Shown: piece after piece, positions 1-64,000 of the stretch | How the letters are laid out: each line of letters opens with the position of its first letter | How positions within the stretch are numbered: the stretch's first letter is position 1 | Origin: Leptolyngbyaceae cyanobacterium | Lineage (GTDB): Bacteria; Cyanobacteriota; Cyanobacteriia; Phormidesmidales; Phormidesmidaceae | Assembly: GCA_965263355.1 (NCBI GenBank) | Contig: CBDHHL010000026.1 | Span: 1-64,000, forward strand | Direction: 5' to 3' | Length of the DNA stretch: 64,000 nt | Notes under the pieces: model-generated | Database searches by the model: none | The model's input: the letters and a program-made list of their open reading frames with translations, nothing else | Told to the model about the DNA's origin: nothing | Position numbers and translations under genes: made by a program

Positions 1-351
1 GTCTGTCAAGCTAATGCCATAGTCCTCTTGACGTAGCTCTGGTATCCGGCAATCGTCTAAGCGCAGAGGAATCAGGTAAATCTGCCCTGGGGGACGACCC
101 GCCATTTCGCTGAGCGCCATTTTGAACTCACGCTGGATATAGCCCTGCTTTTGAACCGACTTCTGGGATAGACACGCGATAAAGACATGGCTATTTTTAA
201 TCGCTTTTGGGATTTCAGCTCGCCAACTCTGGCCAGGCAGTAAATCAACCTGATCGAGCCACGGCTCAAACCCGCTTTGCTTAAGGCGGTTGTACAACTC
301 AGTAACAGCGGCTTTATCTTCACTGGCATGGGCCAGAAATATGCGTATCAT
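1..351 (-). CDS. TIR-domain protein, N-terminal part (runs off the left edge; absent from the ORF track)
   Basis: Manual translation from ATG at 351: MIRIFLAHASEDK...GFEPWLDQVDLLPGQSWRAEIPKAIKNSHVFIACLSQKSVQKQGYIQREF...IYLIPLRLDDC. TIR_2 pattern with the putative catalytic Glu; frame open to position 1. Confidence 0.9.
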   Translation of the reverse strand, partial: MIRIFLAHASEDKAAVTELYNRLKQSGFEPWLDQVDLLPGQSWRAEIPKAIKNSHVFIACLSQKSVQKQGYIQREFKMALSEMAGRPPGQIYLIPLRLDDCRIPELRQEDYGISLTD

Positions 352-635
352 TAGATATGATCGATATGCATCACAACACACTTAGAAAGCGGCTCTAACT
401 TGGCGGTTGGGGGTCGCTTTCTGAGTATTTAGCCATTATGGCAGGAGGCAATCGGGAAATCACTGCATCTCCCAAGGCACCACCTAATGTCGTCCGGTTA
501 ACATCCACGAAATCAGATAGCAATAAATATTCTTTATTTTTCAGTGCTTTCAGCTTGCGATCTCGGGCAGCTGCCCCTCGGCCACCTAGTCTATAAATTC
601 AAGCGTTTTTAGCATAGGCTCATGAATAATGCAGC

Positions 636-878
636 CAGGTGCGATGTAGGCCAGGCGCGATCTCAGGCCAGGTGCGATGTAGACTAGGCGCGATCACAGG
701 TTAATTCAGCTAGGTGCGATGTAGGCCAGGCGCGATAGCACGTTAATGCAGCTAGGTGCGATGTAGGCCAGGCGCGATAGCACGTTAATTCAGCTAGGTG
801 CGATGTAGACTAGGCGAGATCGCAGGTTAATTCAACTAGGTGCGATGTAGGCCAGGCGCGATAGCAGGTTAATTCAGC
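636..878. repeat. Non-coding tandem repeat, 6 units of 42 bp (first unit 33 bp)
   Basis: Units start at 636, 669, 711, 753, 795, 837; consensus TAGGTGCGATGTAGGCCAGGCGCGATAGCAGGTTAATTCAGC; stops in all six frames. Confidence 0.95.
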
Positions 879-1024
879 TGATGGGCGTTAATAGCAATAT
901 GGATCACACTCAACCTTTTCTTAAGGTAAGTCAATAAAATTTTATTACCTCGTAATTAGGTAGTAAATTAAATCCTAATATCTGAATCCCTTATGAGGCA
1001 ATACTTATAAAGCTATCCGCTTAT

Positions 1025-1070
1025 CCTTGGGGTAGTAGGGGTCGTGGGTTCAAATCCCGCCGCTCCGATT
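1025..1070 (+). repeat. att site: 3' half of tRNA-Pro(GGG), copy 1
   Basis: CCTTGGGGTAGTAGGGGTCGTGGGTTCAAATCCCGCCGCTCCGATT gives anticodon loop TTGGGGT, T-arm GGTTCAAATCC and the acceptor 3' strand; no tRNA 5' half upstream. Confidence 0.9.
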
Positions 1071-1074
1071 GATT

Positions 1075-1100
1075 GAAAACCGCTAGTTACAGCGGTTTTC
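1075..1100 (+). terminator. Hairpin terminator after att copy 1
   Basis: GAAAACCGCT-AGTTAC-AGCGGTTTTC, perfect 10-bp stem followed by a T-rich tract. Confidence 0.7.
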
Positions 1101-1148
1101 GCGTTTTAAACCCCAGGCCATTCAGTGGGGATGACGTGGGTAGTAACG

Positions 1149-2800
1149 CAGGGTAATTGCAGTTATTTAGTATAAATTGTACTTGACAGAAAGTATTAAA
1201 TAGTGGGTCAGTGTGATCACCAAATGATTCTAAACCCAATGCTAATAACAAGTGTTAATATGCAGCTCAATTTAGAACCCATGCAACATGACCTCTTAAC
1301 AGAATGATGTGAAGTTCTCTCAATCCAGATTCGTGTTGTGCTCAGCATTAACACACCAGAAACACTACACCTCAGCTTCAGTGTCAGCACTAGCCATGAG
1401 TAACGACAAAAGATAATTATTATCCATGGCAGCCCGATACCGCTTTGTGTTGATACTACCTTTGCTAGAATCTCGTTTTATGAGATTGATGCACAAACGC
1501 CCTCTGGGCCATCGATCTTAGCCTTCAACCGGGTAACTATCAGGCATTCCTAAGTGAGTGAACTTATTGAGAATAGAACATTCCAACAGTAATTCTGTCG
1601 AAGTAATCCTATATTCTCCGGTCCATGGTCTTTTCGAATTCGACTTTGGTCCTCTTTGAAGGTCACATCTAGAACCCAATGGAGACTATTTTCAATACTC
1701 CAATGGGACCGAATCGATTGCCCAAAAACACTGGCATCTGATTCTAAACTGCTGATATAAAAGCAGATGTTTTCTTCTTCTTTGTTCGGTAGAATTCGTC
1801 TACGACGAACCATCACAATACTCTTTAACCCTTTCCATTTCTGCACATTGGGGAGGTCCTCTGGCACTTGCTCAATCGAGACAACCCACACCTGACGATG
1901 CTCAATGCGATCATGTCCTGTCCTGCTTCAGTAGTATGCTCATAACTATAGTCAATGTCCTGCCATTCATTGGCTCGGGCCTGTTCAAAAAAATCTTTAA
2001 CACCCTGATAGAGATTGTCTTGATTCGCCTTGAGCGCCAATATATAGTCCCCTCCACCCTGAATAATTTGCTCTGCAATGGCCGTTTGCGTCCCCATCGC
2101 ATCGATGGTGATGATTGTTCCTTCTAAGGACAACATTTCAAGCAGCTCAGGAATGGCCGTAATCTCATTGGATTTGGTATCGACCCGTTGCTGAGCTAAC
2201 ACTAAGTGATGTTCTGATGCCCAGGCACTCACGCTATGGAGTGCTTTACCCCCCACCTTCCGATCCTTCGACCCCCGCAAGGTCTTGCCATCGATATGGA
2301 TGACTTTGATCTGTAATTGGGTTGTTATTTGCTCTATCCAACCCAAGAAAAACTGATGAAACTGCTCTGGGTCGATCACTCTAAACACCCTTGAGAAAGT
2401 ATCGTGCGACGGGATGCCATGGGGCAATTCCAAAAACGTCGATAACCATTCCTGTTTTGCCTCACCATAGGTTTCGACCTCCGTCATCGTGTTGGACCCA
2501 GCTAAGGTCGCAAAGATGGCGATGGTGACGATATCAATCAGTAAATGGAGGGGGTTTCGTTTCGTACGAGGGTCATCTAGGTTCTTGATCTCATCAAGCA
2601 TCGTGTGCTTGAGCGTTGGGGTGGGACTGGACTTGGATAGGGGCAACGATGGTGGACCAAACCCTTTTGACATAAAGCTAAACCCGTACTGGGATGGTTG
2701 AAGGACAAGTTTTGAAGCTAGCAAACTCCAAGCCCTATCCACCATTCAATCAGTACTAATTGTCAAGTACAATTTATACCAAATAGCTGCGATACCCCTG
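1149..2800 (-). mobile_element. ISAs1-family insertion sequence
   Basis: 40-bp imperfect terminal inverted repeats: 1149-1188 CAGGGTAATTGCAGTTATTTAGTATAAATTGTACTTGACA and 2761-2800; no target duplication visible. Confidence 0.9.
1365..2745 (-). pseudogene. ISAs1 transposase, disrupted twice
   Basis: Motifs [47 protein letters not shown]. Frameshift from a 5-bp duplication TCCTG (1916-1925) and a 98-bp insertion (1500-1597). True C-terminus RLCINLIK...RYRAAMDNNYLL ends at TAG 1365. Start uncertain. Confidence 0.9.
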
Positions 2801-2917
2801 CCCCACAGCCAAAGAACAAGCTGCTGACTCAGGACCAGTAGACCCACAGTTGCGTGCTTTTCTGAGAGAGGATGCCGCGATCATGGCAGGGTTAAATCCT
2901 TTTATCAATGACTTGAC

Positions 2918-3304
2918 GTGAAGCCTCCTCAGACCAGAGTACCGATATCAGTAGACCGCAAAACGGCAGAGCAAATTGCGGGAACGGCTGTGCTGCTATT
3001 GGAGCGATTTTGTGCGCATCAGCCCAGGGGACAGCGAGTATTTGAAGGGAAGCAATTTTATACGATTGTGGAGCGGGGTCGGAATTTAAATATTGAGTTT
3101 AAGGGGGATACAAAGCATCTGCCAGAGACAATTTTGACGCTGCGAACTCAGCAACAGAATGGACAGAGATTTTATCAAGTAGAAGCCTGGTTGACGCGGG
3201 AGGATTTACAGCGGTTTAGATTAATTCGCAGAGAGATATTAAAAGACATGAAGAGTATTGTCATGAACTCCGAGCACAACAATAAGCTTGAATTAGGCAA
3301 GTAA
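2918..3304 (+). CDS. Hypothetical protein (mobile-element type)
   Basis: 128-aa ORF; its GTG start overlaps the TGA of an upstream frame cut by ISAs1. Confidence 0.55.
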   Translation: MKPPQTRVPISVDRKTAEQIAGTAVLLLERFCAHQPRGQRVFEGKQFYTIVERGRNLNIEFKGDTKHLPETILTLRTQQQNGQRFYQVEAWLTREDLQRFRLIRREILKDMKSIVMNSEHNNKLELGK

Positions 3305-3567
3305 AGGGTATGAATAGTTTTTTATAGTTTTGTAGAGACCTGCTTGTCTGTTACTCTGTCTATCAGTTGAGGGCACCGATGGACCATAGCAGAGGGATTT
3401 ACTCTTCATCAGTTTTGTGCTCAACAATACAAAATAGGAATATTTAATCGTACTATTGGCTTACATTTTCATTCGATGTCAGAGTTGTGTAAGACATATG
3501 TAAGAGTTCAAAAATTATTGATTTTGGGTAGGTATGATCTGAACTGTCATGAGATGGTAATCGGGTC

Positions 3568-6500
3568 ATGCTTAGATCTTTGAAAGTTGCAAAAGTCCAC
3601 CTTCCACGTGTTCAACTAGCCTACCAGCAAAAATTTTCAACGCAACTGAAACTAGCAGAGACCTTAAAACTATCTCGTCAGACGGTCAGCAGTTTTCTTA
3701 ATGGGAGGCCAGTTGATCGACTTAATTTTATTGAGATTAGTGGACAATTGAATATGGACTGGAAATCCATTGCCGAGTTTAAGTCTTCTCAAGTAGACAC
3801 AGATGAGATGCCGGATTGTCCACACTTTTATGGGCGTTCGCATGAGCTACAGCAATTAAGAACATGGATCTTTCAAGATAAATGCCGTTTAATTGCTGTT
3901 TTAGGCATGGGTGGCATTGGAAAAACAGTCCTTACAGGCAAATTTGTAGAGGAGATAGTAGATGATTTTGATTACATTATTTGGCGTAATCTTCACGAAG
4001 CAGCACCAATCAAAGATTTTTTAATTGATATCATTCGATTTCTCGCTAAAAAAGAAGAGGTCAATAAAATCAATACTGAAACCTCTTCTGCACTCATAAT
4101 GCAATTAATCAAATACTTGAGAAGCAATCGATGTTTGATTGTTTTAGATAATGCCGAGACAATTTTACGACAAGGAAACAACGCTGGCAATTTTGCTGAA
4201 GATTATGAGGAATATGGCAAATTGCTCAGAAGAGTAGGCGAAATACCTCACAATAGTTGTTTTCTTGTAACAAGCCGTGAAAAGCCTCTAATTATTCAAG
4301 CTAATGAAGGTAAAAGATCACCTGTTCATTCGTTGCAGCTTGGTGGATTAAGTGAAGAAGATGGAGCACATCTCCTAGCGGATAAAGGATTAACATTTGA
4401 CCAATCATCTTTACTTGTTAAAAAGTTAATCCATAATTGCTCTGGCAATCCTTTAATGTTGAAGATTGTGGCCTCAACAATCGAAATAGCTTTTAGTGGT
4501 AGCATTGAAAATTTCTTAAATGAAGGAACACTTGTTTCCAATGGTGTTAATGACTTAATTAATCAGCAATTTAGTCGTTTAACTAATCTTGAGAAAGAAA
4601 TAATGTATTGGTTTGTAATTGAGCAAGAACCTGTTTCAATCGCTGAAATCCAAAAATACAATTTGTGTAGATTTTCGATATCAGAAATACAAGAATCTAT
4701 CAAGTCTCTTCTACATAGATCCCTCATTGAAAGCCATACTCCTTTACTTTTTACATTACAACCAGTCATCATGGAGTATGTGACGAATGGGTTAATTGAA
4801 GACATCTTCCAAGAAATAAGATACGAAGAGCTGAATATATTAAAAACTCACTCTCTTATTAAAGCCCAAACTAAGGATTATCTAAGAGAAAAACAAGTCA
4901 GAATAATTTTAAATCCAATTCTTGAAAAGCTCCTCAGCTTTTTCGATAATTCACGCAACTTACATAACCATCTACATCAAATGTTAGATAAGCTGCGCCA
5001 AAGTTCTTCCACAGATCTAGGCTATACCTGTGGCAATATTTTAAACTTACTGTGTCATTCAGGAGCAGAACTAACCAACTATAACTTGTCAAAACTGACG
5101 ATTCGTCAAGCTTACTTTCAAGGTAAAGAGCTACGAAATGTTGACTTTTCACAATCTGAAATCGTTGATTCAGTTTTTACCGAAACACTTGAAACTATCT
5201 TATCACTATCATTTAGCCCAGATTCAGAATTTTTAGCTACAGCAGATGCTAATGGTGAGATATGTCTATGGCATGTTGGAACAGGGAAACGCCATTTAGT
5301 TTGCAAAGGTCATACTGATTGGGTGAGATCTGTTTCCTTTAGTCCAGATGGATTAACGTTGGTAAGTGGCAGTGGAGATAAGACTATTAAGTTATGGGAT
5401 TCTAGAACTGGACATTGCCAATTAACTTTTAAGGGGCATTCAGAAAGGATACGATCAGTTAAGTTTAGCCCTGATGGAAAATTTATAATCAGTGGTGGAC
5501 TTGATAGGAGCGTAAGAATTTGGGATGTAAAAACAGGCCAGTGTATTAGAAATTTTCTAGATCATTCTAATTCTATTCGCTCAGTAGTATTTAGCCCTGA
5601 TGGTCAGTTCATTGCAAGCAGTGGGGAAGATCAAATAATCAAGATTAGGGAAATCAAAACAGGTACTATAGTAAGGGCTCTTACAGGACATCAGAAATCT
5701 GTTCGCTCAATAGCGTTTAGTCCAGATGGAAAATTATTGGCTAGTAGCAGTACAGACAAAACAGTTAGAATTTGGGATTATCAATCAGGAATATGTCTCA
5801 AAGTATTAGAAGGTCACGAAGATGGTGTCAGACTTGTAAGATTTAGTCCAGACAGCAGTTCAATTGCAAGCAGTAGTGATGACAAAACAGTCAGGATCTG
5901 GGATATTTCTACCGGAGAATGTGTCAATATTCTCCAAGGGCATACACATTGGGTAAGATGTATTGCTTTTTCTCCTAACGGGCATATTCTTGCTAGTGGG
6001 GGGGCTGACAGAATGGTAAAGCTTTGGGATACAAAAACTGGCCAATGTATCCGAACTCTCAGAGGCTATACAAATTGGATTCGTTCTGTAGTTTTTAGTC
6101 CTGATGGAGAAGTCTTAGCGAGTGGTAATGCAGATCAGCAGGTCAGACTATGGAATACCCGAACAGGCAAGCTTATTAGAACAGTATCTGTACTAAGCGG
6201 ATGGGTTCAATCTGTTGCATATAGTCCAGATGGAAAGCTTTTAGCAACTGGTAGTAGCGATCCAGTAATCAAACTTTGTAACTTGACAAGTAATACTTGC
6301 CAGCCATTGAAAGGGCACCGAAATAGAGTAATGTCTGTGGCCTTTAGTCCAGATGGTTATACACTTGCAAGTGGTAGTGATGACTGTACAATTAGACTTT
6401 GGAACGTCTCAACAAGTGAATGTCTAGAAATACTGGAAGGTCATTCAGATAGAGTTAATTCCGTAAGTTTTAGTCCTGATAGTTGCTTGATAGCTAGTGC

Positions 6501-7089
6501 TAGTGAAGATGAAACAATCGCTATATGGGATGTAAGGACTGGTGTACAAATAGCTTCTCTCAAGGGGCATTATAATCGTGTCCGAACTGTGGCATTTAGC
6601 TGTGATGGAAAAATCATCGCTAGCGGAGGCAGCGATAAAACTATCAAGCTTTGGGATACAACTACAAATGAATGTATTCGTACGTTAGAAGGCCATACTC
6701 ATCAAATTCGATCACTCTCATTTAGCCCAAACAAAAACCTTTTAGTGAGTGCCAGTAGTGACAAAACCTTAAAGGTTTGGGACATTGTGACCGGCGAATG
6801 TAAAAGGACTTATCTAGCACATAATAATGTAGTCTGTTCTGTTGCTTGTGATCCAAGCGGGCGGCTAATAGCAAGCGGTAGTCGAGATGGGACAATCTGT
6901 CTTTGGTCGGTTGACCAAAACACCTTATTGAAAGTTATGAAATCTGATAGGCCTTACGAAGGGATAAGGATTTCACAAACAACTGGTTTGACTGACGCTG
7001 AGAAGGCATCACTTGAAACATTAGGTGCATTAACCGATCCAGAACCTAGCATGCTATTTCGCTACGAAGAAATACAGCAGCCTGAATAG
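3568..7089 (+). CDS. HTH + NB-ARC (STAND NTPase) + WD40 repeat protein
   Basis: N-terminal XRE-like HTH, Walker A GMGGIGKT, Walker B LIVLDNAE, VTSRE, GNPL, then about 14 GH...SPDG...WD repeats. Confidence 0.95.
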   Translation: MLRSLKVAKVHLPRVQLAYQQKFSTQLKLAETLKLSRQTVSSFLNGRPVDRLNFIEISGQLNMDWKSIAEFKSSQVDTDEMPDCPHFYGRSHELQQLRTWIFQDKCRLIAVLGMGGIGKTVLTGKFVEEIVDDFDYIIWRNLHEAAPIKDFLIDIIRFLAKKEEVNKINTETSSALIMQLIKYLRSNRCLIVLDNAETILRQGNNAGNFAEDYEEYGKLLRRVGEIPHNSCFLVTSREKPLIIQANEGKRSPVHSLQLGGLSEEDGAHLLADKGLTFDQSSLLVKKLIHNCSGNPLMLKIVASTIEIAFSGSIENFLNEGTLVSNGVNDLINQQFSRLTNLEKEIMYWFVIEQEPVSIAEIQKYNLCRFSISEIQESIKSLLHRSLIESHTPLLFTLQPVIMEYVTNGLIEDIFQEIRYEELNILKTHSLIKAQTKDYLREKQVRIILNPILEKLLSFFDNSRNLHNHLHQMLDKLRQSSSTDLGYTCGNILNLLCHSGAELTNYNLSKLTIRQAYFQGKELRNVDFSQSEIVDSVFTETLETILSLSFSPDSEFLATADANGEICLWHVGTGKRHLVCKGHTDWVRSVSFSPDGLTLVSGSGDKTIKLWDSRTGHCQLTFKGHSERIRSVKFSPDGKFIISGGLDRSVRIWDVKTGQCIRNFLDHSNSIRSVVFSPDGQFIASSGEDQIIKIREIKTGTIVRALTGHQKSVRSIAFSPDGKLLASSSTDKTVRIWDYQSGICLKVLEGHEDGVRLVRFSPDSSSIASSSDDKTVRIWDISTGECVNILQGHTHWVRCIAFSPNGHILASGGADRMVKLWDTKTGQCIRTLRGYTNWIRSVVFSPDGEVLASGNADQQVRLWNTRTGKLIRTVSVLSGWVQSVAYSPDGKLLATGSSDPVIKLCNLTSNTCQPLKGHRNRVMSVAFSPDGYTLASGSDDCTIRLWNVSTSECLEILEGHSDRVNSVSFSPDSCLIASASEDETIAIWDVRTGVQIASLKGHYNRVRTVAFSCDGKIIASGGSDKTIKLWDTTTNECIRTLEGHTHQIRSLSFSPNKNLLVSASSDKTLKVWDIVTGECKRTYLAHNNVVCSVACDPSGRLIASGSRDGTICLWSVDQNTLLKVMKSDRPYEGIRISQTTGLTDAEKASLETLGALTDPEPSMLFRYEEIQQPE

Positions 7090-7156
7090 GTAACAAGGTT
7101 CAACAATTCTAAACACTTTACAACTGTTCTACCCTCTCTTTCAGGTAGAGAAGACT

Positions 7157-7902
7157 ATGATCTCGAATTCCCAGAAGCTTAGTTACAAAGCAAGAAATCT
7201 TCTTGAAAGCGAGCAAAATGCTTTGCTGAGCCAAGTACGATGGTTCATTGCGCCTTACTTACACTCAATGAAATTGGCAAGAGAGCAGATTGAGCAACAA
7301 AACTTAGAAGATTTAAAAGTTAGCCTTAATACCATCGAGCAAGCAATTTCAAACTCCGAGGGTTGGCCAAAATTTGGCGTCAAGTTTGACTCAAAAGCAG
7401 GCATTGTAATTACTAAAACTTCTGCTGCAAAAACCATTTCCAAATTACTGCTTTGCCAATACTATTGGAACACAAAAGGTTTATCTTGGAACGTATAAAA
7501 TTCCTAAGTAGTGAAGAGAAGATTGAAACGCTTAAAGACTTAATCCAAAATGTTGGAAATGAAAACATTAGAGAAAAAATAGAGCAAGAAGTTGATAACT
7601 TAGCTCTTGAAAACCGAAGAGCGGAAGAACAAATTCTCGAGGTTAAAGATATACAATACGAAACACAGCTAGACTTTCGGAATCAGCTCGCCGAGCTAAA
7701 AGTGTTTAAGGAAAAATCCAAAATTTGGTTAGCATTTCTCAATAGAGAACCTGCCGCAACAATTTTAGGGGCATTGCTGCTTATTGTTTTTGGCATTTCG
7801 CTTATTATGTTTGTCTTTATTGAAAAGACTATCCCAGATATAATCAGCGGTACTTTTTTCACTATCTTAGGTTACTTTTTCGGACAGTCATCAAATAAAT
7901 GA
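7157..7902 (+). pseudogene. Frameshifted membrane protein (two C-terminal TM helices)
   Basis: ORFs 7157-7498 and 7453-7902 overlap and join if one base is added at the A-run near 7429-7433 (...HFQITALPILLEHKRFILERI); ends ILGYFFGQSSNK. Confidence 0.6.
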
Positions 7903-7943
7903 GGGACTGAACAACTAAATAGGTTTATATTTTCACCTCCTAG

Positions 7944-8150
7944 TTAGTGGTCCTTATCTTCATTTTCATCAACAGGGAATTTTTTCTGTTTCTCAGCTTC
8001 CCGCACTGCCGTCTCAATAATGTAAGCTGCCAAATTTGCTGTGGGTCGTCCTTCATGGTCGGCCCATTTCTCTAGTAGCTCAGCCACCGCATCCGGCAGG
8101 GTTACATTAATCCGCTTGCTCACGCTTTGCCCTTGCATCAACTCGTACAT
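7944..8150 (-). CDS. Ribbon-helix-helix (CopG-like) regulator
   Basis: SKRINVTLPDAVAELLEKWADHEGRPTANLAAYIIE, the cyanobacterial RHH pattern; divergent from the ParM operon. Confidence 0.85.
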   Translation of the reverse strand: MYELMQGQSVSKRINVTLPDAVAELLEKWADHEGRPTANLAAYIIETAVREAEKQKKFPVDENEDKDH

Positions 8151-8244
8151 CAGTCTATCCCCTTACATCGCTTTAGACGCGACTCGTATTTCATTACACC
8201 TATTGCGTATCTTATTAGATGTAAATATGATGTAATCAGATGCA
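8146..8244. promoter_or_regulatory. Putative RHH operator or centromere-like boxes
   Basis: GATGTA/GATGCA direct repeats at 8218, 8229, 8239 and inverted TACATC at 8146 and 8164 in the divergent intergenic region. Confidence 0.4.
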
Positions 8245-8353
8245 GGCACGTCAAAACGATCCATATTTCGTACTTGCCCTGCCAGTCAGGACTTGACCTT
8301 GTAAGCAACCGTCAAGCCTGCTCGCACATCACTTTAAGGAGGCATTGACCTTT

Positions 8354-9355
8354 ATGAAACTTGCCATTGAGCGTGCCGAAACCAGCACGCAACCCGTCAC
8401 CCAAACGCCCAATAGCGTCCTTACCTATCGCCGCTTTGCCTTTGATGGAGGTAACCGCTTCATCAAATGGGTTAGCCCAGACCATCAGCCCCGCTGCATT
8501 CCCTCTTACATCAAACCCCTGGAAGATTGGGAAGATGCCTTGCCAGACTCGAATACCGTGATTATCGAGTCCAACGGTATCCGCTACGTGATCGGTCAGG
8601 TCGCCCAAGAATTGAAGGGTAAGCCCACCTACCAGCACAGCAAAGCCAACCTGGCCCAAAAGCTATTTCTTGCTGCCCTGGAGCCAACGGAAGATCGCAC
8701 CCACATCTTGATTGACACCCTGGTCGTCACCACCCCCGATACCCGCGATCAGCAGGCCGTAAAACGGTTAACCGCCTTGCAGGGACTGCACCAGTTCAAA
8801 CGCAATGGTGTGGAAATTGCCGCCAAGATCAACCGGGTGGAGGTGGTCGATGAATGCCTCAGCGCCTGGCGCTATGCCTGGAATCAGGGCCTGTTTAGCT
8901 ATCACCGCAAAAACGCCGTGCTGGATCTCGGCGGCGGGACAGCCCTGGCACGAGTGATTCTGCCCAATGGTCTGATTGACCGGGCCGCTGATGTCAAACT
9001 GCCTGGGACCTTTGACCTGGCCAATAAAATTGCCGCTGCCCTCAAGGCCCGCTCCGAATATAGTCCCGATTTGGGGCTAATTATGGATGCCATTGCCACC
9101 GGCACCTTCACCATTGGTCCGCGCCAGAGCTTTGCCGGACTGTTCGAGCGCTGTCGTCAGGACTGGCTAGCGGATATTCAAGCCACCCTGCGAGAAACCT
9201 GGGTCAAGCAAGCTGCCGAAATTGGCGAAGTTCTAATTGTCGGTGGGTCGGCTACCCTGGCCACGGCCCTGGCCGAAACCAGCAATGGACGGTTCAAGAT
9301 TCCTGAGCAACCCAGCCCCCAACTGATCAGCCTCTATGGACTGCTGGAGGACTAA
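8354..9355 (+). CDS. ParM/StbA-like actin ATPase
   Basis: Actin-fold motifs FDGGNRFIK, VVDE, VLDLGGGT, LIVGGSA; AGGAGG upstream. Confidence 0.85.
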   Translation: MKLAIERAETSTQPVTQTPNSVLTYRRFAFDGGNRFIKWVSPDHQPRCIPSYIKPLEDWEDALPDSNTVIIESNGIRYVIGQVAQELKGKPTYQHSKANLAQKLFLAALEPTEDRTHILIDTLVVTTPDTRDQQAVKRLTALQGLHQFKRNGVEIAAKINRVEVVDECLSAWRYAWNQGLFSYHRKNAVLDLGGGTALARVILPNGLIDRAADVKLPGTFDLANKIAAALKARSEYSPDLGLIMDAIATGTFTIGPRQSFAGLFERCRQDWLADIQATLRETWVKQAAEIGEVLIVGGSATLATALAETSNGRFKIPEQPSPQLISLYGLLED

Positions 9356-9358
9356 GCC

Positions 9359-9628
9359 ATGGCGCAAGCACGGATTGTCCTGCGGGAAGAGCATCTCACC
9401 ATTGCCAACGATCTGAAAGAAAACACTCGGCTGGGCAGCCTGACCGAAGTGGTGGGAGTGCTCTTAACCCGCTACGGACGACACCTGAAGGCCACCTGGG
9501 AGCTGGAGCCCAGCGCTGACACCATGGCTGAGGTGACCCCAACACCAACTGTCCAGCCCGTCACCCTTTCAGAACAGTCCACCCCTCCAAGGGATCCGGG
9601 CACTCATCTAGCTCCCCTCTGGTCCTGA
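9359..9628 (+). CDS. Small ParR-like/DNA-binding partner (putative)
   Basis: 89 aa, 3 bp after parM; beta-helix-helix-like N-terminus and low-complexity Pro/Thr tail. Confidence 0.55.
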   Translation: MAQARIVLREEHLTIANDLKENTRLGSLTEVVGVLLTRYGRHLKATWELEPSADTMAEVTPTPTVQPVTLSEQSTPPRDPGTHLAPLWS

Positions 9629-9699
9629 TATCTCTCTTATTACCTACCTCAATAGGTTCCTGAATCTCCATGCCATCCACCCCAGGGAGGTTACCCACG

Positions 9700-9825
9700 A
9701 TGAAATTTGCACTGGGCGCAATCTTGTTACTCCTTGTTGTAATTGCCGCCAACTCATCCTCTATCTCCAAACCTGACCCACTCCACCGCGCTGGCGAGGT
9801 CCCCCAGCGATTAACAACTCCGTAA
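9700..9825 (+). CDS. 41-aa hydrophobic peptide (signal/TM); not in the ORF track
   Basis: GGGAGG RBS, then MKFALGAILLLLVVIAANSSSISKPDPLHRAGEVPQRLTTP*. Confidence 0.6.
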   Translation: MKFALGAILLLLVVIAANSSSISKPDPLHRAGEVPQRLTTP

Positions 9826-9888
9826 ACTAACCAGACTCAAACTCTCTTCTATCCCTGCAGATCCTTACCCCAATTCCCAATATGAACC

Positions 9889-10383
9889 ATGACACATTTA
9901 GCAAGACGTCCAAACACCATGCCTGTCCTAGCGGGTGACATCATTCACCCCACCCAGCTCGACACCGAACGGCAACAGCTGTTCTATGACGTGTTTAATC
10001 TCATCCCTCAGCCCTACCAAACCGCCCAGATGGTGGCGGATATCTGCCAGGGGCTGGCCCAACATCGAGAACAGGAACTGTGTGCCCTGAGCAGCCAGTT
10101 CCAAGGACTGCAACAACAGCAGGCGCAGCAGATGAACCACCACATGGCAACGCTGCAACAGATGTTGTTGGCTCAGCAACAAGCCCATCAAGATCTCCTG
10201 AGTCAGCTGGCCCAGCAACAGTTCAACATGCCGCCGCCCCCGCCGCTGATACCCACCATCAACCTGACCGTAGATAACAAAGTTGAAGCGACAGCTGGGG
10301 GAGACTCCACCAATGGGTTTCTAGCCATTTTCTTCGCTGTGCTCACAGTGCTGTGTATTGGCCTTATCACCGAAGGGGACTAA
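9889..10383 (+). CDS. Gln-rich coiled-coil protein with C-terminal TM anchor
   Basis: Q-rich helix, PPPPP linker, FLAIFFAVLTVLCIGLI. Confidence 0.75.
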   Translation: MTHLARRPNTMPVLAGDIIHPTQLDTERQQLFYDVFNLIPQPYQTAQMVADICQGLAQHREQELCALSSQFQGLQQQQAQQMNHHMATLQQMLLAQQQAHQDLLSQLAQQQFNMPPPPPLIPTINLTVDNKVEATAGGDSTNGFLAIFFAVLTVLCIGLITEGD

Positions 10384-10387
10384 CACC

Positions 10388-10897
10388 ATGAGTTTTAACG
10401 AACTAAAGCGACTAATCTCCACCATGCAACCGCCGGTCCAGGGTGCCGGAACCTCAACCCCGATGCCGGGCATCAAAAACTTTAATCTGGGCAAATCCTC
10501 TGGCGATGAACTACTGGCAGCCGTAGGCTTTGCCGGTCTCCTTGCCACTGCGGGCCTTTTCCTGGCTCCACGCCTGGTACCAGGGATGGACCATCTCGTG
10601 TTTTTCGGCTGGACTGTTGCTGTTGCAACTTTACTCAAATTCTGCTCCGAATGGCCTAATCCCAAGCCCCTAACCACCGCCAGCTTTACCCTTTGGGTCG
10701 CTCTTCTGCTGGAGAATCTCAACTATTTCCCCATGTGGAAGACCGGCTTACTGGTGCCCCTGGTGGCCACCGCCTGGTGGATTTTTAACGATCTCTTCCG
10801 CGATGGTAATGGCAAAGTCGCCTGGTGTACCCGCTTTGCCCTGGGGGCCTTTGGCGCAGTCGGCCTGCACTGGCTAATCACCGGCTCACTGGTTTAG
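10388..10897 (+). CDS. Multi-pass membrane protein
   Basis: 4-5 hydrophobic segments; ATG 4 bp after the previous stop. Confidence 0.75.
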   Translation: MSFNELKRLISTMQPPVQGAGTSTPMPGIKNFNLGKSSGDELLAAVGFAGLLATAGLFLAPRLVPGMDHLVFFGWTVAVATLLKFCSEWPNPKPLTTASFTLWVALLLENLNYFPMWKTGLLVPLVATAWWIFNDLFRDGNGKVAWCTRFALGAFGAVGLHWLITGSLV

Positions 10898-10970
10898 GCC
10901 AGTCCCTACCCCCATTATCAGGCGACTGCTTCCGGGTAGTCGCCCTTTGCCATGTTTAGAGGAAGTCACC

Positions 10971-12608
10971 ATGTCCCCCGCACAGTTCCAACGATTCAAG
11001 CAATTTTGTGCGATCGCAAACCAATACACCCAAGAATATCCCCAGGAATTTCAGGGCGTCTCCGGGCAGCAGATCTGGCGTGACCTGATTCAGGTGGCGA
11101 TGGCTTTGGGAGTGGTGAGCAATCGCCAGGAATTTGAAACCGGCTGGAATGTCCTGATGGCAGAGGAAGCATTCAACCTACCTGCCTATGAACCCAATCA
11201 AGGAACTGCCCCTGAAGCTACCCAAACAGAACCGTTACCCGAAGGCATGGGCTGCCAAATCGTCTCGGTACTCAAGGCCTTTCGGGTACAGGTGGATTAT
11301 CTGGGGGAAGTAGCAGGACCAACCTACACCCGACACCAGCTCAAGCCACGCTTGGGGGTGAAGGTATCAGCCATCTCTGCTCTGGCCACTGACCTGAAAG
11401 TTCATCTGGGGTTAGACGCCGTGCCAATTATCTCGGCCCAGTCAGGCAGTGTGGCCCTGGACGTACCGCGTCCGGATCGGCAGTTTGTCCTGTTTGAGGA
11501 TTATGTACAGTCAGAGTTGCGATCGTCGCCCCCCTCAAAAATCACCCTGGCCTTAGGCGTGGGTCTAGATGGCACCCTGCGAGAAGTGGATATCTCCGAT
11601 GCCAACAGTTGCCATTTGCTCGTGGGCGGCACCACAGGCGGCGGCAAATCTGGCGTCATTCGGGCCATGCTCTACAGCCTATTCTGGCGCTATTCCCCAG
11701 CCCTGGCCAAAGTACTACTGATCAGCATCAAACGCTCTGAGTTTCCAGACTTTCAGAATATTCCCTGGCTCTATGGACCAGTAGTGTCAGAAGCCACCGA
11801 AGCAGTCTATGCCCTGGAACATCTGTGTCAGGTCATGGACCATCGCGATCGAGTGCTGGCCGCTGCCCGCTGCAAAGATATCGATGTGTACAACCAAAAG
11901 CATCCGGCTAAACCCATGCCACGTTTACTCGCCGTATTTGATGAGCTGGCAGATTGCATGTGCGTCCTACCTGCCAAGGTCTCAAAGGAGGAATCGGAAC
12001 TACCCACCAGCAAACGGTTAGAAACAGCCATGGTACGGATTGCCCAGAAAGCCCGCTCCACTGGCATCCACCTCATCGTGGCCACCCAAAGACCTGAAGC
12101 GTCAGTCCTCACCCCGCTAATTCGTTCCAACCTCCCAGGAAGGATCGCATTACGTACCAAAACAGACGCAGACAGTCGCATGATTTTCGGCAATGACAAC
12201 GGATCAGCCGTAAACCTTCTGGGAAAAGGGGATTGCTTTCTAGCAACAACGGAAACAGAGCGGTTGCAGGCATTACATGTAAACCAGACGTTGATTGATC
12301 GGTTCTCTGACAAATATGTGGATTCTGTGGAGCCTGCAAGGCCCTGGGGGTTGGCAGCGGTACTTGAAAAAGTAGCCTCTGGGCGGACTGACGACCCATT
12401 GTCAGCAATTGTCAATTATCTGACCGAGCAAGGTGGACAGTCCACACAGCGAGAGATTCAGCGCAATGCATTGACTCAACGCTATAACGCTGAAGAAGTA
12501 GGAGCATTTCTCAAGCAGCTTGAGGGCTTGGGTCGGCTCGCATTGTCCAGGGACGGCAAAAGCACCCTAGTCAAGCTGTCAAAACCAGACAATGACAATG
12601 GACAGTGA
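10971..12608 (+). CDS. FtsK/SpoIIIE-family DNA translocase (soluble, C-terminal winged-helix-like domain)
   Basis: FtsK alpha domain (GPTYTRHQLKPRLGVKVSAI), Walker A GGTTGGGKS, Walker B AVFDELAD, KARSTGIHLIVATQRP, LLGKGD; GAGGA RBS before ATG 10971; no N-terminal TM region. Confidence 0.9.
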   Translation: MSPAQFQRFKQFCAIANQYTQEYPQEFQGVSGQQIWRDLIQVAMALGVVSNRQEFETGWNVLMAEEAFNLPAYEPNQGTAPEATQTEPLPEGMGCQIVSVLKAFRVQVDYLGEVAGPTYTRHQLKPRLGVKVSAISALATDLKVHLGLDAVPIISAQSGSVALDVPRPDRQFVLFEDYVQSELRSSPPSKITLALGVGLDGTLREVDISDANSCHLLVGGTTGGGKSGVIRAMLYSLFWRYSPALAKVLLISIKRSEFPDFQNIPWLYGPVVSEATEAVYALEHLCQVMDHRDRVLAAARCKDIDVYNQKHPAKPMPRLLAVFDELADCMCVLPAKVSKEESELPTSKRLETAMVRIAQKARSTGIHLIVATQRPEASVLTPLIRSNLPGRIALRTKTDADSRMIFGNDNGSAVNLLGKGDCFLATTETERLQALHVNQTLIDRFSDKYVDSVEPARPWGLAAVLEKVASGRTDDPLSAIVNYLTEQGGQSTQREIQRNALTQRYNAEEVGAFLKQLEGLGRLALSRDGKSTLVKLSKPDNDNGQ

Positions 12609-12610
12609 AC

Positions 12611-13668
12611 CCGTGAATATTTTGGCAGACAGATCGGCCCTCTGGGCCATCGATCTTAGCCTTCAACCGGGTAACTATCAGGCATTCCTAAGTGAGTGAA
12701 CTTATTGAGAATAGAACATTCCAACAGTAATTCTGTCGTTTGATTTTCAATACACCGTGCAGACACCTCACCTGTGAAAATAGTTTTGATTCGATACATC
12801 GCCGTTTCGCTCAGAGACCGTCGATGATAATTAATCTCTTCTTTCCAGGCGGAACGCCCCTGTTTACGAATCGCTCGTAAGTTTTCATCCCGTGGATGAG
12901 GATCCTGCTTGCGGTTGCCATGAAACCAAATCTTGGCATCTTTGCGAGGCGGTATCGCAGCCGTGGCGTCTCGCTCATCAATGGCATCGTAGCAATAGGT
13001 CCGGTCGTATGCCCCATCGGCGCTGACTTGGTCAATGTCGTCTGGGATTTGGTCGAGGAGGTCTGGCAATATTTCTCCATCACTAATGGCGTTTGAGGTC
13101 ACCACTGCCGCTAAGATCTCCCCTGTTTGCTCATCCACACCCAAATGCAGTTTGAGCCAAGTGCGTCGTTTACTCACTCCATGCTGACGGGTTTTCCATT
13201 CGCCTTCTCCATACACTTTAATCCCCGTACTATCGATCACCACATGACGTCCCCCAGTGGTGGGTTTCGTCGGTAAATCAATCGATAAGGTCTGTTGTCG
13301 ACGCGATAGGGTTGTATGCACCGGTAAGGCTACCGATACCCCCATCAACTCAAAGATAGATCCCGCAAAGCCGATGGTTTGACGCAACGCCAATCCATAG
13401 ATCACTTTCAACGTTAGTAATGTCTCAATAGCTAAATCGCTATACGTCTTAGACGCCCCTGGTTTACCTGTCTTTTGAGTATTTTCCCACGCTGCTATCA
13501 CCTCATCGCTGAGCCATAGGGTCAGGCTTCCTCGCTTGACCAAGGCAGCGTTATACTCAGACCAGTTGCGGAGTTTGTAAGTGCGTTTCATCGGTACCGT
13601 GTTTGTGTGGTAACTACACTTTACCGGCTCTTACGGCTCCGTAACTTCCTGATTCACGCACCAATCGG
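12611..13668 (-). mobile_element. IS5-family (IS903-group-like) element, ends approximate
   Basis: Upstream end reads TTGGTGCGTGAATC on the minus strand; the other end keeps only CGTGAAT. Confidence 0.7.
12656..13591 (-). CDS. IS5-family transposase
   Basis: NWSEYNAALVKRGSLTLW, IDSTGIKVYGEGEW, WLKLHLGVD, SADGAYD, YHRRSLSETAMYRIK. Confidence 0.95.
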   Translation of the reverse strand: MKRTYKLRNWSEYNAALVKRGSLTLWLSDEVIAAWENTQKTGKPGASKTYSDLAIETLLTLKVIYGLALRQTIGFAGSIFELMGVSVALPVHTTLSRRQQTLSIDLPTKPTTGGRHVVIDSTGIKVYGEGEWKTRQHGVSKRRTWLKLHLGVDEQTGEILAAVVTSNAISDGEILPDLLDQIPDDIDQVSADGAYDRTYCYDAIDERDATAAIPPRKDAKIWFHGNRKQDPHPRDENLRAIRKQGRSAWKEEINYHRRSLSETAMYRIKTIFTGEVSARCIENQTTELLLECSILNKFTHLGMPDSYPVEG

Positions 13669-13696
13669 TCTCGGTCTCTACTTATTAAAAAATTGT

Positions 13697-14857
13697 ATGA
13701 AGCGCAGGAAATTACTGAGTCAAGCAGCAATAGGGATAACTGGAGCAACAGCGATTAGCTGCTCTGGAAGCAGCTCTCCGGAGAAAATTGACTCTGATAA
13801 AGAACTGCCTGTGATCAACTGGCGTATGGCTACAAGTTGGCCGAGATTCGTTGATGTCTTTAAAAGCTTGAATATTTTATGCCAACACGTGGAGGAGATG
13901 ACGGATGGACGCTTTGCCATAACGCCTTACGAAATAGGCGCAATAGGTGAAATAGATGATCACGAAAAGCTATTGCATGCTGTTGCTGGTAATGAATCAT
14001 ATAAAGGTAACAAAGTACATTGTGGGCATACTGCTCTCTATTACTTTACGAATATAAATCCAGCCTTAGCTTTCGGAACGGCTGTTCCATTTGGTTTGAA
14101 TGCCCAACAGCAACATGCTTGGCTCTACCGTGGTTATGGAATAGAAGTATTACAAGAAGTCTTGGATCACCATAAGCTGAATCTGAAGTGGTTTCCTGCC
14201 GGAAATACAACTACGCAGACGGGAGGCTGGTTTAGGAAAAAAATCGTCAAGGTTGACGACTTGAAAGGTCTGAGGATGAGGATTCCAGGGCTTGCTGGCC
14301 GAGTGCTAGAACGCTTGGGCGTCATAGTAGAAGATCTACCTCCTCATAAGATAGTATCAGCCTTGCTTGAAAACAGGGTTGATCCGGATAAGGGTATTAA
14401 TGCTGTCGAATGGATTGGCCCCAGTGAGGATGAAACGCTAGGACTGCAGAAAGCCGCCCAAGTTTACTACTATCCAGGTTGGTGGGAGCCAGGAACTAGC
14501 TTTGCTCTATTGATCAATGGAGCTGAGTGGGACGCTTTGCCTCCCTCCTACCAAAATGTCTTAGAAGCAGCAGCAATGGAGACCAATTTGACTATGCTGG
14601 CCCGATACAGTGTTAGCAATATAGAAGCCCTAGAGCGTTTTGACTTCGAAGGGAAAAAACCAGTGCCTTTTAGCAAAACTCTCCTAAGACAGTTCTATCA
14701 AGCGGCCCTAGAAACTTATGAAGAATGTGCTTCAAATAATGAACAATTTGATAGAGTTTACCGCCAGTGGCAGTGTTTCCGAGAGCGCATCTACAGTTGG
14801 CATCAGATCAGTTCTCTTAGATTTAGCGAAATTGCTTATGAGGACTGGAAGGATTAG
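13697..14857 (+). CDS. dctP: TRAP substrate-binding protein (DctP/TakP-like), Tat lipoprotein
   Basis: MKRRKLL...ISC signal, WRMATSWP, VPFGLN, GGWF, DLKGLRMRIPG, YYYPGWWEPG. The ORF-track start (13607) lies inside the IS. Confidence 0.9.
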   Translation: MKRRKLLSQAAIGITGATAISCSGSSSPEKIDSDKELPVINWRMATSWPRFVDVFKSLNILCQHVEEMTDGRFAITPYEIGAIGEIDDHEKLLHAVAGNESYKGNKVHCGHTALYYFTNINPALAFGTAVPFGLNAQQQHAWLYRGYGIEVLQEVLDHHKLNLKWFPAGNTTTQTGGWFRKKIVKVDDLKGLRMRIPGLAGRVLERLGVIVEDLPPHKIVSALLENRVDPDKGINAVEWIGPSEDETLGLQKAAQVYYYPGWWEPGTSFALLINGAEWDALPPSYQNVLEAAAMETNLTMLARYSVSNIEALERFDFEGKKPVPFSKTLLRQFYQAALETYEECASNNEQFDRVYRQWQCFRERIYSWHQISSLRFSEIAYEDWKD

Positions 14858-14865
14858 AAAATAAG

Positions 14866-16221
14866 ATGAAGCGACGAACATTCTTTAAGAATATAACCTT
14901 GGGGACAGCAGGCACATTATCCGTCGACAACATAACTTCTACACAAGGAGAACAGCAAAAGCCTACTGCAGATGCTAACCCAACCGTTAAGTGGAGCATG
15001 GCGACTAGCTGGCCACAGTCCGACAACATAACCTTTCAGGCAGTCGATTACTTTTGCAAAAAAGTCAATGCTATGACTGATGGAGACTTCATTATTACTC
15101 CCTACCCAGCTGGCACAAATATTCCGAAGCTAGATAACAGAAGTATCTCAGCGCTAAAAGTTTTCTCTGAAGTGAAATCAGGAGCTATTGAGTGTGGTCA
15201 TACAGCTAGCTATTACTCTCTAGAAGAGGATATCTCTCTCGTTTTTAGAACGGGTGTCCCTTTTGGTCTTAATCCTTACCAACACTATGCCTGGTTTTAC
15301 TACGGTAATGGTCGCAAACTTATGGAAGAACTTCATAGCAACCATAACCTCAAGACATTTCCAGCGGGCAGTCCAGGATGTCAGATGGGGGGATGGTTCA
15401 AGGAACCAGTAAAGACCGTTAGTGATTTGAAAGGGCTTAGGATACGAATTCCTGGTTTCGGTGCAAGGGTTATTAAACTCATGGGTGCTGAGCCTGTGAC
15501 TTTAGGTGGGGATGAAATCAACGATGCCCTTGATAGAGGAGAAATTGATGGTATCGTCGATGCTATTGAGTGGCAAAATCCGTATGAAGATATGCAGCTT
15601 AAATTGCATACACTTGATAGTTATAAGTACTACTATTATCCAGGTTTTTGGGAGCCGGGAACAACTTACGAAATCATCATTAATCAAAATCATTGGAATA
15701 AGCTATCAAAAGCCTATCAACGTATTGTCGAAACTGCTGCTGCCACTACTAATTTAAAGATGCTGGCTGATTACGATGCTGCAAACGGCAAAGCTTTAAA
15801 GAATTTACATATTCCAAAGGATGAGTTCAAAAGAGGCACGCACAAAGTTAAATTGACAGCGTTTGAGCCAAGTATCCTAAAGCACGCCTATATAGTTACA
15901 TTTTTCTTACTCAAAAATCCTGAATTATTAAAAGAACCTAAACTACTCAAAAATCCTGAATTACTCAAAAACCCGCAATTATCTAACAGCTCTGAATTAC
16001 AAGGTTTGTTAGACAACTCCGAGTTACTCAAAAAACATAAATTTTTACCAGAGACTTCTCGCGAAATTGAAAAGTTTAAAGAGATATTTGCTAACTGGCG
16101 AGAATTTCGAAGTCGGATTTTTCAGTGGAATAAACTCAACGAGTTGAGCTTTGATCAGTTTTCTATGTATTCAGTTGACTCAATTCGCTCAGATGAGGGT
16201 TCAACTTGCCCAGATGAGTGA
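14866..16221 (+). CDS. dctP: Second TRAP substrate-binding protein with internal repeat insertion
   Basis: MKRRTFF Tat motif, WSMATSWP, DLKGLRIRIPG, YYYPGFWEPG; LLKNPE repeats. Confidence 0.9.
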   Translation: MKRRTFFKNITLGTAGTLSVDNITSTQGEQQKPTADANPTVKWSMATSWPQSDNITFQAVDYFCKKVNAMTDGDFIITPYPAGTNIPKLDNRSISALKVFSEVKSGAIECGHTASYYSLEEDISLVFRTGVPFGLNPYQHYAWFYYGNGRKLMEELHSNHNLKTFPAGSPGCQMGGWFKEPVKTVSDLKGLRIRIPGFGARVIKLMGAEPVTLGGDEINDALDRGEIDGIVDAIEWQNPYEDMQLKLHTLDSYKYYYYPGFWEPGTTYEIIINQNHWNKLSKAYQRIVETAAATTNLKMLADYDAANGKALKNLHIPKDEFKRGTHKVKLTAFEPSILKHAYIVTFFLLKNPELLKEPKLLKNPELLKNPQLSNSSELQGLLDNSELLKKHKFLPETSREIEKFKEIFANWREFRSRIFQWNKLNELSFDQFSMYSVDSIRSDEGSTCPDE

Positions 16222-17563
16222 ATTGAGAAGTGGAGCAGCGGTGATGTCATACCTTTCGCGTCTACGAAACTATTTCCAGCCATCACAATGGAACACAGCT
16301 TTCAAGAACCTTCTAATCGGTCATAAGCTCACGCTGGGCTTTGGTAGCTTAGTAATTATTACTCTGCTTGTCGTAAGTATGAGTTTTTTGGCAAGTCAAT
16401 TCGCCTCTGTATATATTCAGCGTACCCAAAAGCTGCGAGTACCAGCGGCCCTTACCTCAGTCAGTGCCCAGAGCAACCTGCGAGAGATGCAGTCAAATAT
16501 TCGTGCTTACATAGCTACAGGAGAACCCGAGTATCGCTATCGCTATCAGCAAACTCGTCAGGCTTTTGAAGGGGATTTAGCCAATCTCAACACGTTGTTC
16601 AACAATTATGGTGGAACTGACAACATCCATAATCAACGCCAGACATCAGAAGACTGGAAGGAAGATCTAAACTCCTGTAAAAGAGTAGCTGACAATGTCC
16701 ATAGCCAGCTTCAACTATTAGAAAATTATTACTGTGAATGGTTGAAACATCCAAATGAGATCATTGCTTTGCAGGATGATTTACTAGAGAAGCTGCCTGC
16801 CTTAAAGAGTTTTGAACAAGATTTACGAAAAAGAATTGTCGCCACTCAACAGAAAGTTGAGCAAATGATGAACGAGCAAAAACAGCGAGCACCATCTAAG
16901 CAAAATATGGCACTGCTATATGACATGGCAGAATTTCAAAATACTTTTTCCTTATCAGTCTCTGCCTTACGACAACATGTGATGACTCGATTACTCTCCT
17001 TTAGGTTTGAATATAGTGTGGTAGTTGATGACAATAAACAGATATGGGATAAACTCAGAGAAGAAGAACAGTTTCTAAGCCCTTCTCAGAGGGCACTTCT
17101 GGATGAGATCGGTCAAGAAAGACAAGCTTTCTTTAAACGACAGGAGGATATATTTAAGCAAATAGATAGTGACCGATATCGTGAAGACTTATTCCTCTTT
17201 CAAGGTGAGGCTGAACCACGGGCTACAGAGATGAGAAAGGTATTGGAAGACATAGTAAATGACCAGCAAACTTCACTGAATAAAGAACTCAGGGCAGGTG
17301 GCTGGAGCCTCATCATTGGTCAATTGTCAACGACAATAGCAGGTATCGTAGCTATAGTGTTGGGTTTTAGGATGGTTAAGCTCCTGACGCAGCAAATTGC
17401 GTCTCCTATTGTGGCTCTAACTAGAGCCACCGAATCCATCATAACTGGTGATCGGGTAGCCAGAGCTCCAGAGGAATCGGATGATGAAGTTGGAAAGCTT
17501 GCTCGTGCCTTCAATAACATGGCCAAACATCTGAAAAAATCCACTAATCATAATAATGTCTGA
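16214..17563 (+). CDS. Membrane sensor (TM-helical periplasmic domain-TM-HAMP) lacking an output domain
   Basis: KLTLGFG TM1, helical sensor region, TM2, HAMP ...DEVGKLARAFNNMA, stop about 12 codons later; ATG overlaps the end of dctP. Confidence 0.8.
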   Translation: MSELRSGAAVMSYLSRLRNYFQPSQWNTAFKNLLIGHKLTLGFGSLVIITLLVVSMSFLASQFASVYIQRTQKLRVPAALTSVSAQSNLREMQSNIRAYIATGEPEYRYRYQQTRQAFEGDLANLNTLFNNYGGTDNIHNQRQTSEDWKEDLNSCKRVADNVHSQLQLLENYYCEWLKHPNEIIALQDDLLEKLPALKSFEQDLRKRIVATQQKVEQMMNEQKQRAPSKQNMALLYDMAEFQNTFSLSVSALRQHVMTRLLSFRFEYSVVVDDNKQIWDKLREEEQFLSPSQRALLDEIGQERQAFFKRQEDIFKQIDSDRYREDLFLFQGEAEPRATEMRKVLEDIVNDQQTSLNKELRAGGWSLIIGQLSTTIAGIVAIVLGFRMVKLLTQQIASPIVALTRATESIITGDRVARAPEESDDEVGKLARAFNNMAKHLKKSTNHNNV

Positions 17564-17774
17564 ATCAGACGTATACGTTCTTGCTTCAGAGTAAGACTAA
17601 TAACCCAAATTATTATCCATGTCATTCCTGATTTGATTAGTCCTGACTGGAGAAATCGAGCTAATAAATTACGATGCTTACGCTGTTATTAGCAGAGACC
17701 CTCATCATGAACATTATGACCTTGTGAATAAGTCATTTTGAAATCTTACAATTAACCATTAGATTTCATTTCAT

Positions 17775-20378
17775 TTAATCTTCATCGTTTGAAGTATCCA
17801 AAGAATGATTTGTTTTGCTTTGCCCCTTTAATAAAGGCATTCGCTCTAAGATTTGAGTTATTAGCTCAACAAAATCCTTTGAGGATATCTTGTCCTCTTG
17901 CATAAATTGTGAAATTCGAATAAAACCAAATATCAGCAATGTCCCAATGATGATAAATGGAAGTATTGGAGATTTAACAAAGCCGCTCACAACTGTCAAA
18001 ATAGCGACAATAGCTGCTAGCATAAACAGATCGAAAAATCTGGATGGCCAACCATTGGTCGTTCCACGGGGTGAATTAGGCCTCGAAATTCGAGGTGGCA
18101 CAAGTAGCCGTTCACCTTTTCGAATTTCGAGACGTTCTTCCCTACCTTGAGGTGTTTCGATACCTGTTAGCAAGTCTTCTACCCGCACCATCTTTCGGGT
18201 TCCAGAAGGCATGAACTCTTGTATGCCTTCCGCTTCCATGTCAAGCAGGTGGGTGTAATCTACTAGTACATTAGGATTACTAGGCAACGGAACTTTTTCT
18301 TCGACCTCAATACCAGGAATGCTGCAGTGGATATAATCAAACTGGTCACGGATACTTTCGAGCAGGATGCGACGATCAATGAGAGTGCCTTTAGGGGGAC
18401 TTTTGACCCAAACAAAAATCTTACGGTCTTCTTTGTCAGCTTTAACTAGGGCTTTGGTTCCCCCTCTCACCAGCACTACCCCGTTACGCCAGTAGGTACG
18501 TTTCGAGATGAGATGATTCATACGTACTATGAAGCGGGAGATAATGCTACTAGGGAGAATATTGTAATGGTACTGGAAAGGTAGTGCTTCTTCCCAGTTT
18601 CCTGTTTCAGATTCTTCTTTGCTAAGCAGGTCGGGCAACAGATAACGATGGTCATCTTCGTATCCTTCTAGAGGAAAGCACAGCTCAAACTTCCGCATAA
18701 TGTTGAGAATGAACAAGTGCTTTTCAATAGGATACCGATGGGCATCCAGGATACGGCGAAGCATAGAGCGTCTCAGGATGCCCTTATGTTGAGTCATGAG
18801 AGCGTTGTCGTTAAGGATAGAATAAACGCCGTCGGTTACCCACTGGGGGTTAAGCACACTATCTTGTTGGAGCCGAGGATCGTCCCGGAAGTTGAGGACA
18901 ATGCCCAGGTCATGCAAAAAACTAATCAGAATCTTCTGACTCTGGTCATCATTCACCTTCTGACTTGCACAGATTTGCTGGTACTGATGATACTCGATGT
19001 AATCAACATCCAGTTGTTCGAGCTGGGTTTTCACAGAAAACCAGGAATGGGGCAGGGTATCGAAGACGTGAGGCAGATCAGCAATTTGTTGCTGAATCTT
19101 TCGTTCCAGTTGCTTGATACCTCGGTGGGCAAAGTCACTGCAGGAAGTCTCGATGAATCCGACAATATTGGGATATTTGTTTTTCAACCCCCGACGATCG
19201 ATATCCAAAGGTTTTTGATCTACCTGATTGCCTACGACGATAATTGGGGAATCTCCGCCAAAGCTACGGATAATTTTGAGCCAGTATTCAATTCGGTTGG
19301 CAGTTTCGTCTTGACGAGCATTTAGCACCAATAGATAGAGACTGCGCTTGGTGAGAAAAAACTGATGGGTGGCATGCATGATTTCCTGGCCGCCAAAGTC
19401 CCATATATTGAGCTTAACAGTTTGGTTGTTTGCTTTGATTGGCCATTCAGTGATGTTGATTCCTTCAGTTATCCTTTCGTTCGCGTCAAATGTATTATCG
19501 ATCAGCCGCTTCACCAGCGAAGTCTTACCTACCTTTGCCTCTCCTACCAACAGCATCTTCGCCTCATTAAGTAGGCGCGACCTTTTTGCACAGTTCTGCA
19601 AGTAGTAGTTGATGATAGTGGCAGGGTCGAAGGCTTTTTCTAGGATTTCAGGTGGAATGGGCAAGGGATTCTTGCGGAGGTCCAGTTTTGACAGATCTTT
19701 CAGCTGACCAATTTCGGTAGGCAGATTGCCCAGTTGGGTCTTGCTCAGGTCGAGTTCTGATAGATTTTGAAGTTGGCCGATTTCGGCAGGCAAATTGCTC
19801 AGTTGGGTCTTGCTCAGGTCGAGTACTGATAGATTTTGAAGTTGACCGATTTCGGCAGGCAAACTGCTCAGTTGGGTCTCGCTGAGGTTGAGCCGAAATA
19901 GATTTTGAAGTTGGCCGATTTCAGCAGGCAAACTGCTCAGTTGGGTCTCGCTGAGGTCAAGTACTGATAGCTTTTGAAGTTGGACAATTTCGGCAGGCAG
20001 ACTGCTCAGTTGATTTGCGCTGAGGTCAAGTACTGATAGCTCCTGCAGCTGGCTAATTTCGGCAGGCAAACTGCTCAGTTGGTTCGCACCGAGGTTGAGC
20101 CGAGATAAATTTTGCAATTGACCGATTTCGGTGGGTAAGCTATCCAGCTGGTTTGCACTGAGGTCAAGTACTGACAGATTTTGAAGTTGGCCGATTTCGG
20201 CAGGCAGAGCCTTAAGTTTATTGCCCTTAAAAAGGCTTCCCAAAATTAATGTTTCAAGTTTAGTCAGACTACCGATTTCAGGTGGCAATTCTACAAGCTC
20301 ATTGCCCGATAAGTCCAATTCTGTTGCACCTTCGTTTGCGGCTTGCTCAATTACTCGCAATAGCTCATCTTGCGTCAT
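17775..20378 (-). CDS. Roco protein: LRR-Roc GTPase-COR with C-terminal TM helices
   Basis: 23-aa LRRs (LPAEIGQLQNLSVLDLS), GEAKVGKTS, WDFGGQ, NQVD, COR (LHDLGIVLNF, LNPQWVT, YWRNGV). Confidence 0.95.
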   Translation of the reverse strand: MTQDELLRVIEQAANEGATELDLSGNELVELPPEIGSLTKLETLILGSLFKGNKLKALPAEIGQLQNLSVLDLSANQLDSLPTEIGQLQNLSRLNLGANQLSSLPAEISQLQELSVLDLSANQLSSLPAEIVQLQKLSVLDLSETQLSSLPAEIGQLQNLFRLNLSETQLSSLPAEIGQLQNLSVLDLSKTQLSNLPAEIGQLQNLSELDLSKTQLGNLPTEIGQLKDLSKLDLRKNPLPIPPEILEKAFDPATIINYYLQNCAKRSRLLNEAKMLLVGEAKVGKTSLVKRLIDNTFDANERITEGINITEWPIKANNQTVKLNIWDFGGQEIMHATHQFFLTKRSLYLLVLNARQDETANRIEYWLKIIRSFGGDSPIIVVGNQVDQKPLDIDRRGLKNKYPNIVGFIETSCSDFAHRGIKQLERKIQQQIADLPHVFDTLPHSWFSVKTQLEQLDVDYIEYHQYQQICASQKVNDDQSQKILISFLHDLGIVLNFRDDPRLQQDSVLNPQWVTDGVYSILNDNALMTQHKGILRRSMLRRILDAHRYPIEKHLFILNIMRKFELCFPLEGYEDDHRYLLPDLLSKEESETGNWEEALPFQYHYNILPSSIISRFIVRMNHLISKRTYWRNGVVLVRGGTKALVKADKEDRKIFVWVKSPPKGTLIDRRILLESIRDQFDYIHCSIPGIEVEEKVPLPSNPNVLVDYTHLLDMEAEGIQEFMPSGTRKMVRVEDLLTGIETPQGREERLEIRKGERLLVPPRISRPNSPRGTTNGWPSRFFDLFMLAAIVAILTVVSGFVKSPILPFIIIGTLLIFGFIRISQFMQEDKISSKDFVELITQILERMPLLKGQSKTNHSLDTSNDED

Positions 20379-20523
20379 GGGACTGCCCCGTATTTTCTCA
20401 AAATCTTGGCATCTACAGTTGATTTATCATATGAGCATAGTATTGGTTAACTACCTTTAGCGTGTGACCTAATACATACATCCGCAACCTAAGGGGAGTG
20501 CGCCACGCCTCAATAGTTTTATT

Positions 20524-20664
20524 GCGATCGCTACCGCTAAAAAATAGCTTCCTGATACGAACCATCCTTTAAAGTCAGCACCATTACGACTTGCTGCTCT
20601 GGATCTATCAGCCAATATTCTGGGATCTCACGCACCTCATACTGATCACTCCTTTCTTCGTAGT
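20524..20664 (-). pseudogene. Diverged fragment of the Uma2 gene
   Basis: Aligns by eye with 22131-22270; begins at a HIP1 site GCGATCGC. Confidence 0.85.
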
Positions 20665-20684
20665 TACAACTTTCTGCTCAAACT

Positions 20685-21116
20685 CTAGCGAGGTTTCAGC
20701 AACTTCAGTAATTGAGTTCTCGATTGCCATCCCCGAACAAGTCCTCGCTTATAAACCTTGGCAATGAAGGGCTGAGAATTACCCTGGGAAAACCGTTGCA
20801 TGCTAGATAATGCCGCCACAAAAATGTCTGCCATTTCTGGCCCCGTCAAATTAGCCGAGTAAAGCACAAAAACTCGTGCACCAGAAGCCGCTACTGCCAT
20901 TTGCTCCAACACCCTACGACCAATGGCATCATCTTTGGTCAAAATAAGCCATCCACGTTTCCCAACGACGGGTAGCCATTCAACATCCAAAGCCTCGGGA
21001 GGAAAATGATCGTCATGGATTTCCACAGTTGCCCCAGCCTTACGCATAGCTTCCGCAACGGACCTTCTACCCAAAGCCCGATCAACAAAGAAAACTGGCT
21101 TATTCTTTTTACTCAC
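20685..21116 (-). CDS. VapC45-like PIN-domain toxin
   Basis: FFVDRALG, DVEWLPVVGKRGWLILTKD; overlaps the antitoxin stop. Confidence 0.85.
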   Translation of the reverse strand: MSKKNKPVFFVDRALGRRSVAEAMRKAGATVEIHDDHFPPEALDVEWLPVVGKRGWLILTKDDAIGRRVLEQMAVAASGARVFVLYSANLTGPEMADIFVAALSSMQRFSQGNSQPFIAKVYKRGLVRGWQSRTQLLKLLKPR

Positions 21117-21820
21117 GCCGCCTTAGACAACGTCAATTCGTAGCGCAGCACTTCCTCCAGTTGCTGACGGCTAAACCCATAATCATCCGCCAGGGACTCC
21201 ATATCCTCCCCAGCCCTGAAGCGGTCAATAATCACATCAGCAGGAATGCCTGTATTGATCACCACAGGCCGACCAAACGAAATACGCGGATCAATAACCA
21301 GCACCCGAGGCGCATCAGCCTTCTGTACCTGGATCAACGGAAATAGTCGCTGTGCCAACCCTTCTTCATCCCACTCAATCCGCTCCAGCAAATGCTGTAG
21401 GGTCTTTTGCATCGCCAGTTGCCCATCCCTGGAAGCATTAATCAACTTACCGACCGACTCAACAAACAGATCCACACCATCAGTCTGAAATTGAACACGG
21501 GCCAGGGGATGAGGTAACCCAAACTTTTGCTCCACATAATCCAGAGCAGTACGTACTTTATCCAGACGCACCTTATGATCCTGACGAATCACCCTTAAAA
21601 CGTGAGCTTCCACCAGGTTAGTAAACGAAAGCTGTGAACTATCAGGATCTGGCAAGGAGATCAACGGTTCAAAATACTTCGTGCCACCAGCCGTTGGATA
21701 TGCCCGTCCATGTAGCCATGACCCTAGCGTCCTTCTTGGAATCGTTAGGTAGCGAGCTGCATCAGCAACTGTATAAGTTGCCACGTTGCGGATATCTACC
21801 TGGTCATAGGTAAAGGTCAT
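21113..21820 (-). CDS. VapB45-like HTH + DUF433 antitoxin
   Basis: YTVADAARYL, LSFTNLVEAHVL, IDPRISFGRPV...LADDYG. Confidence 0.9.
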   Translation of the reverse strand: MTFTYDQVDIRNVATYTVADAARYLTIPRRTLGSWLHGRAYPTAGGTKYFEPLISLPDPDSSQLSFTNLVEAHVLRVIRQDHKVRLDKVRTALDYVEQKFGLPHPLARVQFQTDGVDLFVESVGKLINASRDGQLAMQKTLQHLLERIEWDEEGLAQRLFPLIQVQKADAPRVLVIDPRISFGRPVVINTGIPADVIIDRFRAGEDMESLADDYGFSRQQLEEVLRYELTLSKAA

Positions 21821-22064
21821 AAACCTGGAGCTAAATCTACCTGAAATTTACACTACATCTTATATATCGACTACCACACACCTTAGCGGCTTCACCTAAA
21901 TGCAGGCTGCTCCGCCATGGCAACGATCGCCAAATCGAGACTAATACGAATGTTCCCTAATTAATATACTCGGCTAAAGACATCGCCAATACTGACAGTG
22001 GCTTCGCTGACGGAATATGGAAGTAATTCTTGACATCCCTGTAAAGTCCCAAGTCACTGATGAC

Positions 22065-22655
22065 CTACTCAGGTGGGTTCAAGACCTGTTCAGCAGTCAG
22101 GGCAAAATCTGGAAATGTAGAGGAAACGATGCGATCGCTACCGCTAAAACTAGCTTCCTGATACGAACCATCCTTTAAAGTCAGTACCATTACGGCTTGC
22201 TGCTCCGGGTCTATCAGCCAGTATTCTGGAATCTCCCGTGCCTCATACTGATCACGCTTTTCCTCGTAGTCGCGATCTCGATTGACCTTACCTGGACTCA
22301 CCACCTCCACAACCAACACAGGCGGAGGCATATCCAAACGAATTGTCAGTCGCTTCTGAGTCAGCTCAATATGCTCCGGTCGTAGAATGACCAAATCAGG
22401 AAACCGATTACGAGCCTGCTTTGGCTTAAGGACAGGCACCTCCAGCTCACAACTATAGCGATGGGTAAGCCGAGGCTTAATCAATCCCGCATTAATGAAA
22501 TAGAGCTGGAGCGCAAACGAAATCCATGCATTCAGTTCAGATTCCGTTGGCATTTCCACCAGCACTCCATCAATCCACTCATAACGACTATCCGTCCCAT
22601 CGTCATAGGTCAGATAGTCTTCAAAGGTCATCCTAGATTTAGCTTCAGTAGGCAT
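22065..22655 (-). CDS. Uma2-family endonuclease-fold protein
   Basis: MTFEDYL, RYEWIDG, RFPDLVIL, LVVEVVSPG, DYEEKR..Y....IPEYWLIDP; start at 22655 or 22703. Confidence 0.9.
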   Translation of the reverse strand: MPTEAKSRMTFEDYLTYDDGTDSRYEWIDGVLVEMPTESELNAWISFALQLYFINAGLIKPRLTHRYSCELEVPVLKPKQARNRFPDLVILRPEHIELTQKRLTIRLDMPPPVLVVEVVSPGKVNRDRDYEEKRDQYEAREIPEYWLIDPEQQAVMVLTLKDGSYQEASFSGSDRIVSSTFPDFALTAEQVLNPPE

Positions 22656-22939
22656 AGGATTTACCCTCAGGATTAAGCCTGGTTCAATTTGAACCGTAGC
22701 CATCTGCTCACTTTCGAGCATCGAATTAGGTACATCTATTCTATAGCCGCTTATCATACGGCAGCAATCATGCCCCCTACTACACATGAGTAGGTGCCGT
22801 CATCGTCCAAAAACTACCCAAGGACTGTAAACTTAGTTGGGGCAATTTTGGCCCAAAATAGGTACAATTTGGGTATGATGCTTTTCAATGCTTCTCCAAA
22901 ATCCTTTGACAACAAGGATTACAGCTCTATCGAATATGG

Positions 22940-22985
22940 CCTTGGGGTAGTAGGGGGCGTGGGTTCAAATCCCGCCGCTCCGATT
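22940..22985 (+). repeat. att site: 3' half of tRNA-Pro(GGG), copy 2
   Basis: Identical to 1025-1070 except one T>G; followed by an AAACCTCT/GGGGGTTT hairpin. Confidence 0.9.
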
Positions 22986-23301
22986 AACTGAAACCTCTTA
23001 TGTATGGGGGGTTTTGTCGTATCTAGGGTTAGTGGCTTAGTAAAGCGGTTTAACGCTAGTCGGGGGCAAATGAGGAGTCGTGCAAGAACTCACACTAAGA
23101 CGGAATCGATACTTCACGCGAGACCATCCCAAATACTATGAACAGAGCGGCGACCGGAGCAATCGCCCTACGGATGTTTGTCAAGGAAATGAAGGAATTA
23201 AGTGAGGACAGGCTAATGTTCTCTGACTATGCGAAAAAAGATTAATACTAGAGATGTTTCCAATATCTCCAGTATTAACCTCTCTAATCTCAGGTTTAGC
23301 C

Positions 23302-23445
23302 CTACATCAGACCCAACTGGGATAGGATGCCTTGACCAGTCATTAGCTCAGTAGCGAGACCAATCACGAAACCTAGCATAGCCAAGCGGCCATTCCAGTT
23401 TTCGGCGAGCTGAGTAAAACCAAACTTTCCGCTTTCTTCTGCCAT
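23302..23445 (-). CDS. hli: High-light-inducible protein (HLIP/SCP), 47 aa; not in the ORF track
   Basis: MAEESGKFGFTQLAENWNGRLAMLGFVIGLATELMTGQGILSQLGLM with the chlorophyll-binding ExxNGRxAM motif; downstream hairpin at about 23240-23280. Confidence 0.95.
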   Translation of the reverse strand: MAEESGKFGFTQLAENWNGRLAMLGFVIGLATELMTGQGILSQLGLM

Positions 23446-23537
23446 GATTTGAAGTCCTTCAGACGAAACGTTCAGGTGGGTTGCACCTTACGACAGCAGT
23501 TTCGCCACACAGCCAGCCATACTGTCTAGATTTGGGG

Positions 23538-23900
23538 CTAGAAAATCTGGAGAACAGATCGAGTTGAAATGCCGACCCCCACTGAAGTAATGACGATTGC
23601 GCTCAGGGTTGGCAGCCACCGCAGCAATGGCGAACTCGACACGGGTAGATGCTGAAAGAGCTGCTTGGCATAGACTAGCAACAACCCCAGTCCAGTAAGA
23701 ACGCAGGCTAGCCCTAGGCTGAACGCGAACACCAGCAGTAAGCCAGATCCTGGATTTCCGAGAGAGATTGCGCCCAGCAGCAGCACCAAGGCCGCCGGAC
23801 AGGGTACCAATCCTCCGGATAGACCCAGCATGAGTAAACTGCGCCAGGTAACGGGCGTACCATCAGCGCCAGGAGGAAGGTGTGAGTGGGTGTGTATCAA
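23538..23900 (-). pseudogene. C-terminal fragment of an RcnA/NiCoT-like Ni/Co transporter
   Basis: HTHSH...GLSGGLVPCPAALVLLL...FSLGLA; the N-terminal half with PGHGK is missing. Confidence 0.75.
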
Positions 23901-23915
23901 TGGTTGCTGGTATGG

Positions 23916-24743
23916 CTACGACTCGGAACGTACGTGGTGCATCTCAACATGGGGGATCAGAGAATGGGGCTTTTCTAAACCGTGGGTTTCCATCAGGACT
24001 TGATCGCCCATCACGTCAGCAGGAGCACCATCCGCCACAATCCGACCTTCGTCAATGAGCAGCACACGATCGCACACTTCTAGCAAGAACTCTAAATCGT
24101 GGGACGCGAGCAGTAAGGTTTCGTCAGACTTTTGCAAAAACTTGATGAGTCGTCGTCGAGTACGCAAGTCCAGACTGGCCGTCGGTTCGTCGTACAGCAA
24201 AATGCGGGGACACATGGCCATCAGTCCCGCGATCGCTAACATTTGCTTTTCCCCGCCGGAGAGATGATGGGGAGGACGTCCGGCTAGAGCCTGGATGCCT
24301 GTCAGTTCCAATGCCGCTTCTACTCGCTCGTTGACTTCAGCGTCTGACAGCCCCAAGTTGAGCGGGCCAAAGGCAATATCATCACGTACAGAAGGCGAAA
24401 ACAGCTGATCTTCAGGGTCCTGAAATAGCAGCCCCAACTCGGAGCGAAACTGATTCGGTTCAACTAAGCGGTCAAACAAGTGAATCGTCCCGCTCTGAGG
24501 TTTTAACAAACCGCATAACAGCATGAACAGGGTGGTTTTGCCACAGCCGTTGTGACCAATGAGGCCGACCCGTTCCCCTTCGCGAATGATGAATTCAATA
24601 CTGTGCAGAATGTTAGGGTTTCCAGGATAAGAAAATGAGAGATCCTGCAGGGAGATCGCGACTTGGCGAGTCAGACTGGTAGCTATGGGAATTGATATTG
24701 CCGACGGCGTACTCGATAAGACGGAATTTGAAAACTGATTCAT
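23916..24743 (-). CDS. cbiO: ECF Co/Ni transporter ATPase
   Basis: GHNGCGKTT, FQDPEDQLF, LSGGEK, YDEPT, SHD. Confidence 0.9.
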   Translation of the reverse strand: MNQFSNSVLSSTPSAISIPIATSLTRQVAISLQDLSFSYPGNPNILHSIEFIIREGERVGLIGHNGCGKTTLFMLLCGLLKPQSGTIHLFDRLVEPNQFRSELGLLFQDPEDQLFSPSVRDDIAFGPLNLGLSDAEVNERVEAALELTGIQALAGRPPHHLSGGEKQMLAIAGLMAMCPRILLYDEPTASLDLRTRRRLIKFLQKSDETLLLASHDLEFLLEVCDRVLLIDEGRIVADGAPADVMGDQVLMETHGLEKPHSLIPHVEMHHVRSES

Positions 24744-25528
24744 AACGGTGGTAAGAGAACTTCACCAATCAAGAAACTCGCTGCCGCCAATAAGGTTAAC
24801 AATGTCGGCAGAATAAATGTTCTCCCTTCTGACGAAGCCGCCATTTTAGGAGACCGGGGAGAATTTTGCCCATAGCCCCGGAGGCGCATGGCCTTGTAAA
24901 CTCGCTGTGATTGTTCATAACTGCGTAAGAGCAGGCTGCCGAAGAGGGCCGCTAGCCAGCCCCACTGCCGCTGCATGGCTTGACGCGAGGAGCCATAGCC
25001 CCGCAGTTTCATCGCTTGTCGCATGGTTGCTAGCTGGCTGGCCATGTCAAACAGGTAGCGATAGGTCAATAAAGTCATATCGGTGAGTAAAGACGGAAAG
25101 CCCAGCGATCGCATCGTGTGCAGCAGGGTCAAAAACGGCGTGGTCCCCAACAGCACAAACCCAGTCGTTAAAATCGCTAAAAATCGCCCCGCAATTAACG
25201 CCGCCGTCTGTAGCCCCTCTAGCCGCAGCGTCAGCATGGACCACTGCCAGATTACCGTGGTGCCCGAGATCCAGGGCAATAGACCCACCATGGCCACAAT
25301 AAAAAGACCGGGATAGGGCAACCGTCGGCACAAATAAGTGAGCGGTAGCTGGGAAGCAATATAGAGCGCGATGACGACCCCAAAAACCCACGGCAGCAAT
25401 ACCAAATGGCGCACCATGGCAATGGCAAACATCAGCGTTAACAGACTGAGCAGTTTGGACCGCGTAGGCCAACGATGAATGATGGACTGCCCAGGGATAA
25501 AGACATCGGCATGAAGAGTAGCAGCCAT
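24740..25528 (-). CDS. cbiQ: ECF transmembrane T component
   Basis: LTYRYLF, AMKLRG, RSYEQSQRVYKAMRLRG. Confidence 0.9.
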   Translation of the reverse strand: MAATLHADVFIPGQSIIHRWPTRSKLLSLLTLMFAIAMVRHLVLLPWVFGVVIALYIASQLPLTYLCRRLPYPGLFIVAMVGLLPWISGTTVIWQWSMLTLRLEGLQTAALIAGRFLAILTTGFVLLGTTPFLTLLHTMRSLGFPSLLTDMTLLTYRYLFDMASQLATMRQAMKLRGYGSSRQAMQRQWGWLAALFGSLLLRSYEQSQRVYKAMRLRGYGQNSPRSPKMAASSEGRTFILPTLLTLLAAASFLIGEVLLPPL

Positions 25529-25532
25529 AAGA

Positions 25533-26177
25533 TTAACTTTCGAGCAGTTCCGGTTTAACGCGTCGTAAAAAGAAGCACAACAGCACCGCAAAGAGCCCCT
25601 CTAAAAAAATGAGAGGAATATGACCCACCATCAAAACGGTCAGGAAGTTTTGTTCGGTGCTCTGATCCAAGGTTGAAGGGATCGCAAAGACCACTAAGGC
25701 AAAAAAGATCAAGGCGGCCAGTCCAACGCCGATCGCGCCTGACAAAAAACCAAAGATCCCAAGAGCCAATTTGGGTGAGAGCACTTTGGCAAACCGGTGA
25801 CGGAGTTGAAAAAGCGGCCCTGCCAACAGAGCAGGCACCCCCACCATGACGACATTAACGCCTAAGGTGGTGAGACCGCCGTGGCCGAGCAAAATCGCTT
25901 GCAACAGTAAGCCAATCAAAATTGCAGGCCAGGCATACCAGCCCAAAACCATGCCCAGTAGACCGTTGAGCAGCGGGTGGACTGACACCGGCGGAATTGG
26001 CAGGCTGATGGCTGAGCCGACGAAGAAAGCAGCCGCTAGCAGCGACGCTTTGGGGACTTCTACTTGAGGATCGGAGGTTTTATGAATACGCTTTAAAGCC
26101 ACCCAGGTGATGCCCCCGGCGATCGCATATCCCGCAATGCACACGGGAGCAGGCAAGATACCATCGGGAATATGCAC
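25533..26177 (-). CDS. cbiM: ECF Co/Ni substrate component CbiM/NikM
   Basis: N-terminal MHIPDG, GHGGLTTLGVN. Confidence 0.95.
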   Translation of the reverse strand: MHIPDGILPAPVCIAGYAIAGGITWVALKRIHKTSDPQVEVPKASLLAAAFFVGSAISLPIPPVSVHPLLNGLLGMVLGWYAWPAILIGLLLQAILLGHGGLTTLGVNVVMVGVPALLAGPLFQLRHRFAKVLSPKLALGIFGFLSGAIGVGLAALIFFALVVFAIPSTLDQSTEQNFLTVLMVGHIPLIFLEGLFAVLLCFFLRRVKPELLES

Positions 26178-26647
26178 TATTGTTTACCTCGTCGCCAAAA
26201 GTACAAGGCTGTCCCCACACATCCCCAGGTGACAGCCCCAGCCACCACGATCCGCTGTAGTGGACTGAGGCCAGTATCATTCGTAAAACTGCTGGCAATC
26301 ATCCCCTCTGCCTCGACAGGAATCACAGCAATATCCCCATGTCCGGCTTGGCGTACGGCCACTTCCCAGTTGCCTGGAGCCGTGGGGATAAAGCTAAATT
26401 TGCCGTCGTCATCGGTTGTCCCGGTGTAAACCGGCGTTTGCGGATCATCCGGCGCAAACACTTGAACATCTGCGATCGCCATCGGTTGACCAGAATCATA
26501 AGCCGCTTGAATCTCCACTGCCGATGTCGTTCGTGCCTGGATGTGGGCACCGTGGGCAAAAGCGACAAGTGGTGTGCTGGCGATCGCGACTACTACCAAA
26601 CCACTATCGCGAATGCCCCGTTGAAGATTGGTAAGGAAACGCTTCAT
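26177..26647 (-). CDS. CbiL/NikL-like accessory protein
   Basis: Signal peptide ending AFA-HG, TGTTDDDGKFSF, AGHG, C-terminal TM. Confidence 0.75.
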   Translation of the reverse strand: MKRFLTNLQRGIRDSGLVVVAIASTPLVAFAHGAHIQARTTSAVEIQAAYDSGQPMAIADVQVFAPDDPQTPVYTGTTDDDGKFSFIPTAPGNWEVAVRQAGHGDIAVIPVEAEGMIASSFTNDTGLSPLQRIVVAGAVTWGCVGTALYFWRRGKQ

Positions 26648-26655
26648 TAGCGCCC

Positions 26656-27546
26656 CTACAACTGAGTTTCTTCGCAGTGCCCTTCTCCCACATGGCCGAG
26701 ACTGGGCAAAATTGACATCACGAGTTGATAGTCTTCTGTTGATAACTGCTCCTCCAGAGCCACCATATCGACTTCAAGGGTATTGCCATCGGCAATTGCT
26801 GCGAGCGGGTCAAAGCCTAGCGCCCCGGTGTTGATGTCATCGTCTGGAGGCGCTTCGCCATCACCAAAGAGATGATCAAAGTGAAAAGTCGCCTCTAAGT
26901 CAGCTTGTTGGTCAGCTTCCAAAATGCCCTTGCGTTCATCGCCGACAAAGTCACCACAGACAAACTCTAGAGTAGGGTCAAGTTTCATCGCAAATGCGAT
27001 TGTGTCATCCGCTTTAGTCGCGGTGCCTTCAATCCAGATGGTTTGGCCGCTGGTGGGGCCATCCGCCGCTGGCACCATTTTCCATGACAACGCATTATAG
27101 CGCCCTGCTGGAGCGGTGACAGATTTCACCAAAATCGGCTCGGCATTCTCGTCCCCGGCAGCTAGATCAAGCGTTACGGTTTCTTCAACCATGACCGTTT
27201 CAGTGGCTTCTGGCTGTCCCCCGGCTTCGGCGTCAAAAGGGGGATTGGTTTGGTAGGCCGTGACGTCGGCTAGGGTTACATAGACGTGATCAAAGTCGAT
27301 CTGCCAGCCATCTTTGGTAACAAATCCCTGACGGACAAAATCTTCCCCATTGGCTCGAACAGTCAATTCACCAGCGGCATCAGTAGTCTCTGCCGCATCG
27401 GATTCGGTTGTTTCTGAAGTTGGGGCACCGCAGGACAGCAACAGAATTGGTAGCGTCGCGGCGATCGCTGAGTGGACAAAGAACTTCAAATTAAGCACAG
27501 AGTAGATGTCGGTTATCGTGGACAAAGTTGCTAGCACTCCTTTCAC
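26656..27546 (-). CDS. DUF4382-like lipoprotein
   Basis: LLSC lipobox, ANGEDFVRQGF, TFHFDHLFGD, C-terminal LGHVGEGHC. Confidence 0.75.
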   Translation of the reverse strand: MKGVLATLSTITDIYSVLNLKFFVHSAIAATLPILLLSCGAPTSETTESDAAETTDAAGELTVRANGEDFVRQGFVTKDGWQIDFDHVYVTLADVTAYQTNPPFDAEAGGQPEATETVMVEETVTLDLAAGDENAEPILVKSVTAPAGRYNALSWKMVPAADGPTSGQTIWIEGTATKADDTIAFAMKLDPTLEFVCGDFVGDERKGILEADQQADLEATFHFDHLFGDGEAPPDDDINTGALGFDPLAAIADGNTLEVDMVALEEQLSTEDYQLVMSILPSLGHVGEGHCEETQL

Positions 27547-27582
27547 ATAACCATCAGTTAAGCTATCTCACCCAGCAAAAAC

Positions 27583-27601
27583 AATACCCCCTAGGGGTAT
27601 T
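27583..27601. promoter_or_regulatory. CsoR/RcnR (InrS-type) operator
   Basis: AATACCCCCTAGGGGTATT: C-tract/G-tract flanked by ATA/TAT, 37 bp upstream of the metal-transport operon. Confidence 0.75.
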
Positions 27602-27927
27602 GAGCCTTAAAATTTAGATTTTCTTTAGGCACCGATACCTTCGGCAGAAGCTAATTGAGGTGATTCGCCTAGCTACCTGTACTACGTCTTCCACCAGCGG
27701 CTGACAGTGCGAAGCAAGGTGAGTTTTGTTACTATTAAGGCTGTTTAACATTCTCAAACATAAGTAACAGTCACGACCACGACCACGCCTAGGACTACGT
27801 TCCAACTACACCTATCATCATCTATACCGTTCAGGTAGAGATGGGGATAGTCGGTCGCTTTTGCTAGGGGCTGAAATCTCAAGGCTAGGAGCCAAAGAGA
27901 CTTCAGCCCCTAGCGTTTTTTAAGGGT

Positions 27928-28242
27928 GTGTACTCTCTCATGCGCAATAGTCTCAATTTCTATGACCGCATTGCCGCCCAGAATCAGGGATATGACATCA
28001 CTGGCTATGCTCCCAACACCCAGACCGCGAATGTCCTCCACCAAGACACTGACATCTCCGCCAATACCGTGATCCATCTGCTTCACATTCAAGATCTAGA
28101 CCTGTCTGAATTTCACCGTTCGTCCGGTAAATTTTCAATTTGGATCGTGGGCGAAGCCAGATTATTGAGTGCCAAAGATGTCCATGTGTTGCTGCAAGAA
28201 GCAGAAGTTCACCAGATAGACAGGGAAATTGGGGAGATATGA
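27928..28242 (+). pseudogene. Degenerate fragment of a conjugative relaxase-helicase (TrwC/TraA-like)
   Basis: GYDITGYAPN...ANVL...ISANTV..LL and IWIVGEARLLSAKD..LLQ resemble G.APT..AA and WIVDEAGLLSA of RecD-like relaxase helicases. Confidence 0.55.
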
Positions 28243-28336
28243 GGCTTTTTGCAGGCATCTAGACCTGAGACGAACAAAAGCGATATTGAGAATCACTGAA
28301 TGTCGCCCAGGTGACTTGACGATCTAAGTTAAAATG

Positions 28337-28350
28337 GTAACAATAGATAC
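28337..28350. promoter_or_regulatory. NtcA binding site (repressor position)
   Basis: GTA-ACAATAGA-TAC = GTA-N8-TAC, downstream of TTGACG (28316) and just before the riboswitch. Confidence 0.8.
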
Positions 28351-28358
28351 AGAAACAA

Positions 28359-28458
28359 ATCGTTCATCTCTTGACTTTTTGAATAACTATCAAAAAAGTT
28401 AGTTGAGACGGAAGTAAGTAGCAGCCAACATTCATGCTGCTATCTGAAGGAACGCACC
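28359..28458 (+). ncRNA. Glutamine riboswitch (glnA motif)
   Basis: ATCGTTCATCTC...GAGACGGAAGTAAG...GAAGGAACGC with two internal hairpins (GACTTTTTGA/TCAAAAAAGTT; TAGCAGC/GCTGCTA). Confidence 0.85.
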
Positions 28459-28500
28459 TCATTTTTAGGCTCTGTATTAATTATTGAGGACGCGAACCAA

Positions 28501-28653
28501 ATGGCTATCTACAACACTCACCTTGAAAACATTACTACTACTCATACTGTCGGCTCCAAGGAACGCCTAATTGGGCATACCAGTCGGCAACAGCTGCGTC
28601 ATCGCCAGCATTCTGTATTGATGCGTTTCAAGCAAAGCATCGAAGCAAAATAG
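28501..28653 (+). CDS. 50-aa IF7/IF17-like glutamine synthetase inactivating factor (putative); not in the ORF track
   Basis: GAGGA RBS; MAIYNTHLENITTTHTVGSKERLIGHTSRQQLRHRQHSVLMRFKQSIEAK; RQxSxLxR resembles IF7 RQQSMLSR. Confidence 0.7.
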   Translation: MAIYNTHLENITTTHTVGSKERLIGHTSRQQLRHRQHSVLMRFKQSIEAK

Positions 28654-28990
28654 ACCTAACTTGAATCATTAAACGGCTATCGATAGCCTAGCATCAGCGT
28701 ATCGTCAGCCTGAATCACTCACTTCACCTTATGCATTCCTACAACGTCCCCCAGACCATTGCTCTGGGGGATTTTTTATAGCTTCACTAGACAGATTGAT
28801 TCAATGAAAGCCATACATCTAGTCTCTGTGCAATTTCACAGACATACTTTCAGGTCGGAGTGGATCCTTCCTCAACATTTTTATACTGATAAGCTTTATT
28901 TTATCTTTCAAACTATCGCAAATATAGAGCATCCGCCGTTGAGGCGCGACTTGTTTTCACGACCAAATCCGCTAATGCCCCTATAGGGGA

Positions 28991-29254
28991 TTGAGAAACA
29001 GAACGCATCTGTCTTCCTCAATCAGAATTCTGATTAAAGATGGTACCGTAACTGTCACCCCTGACGATCTAGAAAACCAGCTGACGAAAGTTGAGAAAAA
29101 TCAGTTGGTCGATGTTTACAGAGGTCTGGGGCACGTGGGTGAGGGGCACTGTCGTGCTGAGGGGCACTGTCGTGCTGAGGAGCACTGTCGTGCTGAGGGG
29201 CATTCTGAGGGGCACTGTCGTGCTGAGGGGCACTGTCGTGCTGAGGAGATTTAA
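28991..29254 (+). pseudogene. C-terminal remnant of a DUF4382-like paralogue with tandem EGHCRA repeats
   Basis: LENQL...GLGHVGEGHC matches the end of 26656-27546; 18-bp repeats at 29141-29242. Confidence 0.7.
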
Positions 29255-30240
29255 TTCTTGTCTGCAAAAACAGAACGGAGATTCTCTACATTGTTTTGCA
29301 TCACAGCCAGAAAATCTCCGTCTTCAGGGACATTGCCTGCCGGGTCAAAGACAACACTTTCAATACCCAGCTGACGCAAGCGCTCTACACTCTCAGGTAA
29401 AGGGTCACCTTCCCAGATCATCCATTTAGCAGGATGCTCCGCAAGAAGTGACTCTAGCTCAGCCCACTGCTCTTGATCAGGAAACGTCTCAGGTTCCCAT
29501 AGAACACTTCTAAGGTTAAGGCCATAGCGGACAGCCAGATAATCATAGACAGGATGAGATGCCAATAAGGGCTGGTTTTGATCGGCAGAACCTTCCACTA
29601 ATGTGGCAATTTGTTCGTCAATATTAGTCAAATCCTGCTCTAAGGCTTTGTAATTAGTAGTAAAGAGAGCGGCTTGTGCAGGAAATTGGGTGGTCATGCG
29701 ATCGCGAATGACTGCTGCCTGCTCAATCGCCAGGGTAGGGTCAACCCATGTGGTAAACGCAGTTCCTTCGTGGGAGTGTTCTCCCTCGGGCCCATGCTGG
29801 TGGGTGACAACCTCCTTACTGGACAGCCAGCGATCCTGAAATTGGCTGGCCGTGTCAATTGTCTTAGCTTGGGGTAGGCTAGCCGTCTGTAGCCATTTTT
29901 CGTAGGTGGCCCCATTGAGAACAATCAACTCAGCTGTTTGTAACTGATTGAGGTCATCTGCCGATGGCTGCCAAAAAGCCGGGTCAATGTCGTTCGGGAC
30001 CGGTAGCTCCACCCTAACCTGGTCTGCCCCAATCCGCTCAGCAAAATACTTGAGGGGATAATTAGTGACATAAATGAGGGACTGGCTGCCCTCAGCACTG
30101 ACAGTACTAATATCATCACCCGCCTGCTCCACAGTTTCGTTTACCTCAGCGGGCGCGCAACTGCTAACCAGTAGTGAAGTGGTTGCGATCGCAACCATCA
30201 TCATCCGAGAAAAAGGAAGGATCTTAAATCGAAATATCAT
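29251..30240 (-). CDS. Metal ABC substrate-binding lipoprotein (ZnuA/cluster A-I)
   Basis: VSSC lipobox, DPAFWQP, HQHGPEGEHSH, TWVDP; AGGAG RBS before ATG 30240. Confidence 0.9.
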   Translation of the reverse strand: MIFRFKILPFSRMMMVAIATTSLLVSSCAPAEVNETVEQAGDDISTVSAEGSQSLIYVTNYPLKYFAERIGADQVRVELPVPNDIDPAFWQPSADDLNQLQTAELIVLNGATYEKWLQTASLPQAKTIDTASQFQDRWLSSKEVVTHQHGPEGEHSHEGTAFTTWVDPTLAIEQAAVIRDRMTTQFPAQAALFTTNYKALEQDLTNIDEQIATLVEGSADQNQPLLASHPVYDYLAVRYGLNLRSVLWEPETFPDQEQWAELESLLAEHPAKWMIWEGDPLPESVERLRQLGIESVVFDPAGNVPEDGDFLAVMQNNVENLRSVFADKN

Positions 30241-30290
30241 ATTAAACGTCTCCTGTTGATAAATAAACCTTGTCCACGTCCAGGACGCCA

Positions 30291-31478
30291 TTAAGAAAGC
30301 ATTGTTTGAGTAATTCGATCTTTGAACACACCGGTACTAGCGGTGATCACCAGGGAACAACCAAAACTAATCACCAAAATAGTCACAACTTCCGCTGCAA
30401 TTAAGCGAATAATCATAGTGCGGCAGCATCCCAACTTGAAGTTTGTTTCCATCTCTCGCTGCCGCAGTCGCAGGGAGAGATTAAAGACTAAAATCAACGC
30501 TATGACCGTCGCCACAGTCACCAAACCAAAGACTAGATTTAAAATATTACGTACCTTGAAGACCTCTAAAAGCAGTTCTTCAATAACACTAGCAGGTTGA
30601 ATAATTTGGCTACCGGCCTCACTGACCTCGTACCGTCCCCTTAAAATAGCGGCTGACTTTTCATCCTTAGGAATCGCAATAACCGCTGTCAACGGAAACG
30701 TCTCCATAGAGCCATGGAAGTGAAAAGAGGCCAAATTGTCGGCATCAATCTGATTATACTGGGTCAACGCGGCATTGGCAGTCACAACAGTATCCTTTTG
30801 ACCAAGGACGACATCAGTATCTTCAGGCTGTTCCAGATCCTGATGCCCGTGGCCTAACCCTTGAATTACCCAGGTCGTTTTTATATCGACAAAGACGGCA
30901 TTATCGTCGGCTGTATGCGACTTTTCCAAAACACCGACGACATTCATTTTAAGTGGATAAACACCGCCAAAATCGAAGACCGATTCTGGAGACGACACAA
31001 GGGTATCACCGGGTTTTAAGTTTAAGGCAGCGGCCACATCAGCGCCTAAGACCGCTTCGCCTAAAATGCTAAAGTTGCGCCCGTCTGCCACAGAAAGCTG
31101 GCGTAGATCAAAATAGTCTAAACTGGTGCCGATAATGGGAAAGTTGCGGGCCTGAAATTGGCTGTGGAGGGGAATTGCGATCGCTAACGACGATGACTGA
31201 ATTTGATTGACTTCGGCCATCGTAATGGTCTGGGGCGGCACTGTAGCAAAATATAGGGAATTAATAGCCAGATCCAGGTCACTGCCCTTAGCCCCCACCA
31301 CCAGCGGCGTTGTTTCAGCCCGTGCCATCAGCTCTCGTTCACTGGCCGATAGCAACAGATTTAAGCTTAACGGCAAAGCCCCTACTAGGGTTACACAGGC
31401 AATCAAAATAGTCGTGCGCAATTTATTAAAGCTTAGATACTTCCACGCCAGGAAAAAACTAGCTTGCAGACCATTCAT
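30291..31478 (-). CDS. FtsX/MacB-type ABC permease
   Basis: LVVGAKGS, EAVLGADVA, GHGH, HFHG, RQRE plus C-terminal TMs. Confidence 0.85.
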   Translation of the reverse strand: MNGLQASFFLAWKYLSFNKLRTTILIACVTLVGALPLSLNLLLSASERELMARAETTPLVVGAKGSDLDLAINSLYFATVPPQTITMAEVNQIQSSSLAIAIPLHSQFQARNFPIIGTSLDYFDLRQLSVADGRNFSILGEAVLGADVAAALNLKPGDTLVSSPESVFDFGGVYPLKMNVVGVLEKSHTADDNAVFVDIKTTWVIQGLGHGHQDLEQPEDTDVVLGQKDTVVTANAALTQYNQIDADNLASFHFHGSMETFPLTAVIAIPKDEKSAAILRGRYEVSEAGSQIIQPASVIEELLLEVFKVRNILNLVFGLVTVATVIALILVFNLSLRLRQREMETNFKLGCCRTMIIRLIAAEVVTILVISFGCSLVITASTGVFKDRITQTMLS

Positions 31479-32233
31479 ACCGTTTCCTCCTGCCGTTTTT
31501 GAGCCAGTGGGCTAACGACTGGTTGGGTGGTCTCCGACTGCGCTGACGTGACCGCTATAGCTGTTTTTAGATCAATCACCCGTTCGAAACGCTCCAGCAA
31601 CCCATAATCATGGGTAACCGCTAGTAAAGTGGACGGCTGTTCATCAACGTAGCGAAACAAAATATCAAGGATACGCTGTTTATTGTCTGGGTCTAAATTA
31701 CCCGTCGCTTCATCTGCCAAAATCAACTGTGGTTGCGGCAGTAGGGCACGACAGATAGCCACTCGTTGTCGTTCCCCCTGAGAAAGTGCTTTGATTGAAC
31801 GCTTGAGCTTATCGAGAATACCTAACTGGGCAGCCAGGTCACGAGCCCGCGCTTTTACTGTCCCGTCCAGCTTTAGGGCAGGATTCAGACGATAAGCATG
31901 GAGAATATTATCAAACACATTGAGATATTCCACCAGTTCAAAATCTTGAAAAACAAATCCAATGTGTGAAATGCGAAATTGCCGTCGGGCAGCATCAGAG
32001 AGCTGGTGCATAGAGACATCTGCTACCTGAATCTGTCCTGCTAACGGTGTCCGAATTCCCGCAATCAATTGTAAAAGCGTCGTTTTGCCCGTCCCACTAG
32101 CCCCAATCATGGCCACCTTTTGACCGCGATGAATGACTAAATGGGGTAATTTAATATGAAATCCACCTCGATCGTATCGAAATTCAAGGTTGGTGAGTTC
32201 AACAATAGGCTGGATATCGGTAGATTTTTCCAT
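31475..32233 (-). CDS. ABC ATP-binding protein (LolD-like)
   Basis: GASGTGKTT, LSQGERQRVA, LADEATGNLD, VTHD. Confidence 0.95.
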   Translation of the reverse strand: MEKSTDIQPIVELTNLEFRYDRGGFHIKLPHLVIHRGQKVAMIGASGTGKTTLLQLIAGIRTPLAGQIQVADVSMHQLSDAARRQFRISHIGFVFQDFELVEYLNVFDNILHAYRLNPALKLDGTVKARARDLAAQLGILDKLKRSIKALSQGERQRVAICRALLPQPQLILADEATGNLDPDNKQRILDILFRYVDEQPSTLLAVTHDYGLLERFERVIDLKTAIAVTSAQSETTQPVVSPLAQKRQEETV

Positions 32234-32306
32234 AGGATTAAGAAATAAAAATTCTATAGGCCGTTTGATAGAGTTAGAAAATAGAAATTGTTGTCAAAGT
32301 TTAAAA

Positions 32307-34568
32307 CTATGACAATCGATGTTCATCCACAACTTCGATACTTTTAATTTTCCAGACAGCGTCAGCGTAGGTTAGAGTGACCAAAGCAACATATAGATTA
32401 TTACGGTAATGTGTGTGGCCAAAGTGGGTGACAGAGCCTCCCACCAGCCATTCTGCTTGTACAACAACTTCCTTATTCGGTAATGAGTCGACCGAGCCAG
32501 TTTTCATGACAGCAACATAATCAACGCTAGCTCGTGCACCACCTCGATTTTCAATTTCCAGTGCGCGACGATTTTCCAGATAGATATCCGTGAGCTGTTC
32601 TCCTGTCACACTGATGGCCAATTTTTCATAGATTTCTTCTTCTGTACGAAACTCAAATGACTCATACACATTGCTCAGCAACTGATCGAGAATCAGAGCA
32701 ATTTGAGGCGATGAAGGTTTTGGTTGTAAAGGAGCCGGTAACACCAACGGCAAGGCCAAAACAGGATAGGCCCAAATCGCTAGCGGTAAGACTGTACGTG
32801 TTGCGGCAAAGAGTGGCAAAGATGGCTTATTCTTCAGTTTTAATCGACCACTATCTAACCCCAAAGCCACTAAAACTAAGGCTAAAGAAACGAGGGGAAT
32901 GGTTCGACTGTTAGCATTGACGTCAATTGCTTCTATGGCAGGAGCTGACACATCAACTAATAAGTTATTTTGCCAATCGATAGTAGGCTGATCTCTCGTC
33001 AAAACTGCCTCTACCTGGCTATGGGGCTCGTTGATGGTCGTCGCAACTTCTGGCAGTGTCGGAGAGAACCGGTTCCATTCAACGGTGACCATTTTGGGAA
33101 AACTGTCGGTAGAATAGCGCAACACAGCGCCCAGCCTAGTGTCCTCCAAATCTTCAGGGTCAGGGGCCTCCTGGATAAGAGGCCCCTGCTCATCCCAAAC
33201 AACAAAATTAATCTGGTCAACAGTAGGCTCTGCAACCACCCCATCAATTTTCAGCAACAGGCTATCGGTCAGGGTCTGAACAACTTTTTGTTTGAAAGCT
33301 TCGGCGTTAGCTGTTACAGCAGGAACATCCTCCATCAGATCAAGGGCAGATAAATCCATTAGAATTTCAGCATGAATTTCCAGCGGCTCAATGATTATAA
33401 AAATCTCAATGGGTGCAGAGAGATCGCCATTGGTAGTAGTTTCAGCAGTTTGCGAGGCAGACACCACAGATGAATTAGCGATAGTGCCACTGACTTCGGC
33501 ATCACCAGGCTCAGTGGAGACTACCGGCTCAGTCTGACTTGTTATCAGTTGAGTTTCAGGAGAGATAACTGACAATTGTCCTCGATAGCTTTGAGGGAAA
33601 GCTATGGCAACTAACGCCATACCCACTAGCCCGTAGCCTATCCCCTGTCGCCAGCGCTGTGGCAACCGACGTCCCACAGCTGTGCCACCAACAATCACCA
33701 AAACTGCCAACAATTGTGCTGCATCCATACCGATATGGAGCAGCAGCAGCCGAAGTACCAATTGATCACCCAACATACCGCCATCAATCAGCACCTTGGC
33801 CCAGCCAAACCCGTGCAGTAGCCCTAACCCTAAAAGGGGCCAACAAATCCAATCAGTGGAGGCTTCTGGCTTACGCCATATCCCCATCGCCGCTAGAACA
33901 GCTGCGGCCAAAAGCAACCCAGTCTCCGCCACAAACATAGGGACAGTTACACCACCGACGCTAACAATAACTGACAGCAGTCCGCCCACCATAAAAAATG
34001 TAATCGAGCGCACTAAATTACTAGAGCGACTCCCAAAAGCCAGAGCCACTAAAAAAAGAAGGTGAGGCCAGGAAAGAACAATATGTATAAATCCTGACAC
34101 AGCATCCTGGCGTAGCTGAGTCAGCCATTGCCCGTCCATAATTTGAAATTGGTCTATGGGAACGATAATGCCATCGTCTGTGGCGGCTAAAAATTGAGTT
34201 TGGGACGACCCATCTTGCCAATAGACGGTAAAGACGCTGCCTTCGGTTTGCCAGGGTAAGCTCAATTTGTCCCGACTCATAAGGGGCGCATCGCGGCAGT
34301 CAAAAGCAAACAACAGAACCGTTGACGACAAAGCTTGCCCCACAGGATTTTCCGACGATAGCTGACAGCGAGCAGGCAGCCTGGGTACCAATGTACTACC
34401 GGCAAAAGCATCGGGCAAGTCGACTCTTAGCTCATAGTTACCCTTAGACTGCTCTCGTAATTCTACTAGAGCAATATCCCCACCATGGGCAAGGGCAGGA
34501 CGCCCTACTACCAGACAAAATATAGCCAACACTGCAGTGCAGATTGCAAATTGCTGCCGTTGTCCCAT
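32307..34568 (-). CDS. Large HupE/UreJ-domain membrane protein
   Basis: Signal ALA-HG, GFIHIV..WPHLLF, GLLHGFG, C-terminal HFGHTHYR; GGAG RBS before ATG 34568. Confidence 0.75.
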   Translation of the reverse strand: MGQRQQFAICTAVLAIFCLVVGRPALAHGGDIALVELREQSKGNYELRVDLPDAFAGSTLVPRLPARCQLSSENPVGQALSSTVLLFAFDCRDAPLMSRDKLSLPWQTEGSVFTVYWQDGSSQTQFLAATDDGIIVPIDQFQIMDGQWLTQLRQDAVSGFIHIVLSWPHLLFLVALAFGSRSSNLVRSITFFMVGGLLSVIVSVGGVTVPMFVAETGLLLAAAVLAAMGIWRKPEASTDWICWPLLGLGLLHGFGWAKVLIDGGMLGDQLVLRLLLLHIGMDAAQLLAVLVIVGGTAVGRRLPQRWRQGIGYGLVGMALVAIAFPQSYRGQLSVISPETQLITSQTEPVVSTEPGDAEVSGTIANSSVVSASQTAETTTNGDLSAPIEIFIIIEPLEIHAEILMDLSALDLMEDVPAVTANAEAFKQKVVQTLTDSLLLKIDGVVAEPTVDQINFVVWDEQGPLIQEAPDPEDLEDTRLGAVLRYSTDSFPKMVTVEWNRFSPTLPEVATTINEPHSQVEAVLTRDQPTIDWQNNLLVDVSAPAIEAIDVNANSRTIPLVSLALVLVALGLDSGRLKLKNKPSLPLFAATRTVLPLAIWAYPVLALPLVLPAPLQPKPSSPQIALILDQLLSNVYESFEFRTEEEIYEKLAISVTGEQLTDIYLENRRALEIENRGGARASVDYVAVMKTGSVDSLPNKEVVVQAEWLVGGSVTHFGHTHYRNNLYVALVTLTYADAVWKIKSIEVVDEHRLS

Positions 34569-34666
34569 GGTTTTATCTCCAAGAAAGTACAGAGCAAGAC
34601 AGCCCAGTCTATTAAATATGGAATTTATCAGCAAGCAAACTCAGTTGGTTCCATTGATAAATCTCA

Positions 34667-35218
34667 TCATCGATTCTCCTGTTGCCGTAATTGTTTCTCT
34701 ACAACGTTCGGGCTTAAATCAACGATTTTGCTGCCATAGTTGATCCACAATCTAAAATCCACATGAGGCGGATAGGTATAATTCCCGCCAGTACCACCCA
34801 TCACGCCAATGTATTGACCCTGCTTGACGTAATCTCCTTTTCGGACAGAAAAGCTCTTGGCGTGAGCATAAGCCCCCTTGATGGGATAGCGTTTGCCAGA
34901 GAGTTCAAAAAATATAAAAAAGTCGAATGCGTCTCCTACTTCTACGGATGTTGGCTTCTTGATAATTTCTATGATAGGTGATGGGTCTACCGGCATTGGA
35001 TCTGGATCTGAGGCTCCAATACCGACAGCAATGACCATAGCTCCAGGCTTTTCAAAACCCGAATCCGTCAACCACCTTTGGAACATTGCCAGCGCAATAA
35101 ATTTTTCGCCGGGCTCACCAATTCCCTCTGGACGGGACTCTTTTACAATTTTCTCAAGGTAAAAATTGCCTTCCATTAGATAGAAAGCATGATCAGTCTC
35201 CTTAATCCAGGTAGTCAT
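34667..35218 (-). CDS. M23 peptidase-domain protein, probably internally deleted
   Basis: YAH...VRKGDYVKQGQYIGVMGGTG...PPHVDF; the N-terminal HxxxD half of M23 is absent. Confidence 0.6.
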   Translation of the reverse strand: MTTWIKETDHAFYLMEGNFYLEKIVKESRPEGIGEPGEKFIALAMFQRWLTDSGFEKPGAMVIAVGIGASDPDPMPVDPSPIIEIIKKPTSVEVGDAFDFFIFFELSGKRYPIKGAYAHAKSFSVRKGDYVKQGQYIGVMGGTGGNYTYPPHVDFRLWINYGSKIVDLSPNVVEKQLRQQENR

Positions 35219-35379
35219 GGGGCTGCGTTTTTAAAGGGCGGCTGATCAAATACTAGATCGGATTTGAACGTATCTAAAGTCATACATCATCTTTAATCAG
35301 GGGCTAGACTAGCAAGCCTGATATAGGCTTCGGCAAATTGATCTGAACGGTACCCAGCGGCCCGCAAGTATCCGCTGTA

Positions 35380-35587
35380 TTCACACCTGGGAGCACCCCC
35401 AAAGCCATGTGTGGGGCACCTATCTCCACGGTTTGTTTGAATCCACCACCCTGCGCCAAGCATTAGCCCAGCTAACCAATGTACAAGACCATCAGCCGGG
35501 GCCATCTCCTGACAACAACAACAATTTCAGCTCTATGACCAAATGGCCGATACCCTAGAAGAATACCGTGAGCTAGCCCCGTCGTAA
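35380..35587 (+). pseudogene. cobQ: Cobyric acid synthase C-terminal remnant
   Basis: HVWGTYLHGLFES..LR at 35406; after a frameshift, QLYDQMADTLEEY. Confidence 0.65.
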
Positions 35588-35684
35588 GTGGGTTGGTTTG
35601 ACCTGAGGAACGGATAGCTCCAACCGCTGGGTTTGGCGTAGCTGAGTTTGTGCAGCGTCTCCAACTCCCCACGTATAAGACTTT

Positions 35685-36374
35685 TTATAATACAAATGGA
35701 ACAACAGTATGCTCACTGCGGGTACGATCGCGATCAACTGCTGAAAGCACCTGATTTTCGGCTTTAGACGATGCTAAACACTGAATGACCAGATCGGCGA
35801 CATCGATACGTGTGATGCTGCCTGCAACACGCATATCTTCTACAAGCATGCCCTTACCCGTGGCGGGTTCGGATAGCAACCCGCCAGGACGCACGATAGT
35901 AAAGGAGAGACCACTGGCTATCAGGTGTTCTTCGGCCTTAGCTTTGGCGAGAAGAGCGGGTCGCAGCGTTTCTAGCACCTGTTCAGGAAGTGCGACGGCA
36001 CTCTCTCGTACCCCAATCGAAGACACTAAGATAAATCGCTGACAGTGTGGTGATTTTACCGCATCTACAAGATGGCGATTACCTAGATAGTCGGCGCGGG
36101 GTTGGTCGCGGGTAAAGCCTTTGCCGCCTAGGGTTGTCACCACAGCAAAGGGGGCTGAGCCAATCGATTGCACTGCTGTTTTTACAAAGTCAGCATCCAA
36201 TGCATCACCGACCTGGACGCTTGCCCCCAGAGATTCGAGCTGCGATCGCACATCATCGGTTCGCAACAAGGCTACAACTTGATGACCTTGTTGGGTTAAT
36301 CCTTTTACGACTTCAAAGCCCACTCCACGGCTGGCTCCGGCAACAAAGACGTTTAGTGGCATAGTGGTAGTCAT
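35685..36374 (-). CDS. NAD(P)-binding SDR-like oxidoreductase
   Basis: VAGASRGVG, LVSSIG, TIVRPGGL, ITRIDVA. Confidence 0.9.
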   Translation of the reverse strand: MTTTMPLNVFVAGASRGVGFEVVKGLTQQGHQVVALLRTDDVRSQLESLGASVQVGDALDADFVKTAVQSIGSAPFAVVTTLGGKGFTRDQPRADYLGNRHLVDAVKSPHCQRFILVSSIGVRESAVALPEQVLETLRPALLAKAKAEEHLIASGLSFTIVRPGGLLSEPATGKGMLVEDMRVAGSITRIDVADLVIQCLASSKAENQVLSAVDRDRTRSEHTVVPFVL

Positions 36375-36533
36375 AGCGATCAGATAACGTGGGTCATGAC
36401 ACAGTGTGTCACAAGTGCTCCCAATTTTTCTAGTGAGACACTGTGAGATCGCGTTCCACCAAGACAGTACCGAAATCTGGCAGGCTTACGAATCCCTCGA
36501 ATGTGGTTACGCAGGGCTCAAACAGAGCTACAG

Positions 36534-36731
36534 TTAACGATGTGTAATTTTTGTCTTGATTGTCTCAAACAGCGCAGAAAGCCAAACTCTAAGTCGACTC
36601 ACAATAGATTGTTTTGCATTGAGCTTACTAGCTTCACGATCTGCATCGATCTGCCGCATGCGCGCAGTCCAAGCCTCCCGATCAACACGCATAGCCTCAA
36701 TCTTCTTCCGCATATCACTAAGATTAGTCAT
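36534..36731 (-). CDS. Small hypothetical protein
   Basis: AGGAGG RBS, MTNLSDMRKKIE...; overlaps the upstream gene end. Confidence 0.55.
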   Translation of the reverse strand: MTNLSDMRKKIEAMRVDREAWTARMRQIDADREASKLNAKQSIVSRLRVWLSALFETIKTKITHR

Positions 36732-36951
36732 CGAGCCTCCTATTAATCGCTTCCAGCTCATCCATAATCTGTTTTCGCCCCGCAGTGGTCTCATTAATAA
36801 GAATTTCAAGAATCTCATCAATGCCAGAGAAGCGACCATTGCACTCCTCCATAAACTGACCAAGGGCCTCAGTTGTAACGCCTAAAGATTCGTTGACACT
36901 ATCAATTCTGCTGCGCAGTTGATTAATCGCTTGCTGAGTTTCATTATCCAT
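36724..36951 (-). CDS. Small coiled-coil protein
   Basis: MDNETQQAINQLRSRID...; coupled to both neighbours. Confidence 0.6.
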   Translation of the reverse strand: MDNETQQAINQLRSRIDSVNESLGVTTEALGQFMEECNGRFSGIDEILEILINETTAGRKQIMDELEAINRRLDD

Positions 36952-37153
36952 GCTGCTCAGCATCCTTTGCTAATGCCTCTCGCGTCGCTTGGATACCGCG
37001 TTTCGCTAAAATCAACAGCTTCTGACTATCCGGCATCTGCTCCCAAACATCCTCTGGAATGCCTGCCAACTCAGCAAACTCCTTCAGCTCCTTCTCAATG
37101 CCGCCGATGTCTACACTAATACGACGAGTCTTAGATTTTGAATCTTTAGCCAT
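36944..37153 (-). CDS. Small RHH-like DNA-binding protein (putative)
   Basis: KTRRISVDI beta-strand followed by helices. Confidence 0.5.
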   Translation of the reverse strand: MAKDSKSKTRRISVDIGGIEKELKEFAELAGIPEDVWEQMPDSQKLLILAKRGIQATREALAKDAEQHG

Positions 37154-37424
37154 GAAGAATATCGTAACTTCAAGCACATCTTAGCATCATATGCATCAAG
37201 TACTGCATGTATTAATCAAAGTGACCCATCGTAATTATATTCATTACAATCCAGTCCGCCATGGATTGTGCGAGAGTCCGCAGGAGTGGCAATCTTTCAG
37301 TGTGATCGGTTCGTTGCAGAGGGTATTTGTCCATCTAACTAGTGTCAAGAGGAGAGTCCTGAAATCTCTCATGGATTGATGGGAAATAGCTTTGGAGATG
37401 ACTTAGAAATGCTGTAAGCGGTGC

Positions 37425-37833
37425 GTTGTGAACACACCCTACCTGGCTAAGCAAGAACTGGGCATCGACACCCATGTAGACTCGGTATTGAGCAAAGCCA
37501 AGGTAATTGTAGTAAGGCTGTTGGGGGGACGCAGCTACTAGAGCTATGGTTTAGAGCGTCTGCGGGAAAGCGCAAAATTTTACGGCATTAGCTTGGTGGT
37601 TTTACCAGGTGATGATCGCCCTGATCCGGCCCTCAGTAGTTTGGGTACAGTGCCCCTGACAGTGGTGGATAAACTCTGGCACTACTTTGTGGAAGGTGGT
37701 GCGGAAAACCTGGCTTACGGACTGCAATATCTAGCTCAAACCTGTTTGGATTATTCCTATGAGGTGTCTGAGCCGCAGGCTGTGCCGCAGGCTGTGCCGC
37801 AGTGGGGGGAGTATGGATGGGAGAGAGGGAGAG
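37425..37833 (+). pseudogene. cobN: Cobaltochelatase CobN N-terminal remnant
   Basis: IDTHVDSVLSKAKVIVVRLLGGRSY*SYGLE...LVVLPGDDRPDP...LWHYFVEGG; nonsense at 37539; cut by the IS. Confidence 0.85.
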
Positions 37834-39225
37834 CTGACAAGGGTAGATTTTTTAATTATTCTAGAGTCAGCGTCTTAAGATTAAAGCATTCCAACGGTGC
37901 CTCTTAGTGTCGTATCATGCCTCATCGCCCCCAGACTTACAAAGATTGGCTTCGAGTGGTGACTCGCAAACTGCCTCATTTGTCAAAACCTCAAGCCGTA
38001 GTACTGAGCATGTGGAGTTTTGGCATTGCGATTACTCAATGTAGTGGGTTCTCGACAGTGTCAGCGTTTTTGGTAGAACTGTTTGAACAGCCGGAAAATA
38101 CGGTGAGACAACGCTTGCGGGAATGGTATAAGAATTGTAGTGAGAAACGGGGACTTAAGCGGTCTGAGCTTGATGTTAGCGCTAGTTTTGTGCCCCTATT
38201 AAACTGGATTCTCAGCTGGTGACCGACAGGCGATAAACAGTTAGTCTTGGAGGCGGATGCGTCCACTCTGGGAGACCGTTTCACTGTGTTGTTGATAGCC
38301 GTTGTCTATCGAGGATGTGGCCTTCCGGTAGCCTGGAAAATTGTTGAAGCCACGGCTAAAGGGAGTTGGAAACCGCACTGGCTTCAAGCTATTCGCCCAG
38401 CTTGAAGCCGGTATACCAGCGGACTGGTTTGTCATGGTCACCACCGACCGAGGGTTATATGCTAAGTGATTCTATGAGGCGATTCAAGCATTGCACTGGC
38501 ATCCGTTTATGCGCATTAATCACCAAGGTCACTACCAAGTGACGCCGTCATACACGTTTGCCCCACTTAAAGCGGTGATCACTCAGGTGGGTCAGTCGTG
38601 GTCAGGAACGACGACATGTTTCAAGACCAATCCCTTGGAATGTACGCTGTTAGCCCGTTGGGATGAGGAATACCAGGATCCATGGCTGATTGTGACCGAT
38701 CTCGACCCCGACCAAGCAAATATCCTCTGGTACGGTCTGCGCAGTTGGATTGAAGGCTTATTCAAAGATATCAAGCGAGGCGGTTTCAAGTCGCACCTAA
38801 CCCGGATGCGTGCCCCACAACGTGTCGAACGACTATGGTTAGCCATCACGGTGGCGATGATTTGGTTAGTGAGTGTGGGTGGCCAGGCTAATGCCCAGTT
38901 AAGTTTTAGCAGCTTAGGGGCTTTGAGAACACCCCAGAATACGTCTGAAACTGATTCTCATCAGGCTTCTAAGGCGAATAAGGAGACTTTGGCAGAGCAA
39001 GCTTCGTTAGAGTGTCAAGGCTCTTCTCCGTCTACAGGAAACACTCAACCCGCCACGCATCCTCGTCATCTTAGTTGTTTCCGATGCGGCTTTTTAGTGC
39101 TATTAGCGACGATCTTTAAGGGAGACTCATTGCCGATTGGCCAATTTTTCCCAGATTTTTCAGTCGGGCCAAAACCCATACCTATCTTTAACTCTGGATG
39201 AATCTTAAAAAACTACCCTTGTAAG
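37834..39225 (+). mobile_element. IS4-family element
   Basis: Inverted ends CTGACAAGGGTAGATTTTTTAA / TTAAAAAACTACCCTTGTAAG. Confidence 0.8.
37917..39201 (+). pseudogene. IS4-family transposase with stops and a frameshift
   Basis: NTVRQRLREWY, DASTLGDRF, DRGLYA, PWLIVTDL, YGLRSWIEGLFKDIKRGG; TGA at 38220 and 38467. Confidence 0.85.
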
Positions 39226-39330
39226 CCCAACAAAATAACTGCAATCCCAGTGAAGCAAAGAGACAACCGACGTTGAAACATCCTAGGCATGTTTCTAAAT
39301 AGACTGCAGCCGTGCGCCATAATTTAAGAA

Positions 39331-39345
39331 TGATTATTATTTTCA
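39331..39345. promoter_or_regulatory. Zur/Fur-family box
   Basis: TGATTAT-T-ATTTTCA, 12/14 match to the 7-1-7 TGATAAT-N-ATTATCA. Confidence 0.65.
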
Positions 39346-39464
39346 TAAACTGCTATGCCAAAAGGCCAATCCCTATCTGTCAACAGACTTTCTTTGAGCT
39401 GGGGAAACGAATTTGTCTGGACAGGGTAGTATAGTAGGGGCAAGACGATGCGATCGCAAATCCT

Positions 39465-39686
39465 ATGCTTAACCAGCGCAATATACTAACGGCCCTCGGC
39501 TGCTCCGGCTCATTAGCTCTGGCCCTATCAATTGCTCAGCCAGCTATGGCCAGCCAGTCTGAGAATCACACAGCTGAAGACAATGGCATCACTAATCTGG
39601 TGCAAGCAGACTCCAATCCCATTACAGATGCGCTGGGATGCAGTTGTGCTCGTTGTTTATTAGGACAGCAACAGACCTCTATATAG
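39465..39686 (+). CDS. Small secreted protein with CxCxxC motif
   Basis: Signal peptide ending PAMA; LGCSCARC near the C-terminus. Confidence 0.75.
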   Translation: MLNQRNILTALGCSGSLALALSIAQPAMASQSENHTAEDNGITNLVQADSNPITDALGCSCARCLLGQQQTSI

Positions 39687-41244
39687 GCACCCCACTGGAT
39701 GCCAGGGTCAACCCAAATAAACCCAGCCCCAGCAATAGTATACAGCTTGCCCCTAAAATTCTTACCCACTGGGTGAGCCATTGTCGTCTTTTTCCTAGAC
39801 GACGATCAGTATACTGTCGTCCCATAATGGCCATCGCCCCAATCCAAGCCAGAGTGAGCGCCATTCCTGCAGAAATAGCCAACACCATGGCTACACTCGG
39901 CCACAACAGATTATTCGCCAAACCATAGAGCAAAACCAACAGGGCACCACTGCAGGGAACTGCACCAATGGCTAGAGATAACCATCCCCCGCCTTCACGA
40001 ACATCGCAGGTTAAGCAATTGCATAGCTGCTCAGCTCGCGGCTTGGGGCCTAAAACATGTTGGGTAAGGTTGGGCGATAAAACAAGCTCAGAAGCAACAG
40101 CATTATGGTGAGACTTTTTGGTCGCGTTTAGAGCTTGCCAGAGTAGCCAGGCTCCAATGGTTGCGATCGCGCCATAACTAAACAACTGCACTATCCGATA
40201 ATTATCAGGCGTACCGCCCCCTGCCTGACGCACTACGGTATCTGTGAGCACTACCACGGCAACAGCCGACAGCACATGGAAAATGGCAATACGCACTCCC
40301 ATAATCAGCCCCCGACGTAAACTGCCACCTTTCCCTATAAAGTAGGAAATAATCACTGCTTTGCCATGCCCCGGTCCCAAGGTATGAAGCACACCATAAC
40401 TAAATGCCATTAGCAGGCCCAACAGAAAAGCCCCCGTAGAACGCTGGCTATGCAAATTGTCCATTGCTTGGGTCAAAACTGCTGAAACTCTAATCGGCAA
40501 TGTTTTCCAAATCGGGCCAGGGGGTATAGACAAGGCGAATTTCCCAGATTCTGACTGATTGAACACGATATCCGTAGGGATGAGCACATAACTCACGTCC
40601 ACTGAGCGTGAGCCATCTACACGAAACAAGTTATAGCTGGCTGATTGTTGCTGCAACTGACCGGTCACTGAAACCGACGCAAATAAGCCAGGATCCTCGA
40701 TAGCAACGGCTGGTTCCACATAGATAATTTGATTGGGTGGCGGTGGCGGCACATGAATGCAAGCACCCACATAGGGAACCAACAAAAATTCAGTGATCCG
40801 TTGTTCTTGGTCCCAAGTCAATGGCAAAACATACCCCGAAAGATTAATCGGCTGTTCTTCCAAGTGAGGATTCGTAGACTGAGATTGTTCTAGCCAATAG
40901 GCTTGAGCCTGATCAACCTGAGTAAGAAGCCGATCAACATCTAACCCTTGAGCCTCAAGCTGACGCCGCAGCCGCTGCACTTCCTTAACCTCAAAAGCCT
41001 CAGCATCAAACTGATTTTGCTCAACCCACAGTCGCAAGCGGATCAACATAGATAAATCATAGGCTTGCTCAGTAGACAGATGCTCATAGGGATTCTGTAA
41101 CGTGGTGGTCTGGGGCTGTAGGTCCTCCCACGTAATCGCCTGCTGTGCAGCCAATGGTTCAGCACTGGCAAGCGCCAGATACGCTCCTACTAAAAATCCT
41201 AGGGCGTAGCGCCACCAGTCTCGACAACAAACTGAGTCACACAT
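39679..41244 (-). CDS. DUF3299 + RcnA/NiCoT-like transporter fusion
   Basis: ITWEDL, EFLLVPYVGACIHVPPPPPNQII, then YGVLHTLGPGHGK and GAVPCSGAL. Confidence 0.85.
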   Translation of the reverse strand: MCDSVCCRDWWRYALGFLVGAYLALASAEPLAAQQAITWEDLQPQTTTLQNPYEHLSTEQAYDLSMLIRLRLWVEQNQFDAEAFEVKEVQRLRRQLEAQGLDVDRLLTQVDQAQAYWLEQSQSTNPHLEEQPINLSGYVLPLTWDQEQRITEFLLVPYVGACIHVPPPPPNQIIYVEPAVAIEDPGLFASVSVTGQLQQQSASYNLFRVDGSRSVDVSYVLIPTDIVFNQSESGKFALSIPPGPIWKTLPIRVSAVLTQAMDNLHSQRSTGAFLLGLLMAFSYGVLHTLGPGHGKAVIISYFIGKGGSLRRGLIMGVRIAIFHVLSAVAVVVLTDTVVRQAGGGTPDNYRIVQLFSYGAIATIGAWLLWQALNATKKSHHNAVASELVLSPNLTQHVLGPKPRAEQLCNCLTCDVREGGGWLSLAIGAVPCSGALLVLLYGLANNLLWPSVAMVLAISAGMALTLAWIGAMAIMGRQYTDRRLGKRRQWLTQWVRILGASCILLLGLGLFGLTLASSGVPI

Positions 41245-41304
41245 AGAACAGGTCCATGACTAAAGCAGTCAGATAAATCTGCCCTCAGTATATTAACTAC
41301 CGAC

Positions 41305-41389
41305 TTAAACCACGTCCAAGTTGAAATCTGTAGGTTCTTTGGTTCTTTATTGGAAAAACGACCGTTCCAGACATGGATAAGGTTGATAC
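41305..41389 (-). repeat. Dispersed ~75-bp repeat, copy A
   Basis: Reverse complement of 56150-56225, with an internal GGTTCTTT duplication. Confidence 0.8.
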
Positions 41390-41761
41390 GGAAAAACTGT
41401 AGCTGTGTGGCAAGCCATCAACACAAAAGAAAAAAAGCTCCTGGCATTATGTCAGGAGCCTGTGCACTGTGCGAATCGAACACTGGATTTAACTAAGCCT
41501 TGTAGCAAAACCGCGATCTGAAAGTACGTTCTTTTGCTGGACTTGATAACAGTATGCCAACATCCCAAGGTTGAGCGTTTCCATCCAGGGAAACATAGCC
41601 AGTATTTTTTGCCAATATTGGAAACCCATAGTCTGTCGGATCACCAATAACTACTTACCATCAAAAGGTAGTGAACAACGTGCCAGTAACAGATTTCTGT
41701 CCACTCCATTGCAATTTTTCCCTAAACTTTGTCACCATCAGAAAAGGCATGGAGGAAATCG

Positions 41762-42379
41762 GTGACTAACTCTGTTCGCAGTAGTTTAATAGTGATCTTA
41801 ATAGCACCGTTCTTAGGCGGGCTACTGGTATTACCTGGTACAGCTCAAACTATCCCCCCATCATCCCCTTCAGAGAATGGACCTAGTGTAATCCCCCCAC
41901 CACCAACATCTTTACGTTTAGAGGGTGACCCAATCCCAGCCAAACTGCCTGCTTCAGAGCTTAGAAAATGGCCACCGCCTGCCGTTGAGCAGCCCGTAGA
42001 ATTAGTCTTGCAGCTCAACGAACGGCAACTTTATGTTTATCGAGGCGATGCTTTAGTAACGACGTTTCCTGTGGCCATTGGCAAAACGGGTTGGGAAACC
42101 CCCACAGGTAATTTTGAAGTCTCTTACATGCTAGAAAATCCAGGCTGGACCAACCCATTCACCGGAGAACTGATGCCGCCAGGCCCTGAAAATCCTCTGG
42201 GAGAACGCTGGATTGCCTTTTGGACCGATGGTCGCAATGAAATTGGGTTTCATGGCACGCCTAATCGTCATTCCATTGGTCAAGCAGTGTCCCACGGATG
42301 TGTCCGTCTCTATAACGAACACATCCGCGAACTGTATGAGCTAGTTACTCCTGGAACAGGGGTGACCGTGCTGCCCTGA
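41762..42379 (+). CDS. L,D-transpeptidase (YkuD)
   Basis: FPVAIGK..WETPTG, NPLGERWI, IGFHGT, SHGCVRL. Confidence 0.95.
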   Translation: MTNSVRSSLIVILIAPFLGGLLVLPGTAQTIPPSSPSENGPSVIPPPPTSLRLEGDPIPAKLPASELRKWPPPAVEQPVELVLQLNERQLYVYRGDALVTTFPVAIGKTGWETPTGNFEVSYMLENPGWTNPFTGELMPPGPENPLGERWIAFWTDGRNEIGFHGTPNRHSIGQAVSHGCVRLYNEHIRELYELVTPGTGVTVLP

Positions 42380-42403
42380 GAAGTGAGAAGGGCTCAGAAA
42401 ACA

Positions 42404-42922
42404 TTACCAAAGTCCCCTGGGGCTGTTATTGACAGGAGCACCACCATTACTCGGAGCATCAGTAGCCGGCTCTGATGCATCAGTCACTGGTGCAGTCTCA
42501 ACAGTTGATTCCTCAACCGTGTTATCCGTTGACGATTCTGGAGTAGCGGATTCTGGTAATCCTGTTGATGCTGGATTGTCGGGTGACTGCTCTAGAGGTG
42601 CATCCGGGATATCTGTAATATCTCCCGATGTCTCTGGAACTGCTGATTCTTCTGGCAATTCTGTTGATGTTGGCTCAACTGACTCAGGCAAATTATCAAT
42701 TGGCTCAACTGACTCAGGCACAACATCAGCTGGTTCTGGCTCTAGCTCAGGATTAGGGGTGGGGTCGGGTGCGCCTTCAAACTCTCCACCATCAGCAGGG
42801 GGAGTGGGGGTGGGGATGTCCTGGGCATAGGCGGGAGATAAGTGCCCCACTGCTAAACCGACCGTTGATACAATGGCTAACAATAGGCGAACCTTAGCAA
42901 ATCGAATTGAAGAAGTAGCCAT
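42404..42922 (-). CDS. Secreted Pro/Glu-rich hypothetical protein
   Basis: Signal AYA-Q, low complexity, ends SPRGLW. Confidence 0.7.
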   Translation of the reverse strand: MATSSIRFAKVRLLLAIVSTVGLAVGHLSPAYAQDIPTPTPPADGGEFEGAPDPTPNPELEPEPADVVPESVEPIDNLPESVEPTSTELPEESAVPETSGDITDIPDAPLEQSPDNPASTGLPESATPESSTDNTVEESTVETAPVTDASEPATDAPSNGGAPVNNSPRGLW

Positions 42923-42949
42923 AGTGCAGCTCCTGAAAAAACAAAATCG

Positions 42950-44005
42950 TCAAGATTTGGGTAAATCGATGGGATTGAGGTCACAAGTCAACTCACCATC
43001 CACCAAACGTCCCTGTTGCCATATGCCTGATTTTGAGGTGCCGTCAGCAAACGTGTATACGCCCTCGCCGTTACATTTATTAAACTCAAAATCACCGATA
43101 TAGCGATCGCTATTTTCTAGCATCCACACCCCCCGCCCACTAAATAGATCATTTTGAAACTCGCCCACATAGCGACGACCATTGTTAAAGGTAAAGGTGC
43201 CACAGCCATTGCGCTGGCCATTACGATAGTCACCATCGTAGCGATTACCATTGGAGTAAAGCATACTACCACGACCATCTGCCGGTTTACCCTCCTTAAA
43301 CGGACCATAAAATCGAGTGCCGTTTTGATAAACATGATCGGGGACTTGAGCAGTGATGGGCGTGACATCAGGCTCATCGCACAATGGCTGAATGGTAATC
43401 GTGCCATCAGGGGTGACAAACTTAGGTGACTTAGGGCGTAAGGCCAGGTAGAGGGCAGTAGTAGATAGAGCAATTGCTCCTACTATGATGGCCAATTGCG
43501 GCACAGTAGCCAATTTTGGCTCAGAAGTAGGCATTGCCTCCGGCTGTACTTGGGCAACAGGACTCTCTTGAGACCACTTAGCCGTAATCGATTGCGGTAA
43601 ATCAGACATTACAGCAGACCAGCCATCCAAACATGTGCCAGCTAAACAAGCATTGGTAAAGTTAGTATTGGCGATAATCGCATCTGACAAGTTTGCCTGG
43701 GCCAGATTAGCCTCAATAAAGTTACCGTCCTGTAAATTCGCTGTGGCCAAGCTTGCCCTTTGTAAGTTCGCATTGTTGGCATAAATACCACTCAGGTTCG
43801 CCTCAGTTAAGTCAGCACCCTCTAGATTTGCCCCAATTAAACAAGCCCGACTGAGATTTGCCTTACGCAGATTAATTCCCTGGAGGGGCTTTTCAAATAA
43901 ATAGGCCGATTCTAGGTCAGGACATTCATCAGGATGCTCAGAGCGCCAACGATTCCAAGCAGCTACACCCTGATCAATGAGTTCTAGATAATCTATCGTT
44001 ATCAT
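42950..44005 (-). CDS. Pentapeptide-repeat + TM + MORN-repeat protein
   Basis: GVAAWNRWR, ANLxx repeats, YxGxFxNGxxxGxG repeats. Confidence 0.9.
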   Translation of the reverse strand: MITIDYLELIDQGVAAWNRWRSEHPDECPDLESAYLFEKPLQGINLRKANLSRACLIGANLEGADLTEANLSGIYANNANLQRASLATANLQDGNFIEANLAQANLSDAIIANTNFTNACLAGTCLDGWSAVMSDLPQSITAKWSQESPVAQVQPEAMPTSEPKLATVPQLAIIVGAIALSTTALYLALRPKSPKFVTPDGTITIQPLCDEPDVTPITAQVPDHVYQNGTRFYGPFKEGKPADGRGSMLYSNGNRYDGDYRNGQRNGCGTFTFNNGRRYVGEFQNDLFSGRGVWMLENSDRYIGDFEFNKCNGEGVYTFADGTSKSGIWQQGRLVDGELTCDLNPIDLPKS

Positions 44006-44262
44006 GCCAGCTTCAATGCACGGTTAAAAAAGTTCGAAACCAGAGGATCATATTCCTACAAATACCATTACTGTAAAAGTTCTCCATCCCTTGCAAGCCA
44101 TAGAAGGACGCATGTGTAAACTGTCACATCAGCTATACAGTCTGTTCAAGTAATAAAAAACGCCGCTGCTACAGAGCTACGACGTTTGCTTAACTGAACA
44201 TGCATCCACAGTCGTCTCTTGGATAGGCTATTGATCACATATCCGTCTCAGTACGTTGCCCC

Positions 44263-45753
44263 CTAGGCTTCCACCCAGACAGAGACAGAGCCGCCGTTAC
44301 ACTGAAATTCGGCCCAACCCCATTCATTAGTTGTAATTGGGGTATTGATATGCTCGGTCAAATCATAAAACTGGGTGTTCGCCTTACCCACTTCCATCCA
44401 TTTAGTGCCAGCAGCACCATCACTCATAATCACCGCCATTGCCTGCGGATGCTGCCCATCGCCGAGACGAGTCCAACCAATAGTATTGAAATGATCAAAG
44501 TAATCATATTGAGGGCCATAGGCAAAATGCTTACGGATATGCAAAAACTTATCGATCAGCCAGCGGTGGGAATGTAGCACGATAGAATACTTGTTACCAT
44601 CTTTACCATAGTCTTCGTATTGAGCACCATAGTAGTCAGCATAGAAAACACAGGGGTATCCTTCTGCACGCAGCAAGATCAACGCGTAGGCTAACGGCTT
44701 AAACCAAGCCTCAACCGGTGCTTCCAGAGCCTGTAATGGCTGAGAGTCATGGTTTTCTACAAACGTCACAGCATGGGTAGGACGGGTTTGCACCATGGTC
44801 CCATCCAAAATCTTTCTCATGTCGTAATTTCCACTGGCCTTGCTCGCGTAGTGGAAATTGTAGTGCAACGGCACGTCAAACACAGACATACGACCTTGAA
44901 CAGTATCTACATACCACTGCAGAGTACCTAAATCGTTGTACCAGTACTCTCCGACCATAAACAGATCTTTTTGAGCATGATGCTCCAGAGCATCGATCCA
45001 GAGGGGAAAATACCAGGCAGAAATATGTTTAATAGCATCTAGCCGAAAACCATCCACACCAGTTTGGTCTAGATACCACTTTCCCCAGTTTTCAATTTCT
45101 TTTTGTACATCAACATTTTGGAAATCTACATCGGCCCCCATCAGATAGGCAAAATTACCTTTCTCTAATGCTACCCAGTCATCAAAAGCCTTACCTTCAA
45201 AGAGATACACCGTATTGTCTTCTTTGGTGTAATCATCGTAGTCCACGGCATCAAAGTGCCACCAGTGCCATTCAAAATCAGAATATTGCTTGCTCCCGTC
45301 TGGCAAACTCCGCCCTGGAAAGGTGAAGTGAGTATAGGCATTCACGTCCTTCTGCCAACCTTTTGGATTTAACCGATCATTTTGCCAAAAGGGTGTGGCT
45401 TTAACGACTTCTGTTTGGTTGCCTCCCATACGATGGTTGAGTACACCATCCGCATAAACTTGAATACCACTCGATTGGAGGGTTTTGATAGCAGTTACAT
45501 ACTGCTCTCGGGTGCCGTATTTAGTCGGTTTTGAGCCACATTGGTCAAATTCGCCTAAATCATACATATCGTAGACGGCATATCCGACATCGTAGCCACC
45601 CCCCATCCCTTTATAAGCTGGGGGTAACCATATAGCAGTAAATCCCGCACCTGCTAGTTCCTTAGCAAGAGTATTGACTTGATTCCATAGGTTGCCATCA
45701 CTTGGCACATACCAATGAAAATACTGCATCATCACACCGTTTAGTGCAGACAT
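44263..45753 (-). CDS. Alpha-amylase (GH13)
   Basis: MMQYFHWY, LNH, DGFRLDAIKH, VGEYW, FVENHD. Confidence 0.95.
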   Translation of the reverse strand: MSALNGVMMQYFHWYVPSDGNLWNQVNTLAKELAGAGFTAIWLPPAYKGMGGGYDVGYAVYDMYDLGEFDQCGSKPTKYGTREQYVTAIKTLQSSGIQVYADGVLNHRMGGNQTEVVKATPFWQNDRLNPKGWQKDVNAYTHFTFPGRSLPDGSKQYSDFEWHWWHFDAVDYDDYTKEDNTVYLFEGKAFDDWVALEKGNFAYLMGADVDFQNVDVQKEIENWGKWYLDQTGVDGFRLDAIKHISAWYFPLWIDALEHHAQKDLFMVGEYWYNDLGTLQWYVDTVQGRMSVFDVPLHYNFHYASKASGNYDMRKILDGTMVQTRPTHAVTFVENHDSQPLQALEAPVEAWFKPLAYALILLRAEGYPCVFYADYYGAQYEDYGKDGNKYSIVLHSHRWLIDKFLHIRKHFAYGPQYDYFDHFNTIGWTRLGDGQHPQAMAVIMSDGAAGTKWMEVGKANTQFYDLTEHINTPITTNEWGWAEFQCNGGSVSVWVEA

Positions 45754-45917
45754 CTATGACAACTCCTTCGAATAGCAGATGAGTAGACAAAAACTGAACT
45801 CAGGATTCAGTTAATCAATCGAGACCGTACTTAACAATGACATTAAGCACCCAAAACTGTAAGCATATCTGCAATTTAGGTAACCGATCTAACAGCCATC
45901 TGTCTCAAGAAGCAATA

Positions 45918-46508
45918 TCATACAACCACTTGAGCCATCACCGTCACTGCGATAATGTCAGGGAGTGTTGGCAGTGGTTCAAACTTCCAGCCCAGTCGAG
46001 CTTGATAATCATTCATCATTGTCAAAAATCCTAACCCTGACTGAGTGGATGTGTTGTCCTTAGCGCTAGCCTCTACTTGCTGTATGTAGAGTTCCTGGGG
46101 ATCAGATCCTAAAAGTTCTTTGATAAAGGACTGGAATACCTCAGCTTGAGCTTTATCGACACTGTTAGTGGCAAATATTACGGCGACTAGTTCTGGATTC
46201 TCTAGAAAGTAAATGCCTAGTTTGACTTGATGAGAAGCTGCTTCTAAATTAAATTTCACGGCATTCTCGATTAGCTCATTAGCAACATAGCTAATTGAGC
46301 CTTGGGCTTCCTTAATCCGCTGTTCCTCTTCAGGATTATTCTCATCCAAGGGTAAAAAGTTGATAAAACAATTAGCTAAAAAGTGAGCTGATAAACGTTG
46401 ATTTTTCCAGAGATTTTTGATGTCCTCCGATGAAGAGGTAAAACTAAGTTCTAAGGAATCTCGATCAGGTGGAAGAATATCAATATAGTCACCAAAGATC
46501 TGATACAT
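45918..46508 (-). CDS. Slr1658-like HATPase/serine-kinase regulator
   Basis: NELIENAVKF N-box, SGLGFLTM G-box. Confidence 0.8.
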   Translation of the reverse strand: MYQIFGDYIDILPPDRDSLELSFTSSSEDIKNLWKNQRLSAHFLANCFINFLPLDENNPEEEQRIKEAQGSISYVANELIENAVKFNLEAASHQVKLGIYFLENPELVAVIFATNSVDKAQAEVFQSFIKELLGSDPQELYIQQVEASAKDNTSTQSGLGFLTMMNDYQARLGWKFEPLPTLPDIIAVTVMAQVVV

Positions 46509-46603
46509 CCGATTTTCTCCTAGAACGTCGATTGTGTCATGGGCCGTCAGGGAAATCTTTGGCTAAATTTACGTCACAAGATTTTATAGGAAGTTGGACA
46601 AAA

Positions 46604-48724
46604 TTACTTTTGTTTAAGGACTAATAATGTAATATCATCAAATACTTTCTGTTCACCAATAAAACCTTTTACATCATCAATAATAGCCCGTTTTACCTCT
46701 TCAGCCGTACCGCCCCAATTGTGGACAATTACGTCGCATAGGCGTGGCATACCATATTGTTTTTTATGCATATTATACGCTTCAGGAATGCCGTCAGTGT
46801 AAAGGACAACGCCATCTCCAGGCTGAAGTTTTACACTGGTGTAGTTAATAAAATCTGCGATATCATTGTCTAAACCAATGGGCATACCCAAATCCATAGT
46901 GTCAATGCTTTCAATGGTATTATTGGCCCTCACTATCAGAATCTCTTCATGTTGACCACTGATACTAACCCATCCCTCCGAATAATTGAGGATAGCAAGG
47001 GTTAGATTTTTTTCAGAATCCATGCGTTGCACATTCTGATATATAGTGCGATTGATCGTTTCTAAAAACTTGACTGGGTCACGCTCTTGGAACTCTTTTA
47101 GGGTACGTACGGCTGTTTGAGTCATGAGCATCAACATACCACTTTCTAGACCATGTCCTGTCACATCTCCAATCCCTAAAGTGACCACACCTTCTGTCTG
47201 TAGTACATCATAGTAATCTCCACCCACTTCATCAGCAGGTTCCATAAATCCAACAATATCAAGACCTTCAACCTTTCTGAGTTCCTCTGGCTTAGGCAGT
47301 ATCATTTGTTGAATTTTTCTAACAACGTCAAGCTCTGCCCCCATACGTAGGTTCTCAGCTTTAAGTTTTTCATTAAGTGTACTAATTTGAGCATTGGCAT
47401 TGGCCAGTTCAGTTGTACGTTCGTTGACTTTATCCTCCAAGGTTTCAAAGGATGTTTTAAGTTGACTGGCCATGCTATCAAACGCATAGGCTAATGTCCG
47501 CAACTCACTAATGGGACCTGTTTGGCTGTCTCCCAAGGTCAGATCTCCATTGGCAATGGCCTCAGACGCTTGGGTCAGGTGTAATACTGGTTGCGTCAGC
47601 CAGCGGGTAATGAGTAAACCAATTCCGACCGCAATACCAAGGGCCAACAACATTAACCCAATAGTATTGCGGTTATTAGCATAGATCTGCTCCATAAAGT
47701 CAGATTCCGGAATAGCGACTACGATCAACCAGTCCAAACCGCGACCATCACGAAAGGGTAGAACTTGAACAAAATGTTGCTGGCCCTGTAATTTAAATTT
47801 GAGCTGTTCCGATCGCGAAATTTCCTCTAGACTACCAAATCGATTAAAAATAAATTCCGCTGTTCCCTGTACAAGCGGATCCTGGCTATCTATTGCTTGT
47901 AGAAATTCAGGATTTTCCTCATTTCCCAACATCAAAGGTTCATCTGCAGAGCTAGAGATTAAATAGCCTTGCCGATCCATCACAAAGGCTTGGCCAGACT
48001 TTCCTATATCTAGCTCTCTAAGGAAGTCACGAAACTCTTCTGGCAAAACAACGTCTGCCGCACACACCCCCAACAGCCGTTGCCCTGATCGATCATAGAC
48101 AGGTAACCCCGCCGTAATATTCGGTAAGCCCGTAGTAAACGCAATGTAAACATCGGTCCAAACCGGCTGTTGAGCCTGAGTAGCCGCCTGATACCAAGGG
48201 CGCTGTCTCGCATCAAATGTCTTCTTAAGCTGACGCAAAAAATAGGTGCGCTGCCCCTGTACATTTAAGGTGTAATATTGCCGCTTACCTTTAGTTGCAG
48301 CATTGCTATAGGACAGTTGCAGAGAACCATCCTCCGGTACCCGCAGCACACCAAAAAAATCTCCCCGGTTATTACCACAGTAGACAAATGCTACATTGGG
48401 AGAAATTTTCATTTGCTGATATAGTTGAGCTTCCCCACGGCTAGCATTAGTTATATCAATCACACCGTGAAACAAGGCTGTTGCATTCAAGCGATTGATT
48501 TCATGAGGAGTTTCAAAATAGCCCTGTAATTCTCTTTGAATCCGTGCCGATACCTCCGTCCTTAGCTGGGAAGTCAGGCTTTGTACAGCCCGCTGACTAT
48601 TACGATAGGAAAGATAGCCCACCAATCCCACAGTGACACAAATTTGAAGAATAAATGGAACTACCAGCACCCTGCGAATAGGAATACGGAAATCACTCGG
48701 TAATTGATTAAACAAGCGTTTCAT
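46604..48724 (-). CDS. Cache-HAMP-SpoIIE (PP2C) membrane phosphatase
   Basis: DARQRPWY, HAMP, GGDYYD, IGDVTGHG, YTDG, DDIT. Confidence 0.95.
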   Translation of the reverse strand: MKRLFNQLPSDFRIPIRRVLVVPFILQICVTVGLVGYLSYRNSQRAVQSLTSQLRTEVSARIQRELQGYFETPHEINRLNATALFHGVIDITNASRGEAQLYQQMKISPNVAFVYCGNNRGDFFGVLRVPEDGSLQLSYSNAATKGKRQYYTLNVQGQRTYFLRQLKKTFDARQRPWYQAATQAQQPVWTDVYIAFTTGLPNITAGLPVYDRSGQRLLGVCAADVVLPEEFRDFLRELDIGKSGQAFVMDRQGYLISSSADEPLMLGNEENPEFLQAIDSQDPLVQGTAEFIFNRFGSLEEISRSEQLKFKLQGQQHFVQVLPFRDGRGLDWLIVVAIPESDFMEQIYANNRNTIGLMLLALGIAVGIGLLITRWLTQPVLHLTQASEAIANGDLTLGDSQTGPISELRTLAYAFDSMASQLKTSFETLEDKVNERTTELANANAQISTLNEKLKAENLRMGAELDVVRKIQQMILPKPEELRKVEGLDIVGFMEPADEVGGDYYDVLQTEGVVTLGIGDVTGHGLESGMLMLMTQTAVRTLKEFQERDPVKFLETINRTIYQNVQRMDSEKNLTLAILNYSEGWVSISGQHEEILIVRANNTIESIDTMDLGMPIGLDNDIADFINYTSVKLQPGDGVVLYTDGIPEAYNMHKKQYGMPRLCDVIVHNWGGTAEEVKRAIIDDVKGFIGEQKVFDDITLLVLKQK

Positions 48725-48779
48725 GCTGATACGTCACCATTGGCTAAATGAGACAGTTAATGCCTGCAGCAGACTAAAG

Positions 48780-49133
48780 CTACTCCACCTCTAATCTCAG
48801 AGTAGGAAGAAACTTTTGAAGATTCCTTAAGGATTTTCCCTGCCAGGGCACAGTATTGGATCCCAAAATAGCCAGCTGAATGTCTTTATTTTTTCGTAGA
48901 CCCAGGACAAACTTGGATAACATACTAATACCGGAGCTATTTAGAAACGCTAATTGCCTAAGATCGATGGTGATAACGGCAGGGCTATTACTAGCAATCT
49001 CATTCAATAGGTCTTTAATTGGCGCATATTCCTGAGGACTTCTTAAGGCCAACTCACCCTGAAACCTAACAGTGACAGCATCAGCATTGTAGTAAACAAC
49101 GTAGTCTTCACCCTTAATTTCCTGATTAGCCAT
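48780..49133 (-). CDS. Slr1659-like STAS-type protein
   Basis: IDLRQLAFLNSSGISML. Confidence 0.8.
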   Translation of the reverse strand: MANQEIKGEDYVVYYNADAVTVRFQGELALRSPQEYAPIKDLLNEIASNSPAVITIDLRQLAFLNSSGISMLSKFVLGLRKNKDIQLAILGSNTVPWQGKSLRNLQKFLPTLRLEVE

Positions 49134-49325
49134 TGTCAAGGTCTTTGATGGAGCTTTCGATGGAATAAATGAATGGGTCATTCTGTACGACTGATATCTG
49201 GCAGAACATCCCCTTTTTATGAGAGCAAATAGCGCGGATTAAATGACTTCGCTATGCTCCCATAGTTTTCTATTTCAAAGTCTGTAGAGAAATTATCCTT
49301 TACTAAACCCGTACATCGCTCAACG

Positions 49326-50519
49326 TTAAGGATGCTCCTGCAAAAATGCTTCGATCGCATCGATTAGGGCATCTATTTCAGTCTCTAGCGTGAAGTAATG
49401 GATGCAAGCTCTCACACAGCTAGGTGATAATAAGGTACGGAGATAAAAATTTTGCGATTCTAGATAGGTGACCAGCTTTTGATGCAGGGATGGGGAGTAC
49501 TCGCCTGATTGAAAAATTTGAAATGACACTAACCCAGACTCTGGTGGAAACTTTAGCAGGCACTGCACAGCCGATAAGCTACTGAGTTTGCCCCAAAGAT
49601 AGCTACTGAGCTGACAAATGCGAAAATAGCGTTCTTCTGTTGGACCCCAATCGTTATGGGTTGCGATCGCAACCTGCAACCCACTACACAACGTCACATT
49701 GGACGTTGCTACCTCATAGCGACGCGCATCGGGCTGCCAGCCTGTAGGTTGCCCCTGCTGATTGATGATAATGCCACGCCAGCCAATAAACGTAGGCGCT
49801 AACTCTGCCATCGCCTCTAAACTGACATAGAGACCACCCAACCCGGCTGGGCCACAGTACCATTTGTGCCCCGTAAACGCATAAAAATCCACCCCCGTCT
49901 CTGCTAGTTGGAGCGGTAACATACCTACAGACTGCGCCGCATCAGACAGGACACGCACCGGTTGAGGTCGAGTATGACAAAGCTGACAAATTTCCTTTAG
50001 GGGCATCACCTGTCCAGTGTTCCAAAGGATATGACTGACCACCACAAGCCGGGTAGTCGCTCGTAAATGCGCTTGAATAGTCGCAACCGGATCAGCCGCA
50101 TTTAGCTGACTCAAGTGGGGAAAAACACTCACTTCTAGACCATAGCGCCGTTGCAACTCGTAGACTGCGGCAAAAATTCCAGGATGCTCACAGTCAGACA
50201 GAAGAATATGATCGCCTCTAGACCAGGTCATCCCCCACAGAGCAATGTTGCAACCGACCGTAACATTTTCTGTAATGGAAATCGTCTGGGGCGACACCCC
50301 CAAATCTGCCGCTAAAACTTGCCGTGTTTTTACCCCCTCTGCTTGCATCCATTGATTAACGGCACTGCCAAAGGGACCACGGGTTTGAATGGTTTGATGG
50401 GAGGCTTGAATAGCGCCTAGAGTATTGATACCCATAGGCCCCTGACCACCATAGTTAAAATATGTCTTGTTTTTCAGGGCTGGAATTGTCTGACGATATT
50501 GCGCAATGCGAACACTCAT
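49326..50519 (-). CDS. Class V PLP aminotransferase (cystine lyase-like)
   Basis: YFNYGGQG, DAAQSVG, FTGHKW. Confidence 0.9.
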   Translation of the reverse strand: MSVRIAQYRQTIPALKNKTYFNYGGQGPMGINTLGAIQASHQTIQTRGPFGSAVNQWMQAEGVKTRQVLAADLGVSPQTISITENVTVGCNIALWGMTWSRGDHILLSDCEHPGIFAAVYELQRRYGLEVSVFPHLSQLNAADPVATIQAHLRATTRLVVVSHILWNTGQVMPLKEICQLCHTRPQPVRVLSDAAQSVGMLPLQLAETGVDFYAFTGHKWYCGPAGLGGLYVSLEAMAELAPTFIGWRGIIINQQGQPTGWQPDARRYEVATSNVTLCSGLQVAIATHNDWGPTEERYFRICQLSSYLWGKLSSLSAVQCLLKFPPESGLVSFQIFQSGEYSPSLHQKLVTYLESQNFYLRTLLSPSCVRACIHYFTLETEIDALIDAIEAFLQEHP

Positions 50520-50749
50520 GAAGGCACAACCAAGCCAGTTAAATATTTATCAAGTTTAATCTACCCTGTATGGGTTCCCTTGTCCGTAAAACCGGGTTCT
50601 CCTGGAGATTTTTGGAAATTCCTGACAGGTATTCCCCCCACTTGAACGTATTTACTAATACTCTGGGTAAGTTGTAAAAGATATTACTGTTCTGCATTAA
50701 CTACTGATTTTAAGCGTTAATGCCTAATGATCATCACGGAAACCAACTC

Positions 50750-51328
50750 ATGCGCCTTTCACGCTCAATTTTGCCATTGGGGTTAGCTGCCCTAACACTC
50801 GTCAGCTGTGGTCCTTCAACAGTGGCTCAATGCAATGAGTTTGCTGATGTGATTAACCAGGCCCAAGGGTTCAAGGATGAGTTTGAAACCGAAATCGATA
50901 GCTTTACCCAACAGGCCCAAGGCGCTGAAAGTCTGGGAGATATTCAAACTGCAGCGACCCAGTACATCAGTGCAGTAGAAAAGGTGGTGGGCAGTATTGA
51001 CGGGATGGTCACTAGCCTGAATCAGTTGGAACTAGCAGATGAAAAGTTATCTCAGTATCGTAACGGTTACGCTGAGATCATTTCTGGTTCTGCTCAAGAA
51101 TTAAATGTCGCAGGTGAGGCCATGCGGTTGGTGGCCGATGCCCAATCAGAAGCCGATTTGAGCAATGTATTAGAAGAGTTTCAAGGCAAAGCCAATACCG
51201 CCTTTAGTAACCTACAAACCTTGTCTCAGAATGAAGCTACCCTGGTCAACGACATCAATAGCTACTGCGGTGCTGAAGTCCCCGTCGGCACTGAAGAGGT
51301 AGCTCCAGGAACATCTGACCCAGAATAA
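50750..51328 (+). CDS. Helical lipoprotein
   Basis: LVSC lipobox, paired Cys. Confidence 0.75.
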   Translation: MRLSRSILPLGLAALTLVSCGPSTVAQCNEFADVINQAQGFKDEFETEIDSFTQQAQGAESLGDIQTAATQYISAVEKVVGSIDGMVTSLNQLELADEKLSQYRNGYAEIISGSAQELNVAGEAMRLVADAQSEADLSNVLEEFQGKANTAFSNLQTLSQNEATLVNDINSYCGAEVPVGTEEVAPGTSDPE

Positions 51329-51416
51329 TAGAACAGGTTGGCCATAGCCATAGAGACACAGACAGTCCTACAGAGTCACGATAGAATCAGAAACGCTGCT
51401 TGCTGACTCTATTGCT

Positions 51417-52760
51417 ATGGTTGACTCTGCTTTGCTGATTGAAACCGATACCTCTGCTCGCCAGACCTGGACGATTACAGCCAATGGGAAAGGACTCCAG
51501 GGACGACTGCAAGTGCCTGGCGACAAATCCATTTCCCATCGGTCCTTGATGTTAGGCGCGTTGGCCAGCGGTGAAACCCGGATCAAAGGTCTGCTTCTAG
51601 GAGAAGACCCCCGCAGTACAGCAGCTTGTTTTCAGGCCATGGGTGCCGAGATATCTAATCTTGAAGCCGAGTGGGTCACAGTTAAAGGCCGAGGTGTTGG
51701 GCAACTGCAGGAACCCATGACTGTGTTGGATGCAGGTAATTCAGGCACCGCATTGAGGTTGATGTTGGGCTTACTGGCCTCACAACCAGAACGATTTTTT
51801 ACGGTGACGGGGGATAGTTCTTTGCGATCGCGCCCCATGGCACGGGTGATCAAGCCCCTGACATCCATGGGTGCCAAAATCTGGGGGCGCAACAACAATC
51901 AGCTGGCTCCCCTGGCCATCCAAGGGCAAACACTATCACCCATTCATTATCAATCGCCCATTGCTTCAGCCCAGGTCAAGTCCTGCATTTTACTGGCGGG
52001 TTTATCGGTCGATGGGGATACCACCGTCACCGAACCCAGCCTATCGCGAGACCACAGTGAGCGCATGCTCAGTGCCTTTGGTGCGAAACTCACCGTCGAC
52101 CGCGACGCTTGTCGAGTCACCCTGCATGGTCCGAGTCAACTCCAAGGCCAAACTGTGATTGTACCTGGCGACATTAGTTCCGCTGCCTACTGGATGGTGG
52201 CAGCCGCCATTGTGCCAGGGTCCGATCTTGTGATTGAAAATGTCGGCGTCAACCCCACCCGCATTGGCATTTTAGAAGCCCTTCAACAGATGGAGGCCGA
52301 TATTACCCTCGAAAATCCTCGTGAAGTGACTGGAGAACCGGTGGCCGATATCCGTGTACGCACCAGCAACCTTAAGGCCTGCACCCTTGGCGGCAGCCTA
52401 ATTCCTCGGTTAATTGATGAAGTGCCGATTCTGGCAGTAGCCGCTCTGTTTGCCAAAGGCACCACCCGGATCGAAAATGCTGCAGAACTGCGCGTCAAGG
52501 AAAGCGATCGCATTGCCGTTACTGCCAGCCAGCTCAATCGCCTGGGCGCATCGATAAACGAACTACCCGATGGCTTAGAAATTCAAGGCGGAGCGACCCT
52601 TACCGGCACCGATGTCGATAGCTTTACCGACCACCGAATTGCCATGAGCTTAGCCATTGCCGCCCTACGGGCCAGTGGTTCTACCACGATTAACCAAGCC
52701 GAAGCCGCCGCCGTATCTTATCCACCCTTTGCCCAAACTCTAAAGCAATTTGCCATCTAA
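51417..52760 (+). CDS. aroA: EPSP synthase
   Basis: [42 protein letters not shown]. Confidence 0.98.
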
Positions 52761-52999
52761 GGAATAGCACAGCATGCAGGCCAAAAAGTCGGCTGAGGAC
52801 GATGAGGCGTAAGCTTGCCCTAAACCTGTGAACGTGTGGTGAGTGGTAATGGGTGAATCGATTGATCTCATCCGGTCGCGGGAATTCTAGAGCAACTTTG
52901 GAAAACCTCTAACATATCCAGGGCGACCTGTTAGCCACAGGCTATCCTCGACTTTCTATCTATTGCCCTGCCTGTGATTAGGGTTGCAAATTAGCATCT

Positions 53000-54724
53000 A
53001 TGCAAAAGATTTTACTAATTGGGTCATCGCAGTTACAGCCATCGGCAACTGTACAAATGATTGCAGCCGCAGGCTACAGTATCGAACAGGCAGAAACAGG
53101 ACTCACTGGCCTGGAACTAGCCCACAGCCATAACCCAAATCTGGTGGTCTGCGATTGGAACTTAAGCGACTGTAACGGCCATTACGTACTGAAACAAATG
53201 CGTAACGACCCGCAATTAGCAGTTATTCCCTTCATCTTGCTAAGCCCGCTATATAACTACAATCATTGGCGACAAACCATGCAGCTAGGGGCTGACGACT
53301 GTTTGCTAGCACCTTTTTCTGAAGATGTATTAATTGGTGCTATCACCGCTCGCCTTAAACAGCAAGCGGTCATTACAAATCATTACCTTAGCCATTTACG
53401 CCTGGCCGCAGAACATCTTAATCGCTTGTCCTACTATGACAGCCTTACCAAGCTTCCCAATCATCACCTATTTGAACAACGCTTTACCCAGCTGGTCCAA
53501 ACATCCCATAAATCAGTCGCCCTGATCTCCTTAAGCTTGGATCGTCTTAGACAAATCAATAATATTTTGGGTTATCCAGCTGGTAATAGTCTCTTACAAT
53601 CTGCTAGCCATCGCCTGCAAGCCTGCTTACCAGAAAACACCACCCTCGCTCGTCTAACCGGTAATCAATTTGCCATTGCCATTGGCAATATAGACCATCA
53701 GGGCACAGTAAGAACCCTGGCAACAGACCTGATGGATGCCCTCAGCCGGCCCTTTTCACTCCCCGGTCATGAAGTTTTTCTCACCGCCAGCATCGGCGTA
53801 GCTATGTACCCAGACAATAGTCAAAAGCTACCAATACTGATGCGTCAGGCTGATGCAGCTCTGGAATATGCAAAACGCCAAAAAAGTAACTATTGCCAGT
53901 TTTATCAACCCGACATGGCGATTGCTACCGAGTATCAAATTCGATTAGAAACCTGGCTGCGTTATGCCCTAGAACGTGATGAGTTTGAAGTCTATTATCA
54001 GCCTCAACTTAATCTTCACAGTGGCTATATTGAGGGTGTTGAAGCCCTAATTCGTTGGCATCATCCCAAGGCAGGCAACATTGCACCCGGTTTGTTTATC
54101 CCACTTGCAGAAGAAACAGGGCTAATTATTGCAATCGGACAGTGGGTGCTCGAAACGGCCTGCCGTCAGGCACGCCAATGGCAAGATATGAATCTAGGTC
54201 TGCGTCACATGTCAGTCAATTTATCAAGCGTCCAGTTTAATCAGGGCAGCTTGACTCAGCAGGTAGCCAGAACCCTGAAAGATAGTGGCCTATCGCCCCA
54301 CTTACTAGAACTGGAAATTACTGAAACAGCTCTGATTCAAGATGCTAATGCCGCTGTACAGACCTTGAATGAACTCAAATCCTTAGGAATTCGATTAGCT
54401 GTAGATGATTTTGGCACTGGGTACTCATCTCTTAGCTATTTACAAAAGCTTCCTATCAACACCCTCAAAATTGATAATTGCTTTGTCCGGGGTGTTACAA
54501 CGTCTCCCAAAAACCAAGTAATTCTAAAATCAGCTATTCATATGGGGCACGATTTGGGACTGTGCATTATTGCAGAAGGCGTGGAAACCATGGAGGAACA
54601 ATCCTTACTGGAAAGCTATCAGTGTGACTTTGCTCAAGGCTATCGAATTGGCAAGCCGATGAGTGCTCAACACCTACAAAGATATCTAGAACAACGCACA
54701 CCCTTGATCAGCTTGGCCTCATAA
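53000..54724 (+). CDS. REC-GGDEF-EAL protein, likely c-di-GMP phosphodiesterase
   Basis: GGDEF degenerate (TGNQF); EAL and DDFGTGYSS intact. Confidence 0.9.
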   Translation: MQKILLIGSSQLQPSATVQMIAAAGYSIEQAETGLTGLELAHSHNPNLVVCDWNLSDCNGHYVLKQMRNDPQLAVIPFILLSPLYNYNHWRQTMQLGADDCLLAPFSEDVLIGAITARLKQQAVITNHYLSHLRLAAEHLNRLSYYDSLTKLPNHHLFEQRFTQLVQTSHKSVALISLSLDRLRQINNILGYPAGNSLLQSASHRLQACLPENTTLARLTGNQFAIAIGNIDHQGTVRTLATDLMDALSRPFSLPGHEVFLTASIGVAMYPDNSQKLPILMRQADAALEYAKRQKSNYCQFYQPDMAIATEYQIRLETWLRYALERDEFEVYYQPQLNLHSGYIEGVEALIRWHHPKAGNIAPGLFIPLAEETGLIIAIGQWVLETACRQARQWQDMNLGLRHMSVNLSSVQFNQGSLTQQVARTLKDSGLSPHLLELEITETALIQDANAAVQTLNELKSLGIRLAVDDFGTGYSSLSYLQKLPINTLKIDNCFVRGVTTSPKNQVILKSAIHMGHDLGLCIIAEGVETMEEQSLLESYQCDFAQGYRIGKPMSAQHLQRYLEQRTPLISLAS

Positions 54725-54992
54725 ATCACTCCTAAGTTTTTAAATTTTAGTTTGTTAAAACCTTTGGCTTACCACCCCATTAGTGGTGGCCCGTTTGAGC
54801 ATTTCATTTCTGGCATACTCCCATTTCTGGTATACCGTAATTATGCTAAGGGCATAGGGAATAATATACACATACCTAAACAGTGCTTATTACCAGACTG
54901 TATTGCGTAACCCGCATTATCTAGCGGTTAGCGAGTTACCATAGCGTTAGCCTTGGATCATTGTCATCCATCAGAATGCTTAGGGCACCAGC

Positions 54993-55472
54993 ATGAAACA
55001 ACATTTCTGGGTGGCGGTTAAAAAGCTTATGTGGCAAGAGTGGCGAAAGGTGAATAACTATATTCGTAGCTTAGAAAGCTATTGGGATATGAGCCCCGAT
55101 TTATCCATTCGCTATCAGGTTAACCAATCCTTACGACAGCATCGTCATCCTTTATCAGCCAAAGATTGGTGTGAAGAATGTCATCGAGCCACCCAATGTC
55201 AGCCCCAGATACTCCTCTTTCTTTATCACTCATTAGCCAATTATTCTGGCATTGAGTTTAACCGAGTCAGACCCAATGATCGTCTGGTTGACGATCTGCA
55301 GTTTCCCATGGTGTGCTGGTTTGATTGGCCCGTTAGCTTTTGTGATGACGTCATCAGCCACTTTGGCATAGACATTAGTGACTGTTTTGATGAAACTCGC
55401 TTTGACACCGTTGCCGACTTGATTAGATTTCTAGACGCTTGCTTGACCAGTAAGTCATCCTCAACCAATTGA
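54993..55472 (+). CDS. Hypothetical protein
   Basis: 159-aa ORF, VRPNDRLVDDL...VCWFDW. Confidence 0.7.
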   Translation: MKQHFWVAVKKLMWQEWRKVNNYIRSLESYWDMSPDLSIRYQVNQSLRQHRHPLSAKDWCEECHRATQCQPQILLFLYHSLANYSGIEFNRVRPNDRLVDDLQFPMVCWFDWPVSFCDDVISHFGIDISDCFDETRFDTVADLIRFLDACLTSKSSSTN

Positions 55473-55616
55473 TCCTCCTTTTATCACGTCCAATAGATAC
55501 GCTTGGTAAAAAAAAGATCGGTTGCCCCTTACAGGTTTATTACAGACAAAAACAACCCATAAAGGGAATGCCTACATTAGATTAAAATGTAGCTTTGGCA
55601 CTCTTACTGACTAGCC

Positions 55617-56138
55617 ATGCCTAGAACTCAACGTAACGATAATTTCATCGATAAATCTTTTACGGTCATGGCCGATATGATCTTAAAGATGCTGCCGACG
55701 AAAAAACAGGCCAAAGAAGCGTTTGCCTACTACCGTGACGGTATGTCGGCCCAAGCGGATGGGGAGTATGCAGAAGCTTTAGATAACTACAATGTTGCTT
55801 TAGAGCTGGAAGAAGATCCCTATGATAAAAGTTTTATCTTGTATAACATGGGGCTGATCCACGCCAGCAATGGTGACCATGATGCAGCGTTAGAAAAATA
55901 CGCAGCGGCCATTGAACTTAATCCTCGCATGCCTCAGGCATTGAATAATACTGCCGTCATCCACCACTATCGGGGTGAGCAGGCTGAAGCTGCCGGTGAT
56001 AAACAAACGGCTGAAGCCTTTTATGATCAAGCAGCAACCTACTGGCTAGATGCCTTAAGAATGGCCCCAAATAACTACATTGAGGCACAAAACTGGTTAA
56101 AGAATACAGGCCGGATGCCTGCCGATGTATTCTTTTAA
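55617..56138 (+). CDS. ycf3: Photosystem I assembly protein Ycf3
   Basis: [36 protein letters not shown]. Confidence 0.98.
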
Positions 56139-56149
56139 TCAATTAGTAG

Positions 56150-56225
56150 GTATCAACCTTGTCCATGGACAGAACGGTCGTTTTTCCGTAGAAGACCTAC
56201 AGGTTTCCACTTGGACGTGGTTTAG
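56150..56225 (+). repeat. Dispersed ~75-bp repeat, copy B
   Basis: TATCAACCTTGTCCATGGACAGAACGGTCG...CTACAGGTTTCCACTTGGACGTGGTTTAG. Confidence 0.8.
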
Positions 56226-56279
56226 TCTTCTAATCAATAAATTGAACGGTGGGCAATGCCCACCCTAGTCTCTATTATC

Positions 56280-56567
56280 ATGATTAATTTAGAACAGGTT
56301 CGTAAGGTAGCACTACTGGCTCGCTTGGAACTCACTGAAGCAGAAGAGCAACAGTTTACAGAGCAGCTGAACGGTATTTTGGGCTATGTAGAGCAGCTAA
56401 GGGAACTAAATACCGAAAATATTGAGCCAACTACCCGGGCAATTGAACTGAGCAATATCACTCGGCAAGACGCATTAGAGCCCTTTGAGGAGCGGGAAGC
56501 CATCTTAGATATTGCGCCTGAGCGTGAGGATGATTTTTTCAAGGTACCTAAGATTTTAGGTAGCTAA
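56280..56567 (+). CDS. gatC: Asp/Glu-tRNA amidotransferase subunit C
   Basis: [20 protein letters not shown]. Confidence 0.97.
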
Positions 56568-56618
56568 TTGTAGAGACGTTCCATGGACCGCCTCTACAAA
56601 ATAGAGCGGAATTAACCA

Positions 56619-57365
56619 TCAACCGCCCAAAAATTGTAGGTAATCGTTGCTCATTTCTTTAACCGCAGCTTCGTAAAATTGTTTGCCATGCTCTGGTGTC
56701 GCTAAATCTGGGTTCGATCCCATACGGCCATCGGTGTAAAACTGCCGAAAATCGGTAGCGCCATAGATAGAATGGCCAGATGGAGCTACTTGGGGCTGCA
56801 ATGGAGCTGATTTGATGAAATCGGGATAGGCATATTGAGTCAGGGCCACTTCGCTGGGGGTAGCATGGGAGCCTTCTTGATTGCCATAAAGTTCCTTAGC
56901 CAAGGTATGAACCGACCGACACATAAACCAGTTTGCTAGCTTACAGCGCACTTGATCGGCACCAGCAATATTGAGATCCGTTAAAGCCGCATAGGTTTCA
57001 GAAAAGGCTGCCTTTAGGGTGGCCATATTTCCCCCATGGCCATTGATAAAGTAAAACCGGTTAAACCCAGCCTTGGCCAGGGGTTTAATATAGTCTTGGA
57101 TAAGGGCAATTAAGGTACTGGGACGCAAACTCATGCTGCCAGGAAAGGCTGTATGGTGCAATGCCATCCCCACGTTGATCGTAGGTCCGATTAAGGCATT
57201 GGTCTGATCGCCTACACCTGTGGCGATCGTTTCTGCGCAGATAGCATCGGTGCCAATCAGCCCTGTGGGACCATGTTGTTCGGTCGACCCGATGGGAAAA
57301 ATAATGCCTTGCGATCGCGACAAATAATTTTCCACCTCAGGCCATGTGCATAACTGTAATCGCAT
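56619..57365 (-). CDS. Creatininase-family protein
   Basis: PIGSTEQHG, INGHGGN, HATPSE. Confidence 0.93.
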   Translation of the reverse strand: MRLQLCTWPEVENYLSRSQGIIFPIGSTEQHGPTGLIGTDAICAETIATGVGDQTNALIGPTINVGMALHHTAFPGSMSLRPSTLIALIQDYIKPLAKAGFNRFYFINGHGGNMATLKAAFSETYAALTDLNIAGADQVRCKLANWFMCRSVHTLAKELYGNQEGSHATPSEVALTQYAYPDFIKSAPLQPQVAPSGHSIYGATDFRQFYTDGRMGSNPDLATPEHGKQFYEAAVKEMSNDYLQFLGG

Positions 57366-57532
57366 GGTTTAATCTCCGCCAAACTAAAACACCAGCATTC
57401 AATCTTTTCTAACTCTAGAGCGGCTCTTTAACCATGGAGAAAACGAGAGGGTAAACCCTTTACATCGTTGTACCGCGTTTCAGGGTGGTCAAACTCTATT
57501 CCCCTCCCTTAAGCTGTATTTAAGGTGTGGTT

Positions 57533-57606
57533 CTAAACCTTTATCATGTCCAGAACTGTAGGTTTTTCGTCAAGGAAACTCAAGGGTTTAACTTGGACGT
57601 GGTTTA
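57533..57606 (+). repeat. Dispersed ~75-bp repeat, copy C
   Basis: CTAAACCTTTATCATGTCCAGAAC...AACTTGGACGTGGTTTA. Confidence 0.75.
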
Positions 57607-57643
57607 TTACCACAATAGTCGCCTAGATGACGGGTAGATTTCT

Positions 57644-57931
57644 ATGCTACATCGCAAGATATATCAGCTCTCCTGCGACGGTCGTGAGGTGTGGGTGTTT
57701 TTAAGAGATCAGCACCGCTGGATTGAGCGGGCTAAGATTCTAAACATCGAAGGCGATCTTGTGACTTTGCGCTATGAAACAGAAGAAGACGATGAACGCT
57801 GCGCCTGGGAAGAAATGGTCCGGCTAGAAAGTATCGGGTCTATTCAACAAAAGCTAGCCACCGTGCCTAAAGGAGATACCGAAATCGTCATTTCCGATGA
57901 TTGCCCGACCTCTGAACAACTCCGTGATTAG
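57644..57931 (+). CDS. Conserved cyanobacterial small protein (DUF6679-like)
   Basis: MLHRKIYQL...WEEMVRLESIG. Confidence 0.8.
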   Translation: MLHRKIYQLSCDGREVWVFLRDQHRWIERAKILNIEGDLVTLRYETEEDDERCAWEEMVRLESIGSIQQKLATVPKGDTEIVISDDCPTSEQLRD

Positions 57932-57961
57932 GGATGGCCGTATAGGGGTTGGCATGCACCC

Positions 57962-59641
57962 CTATACGGCCACAAATTCCGGACAATGTCCATCAGGCGC
58001 TACCAATCTGCCAAACAACGGGGACTGCGGTTGCTGACAGCTGCGCTGTTGATAAAACTGGCAGTTATCACAGGCCACTCGATCAGGGGCTAATCGGTGG
58101 GTGATTTCTACCAATTCCCCTGGGTTGACGCCTCGCAATACCAAATTTTCACCCTGCCAACGGGCTTCAATAATGCCAGTTTCGGCAAAGTCTTGCCAAC
58201 GGGCATCCGCCGTAATGGTAGGCGGTAACTGGATAGATACTTGAGCGCGAGAATCACTAACCGTGCCCTCAAATGTGTGTTCACGGGGTGGGGGTGGAGA
58301 GGCAAACTCAGTATCTAAAAAGAGCGATAAAGAATTACCTGGCAGCGGAATATGTAACTGATAACGAGTCTGGAGCGATTCTAAATTTGCCAGATCACTT
58401 AGGTGCTCTAATTTTCCATGGACTAACACCACATGTCGTGGCCGCAAGTTATGAATCAGCTGGGTGGTGCCATCACCATCACAGTGACTGTAGAGCTGAT
58501 AAGTTTCTAGCTGGACAGTACCTGATGGGGTAGCATTCTTTAAGCTGTCAAACCAATCATAGACAGGGCCATAGATATTTAGCTCAGCTTGCCAGGACCT
58601 CAAATCACCCTGCTCTGGCAAAAAGACACTCCAGGCCCCACGATAGCATTGGCAGTAGAGATCAACCGGAGTCGCCGGATGGACTAACAATATAGCAGGG
58701 GCAGACACAGGCGCTACGTGAGGTGCCGTTGCTCTGACAGGCAAACGCTTAATCGTAGGATTGATCCGATCATCCCAAAAAATAGATTGATGCTGGGCAA
58801 AATTTTGTACATTGCGCGGGAAGGCATCGGGGTGCTCAGCTAAGAGGTCCAAATAGGCATCACAGCTACGGGCAAGGGCTGGATCGACCCAGATGGTTAA
58901 CGGCTGGCCCGTAAAATGATAATGGCTGCGCCATAGCATTAGTAACTCCTGACCCAGACCCAGCAAAGGTACCGGAAATACGACGCAACGTGATTGGTCT
59001 AGGTGCGATCGCAACCGCTCAATCAGTTGATTTTCCTGCTGTCGACGATTTGGGTAGCGCACTGCGCCCAGACTGCCCTCAACTATTAGGACATCCGGGT
59101 TCAAGCCCCGCAGCGCTGTAAGCGGCAGGCCATCCACCAACCGCGTACTGGAAAGGAAACAGTCCCCGGTGTAAAAAATCCGATAGGTTCGCTGGTCGTG
59201 GATGTAGGTAAATAAAATACAGGCCGCTCCTGGCAAATGCCCAGCTGGCCATAGCTCAACCGATAAGCTTGGCGCTACCTCAACGGTCATACGCCAGGGT
59301 AACGTTTGGATAGACTGAGCTAAGAACTGATCCCCCACCGCCAATAGAGCCGCTGTTGCTACAGTGGCATAAATCGGTACCTGCGGCCAACGTTGCTTCA
59401 CCAGAGGCAAGCTACGCCCATGCTCAAAATGAGCGTGGCTACAAAAAACAAAATCTGGTGGCGGACTATCGCCCAGGGGGGTTAAATCCTCTAAACCACA
59501 GTCCAACAACACTCGATAGGGACCAATAGCTAATCCTAAGCTAAGCCCTTCACGGGCATGGCCAACACCATAGGAGTAGCAGACGACAGTATTTCCATCG
59601 GCAACAGCAGATGCTCCCAGCGGTGGTAAAATACCCCCCAT
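57962..59641 (-). CDS. MBL-fold/beta-CASP hydrolase
   Basis: LLDCG, SHAHFEH, AGHLPGA, YTGD, LVHG; C-terminal Cys cluster. Confidence 0.85.
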   Translation of the reverse strand: MGGILPPLGASAVADGNTVVCYSYGVGHAREGLSLGLAIGPYRVLLDCGLEDLTPLGDSPPPDFVFCSHAHFEHGRSLPLVKQRWPQVPIYATVATAALLAVGDQFLAQSIQTLPWRMTVEVAPSLSVELWPAGHLPGAACILFTYIHDQRTYRIFYTGDCFLSSTRLVDGLPLTALRGLNPDVLIVEGSLGAVRYPNRRQQENQLIERLRSHLDQSRCVVFPVPLLGLGQELLMLWRSHYHFTGQPLTIWVDPALARSCDAYLDLLAEHPDAFPRNVQNFAQHQSIFWDDRINPTIKRLPVRATAPHVAPVSAPAILLVHPATPVDLYCQCYRGAWSVFLPEQGDLRSWQAELNIYGPVYDWFDSLKNATPSGTVQLETYQLYSHCDGDGTTQLIHNLRPRHVVLVHGKLEHLSDLANLESLQTRYQLHIPLPGNSLSLFLDTEFASPPPPREHTFEGTVSDSRAQVSIQLPPTITADARWQDFAETGIIEARWQGENLVLRGVNPGELVEITHRLAPDRVACDNCQFYQQRSCQQPQSPLFGRLVAPDGHCPEFVAV

Positions 59642-59686
59642 TCAGTCAGGCAAGCCCCTTTCAATCAGAAAAGGCATAAAAACTAA

Positions 59687-59809
59687 TTAATGGGCAGAGC
59701 CATTGCCATGGTAGTCGTCAGAGTCATAAAAGCCATTTTGAGTGCCAAAAAACAGGCACGCTGCCGAGAAAACAATGGCTAAGACGGGCAAAATTGCTTT
59801 AATATCCAC
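59687..59809 (-). CDS. ndhP: NDH-1L subunit NdhP
   Basis: GTG start; MDIKAILPVLAIVFSAACLFFGTQNGFYDSDDYHGNGSAH with the diagnostic FFGT.NGFYD...YHGNGSAH. Confidence 0.93.
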   Translation of the reverse strand: MDIKAILPVLAIVFSAACLFFGTQNGFYDSDDYHGNGSAH

Positions 59810-59959
59810 AGATGTTGATTCCTTAGTCGAGTTTTCCAGGCGATTGGTTTTAGCAATCGGTTGTCTAAATCCAATCGAGTTCTGATTGATCGTAGCAAGT
59901 TCATTCAGGAATGCAATCATAGTCCCTATGACTGTTATCAACTGCAACATTCCTTACCT

Positions 59960-60559
59960 GTGGTAACGCTAATTTCTGCTGACTGGTGCGATCGCACCCC
60001 TCTCCATGTCGCGCCTGACCTAATCGGTTGTACCCTCGTCCGTCAGCTGAATGACGAAACGTTACACGGTCTAATTGTCGAAACCGAAGCCTATGAGCAG
60101 GAAGACCCAGCCTGCCATGCTTATCGTGGCAAAACCCCTAGCAACACCGCCATGTTTGGTCCACCAGGACACAGCTACGTCTACTTTATTTACGGCATGT
60201 ACCATTGCTTCAACGTCGTTACCGAAGCAATCAACGTTGGCAGCGCCGTTTTGATTCGTGCTATTGAACTTCCCCAATTACCCCAGGGTATTGACATCAA
60301 GTACCAGAAGCAGGGTAACCGCATAGCCGCCGGTCCAGGAAAACTCTGTCGGACCTTGGCCATCGACCAGCAACAAAATGGCTTGGCCCTCAATCCTGAA
60401 AATCAGCTATGGCTTGAACATCGCACACCTGAGTTTCAGTCAAAACTTGATCAAGGTGAATACGCTCTGGTACAAACCACACGCATCGGTATTTCAAAAG
60501 CTACAGACCTGCCATGGCGCTGGTATCTAAAGGATCATCCCAGCGTTTCTAAACCCTAG
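59960..60559 (+). CDS. mpg: 3-methyladenine DNA glycosylase
   Basis: IVETEAY, YVYFIYGMY, AVLIRA, GPGKLC, TTRIGI; start uncertain. Confidence 0.93.
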   Translation: MVTLISADWCDRTPLHVAPDLIGCTLVRQLNDETLHGLIVETEAYEQEDPACHAYRGKTPSNTAMFGPPGHSYVYFIYGMYHCFNVVTEAINVGSAVLIRAIELPQLPQGIDIKYQKQGNRIAAGPGKLCRTLAIDQQQNGLALNPENQLWLEHRTPEFQSKLDQGEYALVQTTRIGISKATDLPWRWYLKDHPSVSKP

Positions 60560-60582
60560 GAATAGGATGGGCAATGCACACC

Positions 60583-61158
60583 CTACAGAACAATTTCTTT
60601 GCCACGATTAGTAAATTCAACCTGATTAACTTCCCAGGTTGAATTTTGGGTTAGGGTCTCTTCTAAGCCACCAAATAAGCCCTGCTGCTCACAGCTAGAT
60701 AAGGATAAAAATTGACGCTGAGAATCCTCGGCTAATCGCAGATCAACAACCGCCTTACTATCCTCTACATTGACCCGATATCCTGATAATTTAAATGCTT
60801 CAAACTTATGCCGTTCAAGTACTTCACCCACTGCCTCAGTGATCGCTTGGTCAGCGGGCACCTTGACTGATTCAGCCGTAAAATTGCTACAGGTGTCATC
60901 CATCACATAGATCGCAACAGACACCATTTCCTTATCTACTACAGCATTGTTAGGCTGCGTCTCAACCTTAGGGACATCCTCATCCGTGGCGTCGACAGGT
61001 TGATTAGGAGACGTGGTGGGCTCCTCCTTAATTTCCGCAGTCGGCTCTTCCAAGGTAGGTGATTCACCCACATCGGTAGGCGGCGAACCGTTACAGCTTG
61101 CCATGATCAACCCTACAGCCACAAATAAACCTAAGAATACTTTTGGGAACCGCACCAT
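60583..61158 (-). CDS. Lipoprotein (GerMN-like)
   Basis: MASC lipobox, AVVDLR, SLSSCEQ. Confidence 0.7.
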   Translation of the reverse strand: MVRFPKVFLGLFVAVGLIMASCNGSPPTDVGESPTLEEPTAEIKEEPTTSPNQPVDATDEDVPKVETQPNNAVVDKEMVSVAIYVMDDTCSNFTAESVKVPADQAITEAVGEVLERHKFEAFKLSGYRVNVEDSKAVVDLRLAEDSQRQFLSLSSCEQQGLFGGLEETLTQNSTWEVNQVEFTNRGKEIVL

Positions 61159-61325
61159 CGAATGAAATACTAAGTAAAGCGTTTGCTCATATCCTACAAA
61201 CTAGAGCGATGTTCTGTCCCTAAAGTGTGACAGTTTGCTAAAGCAATGTTTTGTCACTTGCCCTGTGACAGTTTGCTAACCTGAAAACGATCTAGCTCAG
61301 TAACTCACGTAACTTTGGTCTGCCT

Positions 61326-62345
61326 ATGGCCGACAATTCTTGGAGTCGTCGTCACATCATCTCCTTAGAAGACTTCACCCCCAACGACTATCAAACAATT
61401 CTACAAACGGCGACTAGTTTTCGTGAAGTCCTATCACGTCGCACCAAGAAGGTACCGGCACTACAGGGTCAGGTAATTACCCATTTGTTCTTTGAGCCCT
61501 CCACCCGCACCCGCAGTAGTTTTGAGTTAGCGGCTAAACGATTGTCTGCTGATATCCTTAACTTTTCGCCGGGTAGTTCATCCCTTAAAAAGGGAGAAAC
61601 CATTTTAGATACGGCAAAAACGTACTTAGCCATGGGAACTAACCTAATGGTTATTCGCCACCAACAGGCAGGTGTACCGACAATTATTGCCCAAGAAATG
61701 GACCGCATTAACTCAGGAGTAGGCATTCTCAATGCTGGTGACGGCCAACATGCCCATCCATCCCAAGCATTACTCGATTTATTTACCATCTGTAGCAGTT
61801 TCGATGAAGCTAATCCCCACATAAGCCATCTGCAAGGCAAAAAAGTAGCCATTATTGGCGATATTCTGCATTCTCGGGTAGCTCGATCTAATATTTGGAG
61901 CCTAACGGCCTGTGGTGCAGAGGTTCATCTGGCGGCTCCCCCCACATTACTACCCAAGCATTTTTTAGAGGCGTTTAACCAACCAGTGAAAACAGAGCCA
62001 TCCCAGAAAGCGAACATCAAACGTAAGCTCTATCTTCACTGGCATTTAAAGCCGGCATTAGAAAATGCTGATGTTGTCATGGCACTGCGGCTCCAGCATG
62101 AACGCATGAGCCAGCACTTATTGCCTAGCTTACGGGAATATCATCAGCAGTTTGGCATTACCCGTAAACGGTTAAACATCTGTCAACCAACTGTCAAAAT
62201 TATGCATCCTGGGCCGACCAATCGCGGTGTGGAGCTGACATCGGATCTGATGGATGATCCGCACCTAAGCCTCGTTCCGATGCAGGTGACTAGCGGTGTT
62301 GCAACTCGCATGGCCCTACTCTATTTAATTGGTGGGGTAAAATAA
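61326..62345 (+). CDS. pyrB: Aspartate carbamoyltransferase
   Basis: [35 protein letters not shown]. Confidence 0.98.
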
Positions 62346-62350
62346 TTTTC

Positions 62351-62416
62351 TTCCATGTCCAGAACAGTCATTTTGCCGCTGAAGAATCTACAGGTTTCAA
62401 TTTGGCCGTGGTTTAG
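62351..62416 (+). repeat. Dispersed ~75-bp repeat, copy D
   Basis: TCCATGTCCAGAACAGTC...CTACAGGTTTCAATTTGGCCGTGGTTTAG. Confidence 0.75.
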
Positions 62417-62423
62417 CCCTTAT

Positions 62424-62684
62424 TTAATCTTCAGACGCCGTATCCTTCAAAAATTGGCGATAGCCAAATATGTTTGTATCTTCAGAAATTTGTTTGGCCG
62501 TATGAAACGTAAAATGCCGTTCTTTGCTGGATTCTTGCCAGGCTTTCTGTATTTTCTTTGATGGAAATGTTCCCTGGACAAACATTGTCATGATTTTGGC
62601 CCAACGTTCCTTAAGCCGATGGGTTTCCCCCACATACAGACGATATTTTCCAATATTAGCTACGGCAAAAATTCCAGAACTCAT
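62424..62684 (-). CDS. Small GIY-YIG-like hypothetical protein
   Basis: SGIF...LYVGET..LKERW. Confidence 0.6.
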   Translation of the reverse strand: MSSGIFAVANIGKYRLYVGETHRLKERWAKIMTMFVQGTFPSKKIQKAWQESSKERHFTFHTAKQISEDTNIFGYRQFLKDTASED

Positions 62685-62862
62685 GGTGGTTGCGATCCCG
62701 ATCCCCGAAGGCCCAGCCCCGACAGACTACTAGTCTACCTTGCAGTCAATTTTCCCTCAGAACTAGCCAAAGCACCAAGCTTATGATGTTTCGCAACTTT
62801 TGATGGACTATTTACAATAAATAACATCCATTTTCCGCATCTGTCGCGCACTAAACATAGCC

Positions 62863-63372
62863 ATGACCATAGGCCTGCCCTTTAACCTCAATGTTCAAAC
62901 CCAAGCCAATCAGGCTGATAACTTTGCTATCACCTTTGCCCCCTTATCCTTAGATGAGGTTTATCGCTTAGCGGATGATACCGCAAACGGTGCCATTGTT
63001 GTTATGAGTGGCATGGTGCGCAACAACACCGATGGCAAAGCAGTTGTTGCTTTGGAATATCAGGCCTATGAACCCATGGCCATAGCTGTTTTCAAACAAA
63101 TTGCTGCTGAGATTCGCCACAGATGGGCTGATGTCACCCATGTGGTCATTCACCATCGTACTGGCAAGCTGACAGTGGGAGAAATCAGCGTACTGGTTGC
63201 TATCGGATGCCCCCATCGCACAGAGGCATTTGATGCCTGTCAATATGCTATCGACACCCTCAAGCACAATGCACCCATTTGGAAAAAAGAGATTTGGCAG
63301 GATGGCTCAACCAGCTGGGTTAGTATTGGAGCCTGTGAGGAAGTAGATAATGCGGTTACAAAGGAGGTTTAA
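62863..63372 (+). CDS. moaE: Molybdopterin synthase catalytic subunit
   Basis: GMVRN, LEYQAY, HHRTG, PHR, IDTLK..APIWKKE. Confidence 0.96.
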   Translation: MTIGLPFNLNVQTQANQADNFAITFAPLSLDEVYRLADDTANGAIVVMSGMVRNNTDGKAVVALEYQAYEPMAIAVFKQIAAEIRHRWADVTHVVIHHRTGKLTVGEISVLVAIGCPHRTEAFDACQYAIDTLKHNAPIWKKEIWQDGSTSWVSIGACEEVDNAVTKEV

Positions 63373-63484
63373 AAGCTACTATGGCTTTTAGCGATTTCAA
63401 ATCCATTTCGGACGTACAAAAACGGTATAAAATTCGCTACACCGAACCCTTTTTTAGAATAGCTTTGTTACTCTAAGTTCTGGT

Positions 63485-63930
63485 ATGGAGAAGCTAGCGC
63501 TTGAGCACACTTCATTTCCCACTGATGTTCTGCTAGATCTCAAAATGGCAGGCTCTGTTTTATCGCGCTATGGCGCTAACCAAGTAATTCTCTACGGGTC
63601 TATGGCAAGAGGGACATATCGACCCGATTCAGATATTGACCTGTGTGTACGAGGTTTACCCAGAAGTATCTCAATATCGAGTTGCCCACTGGGAAATTCT
63701 CCCATCGAGATACCCTGAGACGGTTTGAGTCACTATTAACGGACAAGTCTCCACTAGACAACAAAACCACCATTGCAATCATTGCCAATTTAATGGCCTT
63801 TCGGCATGTTGTTACTAAGATATATGGCTTTCTCATTGATGCTGAGAAGCTCAATGCTGTTGTTAGAGATATTAACACCTATCATAGTGAACTTGAGAAA
63901 GTATTCCAAGACTCACTCAAAACTTTTTGA
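63485..63930 (+). pseudogene. MNT-HEPN toxin-antitoxin pair collapsed by an internal deletion
   Basis: MNT motif LYGSMARG...DSDIDL joined out of frame near 63660 to a HEPN C-terminus LMAFRHVVTKIYG. Confidence 0.75.
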
Positions 63931-64000
63931 ATATGTGGGTAGAAATGTCATGGCGCAACCTTAGCCTATATGACACAATTTTTATCCACAAATGTTTCAT

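Follow-up and report, generated by a model that had tools for sequence, protein, structure and literature searches.

A ParM-headed FtsK-type operon in a cyanobacterial tRNA-Pro island and its likeness to TraB-like DNA transfer modules

What an operon that joins a ParM-type ATPase, small membrane proteins and an FtsK-type DNA translocase does in a cyanobacterial island, and whether it could move DNA between cells, is the question raised by the locus described herein. The window, that is, the whole stretch of 64,000 nucleotides that was analysed, had been described in an initial annotation as carrying a GC-richer RHH-ParM-partner-membrane-FtsK operon with a divergent regulator. This description was borne out, the coordinates of every operon gene being right and the GC content of the operon being 54.9%, against 37.8% in the cargo on its left, 44.3% on its right and 47.6% in the rest of the window. 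The operon and the words at its end are as follows.

7944..8150, minus strand: divergent regulator, RHH_5 ribbon-helix-helix protein (Pfam E 8e-20), with homologues 5' of ParM in related loci
8354..9355, plus strand: ParM-type actin ATPase belonging to a cyanobacterial clade carried by plasmids (ALP_N E 2e-9)
9359..9628, plus strand: 89-aa ParM partner, RHH-like N-terminus and conserved hydrophobic tail; directly after ParM and conserved
9700..9825, plus strand: 41-aa membrane peptide, one hydrophobic helix, weakly constrained
9889..10383, plus strand: 164-aa Q-rich tail-anchored protein, helix at residues 143-161
10388..10897, plus strand: 169-aa protein with about four hydrophobic/membrane segments, standing where related operons have their multi-pass protein
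10971..12608, plus strand: FtsK-type DNA translocase, alpha+beta (E 4e-10 and 5e-31)
12577..12604, plus strand: four GACA words (three direct, one inverted) that overlap the 3' terminus of ftsK, not significant

The operon is real, and the genes for ParM, FtsK and the two larger membrane proteins are under purifying selection. With three to four near-identical copies as the reference, dN/dS was 0.01-0.07 for ParM, the two larger membrane genes and the N-terminus and motor of FtsK, and 0.13-0.30 for the 89-aa ORF; the 41-aa peptide, with a value of about 0.5, is the least secure of the genes. The 89-aa protein, which shows a strand-helix-helix pattern, is probably a ParR-like adaptor; the top PDB match of its profile was CopG, at E 0.9 only, and a Pfam scan gave no match. 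Beyond near-identical copies no convincing homologue of the Q-rich protein was found, weak matches occurring in 6 of 351 genomes, and pairwise alignment to look-alikes from L054 and L027 gave no significant similarity. A search for distant homologues of the 169-aa protein found none, and the ESM Atlas returned leads below 0.9 or nothing for these two proteins.

The translocase consists of a 68-aa helical N-domain, an alpha+beta motor with intact Walker A/B motifs, arginine finger and Q sensor, and a C-terminal winged helix. As had been proposed, it lacks a membrane anchor, no N-terminal transmembrane segment being detected; this counts against a TraB-like reading. The expected winged-helix-like C-terminus was likewise supported, since the model of the tail (pLDDT 84, from a 16-row alignment) has winged-helix topology and its top Foldseek matches, with TM near 0.7, were to winged-helix proteins, although no match attained E 0.001. 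A search of PDB sequences with the winged-helix profile gave designed-helix noise only. The winged-helix profile of the relatives matched the FtsK orthologues of all five Leptothoe-like copies (E 2e-6 to 2e-3), which counts for a TraB-like reading, and the window tail itself reached only E 0.12 on it, which counts against. The same profile also matches replicase winged helices and gave no match to nuclease-FtsK proteins at E < 1. A chromosomal FtsK/SpoIIIE was rejected: no FtsK_4TM or gamma Pfam match was found, the score was 146 bits versus 1566, and the gamma domain was not among the listed Foldseek matches of the tail.

The comparison of the motor with TraB, which had been put forward as a check, spoke against direct kinship. 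In a quick tree only (SH-aLRT 95) the motor is sister not to TraB but to cyanobacterial exonuclease/PD-(D/E)XK-FtsK fusions, with which it is 43-49% identical, and on the plasmid_TraB NCBIfam model it scored 40 bits against a cut-off of 800. It differs from these fusions in the lack of a nuclease, another N-domain, an added winged helix and the operon context.

Conservation of the gene order outside this strain was found in part. The RHH-ParM-partner head is found repeatedly on plasmids and islands of cyanobacteria, but the exact order with the canonical FtsK occurs only in near-identical Leptothoe-like copies, and elsewhere another, anchored FtsK-type ATPase fills the FtsK slot. Among the 35 ParM loci whose downstream sequence extends for 5.5 kb or more, 29 have this unnamed ATPase at the end of the operon, the family profile having been built partly from the same 35 loci. 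The best solved relative of the profile was FtsK (E 6e-11), above HerA, VirB4 and TrwB, and it aligned with the window FtsK alignment at a probability of 97%. Among 146 representatives, an N-terminal hydrophobic helix was present in 122 and a C-terminal HTH in 76, as scored with profiles made for this analysis; in a quick tree the family shows long branches, with a support of 61. The operon represents one form of a hitherto undescribed module that is widespread on the plasmids and islands of cyanobacteria. Members of the family lie on the complete plasmids pCC7120zeta (5.6 kb), pNOS7524.02 (6.4 kb), ABRG53g and pMIC7113.06, which have no annotated relaxase or T4SS; the 6.4-kb plasmid of Nostoc PCC 7524 is presumably pDU1. 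All 12 records matched by the pNOS7524.02 ATPase, duplicates and fragments included, were typed non-mobilizable; for another family member 27 of 40 plasmid matches were typed mobilizable, which counts against a TraB-like reading. Cell-wall hydrolases follow the ATPase in six scanned relatives.

The type of tail goes along with the sequence behind the gene. When a repeat cluster within 250 nt past the ATPase stop was scored, winged-helix members showed element-specific clusters of 6-8 bp repeats in 6/10 and 4/5 loci of two held-out sets (10/15 together), versus 0/7 and 0/5 (0/12) for the other tail type. Control windows further downstream were positive in 6/67 and 3/38 cases. The array loci are not independent, 27 reducing to 18, and the similarity between motifs showed no clear correlation with that between winged helices (rho 0.13, p 0.07). 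The same test picks a repeat cluster just 3' of traB in Streptomyces pSG5 (p 0.003) and found no downstream array for pIJ101 tra, pCW3 tcpA and one nuclease-FtsK; therefore not every TraB-type gene would pass it, as pIJ101 tra illustrates. The 250-nt test is negative in all five Leptothoe-like copies, which counts against a TraB-like reading. In the window an insertion sequence occupies the position, and the native sequence 3' of ftsK is unreadable because this IS5-family element starts 4 bp after the stop; the GACA words at 12577..12604 are a possible remnant of a cis array.

The operon lies in an island integrated at tRNA-Pro, the left arm of which has been lost. The features that delimit and interrupt it are listed below.

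1027..1068, plus strand: left att-like direct repeat, the 3' half of tRNA-Pro(GGG); an intact tRNA with the same 3' end is found in G037 (L098) and L044
1148..2801, minus strand: degenerate IS with a DDE_Tnp_1_assoc transposase and 48-nt inverted arms
2802..3304, plus strand: remains of a second block (ParM2-167 aa-128 aa)
3568..7902, plus strand: low-GC cargo, an NTPase-WD40 protein and two ORFs, variable between copies
12612..13664, minus strand: IS5-family element
22942..22983, plus strand: right att-like repeat, the 3' half of tRNA-Pro(GGG)

At the position of the degenerate IS, the genome G037 carries about 18 kb with an integrase, a cI-like repressor, an excisionase-like ORF and a primase-helicase. 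The G037 element as a whole measures 61 kb and is att-bounded, and the anticipated linkage to a tyrosine integrase, a replication gene and tRNA att sites was recovered there and in L044, in the form of the integrase, the primase-helicase and the tRNA-Pro att repeats. The window island retains the att repeats, with integrase and replicase absent, and because this arm is missing it would no longer excise or replicate alone. The right att-like repeat is preceded by an arm with a Uma2 gene that is common to G037, G107, G047 and L085, and the contigs compared show IS ends and further att copies. The islands are also rich in defence cargo.

The closest likeness in layout is to the TraB/Spd/clt systems of Streptomyces (pSG5, pSVH1, pIJ101) and to the AICEs. 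Here as there a divergent repressor is followed by small and multi-pass membrane genes and then by an FtsK-type ATPase, the order repressor<-/->small membrane genes->traB of pSG5 being the same as here; the ATPase bears a C-terminal DNA-binding domain, and in relatives of the module short repeats lie just downstream. On this comparison a relaxase would be required in neither case, and the integrative forms carry an integrase and a replicase. The AICE- or TraB-like layout suggested earlier was supported. The full set expected of an AICE, namely a tyrosine integrase, att repeats in a tRNA and a replicase with no relaxase or T4SS found, was seen in G037; the window has the att repeats only, and G047 has a relaxase. 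The membrane ORFs hold the same position as the Spd genes, and no homology of theirs to anything was detectable. The differences are the other phylum and envelope, an RHH instead of a GntR regulator, the optional ParM head, motors that neither tree nor HMM marks as orthologous to TraB, repeats of 6-8 bp in both orientations, and, in the window, a motor without anchor and a downstream array that is not significant. Cyanobacteria have an outer membrane, a barrier that TraB does not face, which counts against a TraB-like reading. FtsK-driven dsDNA conjugation has been described for Actinobacteria (PMC3548315, PMC3158045, PMC12857230), and TraB homologues are reported in Actinobacteria only (PMC3548315).

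On balance the operon may be this lineage's own variant of a TraB-like module of cyanobacterial plasmids and integrative elements that transfers or spreads dsDNA without a relaxase, a reading to which we assign a probability of roughly 0.45. Its divergent RHH protein would, from its placement, regulate the operon, and the small and multi-pass membrane proteins could form a channel or scaffold like Streptomyces Spd. The FtsK-type motor, as a hexamer, would load via the winged helix onto short repeats just 3' of its own gene and drive the excised circle through the envelope or septum, while ParM and its partner might bring the element to the pump or pole. Hexamer formation and activity of such motors are known from the family; the fold was shown here. 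In this lineage a motor derived from nuclease-FtsK proteins, together with a winged helix, would have replaced the usual anchored ATPase. The split membrane anchor that had been proposed is hypothetical and counts among the weak points of this reading; a complex predicted for the N-domain of FtsK and the two membrane proteins scored 0.00, which is uninformative either way.

The alternative that survives best, though it is rather unlikely, is that the operon serves stability and segregation only, ParM and its partner partitioning the element and the FtsK-type motor clearing the septum or resolving multimers with no transfer. The window protein is a ParM actin ATPase, and as in type II ParMRC (pSK41-type ParM, PDB 3js6) it is followed by an RHH-like partner, the textbook ParMR layout; tyrosine recombinases also occur on related plasmids. 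Other FtsK_SpoIIIE matches are absent in G047, weak in G001 and limited to a weak one in the module-free G077, and therefore the element might bring its own. Unlike in ParMRC, however, membrane genes and a translocase follow, and ParA is often alongside: three of five complete ParM-annotated plasmids also have an annotated ParA and one has a ParA-like ATPase. Moreover, the slot ATPase occurs without ParM of this kind, and several membrane genes and cell-wall hydrolases would be superfluous for partition. The RHH-parM intergenic region, the only one so tested, showed no parC-like excess of repeats, the best 7-mer count of 5 being reached by 4 of 30 shuffles. The CorMR/FcmBC systems, which are chromosomal, limited to Nostocales and Oscillatoriales, and shape cells, were rejected for their different context and are set apart by descriptions, not by sequence.

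Less probable still is a TcpA-like coupling protein that hands relaxase-bound ssDNA to a T4SS encoded elsewhere in the genome. The earlier statement that the island carries no relaxase holds for the window, but the left arm is missing here, and in the near-identical G047 copy a TrwC/MobF relaxase lies some 8 kb away from the RHH gene, which counts against a TraB-like reading. MOBP or MOBV relaxases are found on pNPUN05, pCAL6303.03 and pCC7120epsilon, TrwC and VirD4-type genes are present elsewhere in host genomes, and after FtsK itself TcpA is the next structural match of the window FtsK. TcpA of pCW3 is also an FtsK-like motor of a mobile element and, as in mobilizable elements, a relaxase is linked in some copies. 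Nevertheless, the two can be found apart: the MobF block, to which ParM2-167 aa-128 aa is joined in each of G047, G017 and G077 though not in G037, is present in the module-free genomes G017 and G077, and G037 has the module but no MobF block; tiny plasmids retain the ATPase with no annotated relaxase, and tcpA had no downstream array. Further differences from TcpA are the winged-helix tail and an element in which neither VirB4 nor mating-pair genes were found. Inside the 61-kb element a Pfam scan, which left out ORFs < 100 aa and a few larger ones, and genome searches gave no match to TrwC, VirD4 or TraG-D_C, nor was VirB4 found, although AAA_10 may miss cyanobacterial VirB4; a T4SS ICE or MPF_C conjugative plasmid was rejected with VirB4, a VirD4-type coupling protein and a relaxase not found there.

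Membrane-containing or filamentous virus-like agents, in which the ATPase would package or extrude DNA, are improbable: the ParM head does occur on four IMG/VR contigs, small membrane ORFs adjoin an FtsK-HerA ATPase and there is a weak match to a PHROG labelled terminase (E 5e-6), but none of the 15 small or membrane proteins scanned matched a PHROG, the main carriers are complete plasmids and the top phage matches are FtsK morons. Least probable is an anti-phage or anti-plasmid defence operon built around the motor, to which the nearest relatives of the latter, its matches to the FtsK parts of the SspH and mad8 models and the abundance of defence genes in the islands would point, since the operon has no nuclease or other effector and its head and slot correspond to a plasmid backbone module beside the replicase.

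Returning to the TraB-like reading, the layout suggests an overlooked route for DNA between cyanobacterial cells. It is tempting to speculate, as a tentative extension that we consider somewhat doubtful, that cyanobacteria own a large unrecognised class of relaxase-free systems for conjugation or intra-filament spreading, TraB/Spd/clt-like and present even on classic small Nostoc plasmids, in which the HTH tails of anchored FtsK-type ATPases are interchangeable and read repeat arrays specific to each element; here a nuclease-FtsK motor would have been grafted in, docking on separate membrane proteins. If true, this would account for the possible spread of many plasmids typed non-mobilizable and for a plasmid reaching every cell of a filament, and FtsK-driven dsDNA transfer would recur in multicellular bacteria with a second membrane. 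The model is directly testable because members of the family occur on plasmids of the model strain Anabaena PCC 7120 as well as on the 6.4-kb plasmid of Nostoc PCC 7524, and because each winged-helix member has a predicted binding word. A scan of metagenomes gave two loci, one of which was relevant.

The placement of seven ORFs between positions 7944 and 12608 of the window was confirmed on re-reading the sequence: an RHH gene on the reverse strand, parM, an 89-aa partner, three membrane ORFs of 41, 164 (Q-rich) and 169 aa, and ftsK. Three products are named by Pfam (RHH_5; ALP_N, ParM-type; FtsK alpha with FtsK_SpoIIIE). The GC richness claimed in the initial annotation was borne out (54.9% against 37.8-47.6% in the surroundings), as was the lack of a transmembrane region in FtsK, whose N-terminus has no hydrophobic helix; one such helix is present in each of the 41- and 164-aa ORFs and about four in the 169-aa ORF. 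Copies of the module at 85-94% identity were found in four compared genomes (G001, G037, G047, G107) and one further locus (L085), with homology ending at about 7991 and 12605 of the window; the nearest named proteins came from Leptothoe. When the window was compared with four copies, ParM, FtsK and the two larger membrane genes had dN/dS values of 0.01-0.07, whereas that of the 41-aa peptide was about 0.5. Homology searches found no distant homologues of the 164- and 169-aa proteins. The features of the window are:

627-880: about six tandemly repeated 42-nt units immediately left of the att repeat, adjoining a short ORF that is TIR-like by eye; together probably the right end of a neighbouring element at tRNA-Pro
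1027-1068: 3' half of tRNA-Pro(GGG)
2802-3304: further occurrence of a second ParM-like block, of which only the end is retained, adjoining an IS
7157-7902: overlapping ORFs of 113 and 149 aa, which may be one frameshifted gene; a 2-base deletion lies at 7428 in two compared runs
7944-12608: the module, RHH on the reverse strand
12612-13664: IS5 copy, starting 4 bp past the ftsK stop, seemingly short of the terminal bases that other compared copies have on either side
17775-20378: LRR-Roc-COR protein, island cargo
22942-22983: repeat of the tRNA-Pro 3' half

The linkage to integrases and tRNA att sites, proposed earlier as a check, was found in G037, where the same tRNA-Pro repeats enclose an element of about 61 kb that opens with a tyrosine integrase and also carries CBASS-like genes, a cI-like repressor, a DUF3987 primase-helicase, the second ParM block, the module and further cargo. 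Another 14.7 kb beyond it, the tRNA-Pro is intact. In the window just the end of the second block survives, beside an IS, so the integrase and replicase arm of its island is missing. In this G037 region (C5, 3037223-3113370) two elements, of about 61 kb and 14.7 kb, lie in tandem at tRNA-Pro(GGG). The CBASS-like operon of the larger one is of the QueC/SMODS/Cap17 kind, and its cargo includes trypsin-TPR genes and very large ORFs that have no annotation. An independent element in a Nodosilinea genome (L044:2439-15291) occupies tRNA-Pro(GGG) with integrase, DUF3987 replicase, RHH, ParM, an ATPase of the slot family described below and M23 peptidase. A short piece resembling the 3' part of the module ftsK (L073:1300-1731), flanked by an intact tRNA-Pro on one side and a truncated second ParM gene on the other, is another decayed relative at this site. 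A Pepco and caspase-iHD-CE-wHTH-HSP90 conflict system adjoins the module at L005:195-5089 and L087:13566-18446, as a single ORF in G047 and two in G001.

A ParM profile search recovered at least 51 genome loci and four viral-collection loci. The usual order was a replicase and RHH pointing away, then, after ParM and a partner of 70-100 aa, small ORFs followed by two membrane proteins (one single-helix, one multi-pass) and finally a large ATPase. Among these 51 or more loci a canonical FtsK fills the ATPase slot only in the near-identical copy. The other slot ATPases have only weak Pfam matches and retain Walker A, Walker B and the arginine/glutamine motif; against the PDB their profile matched FtsK best (E 6e-11), followed by HerA (3e-7), VirB4 (2e-6) and TrwB (6e-5). 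Of 35 loci with enough sequence, 29 have the start of such an ATPase no more than 5.5 kb from ParM, a partly circular count, as some of them went into the profile. With this profile 103 clusters reached E 1e-30 or lower, and 43 of 401 genomes sampled across the phylum were matched. Among 146 clusters typed (the top 150 minus four over 1000 aa), an N-terminal hydrophobic helix is present in 122, and a tail could be recognised in 76, either winged-helix (25) or of a second HTH type (51). In a subset of elements, cell-wall hydrolases (M23, lysozyme, SLT or GH108) lie 3' of the ParM operon (L008, L021, L025, L043, L044, L056 and L154).

The window motor seems to be of other descent. Its full model (pLDDT 70), with a 68-aa helical N-domain, matched FtsK first and TcpA next. 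Its nearest distant relatives (43-49% identity) are exonuclease/PD-(D/E)XK-FtsK fusions, which in a quick tree with long branches form its sister group (SH-aLRT 95), while TraB, TcpA and the slot family fall elsewhere; the FtsK phylogeny called for earlier gave no grouping with TraB. The winged-helix-like end was upheld in the predicted fold. The tail is the gene's most variable part among copies, and the relatives' winged-helix profile matches all five orthologues, the window copy only at E 0.12. Because an unrelated FtsK motor entered the same slot and gained a winged helix, it is argued that the slot requires a DNA pump with site recognition, which does not indicate the DNA's destination.

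Directly 3' of winged-helix ATPase genes, short repeats cluster in both orientations, the word differing per element. A test fixed after the first sighting (best 6-mer count on both strands within 250 nt of the stop, p <0.01 against shuffles) was positive for 9/17 winged-helix and 0/17 other-tail genes in the discovery set (two of the 17 hand-typed). Two held-out sets, from which two loci with short flanks were dropped, gave 6/10 against 0/7 (Fisher p 0.035) and 4/5 against 0/5 (p 0.048). Untyped genes were positive in 4/13 and 5/28 cases, these positives having winged-helix-like ends by eye, and control windows 300 nt further downstream in 6/67 and 3/38. Positives are often close kin, 27 collapsing to 18, and word similarity did not clearly track tail similarity (rho 0.13, p 0.07). 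pSG5 traB was positive (CCCGGA x5, p 0.003); pIJ101 tra, tcpA and one nuclease-FtsK were negative. None of the five window-type copies passes; the end of their ftsK overlaps only four GACA words, three direct and one inverted, which is within background.

Streptomyces TraB is described as a translocase of FtsK type whose binding sites are 8-bp repeats in clt and whose partners are Spd membrane proteins (PMC4447253, PMC12857230); its homologues are reported only in Actinobacteria (PMC3548315, PMC3158045). The window system is alike in layout but fails in orthology and in a membrane anchor on the motor, and is therefore not a TraB member. The claim that no characterised cyanobacterial system has this layout held in a full-text literature search reaching a minority of subscription papers, which found no published description of the module. 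The analysis shows the order of the genes, the selection on them, their folds and the boundaries of the island; for the wider family it shows the layout, the relaxase-free carriers and, in relatives, the array association. It is proposed further that the FtsK-type tail would bind the array, the membrane proteins would form a channel or scaffold, dsDNA would move between cells and ParM would position it. To this TraB-like transfer, taken jointly, we assign a probability of about 0.45.

That the module serves segregation only is rather unlikely, though it is the foremost alternative. Two papers (bioRxiv 2025.06.27.661541 and PMC12645912) describe how chromosomal ParMR of cyanobacteria has been adapted to cell shape, and one of them notes two mostly plasmid-borne ParM clades, one of unknown function; the word FtsK is absent from the main text of the former. 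Among 38 further ATPase loci, viewed over no more than about 5 kb, only 5 showed ParM upstream, so it is an optional head. On the two smallest plasmids named below the ATPase is preceded by small ORFs and a divergent RHH-like gene, with ParM absent.

A coupling protein serving a T4SS in trans is less probable still. The claim of a relaxase-free island stood in G037, where no TrwC or TraG-D_C match lies inside the element and an AAA_10 search gave no match (the Pfam scan covered 28 proteins, most of those of 100 aa or more), but not in G047, where a MobF relaxase lies about 8 kb from RHH. As G017 and G077 have the relaxase block and RHH (whole or part) and lack ParM-to-FtsK, block and module are separable both ways. 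Slot-family members occur on four sizes of complete plasmid (5.6, 6.4, 12.6 and 28.8 kb) for which the incomplete PLSDB gene tables list neither a relaxase nor a T4SS; 40 plasmids matched by another member were typed as mobilizable (27), non-mobilizable (13) or conjugative (0). The second ParM-like block (about 380, 167 and 128 aa) is joined to MobF at L087-L088 (G047), L096 (G017) and L095 (G077); a single island can hold two different actin ATPases.

Virus-like extrusion, on which the four viral-collection loci bear, is improbable. Defence, suggested by the motor's kinship with nuclease fusions, is slightly less probable again. These fusions form a large cyanobacterial (3'-5' exonuclease)-PD-(D/E)XK-FtsK family (P0126-P0240; L004:10969-13035), possibly unstudied defence proteins, and their motors match SspH and mad8 models.
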